Assembly (NCBI GenBank): GCA_010015805.1 | Contig: ML978139.1 | Span: 372,001 to 436,000 of the forward strand | Reading direction: 5' to 3' | Source: Rhizodiscina lignyota | Lineage: Eukaryota | DNA: 64,000 bases | Shown here: positions 1-64,000 of the stretch, piece by piece | Layout: every line of letters starts with the position of its first letter | How positions within the stretch are numbered: the first letter of the stretch is position 1 | Program-made: the position numbers and the translations under genes | Notes under the pieces: model-generated | The model's database searches: none | What the model saw: the letters and a program-made list of their open reading frames with translations, nothing else | Told to the model about the DNA's origin: nothing

Positions 1-370
1 CTGTCGCAGTCCCAAAACCGTCGTCGTCGCCAGAACCAGGTGATGAGCTCACGACATGCGGCTTCGCGCTACAGTACAGCACCTGCACAGTCGTCGTACC
101 ATCCTGCTCAAGGCAGCTTTTCATGTAACTATACGCATCGTCGTCCGTTCCGATCGCCTCATCGAACTCCGCATTTAGGCTAGACGGGAGATCGCACCAG
201 GAGTAGCATGGGTTCTCGGAGAAGACGTGCGGCTTCTCGGGCGCGCAACAGGTCGCAAAGCGAGTGTAGTTTGTTGCAGTCGAGCAGGAGTAGTAGTTCG
301 AGGACGAGATGGAAGGGATGCCGAGCGCGAGGAGAGTGTCCACGGACAGTGGACAAGAAGAGTTGCTCAT
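1..370 (-). CDS. 5' part of a small Cys-rich hypothetical protein running off the window edge (absent from the ORF track)
   Basis: Manual translation from the ATG at 370 is open to base 1: MSNSSCPLSVDTLLALGIPSISSSNYYSCSTATNYTRFATCCAPEKPHVFSENPCYSWCDLPSSLNAEF...MKSCLEQDG...VLYCSAK. An in-frame TAA lies just upstream. Confidence 0.6.
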   Translation of the reverse strand, partial: MSNSSCPLSVDTLLALGIPSISSSNYYSCSTATNYTRFATCCAPEKPHVFSENPCYSWCDLPSSLNAEFDEAIGTDDDAYSYMKSCLEQDGTTTVQVLYCSAKPHVVSSSPGSGDDDGFGTAT

Positions 371-403
371 GCCATGGACTTGGCCGGGTTATAGCTCTTT
401 CAA

Positions 404-451
404 ACGGGCGTAAGACGCCGAACGGGCGTAAGATTCCACACGGGCGTAAGA
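404..451. repeat. Three copies of ACGGGCGTAAGA at an exact 18-bp period
   Basis: Copies start at 404, 422 and 440. Confidence 0.85.
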
Positions 452-1392
452 TTTGGAGCGGCCGTCACGGTGCAAGTCAAGATGGGAGCAATCCGCACAT
501 TCGGGCACGATGGGATCATAGGGGAAGCAGCGCAGTGGCCGAAGAGCACGTGGGGCGCTAAATTAAGCACAAACTTAGCATCCTGACGAGCCGCGTGGAC
601 GCTAGCCTCTCTGCGGTTAGGAGAGTGCGGCCACACGAAGGGGCCTCGGCATCCCGTATTGGTTTATACCACAACGTCTCGAGGTCGCAGCCAACTGCAA
701 TCTCGCTATCACCGGCCTCTTTGATCTGCTCGTATCGCTCTTTCAATTCTCCTCGATCACTGTGCTGACTAGGCTATCCGCTGCATATCTCACCGGGTGA
801 GTAACCGATGTGAAGCGGGCCTATTCGCCAGTTTGAGGCCAAACTCTGGGCCTTCGGCTAAGCCACGATGTGCGACGTCCGTCACATCCAGATATCTCCC
901 GATACAGTGCGCCTTGCGAAATGCCCGAACCGTGTGTATCAAACGCTGTGCAGGGGCTTAGAAATGTCACCGCGCCAAGGATCCTTTGTACGGCGCTCAT
1001 AGTTGCAACTACGGGCTGGGTGGGACGCCTCGTAGCCGCCAACCGGATGTGGTAGGAACGAGGACGTGGACATCAATCTCCGCCTCCATTGGCGATGATG
1101 CGAGCGAATGCTGTGCACGCCAGTAGGGCCATCTACGAAGAAGCGATCTTCGAGCATTTCATTTTGTTTCAGATCTATAGACTGTTATCAAAGTATATAT
1201 GTTGTTGCTGCTTCGCATATGGTGACAAAACCAATACCATCTCTCATCATCCAGAAGTCCGCTAGCCAGTGCATTTCCGACAACATCAAGTCAGCCCGGC
1301 ATTTCATCATTCCATATAAGATCTCAACGTTATAGACACCACACTACTGTCTTTTCTCCAGCTCAATCTCGGCGAAGAATCGCCTCTCCGCC

Positions 1393-2405
1393 ATGAGCAA
1401 CATCACCAACTCTTCGAGCTTCGTCTGCCCCGACAACGCCTCCGACATTTGCACAATAGGAACATGTCCGCTCGAGTGCGCGCAGGTTACCTATATTCCG
1501 ACACTAGCGGGCAATACGGTGTATGTCGCCATCTTCGGCCTCATCCTCATTGCGCAAATTGGTCTCGGTGCCTGGTACAGGACCTGGGGGTTCCTCGCTG
1601 GAATGGTCTTTGGTCTGATACTCGAGACTGTGGGATATGCGGGCCGCATTCTTATGCATAACAACCCGTTCGACTTTAACAATTTTCTGATGTAAGCCTC
1701 CATCTTCACCACTCTCCAACCAAATTATAGCTTGGGACGACAACTGACGTGGCCTACAGCTACCTCATCTGTTTGACCATCGGCCCTGCTTTCCTGAGTG
1801 CGAGTATCTACTTGTGCCTCTCGCGAATCATCATCGTCTACTCGCCCCGTCTATCCCGCCTACAGCCTCGAACCCTGTCACTAATGTTCATGTGCTTCGA
1901 CCTCGTCGCGCTCATCCTGCAAGCCGCTGGCGGCGCCATCGCTGCAAGTGCGGATGACGACCAAAACGAGTCTGACACGGGTCGAAACATCATGATTGCA
2001 GGTCTCGTGTGGCAAGTGGCATCGCTCGCGGTATTCATGCTGTTGTGGGCAGACTATCTCTGGCGTCTGCGGAAGTCGGGAGAAAGAGTGAAGAACGAAA
2101 AGCTGCGACACCTGAGAGTCGGATTCCGTCGATTCAAATATTTCCAATACGCGCTGTGGACGGCAACGATATTGATTTTCATTCGATCCGTCTACCGAGT
2201 TGTCGAACTACAGGGAGGGTTCGACGGAGCTGTCGCCAATGACGAAGTCGTCTTTATGATCTTCGAAGGGCCCATGATCATCTTGGCAACGTTTGTGTTG
2301 ACAGTCCTGCATCCGGGGTATGCTTTTGCTGGTAGTTGGCAAGATGCGGCTTGGTCCTTGACAGGCAAGAAGACGGAAGCCGATGCTGAGGGGATTATGT
2401 TGTGA
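1393..2405 (+). CDS. RTA1-like (lipid-translocating exporter family) multi-pass membrane protein, 2 exons
   Basis: Motifs CPLECAQVTYIP, GLILETVGYAGR, LTIGPAFLSASIY, LQAAGGAIA and IRSVYRVVELQGG. Intron 1692-1759 (GTAAGC..CTGAC..CAG) joins the two ORFs in frame. Confidence 0.92.
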
Positions 2406-2508
2406 GTATGTCTGAACTTAAAGGGATCAAGGAGCTCAGAGGTCGATAGGGTTTCGGACACTGCTTCGTCGAGGCTTTCCACTGTACAATAAGGTATTTA
2501 GACATAGA

Positions 2509-4266
2509 TCATAGATAGACATAGTCTTTCCATGTATGCCATTCGCTGCCCAAGCCCCACGGCTTCGAGCGGAATGTTACAAGTACTTTGTCCGGCGTCC
2601 TATCATTTGGTATGATTACATCGTGAATCCTCTTAAACTCCATCGGTGGATCCGTGACGGAATGAATTCGCAGGCTCTCATCCGGTACCAGCGCTTCGCC
2701 CTCAGGTTTGAGCTGTGCCCCAAATATGTCGACTCCATGTAGGCGAGAATCCTCGGTGGGCATCAGCTCATAGCTCTTCTTGCCCGATTCTTCCACCATG
2801 ATGACTTGCTGCGCTACCTTGGCTGCAATGTGTGCACTCCACATTCCTTCCCGGCGGGGTACTCTTCCCATGAGAGCGAGGGACTGACGACGAATAGAGG
2901 GATTGCGGCATTTGATAGTGGTGTAATATAACGGGGGGATCAATCCCATTTCGAATGAAAACTGTCTTGTTTCGGACCCATGGTTTTTCGACGCAGGGTC
3001 GGACTGATCTATCAGGATTCCGGCGAGCCTGACGATCTCCTTGAAGTCCGGGAAATGAAGGTCGAGTGCGGTCTCTTCCACCGAGAGACACACGGACAGC
3101 CAAATGAATATGGTACGCCAGTGAATGCGCAGAAGATTGGCTCCGGGTTCGTCAACTTCGTTGCCGGCTTTAGCCTCTTTGAATATGTATTGCTCTAAAC
3201 AAAGAAACCAATGCTTCATCATTCGTTCGAGTTTCACCCGTTCGATAATATCGTCGAAAGAAACTGCGCCAGTATCCGCCTTTGATGCGGAAATTCGGAT
3301 GAAACGAACGACGGTATTCGTGATCTCATAAAGGCGCTTGCGTGCGTCATCCATACATGTGTAGGCCGGGATACTGATCTCTAGCGGCTTCAGCGCATGG
3401 AACGGAATGACGCGACCAAAAAGGAGACAAAGCAGGTTCAGGCGTTGAAATACTGGTACAATATGTCGTTCAATGTCCTCATGGTCTGATGAAAGAGGCC
3501 CATTCGAATTGTCCCCGTCGACACGATACTGAGCCCTAACAGCGTTTAGGATGTTGAACCCATTTGCCATGTGCATCATTGCATTCTCATTGGACCCTTT
3601 TAAGAATTCCATACAGGTGAATAGCAAGCAGGCTACCAGTGGCACGAGATTGGAGTTTGGATCCTTTGCTATGCGAGAAGAAAGGCTCCGCATTGCCTCG
3701 TTAGACTCCTTCAGCGCCAGACGACTCTGCTGAGCTGTATTCGTGAGAGATGGGAACGCAGTAGACTCCATACTTCTGTGGTACTCGGAGATTGCAGCCA
3801 CTGCATGCTGAATTGATGGCTCCGACAGCGACATCTGAGGGATCAGCTTTTTCCAGAACTCCGAGTCGAAGTAGCCCGCCAGTTTCGGCGCCACGAACCG
3901 GTGGTATTCGTCAATCTCGTTGTAGCCCTGCAGAGGGAGAAGCTTTCGCGGGACAGCAAATGGAGCCACATAGACCGTCACAATATTTTTCATTGCTTGC
4001 CTTGTGGGCCTTGGGCCCTCATAGCCGTCGCACTTTCGTCCTGTCGTGGAGCATCGGCGGCATGCAGGCTTCTCTTCGTCACATTTGACATGTCGAATTC
4101 TACAAGACGAGTTAGTCGAACGAGTCGATGAGGAAGCAGATCCTCCACGCTCTGACAAGGGAGAACAAACTTCCGTTAGAATGAATTATCAGGATTTGAC
4201 ATACTTGCACGTGATGCAGCCAGTTCGCACCTTACTGGCACTTGTTCTTGATTTTTTGGCCTCCAT
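2509..4266 (-). CDS. Zn(II)2Cys6 transcription factor with a C-terminal Fungal_trans_2/DUF3468-type domain, 2 exons
   Basis: Exon 1 MEAKKSRTSASKVRTGCITCK plus intron 4204-4100 reconstitutes CITCKIRHVKCDEEKPACRRCSTTGRKC. C-terminal FSFEMGLIPPLYYTTIKCRNPSIRRQ...RREGMW is typical of this class. Confidence 0.92.
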
Positions 4267-5558
4267 GCCTTCTAGACATATGCACTGCGCAACGCTTATC
4301 GTGCTCAGGAGGCGGCTCGCATGTCTAATAGAGGTAGTCTCTCTGCGAAGGAGGGTACCTCTGCCAGTCGAGTGCTAGTATTGCTTTGAGGCGGTAAAGT
4401 TGACTGACGGTCGTTTTGATGGACGGACTGGCGGACTGACTTTCGCCCTTCCATACGTAAGCAGAGAGGGTATCGTAGAACAATGCTAAAACCATATACT
4501 CTACTTTCTTGAAACAAGACGCCACCTCGTAAACGGACCATTCCGTGCCGAAGGCTCGAGTTAGGCCCATCAGAGAGTATATCATCCGTATGGAGTACAG
4601 AGCGTATAGAGAGAAAACAGCGGAAAAATCCAAGAGCTTTAATCCGGCGTGTAGTCGGACTGAAATTGGACTAACCGCATACAGGATAGCGATTTCCGGA
4701 ATGGGAAAGTGCTGGTGATTCAGGGGGTCGGCGTTTATTGAAACTTCCTCCTCTGCTTTATACTATGGCCTCTTCATATCAACTATCATTTGCAATAATA
4801 TGGTCATTCATCATGATTATCGCGCCAACCTAGAAAAAGCCCGTAGCTTACTGCCACGCTACGTGATTGACGCGAATACGGTGGTGGCTTGGAGGCTAGA
4901 GTATGTACTCCGTATGCAAAGCTATCTTTCCGTTCAGCCTCGCTCTTCTGCCCAGCTTCACAACCTCATCCTCTCTTCTTGACTCAATATAACCGCGAGT
5001 TCATAATTCTGATATATACATCTTCGTCTTTCTATTAGCAATGATGTCTAGTACTTGGTGCAGTCAGATACTATATCTCTTGGCCTTTTATTGCGATATA
5101 GCGACACTCTATGCGAATCCATGACTTCTACATATCCACGACCGGAGCAGTTAGGCATCAGCAGACACAGAACATGGACCAAATATTTGGCCATGTCGAA
5201 CCTTTAAAGTGATCACTACTTTTGTTTGCTACCGCAGAGGATTCGACAAATTGCGAGCAAGTGGGACGTTCGAGTACCCTTTCACCAGCAACGTTTGGAT
5301 ACGTCCAACAAGCTGCATTGGGCGAAAACAAACAATGTATATGCTCCACCGTATTTCTCCGCTATTACAGGCTGCTCGTGGCTGACCGCATCGTCAAATA
5401 GCTGAGTTGAACTGCCTTTTGGTCGATGCCCCGCGGGTGTCTTGCATTTTAATTTGGCTGGATGATCAAGTACCCCTGAATATTGGAAGGCTGAATGCTA
5501 TGCCACTTTCCAATATGCATCGCTTCGGCCCAAGCCATGCAATATCAATGTTCATGCT

Positions 5559-7448
5559 TTAGAGTACAAATATTTCAAAAGCTACAATGCCAAGTACGCC
5601 AATGGTAGCCCAAAAATGTACAGCAAATTGAGCACCAGAGCCACCGGTGAAGAGTGCGGGAGTTGAATCTGTTTTAGTCCCGTCCGAAGATCCGCTCGTC
5701 GCTGTGCTAGTACCACCGCCGAGACCTGAGATGATATATCCTCCAACTCCGGACGATCCAGATGCTCCATCAGTGGTGACAGACTCAAGCGGTAGTGTTT
5801 CGCTAGAAAACAGCACAACAACGGGCTGTCCCGCAGCATTCGCAGTAGGAGTGACGATTTCGCTAATAGTTCCGCTCACGAAAGTGAATGGCTTCGTTGC
5901 AGCGGCGCTGCCTGTCGGCGCATTAGGAACTTCTGACAGTGGAATCGTGGTGGCAGGAACAGGGAGCACAACAACTTGTTCACCGGCGCTGTTTGTCGTC
6001 ACTTGAAGAGCTGCAGTTGAGGAGAGTACAATAACTGGGCTGCCGTTGCTGTCGGTTGTGGGTGTCACGACAGTTGTTATGCTCCCGCCTGTGAAAGTGA
6101 ATGGTGTTGTTGGAGAAACCTCGGAAGCTCCTGCGCCACCCTGGGCACTGCCACCGCTATTGATTGAAGTGAGAGGTATTGTCATTGCTATGTTTCCGGT
6201 AGCTACAGTCTCTCCGGCATCGTTGGTTGTTATTAGGTAGGTAGGCGAGTTGCTGACTTCGTTCGAGCCATTATTTGACGAGGCTTCCTTTGAGGTTGAA
6301 GCGCTGTTAGAGCCAGAGTTGGAGCCAGAATTTTCATTTAAAGAGCTTCCACTACTTGCAGTCCCACTGTTGACGGACGCAGCGTCATTGCTTGACGAGC
6401 CGCCATTGATGGAAGGGCTACCATTGTTGGAAGATTCACCATTGCTGGGAGAACCGCTGCTGCTACCAGACGGCGAAGCTGAGGTATGGGATGAGCCTCC
6501 AGCGGCTGACGTCTTACTTACCCCAGCTCCAAGAAACGACGCGATCCCGCCACCAACATTCGCACCGGTAGAGGTCTGTTTTGGTGACGGAGAAGTTGGA
6601 GTCCCTCCGGCTGTTGCAGAAGATTGAGAGTGTTCTGCTGCGGGTGATGCGGAGTGCGTGGGACCGGTGTCTTCGTGTGAGGTCGATGTCACCGTCAGAT
6701 ATGCCACTGTCCCCAGAGCGGTGGCCGCACATGCTGCGAGAAAGTTTGAGCAGAATTCATATGGGAAGAAACTTGGGTACACAAAGTCATATTGCTTCAC
6801 ACTCCAAGGACTATCACAGACGACATCGTACTCGTGGGTACCATCGGTGTCGATAAACTCCCACAGATAGAAGGATTGGGTTTGATATGCCGGTGCCGTG
6901 TAATTCTCGTCCTTGAAGGTTCTGGTCGAGGTAGGGAACTCGGGAGGAATAAGCGATGGGTATCGTGAAAATGTGCCATTCGGTGGAGCCGTGGAGCATG
7001 AAAGGTGAGAGCTGTTCTGATATGAAAGCCCACTAACGATAGGTGCGATTGGTATTGTTCCTTGCCATGAGGCGCCTTCCTGATACGAAATATATCCTGT
7101 CGGCCAGGCCAGAACCGTAGTGATTGTCTTCGAGTCCCAGGTGATAGTCTTGGTGTAAACGATTGTTCCAGCCGAGTTGGTTGGGGGCAATGTTGCGTTG
7201 GCCGGCAGGTTGAATATCGTTGTCGTCCTTGTTGTGTTTGTTCGATTGTTCTGAATCACCAGCACCGTCGCAGCCTCAATGGTTGCGGTCGGCGAATGCG
7301 ATGTCCACCAGCCGCCTTGATAGGTATCGAAGGATACGCTGCAGTTTGCACAAGGGTTCTTCGCAGCTGCTGAAGGTGCGCCACCTTGCGCATCAACCGC
7401 CAAACCAAAGCATATTAGACCGATTAACGAGCGAATTGGCGCCCACAT
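5559..7448 (-). CDS. Secreted Ser/Thr/Gly-rich, probably GPI-anchored cell-surface protein
   Basis: Signal peptide MWAPIRSLIGLICFGLAVDAQ, a Cys/aromatic N-terminal domain, a low-complexity S/G/N stalk, two internal repeats and a hydrophobic C-terminus. Confidence 0.8.
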   Translation of the reverse strand: MWAPIRSLIGLICFGLAVDAQGGAPSAAAKNPCANCSVSFDTYQGGWWTSHSPTATIEAATVLVIQNNRTNTTRTTTIFNLPANATLPPTNSAGTIVYTKTITWDSKTITTVLAWPTGYISYQEGASWQGTIPIAPIVSGLSYQNSSHLSCSTAPPNGTFSRYPSLIPPEFPTSTRTFKDENYTAPAYQTQSFYLWEFIDTDGTHEYDVVCDSPWSVKQYDFVYPSFFPYEFCSNFLAACAATALGTVAYLTVTSTSHEDTGPTHSASPAAEHSQSSATAGGTPTSPSPKQTSTGANVGGGIASFLGAGVSKTSAAGGSSHTSASPSGSSSGSPSNGESSNNGSPSINGGSSSNDAASVNSGTASSGSSLNENSGSNSGSNSASTSKEASSNNGSNEVSNSPTYLITTNDAGETVATGNIAMTIPLTSINSGGSAQGGAGASEVSPTTPFTFTGGSITTVVTPTTDSNGSPVIVLSSTAALQVTTNSAGEQVVVLPVPATTIPLSEVPNAPTGSAAATKPFTFVSGTISEIVTPTANAAGQPVVVLFSSETLPLESVTTDGASGSSGVGGYIISGLGGGTSTATSGSSDGTKTDSTPALFTGGSGAQFAVHFWATIGVLGIVAFEIFVL

Positions 7449-8865
7449 GCTGCCGGAACTCTCTGAACGAAGGAGAGGCAAAGAAATAGTATCGAGGATG
7501 GACGGCTCACATTCCGACGTTGGAGTTAAGCCACAGGCTGCGGGAAAGTAGGGCCTTCAAAACGGAGAATATGAAGGAAACTGGAGAGGGATGGTGAAAG
7601 CCTATAAACATTTGCTAAACAACATGGTTAAGCCTAGTCACCGGCGGTCATGACGGACTGTAATTTGTCTATGGCTAAAAGCTTGCAGGGCGGACTCTAT
7701 CGAAGGAAGACGCTGCGCAGAATGCGCAGCACTCTCCCGCAACGCTGGGCCAATAAATCTGTCCCACCATGCCGTGTTTCAGGTTCCAGTCCATTTTTAA
7801 GGCAAGGCCTTGCTCCAGTCTCTCAGCCTCGGAGAGTTTTGGTCCTGGTAGCGCAGGATTGCAGGTAGGTTGTTGCACAGCCTCGCTTCAGGTCGCGTGC
7901 CAGGAACGCTCTCTATATTCAAGCGGCAAAGAGCGAAATAACCGAGAGGAAAAGTGAGATTCGGAATACTTAGCAGTAGAACGGAGTGTGGTGAGGAGAA
8001 GAAAGTCTTACTGAGTTGAAGGAGAGATGTCTCGGCACGGTCCCACAGCGCGTCTCACCCGAGCCACGGCGGATTCGGAACGCGTCGATCGGCCCTTTTT
8101 GACCTTTTTGACCTTTTTGGCAACCTCAGCCCCTTTTATGAGGAGGGCAGGGCACCAAGAACCTCCGCGCTTGTGATGTTTCGCCAAAAAACAGCAGCTG
8201 GTTATGGTGCAAGATTTTGACCGGTCAGATTTGAAATGTCCGATGCGCTCGGATGAGCACTCGAAGCGCAATCCCTGTTGCCTCCACCGTCTGTCCAACC
8301 GGCCTGTCTTGGCTGTTGACAGAAATATACGGCTGCTGTAGATAAAGCTGTTCTTCACGGTTGGCAGGTGACCAATGTAATTCAAGTCAGAAGCTCGCGT
8401 GTTCTCTGATATGAACATATGAGTAGACCTTTCTGCCATTATAACACCAGCCACAGTCTGCCCGTGTCTGCCGTTCTCCTTTCAGTCCAGACTCAAGAGA
8501 TGAAGTGGGTTATGAGAGGCGACAGTCCATTCACCGACCTGAATTTACGCTATATATTCTACAAAACGATCCACCCATGTCGGCTAATTGCGGTCTTTCT
8601 AGTTGATAGGACAATCCCTACATGTCCATTAATATGCGGGGTATAAACGTTTTTTTCATGTCCATCTTGTTAATTCATCGAAGCGTGTGGTCTTGGTATT
8701 ACGCAGAACGCAACCAGCAGCTCGCTCCCCTGATTGCGAAGAAAACAAGAAAGAGACTCCACCCAATGCCAGTTCGGTCTCCTGTCCGTAAAAAAAAATT
8801 ATGTCCAGCGCGCTTCCCCCAAAAAGTATATTACAAAGAAAAGCCGCGTCCAGAACACGGCATCG

Positions 8866-11800
8866 TTAGGGTCTAATCGCTTCGATTGGTTTAATCAAGC
8901 CGGCAATGTTATTCCACTTGGACTTGAGGCCCTCGTGATCGGAGCTCAACTGTATCGAACAAAGGTCAGTCATGACGCCTGCAGCCGACAATCTAAGGAC
9001 AAGGAAACTCACCTGTGCATGCTCCATCTTCAATCCAACAAGCACCTTCTCCATCTCACCTAGCTCCTCCTCAAGCCTCCTGTTCTCCCCAAAAATCTCG
9101 ACATTCCTCTCCATCACGCTTTCCATCTCATTCCTCATCTTCGCCTCCACCTCTGCCGGCTGGTTCTCCACTACCTTCCTTAGCTCTTCGACTTGGCCCT
9201 TCAGCCCTTCATTCTCGTCCTTCAGCGTTTGATTTTCGACTTTCGTGCGCACAAGGTCAGTCGCCATTTCTACGTGCTCGGTATCCGACTTCTCTGCCGC
9301 CTCTTCCAGCCTGCGCACTTTCAAGCTAAGCGCGGTGACGTTGGATCTCAACGACTCGAGCTCCGCCTCTCGCTCCTTCTCTATTCGCGTCTGCTCCGTC
9401 CACTCTGTCTCGTATGCTCGTAGCATACCCGGTTCGATATCGATTGCTACAGCGTCGCAAACAAGTTCATCGGCTTTGTATACCTCCTTATCCGCACCAC
9501 CTGCAGTCCCGAAGAATCCCGACTCCTTGATGGACGACGCGGAAGGCGACTTGTCGATATATACGTCGAACAGCTTCTCCTTCAGGAATGTCGTCAAGGC
9601 ACTCATGTCGCGCATGTCGATCAGAGCCTCTCTATTCTTGATTACAAGGGACGTGCCGAATCGGATCATCGCGCTCTCTAGACCCTCTGAGAGCACGAAA
9701 TCGTATACTCTGAGGACTAGTTGCAATGGGAAGCGGTACGCGAAGAGAGTGAGGAACCACTGCGTAGCATATAGCCGAGGCTCGACACCTCGTCGATGGA
9801 GGTGGTAGTAGAGCTGCGGGTCAAGGTCCTCGAGTGCGCGGGCGAATTGATAGAGCAAAAGGTGTAGGCCGGGCATCTCAGCTGTGAAAAGATTGCGAAG
9901 GCGGTATTTGGGATGTGTCATCAGCGTCATCATTAAAGAGAAGGCTTCGTCCTCGGTCATCTGTAGAAAGTTAGTTGGACGCTTCGCGCTAAGAGAAAGT
10001 TTGAGCCTTACGTTGAAAAGAAGAGGCATTGCAATGAAATTCATGCCTTGTGCATATCCAACCTGTTCGTCGAGCAATGCATATGCTTTGCACACACCAA
10101 ACAGTCCATCTTGCAATCCTGCCGCCATGACATATTTTGAATAACTAGTCCGCGCACCGAGATCTCTCCGTATCATCTTTTCGAGCTTCTGAATCGAAGC
10201 AGTATCAATTGCCGGCCTATTCCGCGCGTCATGGATCATTCTTGCGACTAAGTCTGTCTCTGGGCTAGAAGCTCTGCCGTTGGTTTGGACCGCCGACTCG
10301 GATGCCGAATACGGTAACCAAGAGCCATGCACCTCTGATCCAACTGCAGGTGTTGAATGCGCCGAGTGGATACTCGATGCGCTGCTCTTGATATGCTCCA
10401 TCTCTTTATTCGTACCGTTCGTCTCAGCACCACGAGCTACAAGCTCTTTGTAAAGATTCTGCAGGTCCTCGTTACTGCTATCCGCAATGACTTGCCAAAC
10501 CACTCCTCTTATTGCCTGCGGTATGCCCGAAGCAATTGCTTCCTTGAGTTCAGCTTCACTTGTCCGTGCCACGGCTGCAGGTCCCTCATACACGACGTTC
10601 TGCCACAAGTCCCAATTGACTGGAGCATCACTCTCCGAAGATTGAAGTCCTGCCGCGGTGCCTGGAGGAAGATTCGGATTGATAGTCTGCTGTCGCGCGA
10701 TTCCCGGACTCTTGACCTCTGGTGATCTGACCTCTGGTTTCTCGTCATTTGCGCTCACGGGACTTCCAACTCCGAGACCGATGGTTGCAGAGCGACCAAC
10801 AAGACCCGCCAGAGCTCCACCATTTGCGGCATCTTCGTCTTCATCTTCACCAACCGTCGTGGTCGTCTCTTCCTGCAACCGAAGCAGCTTGAATCGAGCC
10901 TTTAATGATACCCTGGCTTCATCTCCATTTTGAACGTGCCCCGTCGAATTACTATTCAGCGTGATGCTGCTTGCCTTGGTATCGCTTCTCTCGTGAGAAG
11001 GTGTTCGAGGTGGCAGAGATGGTGCAGCTTTCTTGTCGTTTGACGTATTTCTTGAGAGCCATGAGAATGGACTTGCGAGCTTCCGTGGAGGAGGTTGAGC
11101 TTTTTCTGGAGGCGGAGGAGGAGGCGGAACTTCTTTCTTTGGGGACGTCACTCGTTTCGGTGGAGCAGATGGAGGAGGTGGGAATGAGTTGTGGAAGGTC
11201 CCAGAGAAGCCTTGCATAGATGAGCCTGAATTTCGCGGTCCAGAGTCTCGAGGCGGTAGTTTTGGTGCTGATCCAGGTGATTGAACAGATGTAAGCGTTG
11301 ATGAACGGGAATGTGAAGGAAGCTGCTCTCGTGGAGGTTCTGTCGTCCATTGCTGGCGTTAGTTCATTGATTGATTACCAAATGTAAAGCACGGCCGTGC
11401 CAGAAAGCAGACAGAACGCACCTTCCGCCAGATTGACTTCGTCCATGTCTCCATCGCTTGCTGACTTGACACTGGGGGCTGTCCCTTCCACTGCATCATG
11501 CGCCCCATCGGTATGTCCCTCTGCCTTCTCAGAGGTACCATTGACTTTCGGCTTTCCCCCTAACGCATGCTCATCATCCTCATTCTCAGCTTCAGGGACA
11601 ACAGGTGTCCCAGTCGATGATCGCTGCTTATCTAGTTCCTGCACGCTCGATTGCGACGGTCGCCTGCCAGTCAGTGATCTGACTGAATGCGAGGAGGATG
11701 ATCGCACTCGGTCTCGTGGCGGAGGTCTGGGGGTAGTGTCTGGAGCGTCTTCGAAGGTCTCCTCCTACAAAGGCTGATGTTAGTTTGTTGCTGCTATAAA

Positions 11801-11920
11801 CTAGGCACCAAGCATCCAAGTGTGACCACGTGGGGTCCTGCTTCAGCATTGGCACAAGAACTTTAAAGGGCATACAACCTCTTGGTCAGACTTCTCCTCG
11901 TTTGGCGTGTGGTTCTCCAT
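8866..11920 (-). CDS. Rab GTPase-activating protein (TBC domain, Gyp5-like) with C-terminal coiled coil, 5 exons
   Basis: TBC motifs GIPQAIRGVVWQ, IRRDLGART, VGYAQGMNFIA and YATQWFLTLFAY. Inferred introns ~11875-11765, 11421-11340, 10011-9961 and 9013-8951; start MENHTPNEEKSDQEV. Confidence 0.9.
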
Positions 11921-13419
11921 GGCAGGCTACTACGTCGTCGTCCCTCGGAGAAACCAGGTCGCCTGATATAGCGGAGTAGTCGTCAAATTCCTGAGTGGTT
12001 AAGCGTTTTCTTTTCGCGCTACTACCGGCCAAAGCACCCAGAGAGCATGTCGATGATACTCCGTCTCGATCAATTGCGCCGAGGCGGTAGAAGACAGGGT
12101 GGATGAAGGGAGACGGCTCTGTGAAGACACGCAATACGTCGGCTCGAACTTTTGGAGCAGCAACGGCTCACGGGCCACATCTGCGAAGGGGACGGGGCTT
12201 GCCAAGCCGAGCCACTTCCTTCCCGGCGGCCTTCCCCGGCTGCTCTTGCACAAGCAAGCAGCCTCCGTCCGTGCCCCTATTTTTAGCGCGTTTCACCCGC
12301 TGATTGCACGCGACTCTCATGAATCTCGAGTTTCTTCAGTGCGAATTCGAGGCAGAAATCATGGCAGACACGAAGGCTGCCGCTAATGTGGCGCAATTAC
12401 ATGTTCCATTTGGGGACGCCGATCAATATTGCGCAGCAGTCAATCTGAAACATCATCTCAACCGTTTCTGTGGGGTAGCGCAGATTGCGACTCTGTGTGA
12501 ACGTCTCCTATCTATCCAAGCCATAAGCATAGATATATTAACATGCAATCAATCTCGACTCCTTCATTCTTCCATTCTTGACGCTATTGTCTGTCATTTA
12601 TGAGGAGAGCGCATCTAGCTCCAAGGGCCGTGGGGCGCAGCAATCCCTCAACTTTGAGGTACTGCGATCCGCAGGAATAAGGCTTTTGCTCAAGCTATTA
12701 AGTCGAAATCAGAAGCGACCTTGAAGATAGAGGCCACTAAAAGGAGTTTATCTCCAAACGTGTCGAGTGGCAGTCGTCTCTCGCGCTCAATTCTCTGTTA
12801 ACGCTACGGAGCACATCTGATTCGTCTACCACATACGCACTTCACCTGTTAATTATGCATCGAAATCCGGCAAACCCATCTAGCACACGAACCGGCCGGC
12901 TTAGAGAGTCTATGCGAATATCATTGTTCAGAGATGTCGTGCCTTGACTTCCACCTAGTCGCATTAAGTATTACCTTTTTGAGCAATTGTTAAGAGACTT
13001 AGAGAGTCACGGACTAAAATCCAGTTCGGGTGCATCACGGGACGCACCAAGCAATGATAAAGAAAATGACAGAAAGAACTTGTATGGGAAGTACAAGACG
13101 ATGGATGAGCGAGAGCTTTGTATTGTAGCGACAGTGCACATCTCTTGAATCTTAATACCATCCGCAAGACGACCGTGAACAGCTCCACTACTCCGCATTG
13201 CCGACGGCAGAAGAAATTGCAAAGGAGTATGCATCGCATATAAAAGGAAAGACGGGTTAGTTAGCATTGCGCTAGTATCTCCAAATACCCACTCACGCTC
13301 GCAGTTCTCATAACTGGCGTATCGCCAAACAATCTCGGCCTTGCTTTTCTCGAGGCCATTGCACCCCATAAACCGGGACTCCTCATTCTAGTATCTCGCA
13401 CACTATTTAATCTTCATTC

Positions 13420-14363
13420 AAGTCAAGAAGCGCTCATTGGAAAGGTGCCGGCTGTGAAGACTCGCTTGCTCAGCTTGGATTCAGCGAGCTCCAGCAAGTC
13501 CGGAATGCCGCTGCGGAGGTCAACGGTTGGCATGGTGTGCCCTAAATCGACACTCTCGTCAACAATGCCGGGATCACTGCTAGTGGGGAGAGACGAGAGA
13601 TCAATGGGATGGAGTCGCAGCTAGTGACGAACCATTGGGCCATTTCTTATTCACGAAGCTGATCCTCGGAAAGCTGTTGAATGCGGCACGGAATAGTCCG
13701 CTTAGAGAGACACGGGCCATGAATGTGACTTCCAATGGCCATCGGATTAGCGATATCCACTGGAATGATATCAACTTGGAGATGAGGCTCCTTCTCGAAG
13801 TCGCCGGAGAGCACTAAATGAAGTCCAGGAAACGCCATGGAGTTCTTGGACCAGATACGGACAATCGAAAACGGCAAACGTCTTGTTTAGTATATCATTA
13901 ACGGAGAAACTTGGAGCAAAAGGAATTGCGTCCTTTTCTCTGCACCCAGGATGTATATTCACCGGAATGGTAAGGGACCTGTCAACCGAGGAACTCGTCG
14001 AGAAAGGTGAGGCAGCAGGACAATGGCTTCCACCGGCTGTGATCGCGAGCTAAATTGAATCAAGGTTTTACTGATAAATATTGAACCCCGATAAACAGTG
14101 AGAAGGTACGGTATAAGACGGTATCGCAAGGTGCAGCAACGCACGTTACTGTGTGCTTTGACCCAGATATTGCAGGTATTACAATGCTGGACCGCGACAT
14201 AGTGTTGAAGGACAAGCTGACATCTTTAGATCAAAATGGATCTTATTTAAAAGACTACAAGATTGAGACGACGGACATTGCGCCGTACGCGCTCAACAAG
14301 CATAGCGTAGAACTACTTTGAAAACTCAGTGAGGAGGTTGTTGGCGACAAGTTCGATGTTTGA
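13420..14363 (+). pseudogene. Degraded retinol-dehydrogenase-type short-chain dehydrogenase/reductase
   Basis: Recognisable segments VRNAAAEV..P*IDTLVNNAGI, NH/LGHFLFT, NVTSNGHRIS, YGQSKTANVLF, SLHPG and L*KLSEEVVG. Stops at 13543 and 14319, frameshifts, and no N-terminal TGxxxGxG found. Confidence 0.85.
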
Positions 14364-14625
14364 TACTTTAAGAACCACGACATGCCATCAGTCATAGAGG
14401 GTAGAGATTACAATGGATCTTTATACAATTCTGCTACAATACTCGCAAGTGAAAAACAAAAGAGGAGAGCGTTGCGAGATGATCACCGTAAACCCCCTGG
14501 AGCCGAAATCGGCAGTGGTCGGCCCCTCTCCTCAACACCAGCTGCCCAGACCGCAACTTTAACCCGATGGAGTCATATGCGGTCACTCAACGCAAAAATG
14601 TAACAATTCACCCGCAAAATCCATC

Positions 14626-15502
14626 ATGGGCGTCTTCTACGAGAAAATTCCATCCAGCCTCATCGACTGGATACTCCAACAGCATGTCTTCTGGGTGGCG
14701 ACCGCTCCACTCTCATCCAATGGGCACGTGAACGTCTCGCCGAAAGGCGGAAAGTGCTTCGGCATCCCAGATGACAGGACTTTTTGGTATATGGACATGA
14801 GCGGCAGTGGTAATGAGACTATTGCTCATCTCCATGAGCCGCGAAATGGCCGGATGACCATCTCGTTCTGCGCTTTTGATGGAGCACCAAAGATTGTTCG
14901 ACTGTGGGGAAAGGGTATGCGTCATAGGTCATATTATCCCGCAATGCGACCAAAATGCTGAGAATATCGCAGGCAGAGTCCTGGAGAGGGGAACAGCAGA
15001 ATACGACAACTTCGTCGCTGCGCATTCCGTTAATACACATGCCGGAACCCGCAGCATCATCGTCGAAGATATCCATCAAGTTGGCTCATCATGTGGGTTC
15101 AGCGTGCCGTACTTCGACTTCAAGGACTACCGACCAATCTTAAACAACCACTTCGAGAAGAAGGAGAGGAGTTATAAGGACGGCAACGAGAAGGAGAGTT
15201 TGGACCGATATTGGGCGTTCAAGAATGCTTGGAGCATGGATGGATTGCCCGGCATGCAAAGAGGCCTGGTCGTGGCCAAGCAGGACACGATTGCACCGAT
15301 TAAGAAAATGGTCGGACCTTTCGCGCCAAAGCGCTATCAAAATCCTTATGGTGGATTCACGTTGGAGCAGGTTTTGCTTCTGATGCTGGTGAGTTTCCTC
15401 TGCGGCGTGTTAGCCTTGTCGCTGGCACCACATGCAGTTGACCGGATCCACAATGCTGTTCCGGATCTGTCCAAGTTTACGATTCAGATGTCTTCGGCAT
15501 GA
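14626..15502 (+). CDS. Pyridoxamine 5'-phosphate oxidase-family FMN-binding split-barrel protein with a C-terminal hydrophobic segment, 2 exons
   Basis: Motifs FWVATAPLSSNGHVNVSPKG, GSGNETIAH, RMTISFCAFDGAPKIVRLWG and SSCGFSVPYF; intron 14915-14972. Confidence 0.9.
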
Positions 15503-15673
15503 TATGTCGTCTGTATCTAACTTGGTTGTCTGTTTCCTCATACGAGCGGCTGTGTCATAAAATATATGGCGACAAGGGCATGAGGAGTGCTCTTTAGACC
15601 ACATTCCGAAATAGTTCAGATAGTAAAGTCTGTCTCTTCATTGTGTACCCGGTAGTATTTGAATATATAAGCA

Positions 15674-16789
15674 TTAGCAGTCATTGATCTTGTTTCCTGC
15701 AAAGATCTGGGCCAGCTCTCCACATGCAATGCTGTAGTATTTCGCCACTACTGGTGAAAGTCGCAATGGATTTGGAGCTTTGTCGAAGGCATGCTGCACG
15801 TCCGGAATGCAATGGTATACGACCTCCTTGCCTTGCTCACTGACCAGTCGATCTCGGAACGTTTCAACTTCGGGACGAAGCATGTCGATTTCGCAACAGA
15901 GAATAACCATCTTCTTCGGCAGCGTCGCTAAAAAACAGCTAGGCGCTCTTCCTGGACTCACAAAAGGGTTCATGAGATCAACTGGTGGCTGGAGGTACGA
16001 CTCGTTGAACATTGTAGACATAAACTCCGGGACTGGATCCGTCGGCACAGCTTGTCGCTTCTGTTCTCGAGTAATCGAATAGTCGACGGTTGGATACCAC
16101 AGTATCATTCCGATGAAGTTGATTTGCTTCGATCGATCATCAGCTGGAAATCGCTGTCGGGCATCGTCTCGTTCTATAGCCTTGCCTCCTTTTAGCGGTG
16201 ATCCTGTCCCGGCCAACTCTTCTTGGAGACGCAGAGGGACAGTCACGGCAAGATTCCCACCGGATGAGAACCCGCCAGTCGCAACGCGGGCCAAGTCTAG
16301 ATTCAGTTCATCGGCGTGCGCAATGATCCAGAGAACGGCATCGCAACCATCTTCCATGGGGATCGGACAAGCTAGACAAAACTCAATTCAGAGGACACGA
16401 AAGCGCGTAGCTAAACTTACGATACTGAGGTGCTCTTCGGTAATCCACGTTAACCACTACAGCACCAGTCTTCTCGACGACGGCTTGGCACCATCGTGCA
16501 TCATCTCTCGCGCGTCCAAGGGTGAAGCCCCCGCCATGGAAGTGGACTAGCACAGAATACTTGTCCTGTTCAAGGCGCCCCTCTTCATACCCCACAGGCA
16601 CATAGAAGTAGAGGTCAATGTAGCCTTTGCGGGAAGACAGTGTGGTTCGGATCCTACGCGAAAACGAAGGTCCCGGTGGTCGAGGGGGGCAAGCCGACCT
16701 ATAAATAACAGGGCTGTTACTATAACCCTCCAGAAGTGCACCTGTAAGTAAACCCTAAGCAGCCATATTGGTTTTCGATTTTGAGCCAT
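15674..16789 (-). CDS. Alpha/beta hydrolase (HSL-like esterase, Abhydrolase_3) with an apparent 1-nt frameshift near 16684-16689
   Basis: HFHGGGF oxyanion motif, VDYRRAP, GFSSGG nucleophile elbow, D (EIDML) and H (HAFD). Intron 16420-16372. The N-terminal frame joins only if one base is added to the G6 run. Confidence 0.8.
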
Positions 16790-17772
16790 GACGATGAAAA
16801 AAGATCCAATATGCACGGACAGGGCAGCTGCACGAGGAGATAGAGAACTCGGATCGATAGAGAAATTGGCAAAGACAGACAAATAGAAACGGACCTCCCG
16901 TTAGTGGCTTTATACTCACGAAGTCAACATAGCGCCTGAGAAGGTATTGTGCTCGACCACGGACCCGTACCGATGCCCCGATCAAAGGATTCTGGTGATG
17001 CTTCAGACGCTCGCATTTCTCGGACAAAACGCGATGGCCTGGCGCTTGGTCCGTAGTGGACTGCTTGGCAATCGCCAGTGGTGCATCTCCGACGGATATG
17101 TGCGCATGTTATCTCCTTTGTCCTGCGTGAAGAGAGAAAGATTTAACGGTTACCGAAGTGAGGTTGGTCTCCTGAGAGAAATGGGATAAATATCCAAGTT
17201 GGGTATCTAACCTAATCTGGTCTAGTCATTTTCCAGAGGAGCCACAAAATTATCCTCTCCACCAACCCCCCCTAACTTTTGTATCATCTATACTCCGTAA
17301 ACAAGAAGTGAAATAAGTTCACAGCTTTCACATTAAATCTCCCTTTACGTAGTCAACGATACACCGGACCGCGTTCCCGAATGTCTGAAAACGCTTCTCT
17401 GCAGTCCGTTGCAAAAAAATTGGCGGATTTCGACGCTCCACTTTTCGACTCAATTGAGATGGCCAACGTCGCCATGTCCTGCGTGATGGAGGCTATCTCG
17501 GACATTCCAGAGGATGAATCACCATTTGAAGCCAGCGATGCGGTGGAAGCCTAACCGCCAAGCTTCTGACGATCTGACCGATGATGTCTTGTTCGGGCTC
17601 GATAATGACCCGATGAAATGAGACCGTCTTTTAGGCCCCTCTATTGCTTCAGTGGAAGTTCGAAATCTGAGCGATTGACGCTGATATCAACTCGTACTTC
17701 AATGCTCGTGAATCCCGACATCTCACATATCTCTTCTCGGCTTGTCTGTACGTCCAAGTGGAACCTTTCGAT

Positions 17773-19547
17773 ATGGCCTTTTCGACCAAGCTGTTTCTTA
17801 CACTACTAGCTCTTCCAGTTCTGTTGGTATTCACGCGTCTCTACAACCTTTTCCGCAATTACCTAGCCGCCCGAAAGATTGGTCTTCCAATCGTTATATC
17901 TCTGGAGTCATGGCAGGACCCTCTATGGATTTTCTTTGGATCATACGTTCGCAAATCACTGAGTGCCCTGGGGCTCTGGGACCGCTCTGAACCAGATTAC
18001 ACCACCATTGGGTGGCCGATTTACGATCGCTATGACTCCCACGCCAAATATGGCCCCGCATTTTCCATTGTTACGCCATTCAAGACAAATGTAATCGTCG
18101 CGGAAAACGAGGCGGCAAGGGAACTATTCAAGGAGTGGAGAGTATGGATAAAGAATAGAGAACTATACGCGATGATGGAAAGTTTCGGTAAGAACGTCAA
18201 CTCCGTCAATGGTGATGACTGGCGGAGGCATCGAAAAGTCACAGCGCCAGCATTCAAAGAGGCGAATTCGAAGCTTGTGTGGAATTCTGCGATGGAGCAG
18301 GCAAACGGCTTGTCGAAACGATGGAATGAGAATTCAAAGAAGAGTGGCGGCATCACACTGCGAGAGCTCAGGGGTGACGCGAACATTGTCGCAATGCACG
18401 TCCTTGCCGCCGCAACATTCAACATCAAGTACGATTTCGAAGGCGGCGTAGAGGTCAGTGAACCGGGCCACGAGATGAGCTACGGCGAAGCCATGAAGAC
18501 CATTGTTCACAACCTCTCGATGATGCTGGTTCCAATTATCTTCGGTCTAGCCAGGCTCGGAATTCCGAGTTGGATGATGCCCGCAGGGTTGAAGCGGCTC
18601 AAAGTCGCAGTTTTCGAAATACAAAATTATCTGGAAAGCTACGTTGCACAAGAACGGAAGCAATACCGAGAAGGTGGGGAGAGCAGGGATGATCTCATGA
18701 GCTCACTCGTTCGGGCCAACGAAGCAGAGAAGGAAAAGCTTGGAACGGAAAAGATGAAATGGGCGCTCAGTGACGAAGAACTCTATGGCAACCTCTTCAT
18801 GTTCAACCAAGCAGGCCATGAGACGACATCAAGCGCTCTGTCATATGCTATTCCATTTCTAGCCGCATATCCTGGGGTGCAGGAATGGATACGAGAGGAG
18901 GTTGATGCGATTTTCAGGAACGGCGATGTCCCCTACGCGGCCGCAATGCCACGCCTTGTCAGATGTGACGCACTTATGGTAAGTTTGATTCCTTCTTTGC
19001 CGTTAACAAGCCTCTCGACGCTGACTTTACAAAGTATGAAACTATCCGCTTCTTCTCCGCCGTTCCGATGCATCCAAAGTACACCGGCAATATCTCACAG
19101 GTTCTAAGTATTGCCGGCCACGATCACGTCATACCTGCGCACACGTTCGTCTCGATCAACTACTACGCCATCCATTTCAACCCTTCGACATGGGGCTCTG
19201 ATGTCAATGAGTTCCGGCCTTCTCGCTTCATCAAATCATCTTTGACTCCAGGCACTGAGACTTTTGCCATTCCGGAGAAAGCAGATTTTATTGGGTGGTC
19301 CTCTGGCCCAAGAGTTTGCCCGGGCAAGAAGTTCAGTCAGGTCGAGTTTGTTGCGACTATTGTGCGGCTGCTGAGGGAATTCGTGCTCAAGCCGGCCCAA
19401 CGAGCCGGAGAGAGTGAAGAAACTGCGGGGAAGAGGCTGGTAGAGGTCATGAGCGATGTTGAGCACTTCATCAGTGCCATGCCGAGGCATCCTGACGATG
19501 CAGGATTTGTTTGTATTAAGCGTGCACGTTGGACGGCCACCGAATGA
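17773..19547 (+). CDS. Cytochrome P450 monooxygenase, 2 exons
   Basis: N-terminal membrane anchor, WRRHRK, I-helix AGHETT, ETIR formed after intron 18979-19034, FRPSRF, and heme motif WSSGPRVCPG. Confidence 0.95.
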
Positions 19548-20297
19548 TCCTGATCTATCATTCGGCAGCAAATAGAGGACTGTTTCATAGACCCATCCAG
19601 TCCACCAAAATTGGTTCTAACATAGTACTGCGTGCCTAAAGACACTAAATAGAGACCTGTTACAAGGCACCACAAGTTAGACGGCATTTTCACTCATTGG
19701 CATCTCGGCCCGGCCCCAAGTCCAGGTGTAGGAACGGAAGGCATTTTCAATAAGGTACAAAATTAATTATACTAGATACAGGAAGTTGAGCAAATTCACC
19801 CAACAATTGCAACCACTAAAAGACTTGCTGATCATTCGCGCTGGGAAGCTCGCGATTGCACCCATCGCAGTGGTCATGCTCGACGTACGAAGAATGGAAC
19901 TCAATTCAACGCAACCTACACATGGATATCCGAGACACAATGCCAGAACTAACTGCTCCATTGTGTGATGACAAGACACAAGTTCAAACACTGGTTTGCA
20001 GCGCTCGGACTTAAGTGGCCCAATTTGCATGCCAAGGAGTGCTTCTTCGGAACGCTTCCGAAAAGCTTCATTTCACGAACGGACTTAAGAAGACATCCTC
20101 CATTATCAGTTCGAAAGCACTGAAATCATTTTTAACTATGAGTCAAATTACAGTAACTGCATTTCCTGCACCCGAACCTCAGACGTGGTATAAAGGCAGC
20201 GCTCTCCGATGGATTCTAATTGAAGCAAGAGGCATTGGTCATTTCTCTCAGCATCTTACGAAGTGTCAATTCAAGACTTACATAATAATTCTATATA

Positions 20298-21273
20298 ATG
20301 TCGTCTCTCGTCTGGCTCATTACAGGGTGCTCTTCTGGCTTTGGAGAGCAATTCGTCCGCAGCATACTCGCACGCGGAGACAAGATCATCGCAACTAGTC
20401 GGAAGCTTGAGAAGCTGAAGCACCTGGAGCAGGCCGGCGCTGCTGTTCTCCAACTTGATGTCACGGATAGTCAGGAGAACCTCCGCAACACGATTGCAAA
20501 AGCCATTTCCATCTATGGGAGGGTTGACGTGTTGGTCAACAATGCTGCATACATTGCGATCGGTACTTGGGAAGACCTTGAGTAAGAATTCCGCCGAGCT
20601 CTTGTGTTCCAGTTTTACTCACATCACGGTAGATACGAAGATTTTCTCGCTCAGTTCGAGACTAATGTTTTCGGAACGATCAAAGTGACTCGAGCACTCT
20701 TGCCGCATCTTCGGGACCGACGGACAGGGACAATCGTCTGCATTGGATCTCGTTCAGGCTGGAGCGGTGACCCTGGTGTCGGCGCATATTCTGGTACTAA
20801 GTTTGCACTTGAAGGTAAGCAACATTCAATATTTTGCCATGCTGGAGTGCGTCCGCTGATGCCATTTGTATGAAACAGGAATTGTCGAAAGCCTTTGGAG
20901 AGAAACCACTCCTCTGGGAATCAAGACTCTTCTAATTGAGCCCGGAAGATTCCGTACAAAGCTTCTCTCTGCCGAAAACCTGAAGGCAACTGTGTCCGCT
21001 ATTCCGGATTACGCGGATATGTCCAGAACTCTCATGGGGCACCTCGCTAGTGAGGATCAGGCCCAGCAAGGAGATCCGGTGAAGCACGTCGAGATTGTTT
21101 TGGATCTCGTACGACAAGAAGGAGTTGCATGTGATAAAGCGATTCCATTCCGACTTCCACTTGGTGTTGACAGCTTTGACGATATCAAGGCAAAATGTGA
21201 GGAGACACTGGAGCTGTTGAAGGAATGGGAGGCTGTGATCAGGAGTACAAATTATGAAGACAAAAATCAGTAA
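20298..21273 (+). CDS. Classical short-chain dehydrogenase/reductase, 3 exons
   Basis: Motifs TGCSSGFG, DVLVNNAA, catalytic YSGTK and IEPGRFRT; two short introns at ~20582-20632 and ~20815-20878. Confidence 0.92.
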
Positions 21274-21512
21274 ATGGACATACTCCAAATTCAATGATCA
21301 AATTTCCAAATCTCAGCCATCTCTCAGGTTCGTTACAGAAGTTAGAGGCAGATACATTAACAGTCTACATGCAAGTGCGTGATTGCAAGGCACGTTTAAG
21401 AGCTCCCTGTAAGAGAAATAGCGCGAAAAGATCACACAGCAAGAAAAAGTCATCCAATCTTCAGGCTCTCGGGTCACCTTTTTTCCCCAAATTGAACCGT
21501 CACGTCCTCTAC

Positions 21513-22103
21513 CTAGCTCGTCCTATTGAAAACGGCAGCCTCATCTACAACCCCACGAAACGCTTCCCTGTTCTCTACTTCTTTCATGAGACTCTGAAAC
21601 TCTTTATCACCTTCATCAGCCCTTTGCTTGAATGCCGCATAGTTCTTCTTGAGATATCCAACATCAGCCCCAGCCTTGGGACTGAGAAAGCCCTTCTCCG
21701 CAGACGCGACGATGCTGCCATGAATGAAAACGGCGCGAAGTCCTTGATCGCCTTTCGTGCCGACTATGGATGCCCATGCGGCGTGGATCTCCTCGATGAT
21801 CTCATAGAGCATTTCGTCTGTCCGACTGGGACCCCAACGGATTTGGCCAGAGATGCGGTTGGCCTTATTCTATGAATGAGGTTAGAATTCTCGAATTGAG
21901 CTGAGTGTTGGCATTGTTTCTATGAAACTTACGCGCATTCCAGCGCCATATGTCCATTCTGAAGAAATGTCCTTGATATTGATGTTCACAAAGAATCGTG
22001 GCACCGTAAACTTCTCGGTGTGGATCTTCGTGAGCGCTTCTGCGAGCTGGTTCTTCTGCTCAGCTGTTAGAGGGTAGCTGTGTTCGACAGTGTACATAGG
22101 CAT
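21513..22103 (-). CDS. Tautomerase-superfamily protein (cis-CaaD-like / putative oxalocrotonate tautomerase), 2 exons
   Basis: Met-Pro start MPMYTVEHSYPLTAEQKNQLAEALTKIHTEKFTVPRFFVNI. Intron 21932-21870 joins in frame to NKANRISGQIRW...EKGFLSPKAG. Confidence 0.85.
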
Positions 22104-22398
22104 TTTGATTGTCTTCAGAAATGAAATATGTTTAGAAATCCTGATGATGTCTGGATTACTGCAGCAAGATGCAATTCAAAACTGGTTAACTCTTCTTATG
22201 TCACACTTGGGAGTCCATCTACAAGTACAAGAGGGCGTGTTCACTAATCAGAATCAAGGTATTTAGTTATTGATCCTGCATAGGAAAGCAATTTGTGACA
22301 TTATTGATAAGCTCCGATGCTCAACTGCAAAAGTACTCCAAGGTTCAGTAACCTCGGGATTCAGTCGGGGTCAAAGTTACCGGCCAAATTTGGGCGAT

Positions 22399-23156
22399 TT
22401 AACGTAACTGGAACTCTTTTACATCAATTCTCCCTGCATTTCTCACAAAGTCTCCGCCCTTTATCCCGTGAAGTTATGCATCGCCCACGAACCAATGGTA
22501 CCATCCCTCTTGGTGTCGAAGAATAAATGGTACGTTTCCACCTTTCAATGCATACACTGTATACCAACCTGGGTCTTCTACGGTCCGAGCCCAAAAGCAG
22601 TCCGCCTCGCGTGTGAGAGATGTAAGTTGGAAGAGTGAGATGCCTCCCTGAGCCACTTGCTACTTTAATCGTTCCCACGACACAAGAATGTGCATAAATG
22701 GCGAGGACAACGCGGACCGCATTGGCCGTAAACGCACGATGAGTGTCCAATGATATCTTTTGGCAATTTCGTCCAATCGGATAAAGCGCTCTGTGCTAGC
22801 CGCTTTCTTGCCACAGTTCACAAGAACGATTCGAGCAAGGAGGGCCTCTTGAATAACCTATAGTCGTCCACACCAGGTCCAATTCATTAATTGTCGTATC
22901 ACGGACCATAAACCACATTCCAGATGGAGGTGTCCTTCTTCAAAGTTGATTGCATCGATCGAATTGATGAAACCCATGGCCATGCCGCTGTTATCAGCAC
23001 CTTCTCCTAGCCATATCCGTACAATTGCCGCTATCTGAGAGTTAGGAAGGATTGTGGAATGACTCGACTTGGAGACTGACCTCCAGCGTATATTCTTCCC
23101 ATCAATGGAACTTGGACTGATTTCTCAAAGTTGTCATGCTGATGGATGCAAACCAG
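22399..23156 (-). pseudogene. HET-domain (HET-6-like) pseudogene, 3' half
   Basis: Minus-strand translation: LVCIHQHDNFEKSVQVPLMGRIYA, intron, IVRIWLGE, WTWCGRL*VIQEALLAR..VNCG, then GGNVPFILR..FVGDA*LHGI..DVKEFQLR*. At least three internal stops and an apparent large internal deletion. Confidence 0.88.
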
Positions 23157-23519
23157 CGCTGTCCTACGGAAGCTTCTCTCAAATCATTAGACCCCTTAGC
23201 CCAATCTCCTATCCCTCAAATATCTTACTTTTTATAGGTCTAAGGTTTCATCACGTGTAGAGGCAGCCTTTGAATTCTAAGGCTTTCATTTAGCGCTAAG
23301 CCTAAGTTACACAACTTTATTAAACTAGTCATGCAGAGAAGAGATCTTAGACTAGGTGTCTATCAAGACTGTTACTTCAAACATTTCCAGTCTTTGCCAC
23401 CGCTGATGATCGCTCGCTTGGGTCAGCAGATTATCTATTTTGTCTCAGAAGAGCATCGCCCAAGAAGGTATCATGTTCGGTATGATCTTATTTTCAAGAG
23501 CTGTAGTCGCGGGTCGCCC

Positions 23520-25164
23520 TCAAAGCAACCACTCTCTGGGCTGTCCTAACGAATCCGGGACCTTCATCCTGTTCATTCGACCGTAGTGTAGTCGCAACCC
23601 AATTGCCCCTATGACAACACCAAAGCTGCAGGCTGCACAGGTGAAATTACCAGTAGGATATCCGGTCTTTGCCTCACTACTCTTCCATAACCAGACACAG
23701 ATGATATACCCAACACCAGACATAGCATTATTAATCCCAACGACAAGGCCAATCGATCTTACCGTGGGAGCGTTGCAAGTCACCCAGGCGGCCAGCGGAG
23801 AGGCGCTGGGAAAGGCACCACAAGTGGCAAGAATGAGACAGCCATATCGCTTGGCGTAGGCATCAGCGGGCAGAATCCCGGCGGTGAGGAAGCCGATACC
23901 GCCAATAGTGCTTGCTGCAGCGACATGCCAGCCGCGCGCATTGAAATGATCGGATGACCAGGCAATAAATAGTGAGAACACCCAGCCAATTACCCAAGGC
24001 GGAACGGTCATGAGTTGAGCTTTGATCGAAGTGTAGCCAAGACCATTGACGATAGTGGGAGCGAAGTATGCTAGCGAGCCCAGAGGGATGATGTCGAGAA
24101 GCTGTTGACAAGAGTCAGCTGCTTAGAAAGGGTGAAGTTCCTTCTCCTTAGACTTACAAAGGTAATGTAGTGGAATGGCATGCGCGAGAGAATCGTTTCG
24201 AGCCGTTCTTGCCTGGTGGTGTGCTCTTGAGTGTAACCGCCTCCATACTCTTGCAGCCGCTCTTCCGCAAAGCGTTTCTCATCTTCATTTAGCCACTTTG
24301 CTCTCGCCGGCCAATCCGGGACTGTGAAGACAATCAGGCACGCCGCGGCGACCGTGATGCAGCCCTCGATGATAAAGAGCCAGCGAAAGCCTTCCAACCC
24401 ACCGCTCCCATTCAGGTGCCCTACCCCATATGCAATGCAACCGCCAAAGGCTCCGGCTAGGGTGGCGGAGGCATTCACTATGGCGATTCGGAGGGATCGT
24501 TCCTCAGGGCGGTACCAGAATGTGATAAGGAATATAATGCCTAGCGATTCAATCAATTTAGTCCGTGTCACGTGAGGAGAGAAAAGGTACTGTACCAGGA
24601 AAGAAGCCGGCTTCAAACATGCCGATGATGAAACGAAGCCCAGTCACGGTCCCAAAATTATGGACCCATGCGAAGCCTAAAGTCAAGAGTCCCCAGCCGA
24701 AGGCCAAGAACGCCAGCCAGCGCGAGGGCCGAACGTAGCGCTTCATAACTAAATTCGACGGTATATCAAAGAGACCGTACGCGATACCAAAGACCGTCAA
24801 AGCCACAGAATATTGATGAGCAGACATGCGAGTCTTCTGGAGTATATCATCGCCTGTCTCTGAATTGAGAACCTTTGCATTTCCAATGTTTCCTCGATCC
24901 ACTAAAATTTAAGTTCGAAATCAGTAAGTCCCAGACCCGAATGCATGGGATGAGGAGGGAAGCCATACAAAAATTTAGAAGGTAGATAGTAGCACATAAT
25001 GGCAGCAAGCGAATGTCAACCTTTCGAAGGTATCGTTTCGTACGAAGGGTATGCTCTACTCTGCCTTCCTCCGACTCTTGGATATATGCATCCTCCTTCG
25101 GGGAGTCAGAGACCGTCTCGTGGTAGGCAGGTTGCTCGTCAGCAGTGAAGTCGGTCTTCTCCAT
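23520..25164 (-). CDS. MFS transporter, anion:cation symporter family (allantoate/nicotinate permease-like), 4 exons, intact
   Basis: Motifs KVDIRLLP, LDRGNIGNAK, EAGFFPG..TFWY, GLEGFRWLFIIEG and AQLMTVPPW. Introns 24968-24902, 24595-24541 and 24157-24102 all splice in frame. Confidence 0.93.
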
Positions 25165-25315
25165 GATCAGAAATAGATGATGCAAGAAGCAACAATGTAC
25201 GTCTGGAAAGCAGTTGAGCACAGAAGAGCGAGGGATTCAAAGGGATCTTCGACATGAAGACGCAGATATAAGGCGCCTCGGTAGTACCTGACCAAGTGAG
25301 ACTTCGCCGCTAGAC

Positions 25316-25420
25316 GGGGGGGAAGGAAGAGGAGGGAGGAGGAAGGGGGATGGGTAGGACGGGGAGAATGGCGGAGGATGGGGGGTTTTCTGGGGAGAAT
25401 GGCGGAGCTTCGGGGAAGGG
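25316..25420 (+). repeat. G/purine-rich tract with a duplicated GGGGAGAATGGCGGAG
   Basis: Many runs of three or more G; 16-bp direct repeat at 25361-25376 and 25392-25407. Confidence 0.8.
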
Positions 25421-25986
25421 CTTACTTGCTACTACGTACGAGCCTTCATAACGTATATATGAATTTAAAATTAGACATTTTTATGGCCAACAATTGTTGG
25501 TTCTATGATGTTTTAAAATGGTCAATTTTGGTAGGGGAAGGGGGTACGAATAGGGAGTATTCGTAGGACAGCGGGTAGAAGACCGATGATAGAGAAGGCG
25601 CCACAACGATTGGGTCGGCGGAAGAGAAGCGAGTCAAGAAGGGCGCCGGAGCTAACGACAGAAACACCGGCACGTAGGGTACGATCCTTCAGAAGCTTGA
25701 GCATCTTTGACTTGGTCTTCTTAGTCCTCGCGTGCACCGCGAAGGAGTGTAAGCCGGGCGGCGGATCGCAGGGTCCTTTTCGTTAAGTAGTTCGTTGATA
25801 GGCACCAGGATTCGAGTTATGTCAGGAGGTGCCCAGAACGTCCTAGCGCGTGAGCACGTGAATTTGTGTATTATAGGATTCTCCGCCTTCAGGAGTATAG
25901 TGACGATACCACCGATTTTAGCGGCGAATACCTTCGTTTCAGGCGGCACTATCTTCGAAGTTAACTTGACTATACGCATCTTATAC

Positions 25987-26344
25987 CTACCCATACCGAA
26001 TAGATAGAATCATTCCGTAGATATCTTAGGGCAAGCTCTAAGCTCTTATTAACAGGAATGGTAATATTATTCGCTACAATATTGTCGGACAAGTCAGGCG
26101 GTCCCTAGCAATAGGATAATAATTGTAGTGTTCTACTTATACGGAAAGACTTAAGCTTGCAAACAATTATATCGTCAAACTCTCCTAGCAGTATTTCAAG
26201 AACTCGTATGCGATTGTCCGCGAGAGGACAAGTAGAATAGAGATTGTTTTGTCGTGAATCATGTGGCGTTGATGACAGCCTGCCCCTTTTCCCGACATGT
26301 CCACAGCTTAGGCATGTGATCTTCACTTCGCTTGAAACCTGCAT
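25987..26344 (-). pseudogene. HET-domain pseudogene, 5' half
   Basis: LYSTCPLADNRIRVLEILLGEFDDIIVCKL...LSYC*GPPD...IPVNKSLELALRYLR..YSVWV, which stops abruptly at the WVD motif. The start position is approximate. Confidence 0.88.
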
Positions 26345-27005
26345 AGTTCCCAATGTGCACGTTAAAAGACGAGGCTACTCTAAGTAATTCTATGTGAATA
26401 GATACATCTCGGCCCCCAATTCAGTGTCACGTTATGTAACTCTTAGCATAGAGCAGTGAGAAGCGAGGCTGCAAGGAGACCGAGCTGAAAAGGAGCTATC
26501 GTATGACAGGGGCCAGTAATTATCGCGTCGACAAATATCTTGGCTCATTGCCTGAACCCAGCCGCTCTAGACTGGCACAGGGCTGCAAGCTGATGATTTT
26601 TCAAGTTATCCAGCTTTGCCTAGACTAGCTCATCATCACTGCAACGCCTACGCTGGAGATAATCCCTCTACAGACGACAAAGGCCACAGACACAAACAAC
26701 TGAGGTTCAGAAGCCTGATTGATCACTACCAATAAAAGCTTTTGCTTGCCGCCACCAATACTCGGCTATGGAGATCTGCAGCTGCAGCTTTGCCCGAAGG
26801 CATTTCCCAGAAACGTCTCTGCGCCATCTGCGGGCTATCATGATGATGACATCGCTTACAGTCTCTTGATTCATCATAGAGATTAGCATTCAGTTCTCTG
26901 AATATGAGCCTTCTCTTGGCATCCGAATCGCACTCGGGCAGAGAGCCACGAAGACCCTCCTTCCCGCAAGAGCAAATAGAATATCATCATCTTATTCGAA
27001 GCGTG

Positions 27006-27935
27006 TTACATTATGTACACTAATGCTGATAGAATCCCACAGCTGTATGCGAGTAAAGAGTTTGCAACATTCTGAATGGCACCATTGGGCGTGGGCACCA
27101 CTGTTGTCGTTAGAGCCGTAACATCAGGTCGTTTGGTTGCCGATGTAGTCGTGATGCGTACTTCCGAAGATGTGGAAATCGGTGAACTCTGTGTTGACGC
27201 GGGATTCGATACCTCGCCAATGGCAGCGCATGGAGAGTAGATTGCAGAACCAGTTGTCGCAGTTCCTATGATGGAAACCGAGTAGTAATCAGGACTGTTG
27301 GTCTTGTACCAACTCATGCAGTCGGCCCAGAGGTTATCGTAGTGGGTTGGAGCAAACACGGTTGAGCTCGCATGTGTAGTATAGCACAAGCAGCCCGCTT
27401 GCTTGGAAAAGGGAGCGAGTGCGCCATTGAGACCAGTCTTGAAGTCGACAGGGTCTTCAGCAGCACATGAGGTGTATATTGAAAACCAAGGAGAACATGC
27501 AGAGCTTTCATCGATTCCGCTTGCCACGGCTGAGGGATTGGACGAGGGATTTCGGGTCTTTGGAAGGTCGTGACTCCTACAAGGGGCTCTGACAGGACCA
27601 TCTGGAGCAATGGTAGAATATGCAGCTGGATCTGCGGTTTTCAGATATTCCAAGCAAGTCCACAGGGCATTATCATACGGATCTGGAGCGAAAGTGGTGC
27701 TGGAGTAACAATAACATAAAATGGCAGACGCGCCCGGTAAGTCAAGAAAACCGGGAGTCGCAGAGGTACAAGCGGTAACAATATTGAAGAGCGGATCGCA
27801 AGACGTGGAGCCGGACGTGTCCTGTCGACGTTCAAGATCTTGGAGCGGATGCGCAGTTATGGGGAATGGCGAATACTCTCCATTCATGGAGCTGGCGGAA
27901 AGTAGCGAGAGGGTGAGGGATCGCGGGAGAGACAT
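27006..27935 (-). CDS. Secreted Cys-rich protein with two repeats, a Thr-rich linker and a GPI-like C-terminus
   Basis: Hydrophobic N-terminus, ERRQ putative Kex2 site, two copies of a Cys-patterned unit (..C(Y/L)CY..T.FAP..YDN....C..Y.KT..P..YS) and a hydrophobic tail. Confidence 0.75.
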   Translation of the reverse strand: MSLPRSLTLSLLSASSMNGEYSPFPITAHPLQDLERRQDTSGSTSCDPLFNIVTACTSATPGFLDLPGASAILCYCYSSTTFAPDPYDNALWTCLEYLKTADPAAYSTIAPDGPVRAPCRSHDLPKTRNPSSNPSAVASGIDESSACSPWFSIYTSCAAEDPVDFKTGLNGALAPFSKQAGCLCYTTHASSTVFAPTHYDNLWADCMSWYKTNSPDYYSVSIIGTATTGSAIYSPCAAIGEVSNPASTQSSPISTSSEVRITTTSATKRPDVTALTTTVVPTPNGAIQNVANSLLAYSCGILSALVYIM

Positions 27936-28456
27936 TGCGACAGGAACAGCGACATCCAACAGAGAAGGAAATCTTTTTCGCCCGACCTACCTTTGTTTTA
28001 AGTACCTGAAAGAACAAGCAAGATGGAAGGCTGGAAGGGTAGATGCACCTTTTCGGGTGTTCAAGAAATGGGCTTGTGATGCTTCCCGAAGGAAAAGCTG
28101 ATTCGGCCAACTTAGCCACCACACTTCGGTTGCAAAACGCCACAGTAAAGATTGGCCAAATGAGGCTGAGTCCAGACCAATCTGCGTAGTAACATGTCTT
28201 TCTGGATATGATGAGGGCATAGCAGCCTTGCGCGCAGCCTGATTCTGACCGAAAGCCAAGAAACGGCCGCATACTTGTATCACCGTCTGGGACTCAGCCA
28301 GACCGTATGCCAGAAACGTACAATCAGTGGCGCACTTAAATTTCCAGGAGCTCCTGAGGCTGTAGGTATCGCACCGTCGATCTCCTTCTCACCTGCGCTC
28401 TCGAATTTTCGTCAGTTTGTTTGTCTGCTTTTCATCAGTTCGTCTTCCTTGCCACG

Positions 28457-30470
28457 ATGAATTCTACAACACTTGCACTTGCCATTTATACGGGATTCTG
28501 GCATGATCACATGGAAAATGGTGCTTACGGTTGGAAGTTGACACTGAGCATCAGATGGAGCAACGTTTTACTAGCTGCATTAGCTACATTCATCGGCTTT
28601 GCTGGATCCGGCTTCTGGTCTTTACTTGCCTTTGGCATTCATCAATGGCAAGCAAAAATAGACGATGCAGATCTATTGCATTTTCAACACCAGGCCATCT
28701 ACCGTAATTCAAGTTCTTCAATTGACGCTTTGACGAATCTTCTCAAGATCTGTTGGGTGTGGAGAGCACACAATGGGAGACAACGGCCCCATCATCTTAG
28801 ACGCCGATCATTCTGCCTATCGATTCCACCCATTCTCGTTTTTAGTGGGTTTACAGTTGCTGGTATATTTGTTGCGGATATCACCCGACCGACATATCAA
28901 GGCAACAATGTCATACTTCAACCTTCCAATTGTGGGATTGTAAATCTAAGCGGAAACTCAACCGGATCACAGCCAATTGATAGCACATTACTGTCGAAAC
29001 ATTTCAACGATACAATGGCAGCTCGAGCGTATGCAAGAAGTTGCTACGGTGCTACGACAACATCAACATCGTGCAGCCTCTTTCCTCAACATGATCTTCC
29101 ATTCACGACATCAAATGTGAAATGTCCCTTTGGAGAGTATATAAAAGGAGGGTCCCTCTGCAGTGTGGATTCGGCAATCATGTTAGACTCTGGTCTGTTG
29201 AATACGAACAAACATCTTGGAATAAATGCATCGCCAAAAAATCAGCTATTGTTTAGAAGAACGGCCTCATGTTCGCCGATTCATTCTAATAGCTACGCTA
29301 AGATCAGCGGTGCAAAAGATTCTTCCGGATATGCCGTCTATGAATATGATTTTGGATCATTTCAGCCTTACAATTGGACGTACCTTTATAACTCGCATGC
29401 TTCAGCAGATGGCATTACTTACCACATCGAGTGAGTCTTGAATTCCTTCAAAATGAGAATATTCTGATGATTTGTACAGAGCCATCGCGAGTGTCGACGG
29501 TCCTGGTTCGGGTTGGGATCCAATTCCTCCGTTGAAGGTTCTAAACGCCGATGTTGGACTTTTCTTGCTCGCATCCAATGCTGTCTCATACCTTACTCCC
29601 GTCAAAGATCCATGGTTCTCAGCAACAACACTTGATAACCTTTCCGATCCTGGTTCGATCAAGAAGGTTTACAAAGCTGATTCGTACATTAGCGCCCTCG
29701 CTTGTGTAGATCAGTATCAAATTTGCAACCCAAACTCCGCGCCAATGTCCTGTACCATTCTGGGTAGCATGAAAGATATGTACGAGACATTTCCACATAT
29801 CACATCCAACAATTATCAGAATGCAACAGCACTTCGTATACTATCGAGCTTATCGATCAGTTCACTTTCATCCATCGTCCAGTACATGGGACAATCCTGG
29901 CTTTATGCACAAGATCGAGTATCATTTCTAATAGTTTCGGATCTTCCATCGAATCAATGGCAGATTGAAGTTCAAGGATGGTTTGAAACATCTCTTGCTC
30001 AAGTCCAGGCTTTGGAATTCTCGTATCCAAATCAACCTACACAGCTTGCTGAGGGCGACATTGTACATCCGAATGCTACATTGAGCGGTCTCGACAAAGC
30101 AGCTGAAGTACTATGTTCAAACCAACGGGCCAGGAACATTGATGCTTATCAATCCTTCTCCGCACTAGGCCTCATTATTATCATTGTCCTTGGGCTTTTA
30201 ATTATTATCCTTTCCCTGACGGTGGCAGATTGTGTCACCGCATTCCGGAGGAGAAGGAAGGTACAGGAAGGCAAAGCGGATTATCGAGAAATTGCTTTCG
30301 TAGCGGACTATACACTTCAGCTTCAACGTATGGCGCTTATGGCAACTAACCATCAATCGAAATGGGAAGGGTTGATGAGCAATGTACCGTATACAACAGA
30401 TCCAACCGCGAAGTTTTCGGGTCCGACGAGAGTCGTCAGCGATACAAGTGAGGACTTTAGATATATATGA
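28457..30470 (+). CDS. Uncharacterised fungal multi-pass membrane protein with a large Cys-containing extracellular region, 2 exons
   Basis: IYTGFWHD..GWKLTL..LLAALATFIG, ARAYARSCY, LACVDQYQICNP, LPSNQWQIEVQGWF and YQSFSALGLIIIIVLG; intron 29431-29479. Confidence 0.85.
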
Positions 30471-30603
30471 CATAGCTTGGCCTGTGTGAAAGTTCAACGC
30501 AAAGGCCAATCTCCCAGATATCATTGTGCCCCCTTTGATAGCAATCTTTCCGTATTCTTTGGCCAGTGATATAGGTCTTTCCAACAATGCCGACTTCTCA
30601 TTG

Positions 30604-31341
30604 CTAATAAAGCTGCCAGTTCTTCTGTGGACCATCATACTGTTTCAGTCTCACCTTCTCGAGAAGTGACTGATCTCGCAAAAATGCAAGTGCTACTTTC
30701 ACAATTGCTTTGTCCCGTGATTCACACCCATCGACGATGCTGCCCAGTTGCTCGGAGAGTTGTCCACGGGCACGTTTACGCAAGGGCCTGGTAGACCACA
30801 CTTGAACACTGTCATCTCGCTCGTTTCTCCGAAGTCGGAAGCCGACTTTGATCTGCCACCTTACAAGTGGCCATGCCCATATCTTTTTCCAAATATCAAC
30901 CTTTGTTAGATGCACATGGTGAGCTTGAATGGAATCGAACCAGCGCGAAATAATGTCGTGTTGGCACACACAGCGGAGCTCGAACGTTGATTTTCGGTAG
31001 AACAAAGGAAGCGATTCTTTCCGTAGCTGCTTGCAAACTCTTGAGAGGGCCGGTTGACTGCGTTCTGTCGGCATATGCTCTTGTCCAACCCAGACTCCTC
31101 GGTGACAAGATATTCGGACTACCGCACCGTCGAAAAGAATGTCGTATACACTATTGCGTATCTCCCCTGGTAGATCCATGAACCGGAGCGGTTTCTGTGC
31201 TCTTCCCACCAGGTTTCTCGTGCGTGCTGCACGTTGAGCCGTCTCAAGCTTTGGGTCAATCGGAATTGTCGGTGGGCGTTTTGGCAAAGTTTTGGCAGGA
31301 GTCGCCTGAGGCCGTTTGGGGGGACTTTTGTGGCCGGTCAT
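30604..31341 (-). CDS. F-box-like motif orphan protein
   Basis: RFMDLPGEIRNSVY and PALSRVCKQLRKESLPLFY motifs; the start is uncertain. Confidence 0.7.
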   Translation of the reverse strand: MTGHKSPPKRPQATPAKTLPKRPPTIPIDPKLETAQRAARTRNLVGRAQKPLRFMDLPGEIRNSVYDILFDGAVVRISCHRGVWVGQEHMPTERSQPALSRVCKQLRKESLPLFYRKSTFELRCVCQHDIISRWFDSIQAHHVHLTKVDIWKKIWAWPLVRWQIKVGFRLRRNERDDSVQVWSTRPLRKRARGQLSEQLGSIVDGCESRDKAIVKVALAFLRDQSLLEKVRLKQYDGPQKNWQLY

Positions 31342-32623
31342 ACTGGAGGACGACGCAAGAATTGAAGATCTGCGATAGTGGCTCAGATGGTACACGCAGG
31401 GTGGAGATTATATAACTCGGTTGCTGTAGCGCATGTGTCAAAGGTGAGGAGGTGGCCTCTCTGGCAATTCAACGTTGTGATCGGTGTGGTTTCAGTACCA
31501 CTCTAAAGCGCCGCTTATTGTTTGAGATTGCGCGGGCTTCGGCGGATTGGAGGCGCATCTAATCCGGTGTAGGCGTCTCTTGAGTGTACAAATGCTGGGT
31601 TCGAAACGGAGTGCACTGCGACCGGCGTTAGATGGAGACATGGGAATTTATGGCCATGGTCTCAAAGGGACGAGCTCAATGATGCGTCATCCGTTCCTTC
31701 AAGGCTGAAAGCGGCCGGCGCTGCTGCCTATCGGGAGCCCGCGACGAGGATGCTGATTAAGACCAACCAACTAGACGATTCGCATTGCCATAATGCTGTT
31801 TGCTACTCCGTACGGGATAAGCTGAGAAATTGGTTGAAAGTTCAAAGGAGGCGATGTGAGGTGGAGTGCCAGGTGTGCCGCGAGGAAAGGCAGTGGCGGT
31901 GCCCCAGCCACCGAACATTCCTCAGCCACCATTTCCTTTCAAGCCTCGCAGAACCACCAACCATCCTGAACGACTATTCGTCAATTATATCACCACAATT
32001 TCGAGTAAAATAACCTTTCTTACATACCCAGCACTCGCAGAATCTAACAGTCGTGATCGGATATTCCTCAATTGGCCTTGATACGATCGAGAACTGCACT
32101 TGTCATTCCGGTGCGAAGTGCGAGGTGCGATGATGGCGATACCGGTGGCTCCCCGGCATCTGTCTTATGACTCTATTCACAAAGATGTTCCGGAATATTG
32201 TGCCTGGAAACTTTTGTATGTACTGCGGCTGCATCGGGGAACGTTGATCAAATGGGTGAGCCCGCCTCTGCTCCGACAGCGCCGCAATCAAATCCCTGGA
32301 GACAGACGCGTCCAACCATTCCTCGGAGACGCGCAACGTGCGTGGCTTGCAGCTATGTAGTTGTCACTGCGAAGGTCTAATTTTTGCTTAATCTCACAGT
32401 GCACGTAGGGAATAACAGATCAATGGCCCTCCGAACGACTAGCATTTACTGTTGGAAGAGCTACCAGATCAGATGCAATCGCTAACGAGTCATTGCCAGA
32501 GAAGGCCGCGAGCATATCATCCTCCTGCCTCAATTTGGATCCAATCTCACAGATATTTCTGAATCCCGAAAGTCATTGCTGCCAGGCTATGCTGCGAAGT
32601 AGTTTCCACATGAGCTAGCAATA

Positions 32624-33379
32624 CTATCCCTCCACAGGGTGCAACGGCACTGAGAGATAGCCGCCAAACTCTTTTGCAAAGTCCACTGAGACTCGTGCAT
32701 GAACTCGACCTTGCTTGTCCAAGAAGCGGCTGTGACCCTCTATCGGCACTACGGCACCATGCCAGATGTTTGGATGGATATATAGACCTTTACCACCATC
32801 GCAGCGGAAGGTGACGAACTTCTCTGGAGTCACATCATCCCCTGGTAGAGCTAACGGAATCACGAAACTCTGCCCATTCAAGGGATAGAACAACTGGCCA
32901 CCATCCGGATGATAATTGGCGCGCCAAATCAACGCTCTTTCGCGAGGCTTGTCGCTGTCCTTGGACACTTCCTCCGGAAATTGGCTCCAGGCAAACAGAT
33001 AACTGTCTCCGACAGCGTTGTTGCGCGCATATAGTACGTCGCCCTTCCACCAGAATTCAAACAACCCTTCAGTGATACCGCCTTGATCTCCGGAGTGGGG
33101 ATCGACCGGGCGCCATCCCTGAGCGGGCCACTGAACAATCTCGATGGGATGGGTGTCGGGTGCCTCGACGATTTGGCCATAGCCCTTGAGATTCTCGGTA
33201 GTGGCTTGAACCAGCGGGGTCTCGAACACTTTGCGCACACCCGTGGTAGGAATGTAAGCGATTTCGTCTGGATCAAAGTTGTTCATTTTGATGTCTCCGT
33301 CAGGCTGCCCGTTGGGGAGCCTTAGGGTATGCTCAGCCATAGCGGCACCAGTTTCAATCACTGTTGTCTGGGTAGACAT
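32624..33379 (-). CDS. Intronless ureidoglycolate lyase/hydrolase-like cupin-fold protein resembling a bacterial family
   Basis: 251-aa ORF with ATTENLKGYG, WPAQGWRPVD, NYHPDGGQLFYP, LALPGDDVTPE and GLYIHPNIWH (cupin-like His motifs). Family recognised from memory. Confidence 0.8.
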   Translation of the reverse strand: MSTQTTVIETGAAMAEHTLRLPNGQPDGDIKMNNFDPDEIAYIPTTGVRKVFETPLVQATTENLKGYGQIVEAPDTHPIEIVQWPAQGWRPVDPHSGDQGGITEGLFEFWWKGDVLYARNNAVGDSYLFAWSQFPEEVSKDSDKPRERALIWRANYHPDGGQLFYPLNGQSFVIPLALPGDDVTPEKFVTFRCDGGKGLYIHPNIWHGAVVPIEGHSRFLDKQGRVHARVSVDFAKEFGGYLSVPLHPVEG

Positions 33380-33700
33380 GATATCGGAAATTATTTCTAA
33401 AGACTGAGGTGATATGAAAGTTGAGGAATGATTTGATTAACGAAGTTGTTGGATGGTGGGCTCTGTGAGAGGGATGGTTGTGATATATGCCTAGCCGGAC
33501 TTCCGCCCGATGAAGCCGGTCTTCCCATCGACTGCTACCGCACCAATTGAGGCGCTCTTTAAGAATCAATTCGAGGTACATCGCAGTTATTCCTCTAGCA
33601 ACCTGTACGGAGTGGGTTATTGGAATTTTGAGGCCATCACTGGCTCTCTTGCATTGGCTGGCCATCAGCTATATCGTAATACGTATAAATGCAGAGACTT

Positions 33701-35137
33701 TTAATCTTGAAGCAGCGGAGTTCTCTCGTCGGCGCCAATCTTCACCCTCTCCTCGGCCCTTGCAAGCACACTGTCTGCCTCTCTTTCCCAGTTGATACTA
33801 AAGACCCACCCAGACTGAATCAACAGGAGCGTTGCACTTCCAGTAATCAACCCAGCCCACAAACCGAAGAGCCCAAGATGTGCCTTGAAGCATAGAGCCC
33901 ATGCAAGCACCAATCCAACTCCGTAATAACCGACGACATTGCTTCCACCTGAAAGATGCGTCTTTCCTGCTCCACGTAGAATCCCCGCTGCACCACCATT
34001 GGATATGTCGAGGCACTGGAAGATGGCTAGCAGTGGGAGCACCTGCGCCGTCGTACGGACAACATCCACATCATCGCTGAATGCGCGGCCGTAAACATTT
34101 CTGGCGGATAGTAAGATGACGCACTCAACACTGCCGATAATTAGTGCAAGAAGGTATGGTATGCGAATCTGGAATCGGGCCTTCGAGCCTTGACCCAAGC
34201 CCAAAGTCTTTCCGATTTTGTGAGATGACGATACACCGATTCCGAGGGGGACAGTGGCGAAGATGAGGTCGGATGTCATGACGATGCTCTGAGCTCCGAT
34301 TGAGGCGGTGTCGAGTGTCGCAGCCATGAGAGCAACGCTCTGGAAACACCAGAACTCTGTCGCTACTGTCAGGAGACCGGACAGGGCAAGAATAATGAAC
34401 GGCCAAGGGTCGGCGAAGGCCTTCCAGGTGAAGCCTCCCCAGTACTGGCTCGCTGACTTATTGAATGCTATGTACACTACCATTGTGACGACGGTGGTGA
34501 AGTGATAGATGGCATGTGAGATGGCGGCTCCAATGACACCGAGATTTGTGTGCAACACAAGAATGTAGTTCATGACAACGCCAAGGATGGCAGCGATGCC
34601 AATGCACCATCCGACAGCAGCACGATGATTCTGTACTTGCAGAAACTTTTTCACGCACTCAGAGATCACCTGGCAAAGTCCAGCAGGAAGTAATGCTTTC
34701 AAGAAGCTCTCTGTCGCCGAGGAGAAATCCTCTTTTTGCCCGAGGAGATGGAATAACGGCCCGGAATGCCACCACAACGGCATGATGATGGCAAAGAAGA
34801 ATACGGCCAGGAATATCAGACCCCGTTGAAGGACAATGCCCAGATAGTGCCTCTGATCGCCTCTTGCGGATGAAGCTGAGTTAAATGCTTGAGAGCAGAG
34901 AGTATCGATCGCTGTGCTCCCGCCAATGGCAGTCATCGTAGCAGTGCTACTGAAGAACATGTATCCGAATGATGCTACGGATAATTCAAAGGTTCCGAGC
35001 CGGCCACATATTAAAATGCTCGCTGCCTGCATTACATTTTGGAAGGCGAATGAGACGGTAATTGGCATGGTATCGATGAAAAGTTGCCAGATTTCGGTGC
35101 GATAAGTGACCGTTACCGGCAGCATCTCGTCAGCCAT
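33701..35137 (-). CDS. MATE-family efflux transporter, intronless
   Basis: 478-aa ORF with ICGRLGTFELSVAS, AIDTLCSQA, ATEFWCFQ, GILRGAGK and GLFGLWAG; about 12 hydrophobic segments. Confidence 0.93.
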   Translation of the reverse strand: MADEMLPVTVTYRTEIWQLFIDTMPITVSFAFQNVMQAASILICGRLGTFELSVASFGYMFFSSTATMTAIGGSTAIDTLCSQAFNSASSARGDQRHYLGIVLQRGLIFLAVFFFAIIMPLWWHSGPLFHLLGQKEDFSSATESFLKALLPAGLCQVISECVKKFLQVQNHRAAVGWCIGIAAILGVVMNYILVLHTNLGVIGAAISHAIYHFTTVVTMVVYIAFNKSASQYWGGFTWKAFADPWPFIILALSGLLTVATEFWCFQSVALMAATLDTASIGAQSIVMTSDLIFATVPLGIGVSSSHKIGKTLGLGQGSKARFQIRIPYLLALIIGSVECVILLSARNVYGRAFSDDVDVVRTTAQVLPLLAIFQCLDISNGGAAGILRGAGKTHLSGGSNVVGYYGVGLVLAWALCFKAHLGLFGLWAGLITGSATLLLIQSGWVFSINWEREADSVLARAEERVKIGADERTPLLQD

Positions 35138-35908
35138 CCTGAAGGCTCGAGGGGAATGATATGAAGATGGTAAATGCTACTAAAACATGAATTGAAGAGT
35201 ATGGCCAAAAAGATCGAGGCAGTTGATTGAGGAAGTATTAAGTGAGTAAGTGATATGTCGATCGATGCAGTTGAGAGGATGCGGAGATTTGAGCACGAGA
35301 TGTTGAGAGCGATATCGCGCGGCTTCTTGATCCGCCGGGTATTACATGATGTTTTCTGATAGACGGCGCCGGACGGCGGCAGCATGCATGAACTGGTCTG
35401 CCAACGCTGCTACTCACATTTGGATAGGTTAAGTGTCAAGATAAAATGCCCCTCGCACTGCTGTGCCACAAGAGACATTGTGTCTGGGAGAAAAGGGCGT
35501 GCAGGTTCGAGGTGAAAGGGAGAAGGAGGCGGACGAGGCCAGGGCCGGAGAAGCTATCTATCTTAATTTCCACTTCTGCTCTTTTCAGCTTAGCGTCATT
35601 TCCCCATTGGATGCGTTTAAACTGACTCGAAGGCTTTACAAAAATAATCTCATGACAAACATTCTCGCAAGTGGCTCCGTTCACGACATGTGAAGAATTG
35701 AATGCTGTGGGCAAGTGGAGACGTTGACGTTGTGGGCTTGGAGGGCTGAGAGAATAGTTTTGGACTTGATAGAGATTGACTGCTTCACTTCCAACCTTCA
35801 CAGATATTCTCATCGTGGAAATTCCATTCATCCTCATTTGCACTGTCCGTTAACCCCGTATTCTTGCGCAACTCGGCAAGCATCCTCGTCGCCTAAGCGA
35901 GGGCCAGT

Positions 35909-37913
35909 TTACGACGATTTATCATCGAAGGCCTTCTTCTCATCTGTATGTGCAACGCTGTCCTCCCTTGCTGTCACCGACCTCTGTCTTTCCGCTTCTT
36001 CCACTTCTTCAATCGTCATGAACTCATCGCTATTCATCCATCTGTACTTCCACCAGAAGATTGCAGTCTGAGCCGCCAACGCGATAGCTGGACCCGCCCA
36101 AACCCAAATAAGATGCGGGTCTATGATCGCTGGTGTCAAAATTTCGCCAAGGGCAGCAGACAGCGCATTCATGAAGAGGAAGATTGCCATGACAAGTGCC
36201 TTCATGTTGGGAGGCGACCGCGCGTACGCAATTTCGTATCCGGTAACCATGACGCTGTCAACAGTTAGCCTGACGAAATCCGGACTAAACTACAAGAGCT
36301 AAAGGAAGGCGGAGTCCACTTACAAACACTCGCTCATCGCTCCGAGCGAATAATTCGGTATCTGTGTCCAGATGCTCAACGGGCTCACACCGGTACCAAC
36401 GGTACAAGTCGAAGCTTGGTAGCCACAGGGACTCGTTACATAGACACGCCATTGAATGATGGCACCAATGACTCCAGAAATCCAGGCCAGAGTGAAGCCC
36501 GTGACACATCGGTTTACACGGCCAAACTTGATGCCCATTTTGTTGAGCGTTGGATAAACAACATGACTCAAGAATGGCGCAAACACGATAATCGTCAGCG
36601 GATTGAAGTTGTTCAGCAGGTCGTTTGGTGCTCCTGCCGTGGTCATTGCTGCACCTTGATTGGTAGAAACAGATCCGATGCCACCGTCGTTCAGATACCA
36701 GATGGGCCAGTAGAGGAACATCATACAAGCAACCATGGTCCTCCGAGTATCGTCGACAAGTTTGTCTGTCCATTCAACTGTAATTCCTTCCCGAGCCAGG
36801 ACGGATGGCTTGACTCTTTCCCAGAAGCCCTTGCCCCAGACCTTGCCCTTGTTGCGCTTAATGGCCAGTCCGATGATTTTAAAAACATTCGTAAGTTCCG
36901 AGCCCTTGGGTGGGTACCGAATAGTCTTTTTGTATGTCAAGAGCATGACAAGTGGAAGCAGGAAGTAAACAATGCCAGGAAGCAGGAATGCTAGCCAGTA
37001 TCCCACTCGCTTCTCAGCATAAGTGGTTGCGATTGCGAAGAACGCTCCAATGTTCACGAATGCATAGAAGAGCAGTGTGATACGCTGGATTGTCGTTTCT
37101 GGGTCGACAAGAACCTTTTCGCCAGACTTGAGCACCTTGACGTACTCCCGCTGATGCTGGTACTGATCTAGAACAATGGGGAGAATTGATGGCTTGAAGA
37201 TGCCTTGAAAGGGGTTAGCTTAGTATCCCAAATGTGTAGCGCGACAGACTTACCGGCTCCAAATGCGAGGAGCAAAAGACTGATAATGAATGGTGCAGCG
37301 CCATGTCCCGCCTGGAGAAGACTCGGGGCAGCACCTCCGATCATGATGACGTGGGCACTGTCGACAGTTAACAAGAGGACGGTCAAGAATGCAGAAACAG
37401 AGGCCCACTCACACGCCACATATAACTACACCAATTGCGACAGCATTGTAACGCCCTGTCCTGGCATCACCGATCCACGCACCGAGAATTGGAAATGCGT
37501 ATGCGAGAAATTGGAACAAGAGAACAAAGGCATTAGAGAACTGCAGACCCTTTCCCAATGCGCCTGCAGTCTCTTCAGTGCCCGCAGGTGGAGCACCAGC
37601 ACCATTGCCGTCTTTATGGGGAGACTGTCAGCTGCAACGTTTCGAGATTACATGACCCGGTGGGAATATTACCTTTGGGCAAAGGGAACTCCATGAAGTT
37701 ATTGAAGATTTGACTTGCGCCATAATACGACGCCCTCTCAGCGAATTCGACGATACAGAGAGTATACGCAATCCAAGGCAGGCGCTCTGCTACCTTGCGA
37801 AGCGTGGCGCGTTCCTCATCGGTAGGCGGAGGATACCTTTCGTCCGTGACCGACCACGACTCGGAGCGCTCCTTTGTTAGTGCTTCGACATCGTGCTTTA
37901 GCTGAGGAGCCAT
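35909..37913 (-). CDS. PTR2: Proton-dependent oligopeptide transporter (POT/PTR family), multi-exon
   Basis: IVEFAERASYYG (ExxERFxYYG-type signature), FYAFVNIGAF, PNDLLNNFNPL and TGYEIAYARSPPNMKA; several short introns. Confidence 0.92.
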
Positions 37914-40900
37914 TTCCTCTGGTATAACGAGCGAGTGGCGAGCATCCTCGACGATGCTCTGCACAGGAGGGCGGGACGAAATGATGTCCCCTATCACAGC
38001 GTTCGATTCTTGGGCTGTATTAGTGGCGCAACCGAAAGACAGTCTTTATCACTCACCTGCGCCCATTTTATAGAATGACTGCTATCCTCTACCAGAAATT
38101 TGGACCTGAGAGTGGCTCTGGCAAAAAGGAGGGGATTCGGGACTGCAGATAAACCATTCTGTTCATGTTGATCGCCCAATCGCGAATCACTCGGTTGCAA
38201 GATAAACCCACAGTCTGGTCTCAATCCTTCAGGCATTTCAGTGTAACATCTCCGGCGCTAATACACGAACAAAGACTAGCAGCTTCCATATCTCTGGCAA
38301 ACGTTACATGGATTTTTCCGTCGGGTTGGCAAGAGATCGGCGGAGGCTACTTCCTTTCTGCAAAGGCAGTGTCGATTGGATAATCGCAACGTTGCTACGA
38401 TGCTGTTGAAAACCGGGATTGGTGCGGTAGCGAACAGGAATATCCGTGTTACAACGAATTGATGCACCCTAAACATGTTCTGGAAGGACACGCGAGACGG
38501 GGATGTCCTGTCGCGATCAACGTCGAGGGAGAGGCCTGCGCTGTCTGGATGTACTGCCATATCAAGTATTATCGACAAGGCCACGCAGGATATGATAAGC
38601 TGGGTGAAACGCAGAAGGTAGGATTGAGAAGTTCTTGGAACCTGGGATACCTTCTGCAGCCTCTGAGAGACTGAGAGTGACTTGCTTCTAAATCTTACAC
38701 GCTATATTACTAGAGACGAGGAGGTAGACGTTTCCACCAACTGTATCTTCGCACGAAGTAGTGGCCTCTGCACCGAGTCTGCAAAGGAGTTGGGCCCGGA
38801 GATGTGGTACGGAAACCATGTGGCAGTTTGCAAGCGTGATGGATCAGGCAGGTCGTCAGTCGCAGATTGCCACTGTGCCGGATGCGCCAGCTCTAAGGAC
38901 TTTAACGCCATCCTGCCACCGTATCGCGTTAAATGGCGTTATCGCTGGAAGGAATCGTTGCAATGTGTGCATTGGAGCAGAAACGGCAGATCAAAATCGC
39001 AATACGAGGCCTAATGTTTGCGACATGCGGTTTAAGCCGGCTTTACCGTGCTGCTTCGCGTATTGAGGTCGATGGCACCGAAAAATCGTTCGTTTGTTCC
39101 TCGACCTCGCGGGGAAATAGCTACTTCGGGAACCTCGTTAAGCACTCGCGTGGTGATAGGGACCCAGGTGCGGGCGCCAGGTCTCGCGACATCGACGATC
39201 TCAGCCATGACTGCATCGTGCGCAGTTTGCGTAGGGAGAGATGATAGAGACTTTATGAATGAAAGAAGGACGTTGAAAGAAGGGTCCATGAGGCTATTAA
39301 AGTTCAGCCTCGCAGGTGGAGACGCCGAGACGGCCGACCGGTGAGACCTTCGGAGACTAGACATCGGCCCGCGGACTGACTGGCTCGTACGTACGTGTCC
39401 AACTTACCTCTTCAGGCACATTTCTGCGAAGCATTCCAAATTCCTGACGTGCTCTGCATACCTACGCCTTCATGGTATGCGGATTTTTGGTCGTTTTGCT
39501 GGAAGCGCAATTCGTTGATCGTGTGCACCATTGCGTTGCATATGATTTGCGGTCATGGGCCTCGCGGCTACAGCGACAGATACCTGAGCAACAGCCATCA
39601 TAAGCCATACAAGTTCGCAGATTGCGGAGGTTAGAAATTCTTAATTATCAAAATAATATCTGATCCCCTCTCCTGCTTATATGGGCGCTTCCTGCTCATT
39701 CTTTGACTCATCTCAACTTAGCGTGCTTGGCCAAAAGTCATCACCAGGATCTATGTATTCCGAACTCCGAGTCGAGCCATTTCTGTTGAGGAGAGCTTTC
39801 ACAAAGAACACTAGTCGCTGGAGAGTTGGCACGAGGCCAGGCTTTGTCTCTTGAGTATATATCGGCATTGCGCAATCCTCCTTTTCCTCATGACACCTTA
39901 ACCTTGCCAGAGCTCTGACCTCGAACGCCGACGTCTGCTGTCAAGAGCATGGGGTACCCTCCTTCTTATTGTCAATCCACAATTGCCAGTAGAGCCATAA
40001 CCTGAATTTTCTGGTCTCATGGCAAACCGGAAGTTCTTTCGTTCTTCATCATATGGACAAGTCCAGTTCCGATACTATCCATGATGAGGACTTAAATTAT
40101 AGTAGCAGAAGTAACACCCTGGGACCGTTCCACTAGGACGAAACACGCTGAGATGGTGTTTCCGCTGGTCAAATCTCCAATAACGCAGCTGTCCATCCCC
40201 GTCCGAATGCCAAGTTTCCCAATTAGAGAGCGCCTCGAAACTGCTGGTAACTGTTACAGGACCTGAGGACCCTGCCATCCGGAAGACTGGAGCTTCGATC
40301 TGCAGCAGGCCGTATATTCTGCTTGACGCTGTTTCTGTATGACGTCTGGCTCCATCATTTCCACGCTGCATGGACCCAGTTGAGAGGAAGTTCAGCAGCT
40401 TCAGCGGTTGAGATGAGAGTCCTCTAACGACTGAATGCACAAAGACCAGACCATCACAAGTGGAAGGTAACCTTCTCCGGGGTATCATTGATACATCAAT
40501 ACTTTTCAGCCCAACGGTACTTTGACTGTCGCAGGCCAACTGGAGCCAGGAGAAAGTAATGGTTCGTATTGCAAAACACGATATTGGATAACCACAGACT
40601 TGAGATGCCATTTGATATCAATGGTAATCGTCAAAGCTGACCGCCACCTGTGTGTCCAGGCAAAAATCCATTGCTACTTGTACGTGGATTTGCTTTGTAA
40701 TGAGGCTGACATATTTCAGAGACTCTGACGCCCTACAAGAGTGCGCGAAATAAGGATTCATGGAGCGAGAGTAGGTGTCAAAGTTACGACCCATGAAAGC
40801 GCGGAACGGGATTTGCTCAGAACCGTTGTCCGTATGGGGTACCGGAGTATCAAAGCCGGGGGCATCAGTAACGTTTCCGCGATCACCTCGGAGATATACC

Positions 40901-41451
40901 TGGAGACAACATGGAAATAAACCTCGCCTGGACTTTAGAAGTGTACTTCCGGAGCAATGAAACTGCCGCATCCATGGAATGTCCCGAAAATCAGTATGAA
41001 GGTTTAAGGCTTGACAAGCTTGGCCGGCGATTGGCCAGCAAGGCCAGCTTGCCAGCGCGATGAATATGCTCGTTGTGGTTTAGCGTTTGCTAATCCTGAG
41101 AACAATTATTCAGAATGCACCGCAATGGAATATTGTACGAGAGTGCGGTTTCTGATCTGGAACATCAATGATCGAGTAAGTAATCATTTGTTAATCCGCA
41201 GCTTTACGATCATAATGAGATGAGTTGGGTGTAGATTTGCCTTAATAGAGGTGTTTGTGTCACCCCCTGCAATGTGATCAGTAATTCCGAATATGGTGCA
41301 CTTGCAGGATTAGTCTTAGCCCCAGCACGACGTTTACGTACGTAGATAAAAACATAAAAACATATAATAGAGTTGGCGGTCCTTGAGGGTACAGTGTGTT
41401 TTGTCTGCCTTTCAACTGTGTTGCCATTTGAGATCAGCTTGACTTTTCACA

Positions 41452-42453
41452 ATGGCATCTGACAAGGAGATTGTCTTGGTGACAGGAGCTTCAGGATTCC
41501 TCGCAAATGAAATCGTCAGGGCATTTCTGAATGCTAGCTACCGCGTTCGAGGTACTGTTAGGAGCAAGGAGACAGCAGACAAAGTTCGGAACGAATTCCC
41601 AGGTGTTTCCGAGTCGGACCTCAGCTTCGCCTTTGTACCTGACATTGCTGCTGAAGGAGCACTGGACGAGGCAGTTAAAGGCGTTTCTGGAGTCATCCAC
41701 ACCGCGGCTCCAGTCTTCTATGGCACTAACCACTTCGATGAGAAGCAGCTCGAGCCTGCCGTTCTTGGTACAAGGAATGCGCTCAAGAGCATCAAGCAGT
41801 ACGGCTCCAACGTCAAGGCTGTTGTAATTACTTCTTCGTTCGCCGCGATCGAAGACTTCTCCAAGGGCCCAAGGCCAGGATATGTCTACACAGAGAAGGA
41901 TTGGTTTCCGGCGACGATAGAACATGCGAAAGAAAACCCTGGTATCGGCTACGCCTTGTCGAAGAAGATTCCCGAGCAGGAGGCGTGGGCTTGGTACGAG
42001 CAGGAGAAGCCATCGTGGAAGCTATCAGCGATGTGTCCGCCATTCATATACGGCCCAGTATCGACTTTGCAGCCACTATCCCGTCTGAACCAGTCAAGCG
42101 GTGATGTCTACAACCTCATGTTCGGCAAGATGAAAGAAGTTCCGCCAACGATCATGCCAAGCTTTGTCGACGTTCGAGATGCGGCGGAAACCCATCTAAA
42201 GGCCTTCCAGAAGCAAGCCGAAGGCCGGTTCATTCCTGCGGGTGGTAAGTATCTCTTCGCTACCATTTGCGAGATTCTGGCGAAGAATTTCTCGGAGAAG
42301 GCGGACGTCATTCCCAAGCCGACAGCGGAACAGCTCAATTTGGAAACCTTTACAGTCGACAACAGCAGGGCGGTCAAAGAATTAGGCATGAACTTTCGCT
42401 CGCTCGAGGAATGCATAGTCGATGCTGGGCGGACCTATCTGCAATTGCATTGA
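41452..42453 (+). CDS. Extended SDR / NAD(P)-dependent epimerase family, GRE2-like aldehyde reductase, intronless
   Basis: Motifs VTGASGFLA, VIHTAAP, TSSFAAI, YALSK and FVDVRDAAETH. Confidence 0.92.
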   Translation: MASDKEIVLVTGASGFLANEIVRAFLNASYRVRGTVRSKETADKVRNEFPGVSESDLSFAFVPDIAAEGALDEAVKGVSGVIHTAAPVFYGTNHFDEKQLEPAVLGTRNALKSIKQYGSNVKAVVITSSFAAIEDFSKGPRPGYVYTEKDWFPATIEHAKENPGIGYALSKKIPEQEAWAWYEQEKPSWKLSAMCPPFIYGPVSTLQPLSRLNQSSGDVYNLMFGKMKEVPPTIMPSFVDVRDAAETHLKAFQKQAEGRFIPAGGKYLFATICEILAKNFSEKADVIPKPTAEQLNLETFTVDNSRAVKELGMNFRSLEECIVDAGRTYLQLH

Positions 42454-42634
42454 AGAGAACGAAAGAAGAAGGGAGATGTGCCACCTTTTGCTTTTCCCGG
42501 AAATGATGACCCGCTACCAGAGCGCGCTAAGGACGCGTCGAGACGCGAAATCTGTATTAAGCGATTCATTTATTTTAATTCATTTTGCTTTTGTCCGAAG
42601 CTCGAGCTACAGGGATGAGCATTATGTTACACGA

Positions 42635-44144
42635 TTACAATCTGGCTTCAATCTTCTCCAGTGTGTCACCCATCGCATACTCGTTTCGGTTCTTCCGACT
42701 CCTGACCTTCTCACCGTCCGCCTTAGTGACATATCGCGCTTCAACAGCGGGATTGTAGTCAAACTGACTTGCGCTCTTGATTTGTGCATCGCTGACCTTA
42801 CTATTCTTCCTTCCGTCTGCGCGCTTGTAAACTGTGACGACCACGGCACCACCAAGACCAAGGTTATGCTGGAGCGCAACGTCGGTGTCTTCGACAAGAC
42901 GGTTGTTTGCCCAACCTCTGAGCTGCCATGTCAGCTCTGCGCACTGTGCCAGACCTGTGGCTCCTAGGGGGTGGCCCTTGGAGATCAAACCGCCAGACGG
43001 ATTTATGATTGGGCCCTTGCCGCCGTATGTGATATCTCCTCTCCTGACCATCTCATGTGCCTTTCCGGGTTCTGAGAATCCGAGGCCCTCCAGGAGAATG
43101 AGCTCATTTGCTGAGAAGCAGTCGTGAAGCTCGCAAACTCTGACGTCGCTCGGCTTTACCTTTGCCTCATCCATGGCGATCTTTGCGGCGCGACGAGTCA
43201 TATCGTACCCGACGAGATCCATGCTGCTCTTGGAGTACAAATTGGGTGAGTCTGTGAGGAGAGTCTGGCCCGCCATAAGGATCGCTTGTGATCTCAAATG
43301 CGGTCGCTCAGCAAGGAAGCGCTCAGACACGATGACGGCGGCGCCTGCGCCATCGCTAGTTGGGCTGCACTGAAGCTTGGTGAGCGGGAAGTGGATCATC
43401 GGAGCCTTCTCAATCTCCTCGAGCGTGTATTTCTGCTGGAACTGGGCGTATGGGTTGCGCTGTGAATGCTCGTGGCTAATACGCGCAATCTCAGCAAAAT
43501 CTCTGGCCTCGGCGCCATATCTGCTTGGTTGTAAGCATGGAATCCGCGTTAGAACACACAGGGGTCCATACTTCTCCATATACTCTTTTCCAGCGTTGGC
43601 AAAGTACTGAGCATTAGGTGGGGTCTTGTCTACGCCTCGGGTCTCGTCCATCATTCTCATCGATAGGCCCATCGGACTCGGTCGGTCGTGCCACACGCTC
43701 TTGATCGAGCCGGGGCTCATCTGTTCGAATCCAATGACGAGTGCACAGTCGACGGCGCCATTCTTGATCAGCGTCCTGGCCAAGTGTAATCCAGTCGATC
43801 CAGTCGCACATGCATTGTTCGTATTGTAGATTGGAATACTGCACATAGGTTAGCTGCCGTGTACTTTGCCTTCTACGATACATCCGAGATTCGAGCGGTG
43901 GAATTGGCGTTGCGTACGTAGACATTCCAAACTGATAGAATATCCGCTGACCGCTGGTCGTATCCCCGTAACAGTAGCAAGCCACGCCAGTCTCAACATC
44001 ATCGTAATTGATCTTTGCGTCCAACATGGCTTTGACACCAGCCTCGTAGCCCATCTCGGGGTATCCTCGCTGGCCCCTCGGCTTGATGAATTTTGTCAGG
44101 CCAACACCCAAGACATAAGCAGGGTTGTTCTGTTGTGGCGCCAT
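42635..44144 (-). CDS. SCP2/SCPx-type thiolase (non-specific lipid-transfer protein family), 3 exons
   Basis: Motifs YVLGVGLTKFIKP, NNACATGS, ELHDCFSANE, GHPLGATG and HNLGLGG; introns ~43918-43840 and ~43571-43521. Confidence 0.93.
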
Positions 44145-44565
44145 ATTTGCTGTCCTAATAGTCAAATTGAACGATTTGATTCGATATTTACTGAGTACTC
44201 GAAGTGGCGATGTTGTTGTAAGAGTATATAGGAAAGTGCCGTGGGTTGCCGTCACGCTGGCTGTTTTGGCCTCGGCCCATCCCCTCACTTCAGCTTACCC
44301 CGGATCCAGGAACTGCTTTGGCGGAGCACTCCATTATGATTACTCACGTTACTGTAATGTGGGAAAAATCGATAATGTATGTCTTCAAGGTCATGGCGAA
44401 CAGCCATTCTCGGCACATTAAAGGCACATTTGCTGATGAGAAAGGCGCTGAGGCAGCCGAAACCAGCCGTTAGGTCGGCAATGGTGGCAGACATAGAGCT
44501 TCACAGCATTTGCGCTTGGATGAAGTGTTTCGAGAACATTAGAGCTGTGCTAATTCCGAGTCCTT

Positions 44566-45613
44566 TCAGACCCATCCTCCATCAATATTGATTACTGCCC
44601 CTGTGATGAAACTCGACTTGTCGCTGAGCAGAAACTCGATCAACTCCGCCACTTCCAGGGGCTTGCCAACTCTCTTTAGAGCCAAGTGGCTGAAGAAGTC
44701 CATATCCTGATTATCTGGACGGGTATCATCTGTCTGGCGCATCAGTGGGGTATCGATCGGCCCTCTGAGCCGAAGCATAAGCATAATACTCAAATGATAC
44801 CGAATGACTTCCGAGAACTTACGGCGCAACGATATTCAACCTGATGCCCTTTGGGCCCAGCTCCTTAGCAGTGCAACGCGAAAGACCAATGACTCCATGC
44901 TTAGAAGCACAGTATGCTCCGTTCTTCTCAAATCCACGTTGTCTAAAGTCGCAAAGTCCAACATTAGCCTATCCTATTTGTCATCTGAGGTGGCTCCTGC
45001 ATTTTGGCTGATGCAAAGCTCTGGGACGGTGTGACTTTGGTCAGCCTTTTGGAAGAATTCACAAGATCACACAAGCAACACTCTAGATATCTCCCGACAT
45101 TGAACAAGGGAAAGGCGCAATGTGTATCTGCGAGTAACCAATCGTCCCACCGGCCGTGTAGATGACATACCCTGATATGCTGGAAACAACGACAATCGAT
45201 GCACCAGCCTTGAGATGTGGAATCTGAGCGCGGAGACAGTTCATCATACCAGTGAGGTTCACTCCGATGACCAAGTTCCAATCCTCCGTCGTTATGTCTT
45301 CCGTCGCCTTCATGAGGACATCCTTACCAACAATAGCAGCGAGGTTGGCGACGCCATCGAGCCTACCAAAGTGCGAAATGGTGTTGCTAATCCAGATTTG
45401 GACTTGCGCTTCGATTCGTACGTCTGTCACACAGACGAGGCATTGACAGCCGCTGGACTCAATTTCTTTCTTAACTTCTTCCAGTCTGCCTTCCTGAACA
45501 TCCGCGATGGAGACCTTCGCGCCTTTCGAGGACAACAATTGAGCTGCTTCCAAACCCATGCCGGAGGCGCCTCCCGAAATCGCAATGACTTTATCTTGGA
45601 AATAGTCTGACAT
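44566..45613 (-). CDS. Classical SDR (FabG/3-oxoacyl reductase-like), 3 exons
   Basis: Motifs [16 protein letters not shown] (after intron 45170-44943), GPIDTPLM and [13 protein letters not shown]; second intron ~44822-44765. Confidence 0.9.
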
Positions 45614-46929
45614 GATGAAGATTCTCACTGTTTCAGATCGCTCGAATTCAGGGACACCAATGGGATTTAGGTAAATTGTTTACGACGAGAGTGACTAGAG
45701 CATATAAACAGACGAGAATGGAATTCAAGGACGTAGCAGTAGGGATTGGGAAGCTACTTCAATGTAGCTCTATGACCATTGCGTTGCGGACGGGTATCAA
45801 ATTCCGTATACGGAAAGCAGGGGTGGGTGATCTGGATGAACTGGAAAACTTTATTGAGGGAAAGTATCATAATATTAAAGTCAATCAATGCAATGTCACA
45901 GCCCATATTCGTTTGATTCAAAATAGTTTGCAGGCTCCTGTAGTTACAGCGGCAGGAACATGGCTCCCCTTGGGTCCCGCCCCCCTCCGCAGAATCAGAT
46001 AGCCTCTACCCAACCCCGATAGTTCGTTTCAGGAGTTGACATCCACTGAACCGCTCCTCAACGACACTCTCACTTAGCATCGAAAGCTGGACAGGAGTGA
46101 CACTATCAATAACTCGGAATCCTTATTCAAGCTCAGGATAAAAGACATCTCGCTGCCGCCATCTCCGGCTCTCCGCTGCACTGTGTATGATTCTCCTTAG
46201 GCCTCGTCTGGCGACAGGATATGAAGCGGTTCCGAGTCGCTGGCCTTATACAGATTAAGGAATCTCGGCGCTCCAGTGACTTGCGGCTGCTCATCGCCGC
46301 AAAGTGCCATCATGATCGTATCTGCAGAACTTGGGCAAAACCTCACCGATGATGTGACGGTGAAGTCTTCCTGGTCTTGATCCGTCTCGACAACGAGCTT
46401 TACCATGTGCAAATTGATATTCCCATCCGACGGTGCCTCTTTCCTCCACTCTTCGTCTGATTGGGGGTAGTGTCATCAGATAAGCGCTGATTTTTCAAAG
46501 TTTCTTGGGTAGACCTACTCCGGATTGGTTAAACCAAGGCTGTGCGCTCACTATTGTCACTAATTAACTCAGTTGATCCAAGTGCGAAGTTATCCTAATA
46601 TAGCGTGGTAAGAATGATTTGAAAGCTCCCATTATCCCTCTAATTAAAAGATACGATGCCTCAACCGTGACTTGAATACTTCTGCATCCTCTCTCTTTGT
46701 TGCACAGCTCTTCCAGCATACCGCCAACTCCCGCAAATTATTCTGCTCAAATTGCAAGGTGTCCGAAGGTATGGTTCAATTTGTGATGGTGCCTTCTGAT
46801 CGAAATCGGCTGCAGCTCCCGAGGTACATGAACAAATGGGGTGGCCATTATGCTGTCATTCTTCTAAACAAGTATACACTTCTATCACTCGTTGCTCCAG
46901 CTCCAGTTACCGTCCAAGTCCGATCCTAT

Positions 46930-47613
46930 CTACTCCACCTTCACAGAATAAGACACAGTCTCCAACCCCTCAGCACTCCTGGGCCAGAAATCCCATCCCA
47001 GTAAGAATCTGTTTGAGAGCTGATTGTCGAAGAGGGCGATGTAGTTCGGTCGCCACCGGTGAAGGTCCGGAACAGATGCATCGTGATTGCTGAGCAGACC
47101 CGTCAGACGCCAGCGAGTCTCAAAGGTCAGGGATGGAAGTCGTGAGAATATGTCGAAGCTGCGAGCGTTCTTATTGACGTTGAACTGGAGCCCAAACTTG
47201 CTGTTCTGCTCCATGGCGAAAGGCCCGTGCAACCACACGCAGACGGAGCGAAAATGCTGATGGTAATGTTGCGTAGCTTGCATCCAGAAAAAGCAGAAGT
47301 CGCACGTTCGCAGGATGTCATCGGTCGGGCGTGGGTAGAGAGGATTGGTCGAGAAGCCGTAGTCCCAGTATGCGGCTAGTGTGAAGTGGTTCTGGCGCAT
47401 GAAGATCGGGAGGTATTCGTCACGAATTTGTCGACAAACCTGTGCCCAATTTATGCAGTTGCGGAACCCGCAGACATAACCTTTGAAGAGGTAGATGGTA
47501 GGGCCGAATTCGGTGACCGTGTCGGCACGGCTTGCGTGTGTGTATATTTCTTGACGAAGCTCGAGAGGAAGGCGGTGCAGAAATGTAGACGTGGGTGTGC
47601 TGATTGAAAACAT
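46930..47613 (-). CDS. F-box-like motif orphan protein
   Basis: FLHRLPLELRQEIY and QVCRQIRDEYLPIF motifs. Confidence 0.7.
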   Translation of the reverse strand: MFSISTPTSTFLHRLPLELRQEIYTHASRADTVTEFGPTIYLFKGYVCGFRNCINWAQVCRQIRDEYLPIFMRQNHFTLAAYWDYGFSTNPLYPRPTDDILRTCDFCFFWMQATQHYHQHFRSVCVWLHGPFAMEQNSKFGLQFNVNKNARSFDIFSRLPSLTFETRWRLTGLLSNHDASVPDLHRWRPNYIALFDNQLSNRFLLGWDFWPRSAEGLETVSYSVKVE

Positions 47614-49597
47614 TGATGCGTTATTTGACGTGATCAATTATCAAAGTACAGCGCTCATGAGATGTATGATTGATGTTAGGAATTGATCGTGCCGAAGAGA
47701 AGCAGGGCTATAGTGGCCGATATGGGTTATAAACACGTCAGCGTGGTCTGTGTTCGCACTCACAAGGAAAGAGGTTTCAAGTGCTCCCGCCCTTTCCAGG
47801 TTGAGAAATAAAACTGGCAACGGTTGTGTTACGGTGAGAAGTCGCTTTACTTTTCAATCCGGGTAGAACAACCTTCTCTCGTGTGCTTCATCTAATTCTG
47901 TCGGGAATTTTGATGTTCCGAGAAATGATTGAGTCGCTTGCTAGCAGCTCGGCCTCACTGCTCGTCCACACCAAACCAAGGTAGATTCGAAGGACCTGTG
48001 TCAATTCCACTGCGCAGCTCTTCATCCGGAGGAATTAATGAATGCTTGCACCTCTGTCCAGTTCTATATTAGCTCCTCAGTCACGCCCAGGATCCTTGAG
48101 CGTAGCGTGTATCGAGGTTTTTCTGCCAGAGCTAGTTTTTCGTCTCCGGAGCTGGTCTACATAGTCACGTGGACCCTACAGTCTCCCAGGTACTATGTTA
48201 ACTTGTCATTTATGGATCATCGCACTTCGGATCGATGGTGCTGTCGACGTGAGAGACGCCATGATTGCGGCGTGGTGATGGTGAGTGTGTCGCACCTTCG
48301 CCATGTACTGTCGTAGGTTGAAGAGATCGAGAAGATCCGCGTGTCTGTCAAGTTGATCGTCAGGTATATTGGAAAGTGGAGGCAAGTGACTACATGCAGC
48401 GAAACGCTTCAGGTATGCCCTTCAATATAGATCGAAGAACTTGAGACCGCTGGACAAGTGAGTTCTGCATACTGGTGGGTTGCTTTCAAGGTGATTATGC
48501 GAGATTGAACACATGCCGAAGTTGTCGTGTAGCCATTATCGAATGGCGATGATCTAGTGCCGAAGAGCTTGCCGGAGATAAATAGATTCACGATTGGTCA
48601 GAGGTTTGAAACAAAGTCGGCTTAATGCGGGAGACTTGTACAAAGCTTACAGAAGAAGCTCAATGGGACATTGAATATCAGGCCACAACCTCTAACAGAA
48701 CCAACACATATGGAACGAGCAGAATCAAACAGGTGTTCACGAAGCAGCTGTCCGCGTAGAGGAAAGATGAGTCAATGTCCGATTGAAGAGTAGAAGCAGG
48801 CGAGCTTGAAGAAGAAGAAGCGCCACGCAGTGTCAGATTGAGCATGAACAAGCAGTTGGTGAGTGTTTGAGCTTGGATCGCACATGAGCATATCTGTTGA
48901 TCCCAGCCGGCTCGAGCTCCTGATGAATCGCTCGAGGATCAGCGAGAGAAGGATCAGGCTGAAGAGTCAGTGGTGTTCTAGACACGAACGCCAGCGTACA
49001 TATACGGCAGGCGATGATATAGGCTATTCGTGGCGGCGTCGATTCGCAGCGGTGATGTCCGAATTAGATTTAGAGATGAAACCGGCGATCGCTCTCGAGT
49101 CAGTGCCGGTCCCAAGCAATGCTGGAGACGGATGCTTGGATCAAGTGTGAAGAGCGACACGGTCCGTCGGATCGCAGACTCGAGGCGGTGGCACAAGGGC
49201 GACGCGGTGATAGGGAGACGCGATCCAGCAGCGCGGACGGTTGTAGCTTGATGCAGAAGATTGTACAGGAGGTTGGCTCAAAGGATGAAGCGAACCGCTT
49301 CCCCGACCTCCTCGTGGAGCGCAGGGATGGGGCAGTCAAGGCCAGATGGAGGAGCCCCCCACAGCGAAAGCACTGCGCTGCGTGCAACTCGTGCTATCTC
49401 CTGCCCTCTCCCAATTGACATCGACGGTGCAACTCGCTGCGTCTTCGCGTGCGCAGTGCTCCCCAAATGTCTGCTTTTGCCCGCTGCACTCGCCAGAGGC
49501 ACCCACTGCCGTTGCACGACTGCTGAGCATTGACGACACCCACCTCGCTCCCCTCCCACACGCCCAGCAGCCGGCCAGCACGAAAGCAGCAGCTCCA

Positions 49598-52500
49598 ATG
49601 CCGCGTCCGGTACGCCTGGCAGCAGGCCCGCCCGCCGACGACGAGCTCGCTGGCCTCGTCCACGTCGGCGGCGGCAGCTCGAGCGGAGGCCAGGCGGGCA
49701 CTGGCGCGGGAGTATTCATGGTCGACAGATCCGCGCGACGACGAAGCCAGATGTACCAACCGCTCGCCGAGGCGGCGCAGCCCTACTCGAACCACTCCTA
49801 CCACCGCCGCGACAAGACGAAGAGCTCGCAGGGCTTCTTGCCGCAGGCCTCCTACCGCGAGCGTCCGCCAGCTGCGCAACATGCGAAAACGCCGAGCGGT
49901 GCGACCGTGGCGCAACGGCCTGACCTGAACGAGCGCGCCTACTCTGCACCTCACATTCCGAAGGGACAGGCGTCTGAGGCATACGACGAACATGCACGCG
50001 AGGACGACGATCTGGAGCTCGACGGCGGCCCCGGTGACGACGAGGAGATTGCTGAGGATCCATTCTTCCAGCAGTACGCGCATGGCGAGGGGGGAATTGC
50101 CGTGACGCCAGGCAACTCTGCGTCGGAGGACGACAGCGACGATGGCAGAGAAGGGCCGCTGTCGCCAACGAGCAATACCACCAGGTTCAGACCAGACAGC
50201 GTTGCAGAACCTCTGGGCAGCCCGTTGGCACCACATCCGGTACGCGCCCCTCCCGCAGCCAGACTTTCATATTGCAGACGCCATCTGTCGATCCTCCAAA
50301 ACTAGCCAATTGACCGTTTAACGCTAACGTCTGTCATCTTCGCTGCAGGTCACCTTTGTCGGACGAATGCATGAAATTAACATTGCAGTGCTCGGCGCAG
50401 CTGGTGTGGGCAAGTCGTCCTTTATACAGCGCGTCTTCGACCACCGCGCCCCTCCCACCCTCACCGTAACGCCTCGCAAGATGTCGATAGACGGCGAAGA
50501 ATACACTGTCCGGCTCATTGAGCTGTCGTTCGACGATCTCGAGTTTGACGATAGTCACATCACATGGCCAGACGCAGCAGATAGTCGGCCCTTGCCACCA
50601 ATCGATGGTGTCTTGACGCTGTATGATGTGATGAACAAGGAGAGCTTGACTGACGTGCCGGAGACTCTACGTGAGATGATTCTTTACATTTGTGGTGCAC
50701 CCAAAGCTGACTATATACAGGCGCTGTATATAAATCCTCCCTACCTTTCCACCTCGTAGCATGTAAATGCGATAACCACCCTAATCTTCGACACATCGAC
50801 CCCGTCAGCGTCAGCCAAAGAGCAAAAGCTTTGATTGGAGCCGTAAACACTTTCGAGACTTCAGAGACGCAACCCGGGACTCAGAAAAGATGTCTCTTTG
50901 CGCTTCTGAGAGTCATTGTAAATGCTCGATATGGTGCGCATTCCAGGCCCATCTTTTGATTACGTATCTCTACTTGTTCTGTCTGGTCGAAATGCACTTG
51001 GCCATAAAATGCAATTTGGCTTGCTCAGAATGTCATGCTGACTCGTGCATTATAGACCATCCAGCTGTTGTTACGGCACGAAGACGCGCCAACTCTGCTA
51101 TTCCACGTCCAAGATCCGTCCAAAAGCACTCTCGAGCTAGTTCCGAACTTTCTGGATCCATGTACCGTGCCCAATTTGCCAATACGTATGAACCATCGGG
51201 GTCAGGTTTGAATGCGAGGTCAAAGTCGGCGCAAAACCTCCCAGAAGCAGTAGCTCGCTCTGGCGGGCCGTCTCAGTCCATAGTAAATCTCTCAAATGCC
51301 GCCAGCTACGACACTTTACGCTCTGGTCCCACTTCCGGCTCAGAGCAGGAGCCTTCTGCCGCAACCATTCAGAAGGAACGGCCCAGCATAGAGAAAGGCT
51401 ATACTTGGGATCAACTCATCGACCGTCTTCTCTCTCAACCACTCTCTAAGGCCGATGTCAAGTTTGTTTCCGTATTTCTCGCCCTCTTCCGTGCATTTGC
51501 AGCTCCCGGTCAACTTCTTGAGGCGATCCTTCGGCGCTTCAATGAAGTTTCTCTGAATGATGCCATACCCGAGATGTCTCGAACGGTCATTCAACTCCGG
51601 CATCTAGCTGTTTTGGAACAGTGGGCTAGTACATATCCCGGCGACTTTGCTCATCCGGCGACAAGAGCAAGCATGTGCCGCTTCGTTGCTCTGATCTCGA
51701 ATACGCGCATCTTCTCCGTCGCAGCGCGAGAAATCGCCGCCGATCTTGAAGTTGTGGCTGAGGACGATGACACTGATTGGGCTTGCTGCGATCGTAACCG
51801 CGCCAGGCCTGATACAATGCTCACCTTCATGTCGGAAGCGAGTACTCTCCACGAAGAGAACTGGGAGGACCTCATACGGGAGCTCAGTGGCATGAGCTTC
51901 ACTGGTGCCATGAACCAGACCGCTCCTATCACACCGACTAGTAATGTTGCGCGTTCGCCTGCAACTAGCTCTGCAAGCACGGGCTCTTCGTCCGGACAGA
52001 CGATGCTTGCGGCCATCGAGGCTGCGGCCGTGCAGGCGCGTACAATGAAGCCGAATCCTCGACTGCCACTCACAAAAGCGTTTTGGCATGCGTTGATGGA
52101 TGCACCCGATGAATCCATAGCAAAGGAATTGACGAGGATGGACTGGACCATGTTTCAGTCGATTCGACCGAGAGATCTTGTTAGACATGTCAGCCTCAAC
52201 GCGGAGCAAAAGAGGGGTTGCAGAAGTCTGGAGAATGTGAACAGGATGATTGAGCATTTTAATCATCTGGCGTGGTGGGTGGCGAATTTTGTGCTAATGA
52301 GAGACAAGCCGAAGCATAGGGCATTGATGCTGGAGAAGTTCATGAGGGTTGCAAGGGTATGTGATCGATGTGATCTTACCGGACTAACAAGAAGAAGAAG
52401 GAGAGAATTGGGCTAACAATTCATATAGAAACTCCGTGAACTCAACAACTACAATTCTCTCGGCGCCATCATCGCCGGTATCAACAGCACCTCCGTGCAT

Positions 52501-53300
52501 CGTCTCCAAGCGACTCGCGAACTCATATCCAGCCTTATCGTCCGCGACTTTATGAAGCTCGAAATCCTCATGGGCACGCAAAAGTCGCACTTTGCCTACC
52601 GTCTCGCGTGGGAGAACTCGTCCGGCGAGCGCATCCCGTATATACCCCTGCACCGCCGCGACCTTGTCAGTGCGCTCGAAGGCAATCGTACATGGATGGA
52701 GGGCAGCGAGAAAATGGAAGCTGGGGGAAGCATGGGAAGTGGGGGCAGCCAGATGGTGCGGAGATACATCACCGATGGGAAGGAGAGGATCAACTGGAAG
52801 AAATTTGAGATCATGGGCGAGGTGATTGTTGGGGTGCAGAGCGCGCAGAGTGTGCCGATGACGAGGCTCGGCAAGAATGACATTGTGAGGGAGAGCGTGC
52901 TTGAAGTGAGGATTAACAAGGATGATGATGTGAGTGCTCCTTTCCCAGGCTCTTTCCGCTGTTTGGCGAGCGGTCCTCTACCCCATTGGACTACATAGCT
53001 GTCCGCGCCCTGATACGATACGTCCTGTCTTGATGAGGTCCCAATGAGTGATTACTACTATACCAAGGATGTGGGGAAGATAACATCCAACTACCGTGCT
53101 CATAAGTTTAGTAACTTGCTGACACAATGGTCGCACAGGAACTGTACATGCGGAGCGTGCAGGTGGAGCCGAGCGGCTCGTCGACCGACAAGAAGAAGTT
53201 CAGCAATTGGTTCCAGCGTGGTGCGTCTTTGTCACTGGCACCAGCTGCCTCCTTCTCCTTACCAGCTTCTTCCTCCTTCTCCCTCTCCCTAGGTCCCTAG
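49598..53300 (+). CDS. Ras guanine-nucleotide exchange factor with an N-terminal Ras-like P-loop domain, REM and CDC25 domains; multi-exon
   Basis: IAVLGAAGVGKSSF and ACKCD; REM-like FLALFRAFAAP...WASTYPGDF; CDC25-like IAKELTRMDW, ELNNYNSLGAIIAG, IPYIPLHRRDL and INWKKF. Start and last exon are approximate. Confidence 0.88.
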
Positions 53301-54609
53301 CGCACTCTTGAAGCTTACGCGTTTTAGCTACTGCAGCTTGAAGTGGATGTGTATTCCATCCTTTGCTTCGTTTTTTCACACTCGCTGCAAGAATTGGCGA
53401 GCCTTACGAGCTTGCGTCTGTCCACTCGCTATCTTTTGCTTTGTTTTAGCGGCAAGGTGTCATGGATCTTTTCTTCTGTGACGGCAGCGATGGCGATCGG
53501 ATCGAATTCTGATTTGCGCTGGATGCACGTGCAAGGACCAAGGCAAGGCAACAACGGAATAACCCCCAAGTGGTGCTATCGCCTACAGCGGTTGTGTACA
53601 TGCGGATTCGATATTTGGCGGCGTGGCGTGCTCGGCGGTCACACTACTTCCAACGTTACAAGGCGGTGCGCGCAGTATATCACGGTCAGCTTCAGCGCAA
53701 CTGGACAAAAGTCGGAGAACCGGACCAAAAAAAGTTACTCATAGAACGCAAGTGGTTGTTAGCGATGGCCTCGCGGCCGGTGTTGTGCGGGGGAGAATCT
53801 GTACATCTTGTGTCTCTCTCTTGCTCTGTTGCTTCGGGTGTGAATAGGTAGCTTTCCCGACCACGATCGATCTAGGACGCGATAATCTCGTTTAGTTATT
53901 AATTTATGATTACTGAAGACTATCTCGGTACATGTTTGTTCATATAATACTCATGAAACGTATGACCGGCTTGAGCAATGACTTATTCAAGCAGCCGCAC
54001 AGTGATCTCTTCAGTATTGTGGTGATATTCGCCACCTGAGCTGCCGAGCCATCTCCGCGAGAATCTCCGATTAATCACGGATCCCCAGATTGCCACATTC
54101 TCCGCTATATATCCAAGACATCGTCCCGCGGAAAAAGTAATCTGAAATATCGTTTTCTTGTTCCACACTCACAATAGTAAGATTACAGTTGTATTACGTT
54201 TCGCTGCATCCCATTTCCTAACCTCACATGGACATTCCCAAATCCGCGTATTCAGCTGTGCCTAAGCCATCCACATCGAATCTGAGATGTCTAGATTACG
54301 AGGCCGCATTTGTACTATTTAGCTTGGTACAGTTAAACAGTTGAATACCTCGAGGCTGGAATGGCTTAGATTACTGATCGCAGACAATGTGAGTGCGTGA
54401 AATGGGTTGCAGATAGCACGCTTTCCGGTCGAAGAATTCGCCCGAAGAACGCAGTGCGTTGTGCGCACCTTCTTGGGCAATGTGTATAAAGATGTCTGAA
54501 GCTTTATCTCTCCACAGCTTTCTCCTGCAAGGTGCAGACTTCTCCTCGTATGAGCAGTAGTATCAGAATCTAATTATTGCTCAACAACCACTCTCCTTCA
54601 CCGACAAAG

Positions 54610-55690
54610 ATGGCTCCAACGACACTGACATCCGTTCTCGTGGTCGGTGCTACAGGAAACGTGGGCTACGCGGTGTGCCTCGAGCTGCTGAAGCTAACGC
54701 ATCGATTCACGCGCCTCGCCGCCTTCAACAACATCGCGCGGCCTTCAGCCGAGAAGGACGCCATCATTTCCGCCTTGTCTGCCTCTGGAATGGAGATTGT
54801 GACGTCCGACACGTACGAGAATCCAAATTTGTACAAGGACTTCGACGCCGTCATCATGGCTTTGGGCAACTTTGGCAATTACCAGCAGCCATTGATCATT
54901 GACGCCGCCATCGAAGGAGGGGTGAGGCACTTCTACCCTAGCGAGTTCGGCGCGGATATTACGGTGGGCGAGAACGCGACGCAGCGGTACTATCGGGACA
55001 AGGTGCTCGCGCGGAACCATCTCGAGAAGCGCGCAAAGGACACGGAGGGGCTGGGGTGGAGCTATGTGACGATCGGACGGTTCACGGAGTGGGGTATCCG
55101 CCCGTATTTCGGGGTAAATAATAAGGAGCGAACTGCGGATATTTATGGAAATGAGGATGGGAGGCAGAGTCTGATTAGTGTGGAGGAGTGAGTGCGAGTT
55201 TTGTATGCAACTGAGGATTGGAGACTGACTTTTGCTTCTAGTGCGTCCGCGTTGACTGCTCGCTCACTTCTCATGCCTTTCGATGCAGCTGATCCCGAAA
55301 ATCGTCATAGAACGTTCCGCTTCCGCGGAGAGTCGCCAAGTTGGAAAGAGATCTTTGCCATCTTGAAGCGCGTTACTGGGTATGAATATAAGGTGACGTA
55401 TCATGATGTGTCGGAGGCCTGGGCATTACAGAAAGAAGCCAAGGTAACTGCGAATTCAAACTAGCACTCTCTTCGAGTTATCCCCACTGACACAAAAATC
55501 GATGAAGGAGAAAAACGACGAAAAGCTGGAGATGAACTCCAGTCACCGCATCGTGCAAGGCACGGAGGGGACATTACTGCCAGAGCCATACGACAACGAC
55601 AAGTTCTCAGACGTGAACGTCAAAGGGGTCGAAGAAGTGCTGAGGGCTACATTTGCTGATGAGAAGCAAAAGGCATTCTTGGGGCTGTGA
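54610..55690 (+). CDS. NmrA/isoflavone reductase-like NAD(P)-binding protein, 3 exons
   Basis: Motifs VVGATGNVG, IIDAAIEGGVRHFYPSEFG and YYRDK; two introns. Confidence 0.9.
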
Positions 55691-56650
55691 ACGGCAACGA
55701 GGATGATGTAAGTCATGATCTGGGAAGCAGCGCTCTTAGATCAGTATAACAGTCTTGGCCAAGAGCAGAGATAGTATCCAAGACACCGCCTCACTCTATT
55801 ACAAGGTCAGGCACGTTAACTTGGGAGGCTCCAATGGGTGTGTAGATAGTGAGATATGATCGAAACAGGAACCATTAAGCAGCAAGATTTCCAGGATTGT
55901 CTCTCTCAAGACTGTTTACTCTTCTTTATTAGTGTTTCAAATTCTGTAGAGATGAAGAAACAAAGTGATTGTAAGAGATATTGGCATCCGCTATGTGTCT
56001 GTGGCTGTACGGGGGCGGATGACATGAGACGAAGATTGAATTGGTACCTCAAATAGCACTGCGTTCTGAGTCGGGCATTCTCGCTACCGAAAACAGACAC
56101 TCCTCTGCTCGGCCCTGAGTAGAGCAGACAATCGAGCCGGCCTGACGATGCAGAGCACGCGACGTCGACAAGATTAGAGGCATTTGGAATCGTCGACGAG
56201 GATTTCGGAAATGTCTGATCAGACGCGCTGCCGATTACCCCGCAATGATGATTGCAGCCCCACGATAGAGCAGTATGTAATATACGATACGAGGTGGTCA
56301 GATTGCGCTCCGAGACGGCGATAAAGGCGCTGCCTTCCCTCGCAAGTGTTTCAGGAGTATCAAAAGCGAAGTGTTGCATCTCCCCAGCCTCCTGTTCACA
56401 TCGCCGGGGTCCTCGCTTGCTAGCAAATAAGGGCCCTGCTAGCGCTCCCGCGTTTGTGGAAGGATAGACACAGGGGGCACGTCAGGCCGCAGCTGCAGTC
56501 ACTCTTTGATATCGGCGACAACTCATCGCTACACCTCACTCAGAGACCTTTTCGTCCGATTGTACAATAATTCATCCTCTCAGCAATGTTCACCTGAGCC
56601 CGCACCCCTACCCGCACCCTTGCCCCCTCCGCTCAACTCTGGGACCGGTC

Positions 56651-59600
56651 ATGGCCGTATCCATTGACGAGCCGCCCTTCCTTGCAGCGCCACAGAGCTT
56701 TGCACGACCAAACCGCTCACCTGCGTCTTCTCCTACGCGTCACGGCCGGAACAAATCCCAGACGATACGTCTCATACGCGACATCTCTCCTTCAACCGCG
56801 CTGCGCGCCTTCGACGGAGATGGCATATCGCTTGGTAATACGGACGATGTCAGGCTGCAACTCCATCTCAGCAGTCTGAGCGCGTCAGAGAGAGATTTGG
56901 GAACAAGGATTGCCATTGCTGCACAGAAACTGAGAGCATGGTGCGACGAGATTGAGCAGTGGGGATGGAGTGGCACGTTCGAGGTTGACGAGGACAAGAA
57001 GAGACGGAGATGGAGATGGCCGAGCCAGGACGAGGCAAAGACAGTGGCCAACATTGAGAAGAGATTGAGTGAAATATCAGCCGAGCCAGCACACCCGCCC
57101 ACTGATGGAACGATACCGAGAGCACAAGTGGAGCAGTATGGGAGGAGATTGGATGAGATTGGAGAAGAGCTAGAGGACCTGGAGATTGACGAGCTCAAGG
57201 ATCAGGTGCTGGGGATCCACAGGACCAGATCAAGGCCTGGTTCCAGCTACTCCGGCATATCGGTCACCAATCTCATGATGATGGACGATTTTTCCATCCT
57301 CGTCACCCATACGCTCATGCAGTCGCTCCCTTACCTCGGTACGCTTCGCCATCATATGGATACCTGGACGATACGGTTGAACGTGCTGTCTGAGGTACCT
57401 CAGTTTGTAGCGGAGCTTCGCCAATCTCAGAGAAGCATACGGCTTGGATGGGATGCGGTCTTATTGGCCAGGGATCCTTCGTCGACGAACCAAGGCCTGA
57501 CACTGGAAGCGCACAAGCATGCTGTTGCACTGCTCCAAAACGTCTTGCAGCAGAAAGTGTGGAGACTTGGTCACACGCTTGATAAGATGCTGGATGCGTT
57601 GGAAAGCCGAGAAGACAAACTCCCAGACGCATGGATAGACGACTTTGAAGCCCTCGAAGCCGATTATGGCAAATGGGTGACAGAAGCGCAGCGAAGTGTG
57701 CTGGAGTTGGAATTGAGTAGCTTCCAAGTCAAGACAAAGATCCACTGGGTGCCGCAAAAGTCATCGGCTGAGACTGAGGGGTATTTTTCTGGCGTAACAA
57801 GACGAGCAAGCGAGCGCTCTGGGCGCAATGCATCATCCATTGTGATTCTAAACCCGCAACCACAAAACGGTCACACAGCTACACCCGGCTCACCACCAAC
57901 CATCAGCCAAACGGTGATGCAAAGCCCAATTGGGATGAACAGACGTGCAAGGACCCCTAGTTCTGCGTCACTAGTTGGTCATACAACAACGCCTAGTCCG
58001 CCACCACAGAACGGTCAAGAGAGAACCTCCAGCCCGTCGTCTCAAGAAGAGCACACAACAGTTTCAGGCCCACCGTCTCGTCTACCTCCCCTGACACCAC
58101 CTCAGCAACATATCTCACACGCACGGACGTTTAGCAGCGCAAGTACTACCTCCCAGACATCTCAGAGATCTTCCAGAGCATTGCGCATTGAAATACCCTC
58201 TGCGCACTCTACAGAAGGTCCCAACGATGGCCGTATGAATCTCCCGGCTGAGGAGATGACTACGGAACTTGAACCACAGGTGCACTCAGCCGAATCTCGT
58301 GCGGCAGCCAATGAGCCATCATTCGAAGGTAGAGTGAGGCGAGCCTCGCTTACTTCCATGCGCAGCATATCGTCTGTAGAGGTCAGTTCTCCTTTAGTTA
58401 TTGCGAAGTATCCACCGATGTTGACTAACAAATCCTAGATCAAGCGGATTCAGGTCCATCGTAGTCCAAACACGTCACTGCCAAACTCACCTTTGAAGGG
58501 GCGACATTCCCTTAGCCAAGATGAACCTCATACACCAATTACTCCTTTGACGGTCGAACGTCGTCACAGTGAGGGAAATACACCAGTTTCACCGATTCAT
58601 CGCAGTCGGGCAAGTAGCCTGTTACATTCTCCTTCAACTCCATTGGCGACGACACAGGAAGAGCCAGCGCTGCTACTGCCTCCAACCCACCACCCCGAGA
58701 TAGTTTGGCCTAGCCCTAGTCATCAGGGTGATCGTCAATCACACCATGCTACGGTGGAAGCTACGACACCACAGAGCCCAATAGCGCCAGTCTCGCCTCA
58801 AAATACGATACGCGATGAGCAAGGACTCATCCCAAAGCTAGCAGAGGACTCGTCGGAAGAACCCGAAATAGCGGCCTCCACACCCGTCATTGTTCGTCCG
58901 TCCACGCCAACAGCTGTCGAAAGCCCATCTTCAGTGTATTCGGAGGACCAAGCTTCGAGCATGTTAGACACTCCTACATCGCCCGACTCACCATCGAAGC
59001 GCACGTTGTGGAAGCCACATGAAGGCTCATTGAATGCGGCAATGGCTAAGCGCCGTACCAAGTTCAAGGAGGGCCATATGGTAAGCTCAAATCAACGACA
59101 CGTCTCCGCACCGCTATCAGACAACACTTCAGCCCGAACGCCAAATCCAAATCGAGTCCAAGACCTCGACCAACAAATCTCCAACATCCTAACTACCCTC
59201 CCTACACCTATCAAATTGACGACGAACCGTCGCACAAGTGCACAACACAACCTCTCTGCCGCACCATCGATAACGCGCAACCGTCCTTCTCATCGCCGCA
59301 GCCGCGCCCCATCATTAACACTCGCGCGCGCTCCAACACCCCTCCCAACCGGAGACGACCCATCTCCACACAACTTATCTCACCGCTCAAGCCGCAAGTC
59401 ACTGAACCCGGAGACAGAAGATATCAAACTTTACCACCTCATGTCGTCCTCTCGCCCCGGCATGCCACCCATCAAGCTCTTCATCCGTCGTGTCGGCGAG
59501 AATGGCGAACGCGTCATGGTACGCGTCGGTGGCGGATGGGCAGATCTCGGCGAGTACCTAAGGCAGTATGCCGAGCACCACGGACGTAGAGCTGTCAGCG

Positions 59601-60094
59601 ATAGCCTCAGCAATGTCGACGTCGTGGAGATGGAACGTGTGGATGCGCGTCCTGGTAGCAAAGACGGTCCGGAGTCGATTATGGGTACGACAAGTAGGCG
59701 CACGAGCATGGGCACGCCAATCTCGGGCGGTGGCCCTGGATCTGGCCCCGCGGTGGACTCTCCAATGTTGAGCTCCAGCCCGGTATCGTTCTCCGCGTTG
59801 ACTGCGACGCCAGAGCCGCAGACGGCGAGGGAGGTTAGCGTGCCGGGTGTTACGCCCCAATCAGCGCAGTCGGCTGGCAGCACGGCATCGCGGAGGAGCT
59901 GGGGCGGTGATGAAGTCGGACTGGCGGGGCCAAAGGCTAGGAGAGTGGAGCTGAGCGATGAGAAGAAGGATTGGATTGAGGGAATGGTGGAGCGGGCGAG
60001 GAAGGCGAATGATGCTGCTGGTGGGAAGGAGAATGAGGGCTTTGCGTCGATAGGGAAGGCGGGTGCAACGAAGAGGGTTTATATGAAGGGGTGA
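56651..60094 (+). CDS. GAS2/GAR-domain protein (putative microtubule-binding), 2 exons
   Basis: PPIKLFIRRVGENGERVMVRVGGGWADLGEYLRQY GAR-type signature, N-terminal helical region and S/P-rich middle; intron ~58382-58438. Confidence 0.88.
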
Positions 60095-60484
60095 GGCTCG
60101 AGCGTTGAGCAGGAGTATTGATTTGGAAAGTTTTGATATCATTATTGCGGATTGATGTTGATCTAGATACAGTATACGGAGAAGATCGTAAAGATGGATT
60201 ACTGCATTTCACTGCACTTGAGGAGAAAGAGAAGAGAAATTGAAGAAAAACTAACAGAATGACAAACTCCCCGTATTCCTTTGTTCTATTCCGGGTGGTG
60301 AAGTGCAGACCAATTTCCAAACACCAAAATGACAACTCCGGGTTTCGCCAATGAAAACGCCTTTCAGATTCCAAGATTGTAAGCGCGCCGCTGACTCTTG
60401 CCAAGCTCCTAAGTCCCGGATGACAATACCTGCTTTCGATAGTAATCGTCATCTATTCCAGGAACTCCGCCCTGGCTGTGCATC

Positions 60485-61318
60485 TCAACTAGCTGCACAA
60501 GGTGCCTCCCGCATATCTCTCTGTCTTGGCCGTTCTCTCCCTTCCCCATGGGTTAACAGACGCTCTGATAGATCGGTGCGGCGCTGGAGTTCATGTAAAC
60601 CTGAACAATCAGCGCTGGTGGCTTTTTTTGTCCTTGCTCCGCCAGTTCTCGCTCGAATTTGTAACTGAAATCCACGGCTTATAAAAACTAAGCGCAGGAA
60701 TCGCTGTTGCAGCGTATCAATTGCACCTATCCAGGCCTTTGGGGCGTTCAAGATGCAGTTGCATGACGCGACAAATTCGTTGCGATCGTAGTAGATGGAC
60801 TCGGTCTCCGATCTGATCATCTTGCATACATGCAGAAGAGCTGGAAAGAATGACACCGAGAAGCGCGGTTTGCGACGCTCCAACTGCTGTTTGGAGGGCT
60901 CGAAGTTTTCGAGCCTATGCTCGGATAAGGTGCTATCTCTCTTGGCTCCTGGATCTGTCGTCTTTCCACCCGGCATCGTCTTCCGATTCGTGGTCGTCTT
61001 GTTCCTCGGGATCGCAATCTGTATGTTCGTTCTCTGGAGATCTGGCTTGATCACATCACTTCCCGAGTCGTTACATCCGGAGTCCGAGTCCCAGATAATT
61101 CCTCCGTGCATCTGATCCCGAAATTTCTTCACATCCTCAAATTGGCGGCTGGCCTCTTCACAGTAGAGACAAGTGATGTTTATATAATGAGATGGCAGTA
61201 CATAATGAGATGGCAGGACAGTAACCAATTCGTAGATCTGATTCCGTACCTCGGCAGGTAGCTTCAGGAATGGGAAAGCCTTCATCGCTCTACTTGCTGC
61301 TCTCGTCATCGGAGCCAT
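60485..61318 (-). CDS. F-box-like motif orphan protein
   Basis: FPFLKLPAEVRNQIY and PALLHVCKMIRSETESIYY motifs; contains a VLPSHY tandem duplication. The C-terminus is uncertain. Confidence 0.65.
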   Translation of the reverse strand: MAPMTRAASRAMKAFPFLKLPAEVRNQIYELVTVLPSHYVLPSHYINITCLYCEEASRQFEDVKKFRDQMHGGIIWDSDSGCNDSGSDVIKPDLQRTNIQIAIPRNKTTTNRKTMPGGKTTDPGAKRDSTLSEHRLENFEPSKQQLERRKPRFSVSFFPALLHVCKMIRSETESIYYDRNEFVASCNCILNAPKAWIGAIDTLQQRFLRLVFISRGFQLQIRARTGGARTKKATSADCSGLHELQRRTDLSERLLTHGEGRERPRQRDMREAPCAAS

Positions 61319-62212
61319 GACGCCGATTCGCCAATGGAAAGCCGATGGAAGTTTGCCGATGGAACAGATTGTTGTCGATGATTTGGACGAGTTAGAAGAG
61401 AGGTGCATTGTAAAGGAAAGAGGAAGGACATGCCTGGAGAAAGTCAAAGATATAGTGCCACTTTAGTGTTTGACCGTGTTCCAGAGCTGCTCGGCGAAAT
61501 GTCTTACCTTCAGGGCCGAAACGCGGTGTTATGTGTGCTGTAGCAGTGAGTCTCCCGTTCCTGCCAGCTTCCAAATCGCTGCCTGGCCGATCAGGAGAAC
61601 TTGGAAGTGTGCAATGCAGAGCACTGCCGGTATATTCGCTTTCAACGTCTTGTAACTGTAATTGGCCATCAAACTGAAACTATTCCCACGGCGTCAAAGA
61701 TCAACTCCTAGTCACCCGGCGACATGATCATTAACTTGAAGTGTTTCAGTGCGTTTGCGTGCGGGGACGTCCTGAAACTTAGTATTGAAGACTTCTACGC
61801 TTAAATAGTTGCAGAGGCCTTTTGAATTCGTTCATGTCTCATCGGTCAAGCAGTCGCAGATGGGACAGAAATGGCTGGTGGACCAAGCGATGAGCTGGAC
61901 TGCTGTGGCATATCTCAGGCTCATGGCACTGGCTATTTGAGCGTCCCCACAGAGCTCTCTGTCAGGACGAGTGAAGATGCAGAGGCGCGGCGGTTGAGCG
62001 ATATCGGCGAAAAGTTTTGTCGAGTGGCTTGTCGCTGCACCCCGCGATTGACGTCTCCCACCCTGGCCGCATCCCGGCACCGCCAGACCGGCCTCGCTCA
62101 TATTTTTCTCACCTCTTGACACATGGCCGTGTGACTCTTACCACACCCTCTGCTACAAATAATCACCTCCCCTCCCTTCAATTGCCTTTTCTTCTTCACT
62201 TCCACCTTCACA

Positions 62213-63915
<1,703 letters not shown>

Positions 63916-64000
63916 GCATAAATAGAGCGCAACGTTCTGTGAAGAATTACGAACTGTCGAAAAGTGCTTGCTATTGCATATACGGCATTTTCATCTGGCG

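Follow-up and report, generated by a model that had tools for sequence, protein, structure and literature searches.

A HET pseudogene of Rhizodiscina lignyota divided within its core motif by a segment carrying an MFS transporter gene

The locus described here lies in a 64,000-nucleotide stretch of Rhizodiscina lignyota DNA (contig ML978139.1), referred to below as the window, and it raises the question of how a complete transporter gene came to lie inside the core motif of a HET gene. Inserted DNA interrupts one HET gene within its W-x-D-x-x-C-I-N-Q core. The two pieces of this gene and the DNA between them are arranged as follows (positions are those of the window).

25987–26344, minus strand: HET pseudogene, 5′ piece, 119 codons and the joint codon’s first base (Pfam HET, tblastn and sub-family profile)
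23159–25986, minus strand: inserted segment, 2828 nt, GT start and AG end, missing at the same point in relatives
22399–23158, minus strand: HET pseudogene, 3′ piece, made up of the joint codon’s remaining CG, an exon of 24 codons, an intron and 210 codons
23156–23085, minus strand: 24-codon exon of the 3′ piece
23080–23031, minus strand: conserved 50-nt intron of the 3′ piece
about 22596–22558, minus strand: deletion scar in the 3′ piece
22401–22399, minus strand: natural stop of the HET pseudogene

Two pieces of one decayed HET gene

The coordinates and sequences of both pieces are as described in the first-pass annotation: the 5′ piece ends in ...ALRYLRNDSIYSVWV, followed by G at 25987, and the 3′ piece restarts at 23156 with LVCIHQHDNFEKSVQVPLMGRIYA. 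The same annotation took them for two same-strand, collinear halves of a single HET domain, and profile comparisons bear this out. The 5′ piece matches positions 4–52 of the Pfam HET profile (PF06985; E 0.013, 16.2 bits, under the 22.5-bit cutoff) and the 24-aa exon of the 3′ piece matches positions 55–77 (E 1.3e-4, 22.8 bits), so the pieces are collinear and in register. The third HET piece has no Pfam match at E ≤ 1; in the relative P0086, profile positions 79–146 are matched. When the joined halves are read through, with X at the joint, against a sub-family profile of seven relatives, they form one domain of 102.4 bits with the joint ungapped, versus 65.3 and 27.7 bits for each half alone.

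The HET pieces were also compared by tblastn with 80 fungal metagenome loci, which came from a metagenome scan with P0086 and were used as family references only (P0086’s own locus is absent from the set, where its best match has 56% identity). At E ≤ 1e-3, the 5′ piece is matched in 10 of the 80 loci, and four of them (L003, L004, L006, and L002) match all three HET pieces. The same relatives thus match both halves, contrary to what would be expected if these belonged to different HET paralogs. In L003, L004, and L006, the nearest HET relatives retrieved, 6 nt separate the last position of the 5′ match from the beginning of the 3′ match, which sets in at residue 2; this spacing corresponds to the Asp codon and one more codon; hence, there is no intron at this place in the three loci. 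The motif W-[AV]-D-A-I-C-I-N-Q is encoded in relatives by unbroken DNA, with 55 matches to the intact motif in 51 of the 80 loci, all unbroken by construction of the search. In general, a filamentous ascomycete has many paralogous copies of the conserved W-x-D-x-x-C-I-N-Q coding sequence.

Two nucleotides had initially been counted as missing at the joint. They are present as CG (23158–23157), the insert is 25986–23159, and its removal (2828 nt) preserves the HET frame. The joint codon G+CG encodes Ala versus Asp in the family, giving W-V-A-L-V-C-I-H-Q, and the core Asp of the motif is therefore absent. Apart from the insertion, the HET gene bears four premature stops (26107–26105, 22860–22858, 22662–22660, and 22476–22474), the first of which, TAG, is the sole stop of the 5′ piece and takes the place of W of SYxWG in relatives. 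In comparison with P0086, the gene is also short, in frame, of about 359 codons. With these codons gone and four stops acquired, it has no continuous open reading frame: it is a decayed pseudogene of the HET family and no working member. At least five other lesions and the Ala at the joint codon mean that the insertion cannot be called the killer of the HET gene, which may have been dead before it. Four stops in 355 codons roughly suggest about 0.09 neutral changes per site since the loss of constraint. Repeat-induced point mutation (RIP) was considered as the source of two TGG-to-TAG stops and dropped, as the dinucleotide indices carry no clear signal (TA/AT 0.94 and (CA+TG)/(AC+GT) 1.14 in the 5′ piece; 0.58 and 1.31, respectively, in the 3′ piece).

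The boundaries of the insert are compatible in appearance with an oversized 2.8-kb spliceosomal intron of the HET gene harboring a nested gene, since the segment starts with GT, ends with AG, keeps the frame on removal, and has a branch-like CTAAT motif (noticed by eye) some 28 nt ahead of its AG end. However, the 6-nt spacing in the three loci and the intact-motif matches mentioned above indicate that the position is not common to relatives, the spliced product would contain Ala in place of the core Asp, the proposed acceptor has several AGs ahead of it, a pyrimidine tract is missing, and the host gene bears four stops as well as a large deletion. Such an intron is thus extremely unlikely. 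Nested genes in introns share with this locus a same-strand gene between two coding pieces and GT...AG bounds; they differ from it in that here the relatives have no intron at this place and the outer gene is a pseudogene.

The inserted segment and its transporter gene

The insert consists of about 820 nt upstream of an MFS gene, the gene itself, and about 360 nt downstream.

25165–25819, minus strand: upstream region of the MFS gene, unique, without recognisable remnants of coding sequence, presumably promoter and 5′ UTR
23520–25164, minus strand: MFS transporter gene, intact, four exons, 488 aa (MFS_1 match and homologue alignments)
25164–24969, 24901–24596, 24540–24158, and 24101–23520, minus strand: MFS exons
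24968–24902, 24595–24541, and 24157–24102, minus strand: MFS introns, GT..AG, of 67, 55, and 56 nt
23159–23519, minus strand: 3′ flank of the MFS gene within the insert

The presence of a complete four-exon MFS gene with its upstream region in the intervening DNA, noted at the first pass, is confirmed by the 488-aa reading frame and three GT..AG introns. Since a whole intron-containing gene has kept its own flanks, the insert came in as DNA rather than as a retrocopy, again as originally proposed. The pieces encoded by exons 2 and 4 match MFS_1 (PF07690) with 45.3 bits (cutoff 33.4) and 22.7 bits, respectively, and the whole product can be aligned almost end to end, with 54–62% identity, to fungal MFS proteins of 452–504 aa. 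The full-length architecture together with the profile match places it in the Major facilitator superfamily. Among the positions that are at least 95% conserved in 57 homologues, 109 of 116 are kept; the gene is intact and has remained under constraint, and the transporter presumably works, from its own promoter. Some of its matches are named ‘related to tartrate transporter’ and ‘MFS transporter prlL’, and the product contains the stretch L-D-R-G-N-I-G-N-A, which we take to be typical of the anion:cation symporter (ACS) subfamily. By these names and this stretch, the protein looks anion:cation-symporter-like.

In the insert flanks, eight open reading frames (ORFs) have no Pfam match at E ≤ 0.1 and no coding remnants are recognized, and the region 25574–25986 yielded only two 22-nt matches (E 0.064) in the metagenome loci. 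An Rfam search of 21000–28000 gave nothing at E ≤ 1, and a tRNA search across the window found none. In a self-comparison of the window, nothing within 22000–27000 recurs except for an 18-nt chance match.

In a protein index of 5.8 billion sequences, nothing exceeds about 62–63% identity to the MFS protein. The same-species paralogue P0017, at 58%, is no nearer to it than proteins of other classes, and in a quick tree the MFS protein sits on a long, unplaced end branch (0.94 versus a median of 0.27). These observations are the ones that speak for horizontal transfer from another species, with integration at a break in the HET gene. Against it, the composition of the MFS gene is within the host range (GC3 0.564 and CAI 0.817 versus 0.402–0.717 and 0.816–0.874 for 22 window ORFs, with CAI at the low end), as are its GC content and codon usage, and its introns (55–67 nt) are comparable in size to the one of 50 nt in the neighboring HET gene. 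A best identity of about 60% is not unusual because the host lineage is sparsely sampled, and no donor has been identified. Such a transfer is therefore considered distinctly unlikely. At the same time, the lack of any close MFS relative and the long branch of the quick tree leave a foreign source of the fragment with a small probability, and this counts against the best explanation given below.

Junctions, repeats, and the route of insertion

Both HET junctions are bridged in the Logan re-assembly of the one sequencing run in which the stretch was located, which may be the window’s own source: the 3′ junction lies deep in a contig of 68.8 kb and the 5′ junction deep in a contig of 82.6 kb. 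Misassembly, for which the absence of spanning sequence had been proposed as a sign, thus finds no support at the junctions themselves. No joint skipping the insert occurs among the Logan contigs of that run. Since the 68.8-kb contig has no branch between 21000 and 25848, the run gives no sign of a second, identical copy of the MFS segment. The region next to the 5′ junction contains a repeat, and an inverted repeat involves the 3′ junction.

25820–25880, no strand assigned: short dispersed repeat within the insert, about eight copies, 106–167 nt inside the 5′ junction
25562–25573, no strand assigned: perfect inverted repeat of 12 nt, inner arm (inverted-repeat search)
23157–23168, no strand assigned: outer arm of the same inverted repeat, abutting the 3′ junction with a 2-nt overlap

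The word depth of the dispersed repeat reaches about 1300 at 25820–25855 and 1093 at 25826–25880 versus 151 for the flanking contigs. Its 36-nt core has one copy only within the window; at least five other Logan contigs have 31–36 nt of this core in common, and five other contigs split off sharply at 25818–25820, on the MFS side. Logan contig 1 ends and contig 8 starts exactly within this repeat, both at 25848. An assembly chimera joined at 25820–25855 could account for such a break; however, the HET junctions are well inside their long contigs (with the reservation about the source of the run), and a false join would require an accidental pairing of exactly complementary same-strand halves of one gene. 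It can hardly be credited.

The best explanation, in which our confidence and doubt are about evenly balanced, is a one-off end-joining capture or relocation of a chromosomal fragment into a double-strand break within the HET gene. The break would have occurred within the codon for the core Asp, and in a single event end-joining repair would have captured a free or relocated 2.8-kb genomic fragment comprising the whole MFS gene, its own upstream and downstream regions, and, at one end, part of a dispersed repeat. This would be insertional relocation and not transposition, after which the MFS gene would have stayed under constraint and the HET gene would have persisted as a dead relic. We infer the end-joining mechanism, the same-genome origin of the fragment, and the order of events. 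The junctions have an end-joining look because no more than 2 nt of the target are altered and the dinucleotide AG alone precedes both of them. The insert looks composite, with a repeat-derived piece beside unique DNA. The pentanucleotide GTAGG is found both at the 5′ junction and, on the other side, 4 nt into the insert from the 3′ junction; it was rejected as a target-site duplication or recombination core, since the restored HET target would be 5 nt out of frame. End joining leaves unexplained the GT...AG ends of the insert, whose in-frame occurrence has a chance of about 1 in 256, as well as the ~8-copy repeat and the 12-nt inverted repeat on the 3′ junction.

According to the first-pass annotation, a host gene had been mobilized as cargo of a small gene-capturing element. 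This part of its interpretation is not supported: there are no end repeats and no target duplication, no transposase turned up among the window ORFs scanned, and the window contains no second copy. No inverted repeat links the two ends of the insert, and there is no frame-compatible target-site duplication at the junctions. Helitron ends are absent as well: the insert reads GT...AG along the minus strand and CT...AC along the plus strand, with G/C as the flanking bases. A scan of 120 of the 131 window ORFs of at least 110 aa yielded neither a transposase nor a reverse transcriptase nor DUF3435, and no match to the PF11917 captain at E ≤ 1e-4; the ORFs of the insert flanks contain no captain either.

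Even so, the sharply bounded ~8-copy repeat near the 5′ junction hints at some mobile-element involvement. The segment could be, or could have been moved by, a small non-autonomous element in either of two ways. The repeat might be the conserved end of the element, with the MFS gene as cargo or a transduced flank, and the edge at 25818–25820 is indeed sharp and common to five other contigs; but the repeat is situated 106–167 nt inside the junction, with its unique side towards the MFS gene. Alternatively, the 12-nt inverted repeats (25573–25562 and 23168–23157) might serve as surrogate ends, given that they are perfect, bracket the MFS gene with its upstream region, and touch the 3′ junction with one arm. 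Chance alone would produce about one pair of this kind in 6 kb, and we estimate the coincidence of an arm being placed exactly on the 3′ junction at about 1 in 100. The inner arm, however, is 413 nt from the 5′ junction, and the inverted repeat therefore does not bound the insert. The true ends lack terminal inverted repeats, a target-site duplication, and Helitron features, although at about 0.09 changes per site a short duplication could have been blurred by the decay after insertion. The fold of the DNA at 25810–25995 is no better than that of shuffled sequences (z −0.11), with no hairpin typical of miniature elements, and none of the short repeats in 25500–26100 bounds a small element. The 5-nt AGTTA that flanks 25820–25957 on both sides is compatible with chance (estimated at about 17%). 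Altogether, a small mobile element is regarded as unlikely.

A bolder version of the mobile-element reading, and a very unlikely one, assumes a family of small, captain-less, gene-carrying insertions that would have a shared head (25986–25820) and differing cargo and might home to W-x-D-x-x-C-I-N-Q, thereby disarming cell-death genes. The edge of the repeat at 25818–25820 would then be the conserved inner border of the shared head.

Comparison with known systems

An example of breaks that captured genomic and retrotransposon DNA has been described (PMC4516963, in the part of the article drawn on here). Like end-joining captured or filler DNA and insertional translocations, the present insert has no transposase, terminal repeats, or target duplication; the target change of at most 2 nt, the 2 nt shared at the junctions, and the composite appearance also fit. 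Unlike captured DNA at breaks, it represents a complete gene that is still constrained, with its promoter region, fixed in a fungal chromosome, and here the mechanism is read from the scar only.

Starships are giant cargo-carrying elements of Pezizomycotina whose 5′ end bears a tyrosine-recombinase captain (DUF3435) and which have flanking target-site duplications and often terminal inverted repeats; the four elements described in the consulted part of 10.1101/2021.12.13.472469 span 76,706–195,340 bp. In both cases, host genes have moved as DNA in filamentous ascomycetes, in Starships as cargo. In contrast to the Starships of that description, the insert is only 2.8 kb long, with no captain in the scanned window ORFs and no such ends.

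Other elements also place host genes within inserted segments. Pack-MULE-type transposons have long terminal inverted repeats with 9-bp duplications, and Helitrons have 5′-TC...CTRR-3′ ends, a 3′ hairpin, and insert between A and T. Both usually capture gene fragments rather than an entire functional gene together with its promoter. At this locus, neither type of ends is found, and a whole gene is carried.

In the literature searched on HET pseudogenes with insertions and on the species, titles and the beginnings of abstracts contain nothing on such a locus. Being one case from one genome, it amounts to a curiosity and not to a new principle, and only the mobile-family reading, rated unlikely, would change that. 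If the end-joining reading holds, the locus is a clean scar of a whole fungal gene relocated with its introns and promoter without any transposon. Explanations of how fungal gene neighborhoods were assembled often appeal to transposon-free gene relocation; to our knowledge, such relocation is rarely caught with both junctions legible. The locus would also illustrate one further route of gene loss in the HET family, which is large and turns over fast.

Two halves of one HET gene

On the minus strand, two collinear pieces of a HET gene are separated by 2828 nt, and the first-pass annotation had read them as one gene split in two. The 5′ piece covers positions 4-52 of the Pfam HET profile (E 0.013, under the family cutoff), and the 24-residue exon opening the 3′ piece covers positions 55-77 (E 1.3e-4, barely over the cutoff). 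The features of the gene are as follows.

26344-25988, minus strand: HET 5′ piece, 119 residues, C-terminal end ...ALRYLRNDSIYSVWV, followed by a single G at 25987
26107-26105, minus strand: premature stop TAG, Trp in relatives
23156, minus strand: HET 3′ piece, reading LVCIHQHDNFEKSVQVPLMGRIYA from this position
23080-23031, minus strand: HET intron, 50 nt, GT..AG
22860-22858, minus strand: premature stop TAG, Trp in relatives
22662-22660, minus strand: premature stop
22558-22596, minus strand: deletion scar, about 1.1 kb lost, both sides in one frame
22476-22474, minus strand: premature stop
22401-22399, minus strand: natural stop, the frame being open past the 50-nt intron up to here, premature stops aside

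The sole relative of the 3′ piece in the word index was the HET protein P0086 (45% identity), and a metagenome scan with P0086 provided a reference set of 80 loci of the same sub-family, its own locus not among them. In tblastn comparisons, the 5′ piece was matched by 10 of the 80 loci at E<=1e-3, and the fungal loci L003, L004, L006, and L002 were among the top matches for all three HET pieces. In L003, L004, and L006, the match to the 5′ piece ends only 6 nt before residue 2 of the 3′ exon, a spacing that fits just the Asp codon and one further codon without an intron, and W-[AV]-D-A-I-C-I-N-Q is uninterrupted in their DNA. When the joined halves, in which X stands in for the joint codon and the stop, were aligned to a sub-family profile built from seven relatives, they gave a single domain of 102.4 bits that spans profile positions 15-144 and is ungapped at the joint; the separate halves score 65.3 and 27.7 bits. 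Contiguous relatives and one ungapped profile domain thus establish that the two pieces are the two parts of a single gene, divided in register, in agreement with the earlier reading. The intron following the 24-residue exon is common to the relatives, where tblastn gaps of about 46-53 nt are found.

Excision of 25986-23159 (2828 nt) leaves the frame intact and yields W-V-A-L-V-C-I-H-Q. The two nucleotides earlier thought to be missing are present as CG, and they complete a joint codon, GCG, that specifies Ala in place of the family's Asp.

At least six lesions, the insert and the Asp-to-Ala joint among them, mark the HET gene as a pseudogene, and any of them may have come first. About 359 codons have been lost in frame, since P0086 residues 167-538 correspond here to only 39 nt (22596-22558). 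A rough reckoning from four stops in 355 codons suggests that, after constraint ceased, the gene gathered about 0.09 neutral changes per site. No clear RIP signal was found by dinucleotide indices. That the insert is an oversized intron enclosing another gene is very improbable: its GT...AG ends fit this idea, but the relatives have no intron there and the outer gene is dead.

About 500 residues past the HET domain, the sub-family of P0086 and the fungal metagenome loci L001-L007 bears a C-terminal block that is conserved (...GGNVPFILR...HGI..G.FVRNA...). P0086 is tagged PF26639 in the index, and the Pfam search gave only HET positions 79-146; its model begins right after the conserved intron and so is devoid of the first half of the HET domain.

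The inserted segment and its MFS gene

The four-exon MFS gene reported earlier within the insert is indeed complete, encoding 488 aa on the minus strand:

25164-24969, minus strand: MFS exon 1
24901-24596, minus strand: MFS exon 2
24540-24158, minus strand: MFS exon 3
24101-23520, minus strand: MFS exon 4

Its introns (67, 55, and 56 nt) are all GT..AG, and the protein aligns over nearly its full length to fungal MFS proteins of 452-504 aa with 54-62% identity (58% for the same-species paralogue P0017). It keeps 109 of the 116 positions that are >=95% conserved among 57 homologues, which themselves depart at a median of one such position; the inserted protein ranks sixth of 58 in departures. 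GC3 (0.564) and CAI (0.817) are inside the range of 22 window ORFs, with the CAI close to the bottom of 0.816-0.874 and these same ORFs serving as its reference set. No coding remnants were detected in the flanks of the gene within the insert (822 nt upstream, 361 nt downstream).

In a quick maximum-likelihood tree, the protein stands alone on a long branch (0.94 versus a median of 0.27) without a supported sister. This orphan position would suit a horizontally acquired fragment, an origin we regard as improbable. Among indexed proteins of at least 351 aa, none identical to this MFS was found, although both the homocitrate synthase and an MFS paralogue of the same species are there; the gene may therefore be unannotated, shortened, or wrongly modelled in public annotation.

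Contig support and junctions

Only one public run contains the stretch, in the form of contigs, and this run may be the window's own source. A 68.8-kb contig spans 21000-25848 and an 82.6-kb contig spans 25848-28000, with zero differences from the window, so both HET junctions, earlier flagged for possible misassembly, are bridged. The 68.8-kb contig is unbranched, hence a further identical copy of the MFS segment is not seen in this run. Where the two contigs meet there is a short repeat (25820-25880) situated 106-167 nt within the 5′ junction and present once in the window. Word depth is 1300 in its core (25820-25855) versus 151 in the flanking contigs, and 1093 over 25826-25880, with two differences from the window; five other contigs share a sharp edge at 25818-25820, where they part from the window on the side facing the MFS gene. 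The repeat resembles one end of a dispersed element with about eight copies in the genome and may be a transposon end. Folding revealed no hairpin in the region, neither Rfam nor tRNA searches matched 25820-25880, and no noteworthy repeats flank it. An assembly chimera at this repeat is most unlikely, since it would take an implausible accident to reunite two HET halves; insertion of a 2.8-kb segment into the HET gene is near certain.

On the minus strand, the insert begins with GTATAAG... and finishes with ...GGACAG. No inverted repeat was found between its two ends, nor were Helitron-like ends, and the shared sequence before both junctions is the dinucleotide AG only. The pentamer GTAGG occurs twice, once at the 5′ junction and once 4 nt within the 3′ junction; the idea that it marks a target duplication or a recombination core was rejected because the HET frame would be off by 5 nt. 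Self-comparison revealed no repeat of any part of 22000-27000 elsewhere in the window. A 12-nt perfect inverted repeat is present:

23157-23168: outer arm, on the 3′ junction
25562-25573: inner arm, 409 nt upstream of the MFS start codon

Two perfect 12-mer inverted repeats in the 6-kb region are about the chance expectation, and coincidental placement of an arm on the 3′ junction is estimated at the order of 1 in 100. The repeat may be chance; one may also speculate that snap-back or template-switch synthesis in repair left it behind.

Origin of the segment and its chromosomal setting

With about 50% G+C, the window is gene-dense DNA of a fungal chromosome. Of its 131 stop-to-stop ORFs that reach 110 aa or more, 120 were scanned with Pfam, the others being five ORFs within the MFS gene and six overlapping ORFs at 49.5-52.8 kb. 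Ordinary genes were recognized (RTA1, Zn-cluster factor, RabGAP, alpha/beta hydrolase, P450, MatE, POT, thiolase, SDR, RasGEF, NmrA, and homocitrate synthase), and none of the 120 matched a transposase, a reverse transcriptase, or DUF3435. An ORF of the homocitrate synthase gene is 100% identical to the recorded protein of the dothideomycete Rhizodiscina lignyota, which places the window in this species or one very close to it.

The first-pass proposal of a gene-capturing element as carrier is thus not borne out: none of these proteins is encoded in the scanned ORFs, and the insert has neither inverted-repeat or Helitron ends nor a frame-compatible target duplication. Its ends do not fit gene capture by Pack-MULEs or Helitrons. 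Starships, in the portrayal of 10.1101/2021.12.13.472469, begin at the 5′ end with a DUF3435 captain and are flanked by target-site duplications, in many cases with terminal inverted repeats too, and the four described there measure 77-195 kb; of captain, target-site duplication, terminal inverted repeats, and such a size, the insert has none. Movement by a small non-autonomous mobile element, to which the roughly eight-copy repeat near the 5′ junction and the 12-nt inverted repeat might point, is unlikely.

The reading we favour, at about even chances, is that a chromosomal fragment was captured or relocated at a double-strand break. Such a break would have occurred in the HET gene, and a fragment with the MFS gene would have been joined into it by end joining. 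This is preferred because every testable transposon hallmark is absent, the target is almost untouched, and the insert looks composite and has a host-like composition. That genomic DNA can be captured at breaks and that genes relocate in fungi are both established ideas, and we take the locus as a legible example of such insertional gene relocation, landed by happenstance in the HET core motif.

Upstream of the HET gene, two long plus-strand ORFs at 28358-30467 (358 and 337 aa) have low GC3 (~0.40-0.42) and match no Pfam family at E<=0.01. On the other side, 14563-22175 holds a run of small-molecule-metabolism genes (PNPOx-like, alpha/beta hydrolase, cytochrome P450, and Tautomerase_3):

22110-21513: Tautomerase_3 gene, two exons

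The relocated MFS transporter might serve this neighbourhood.
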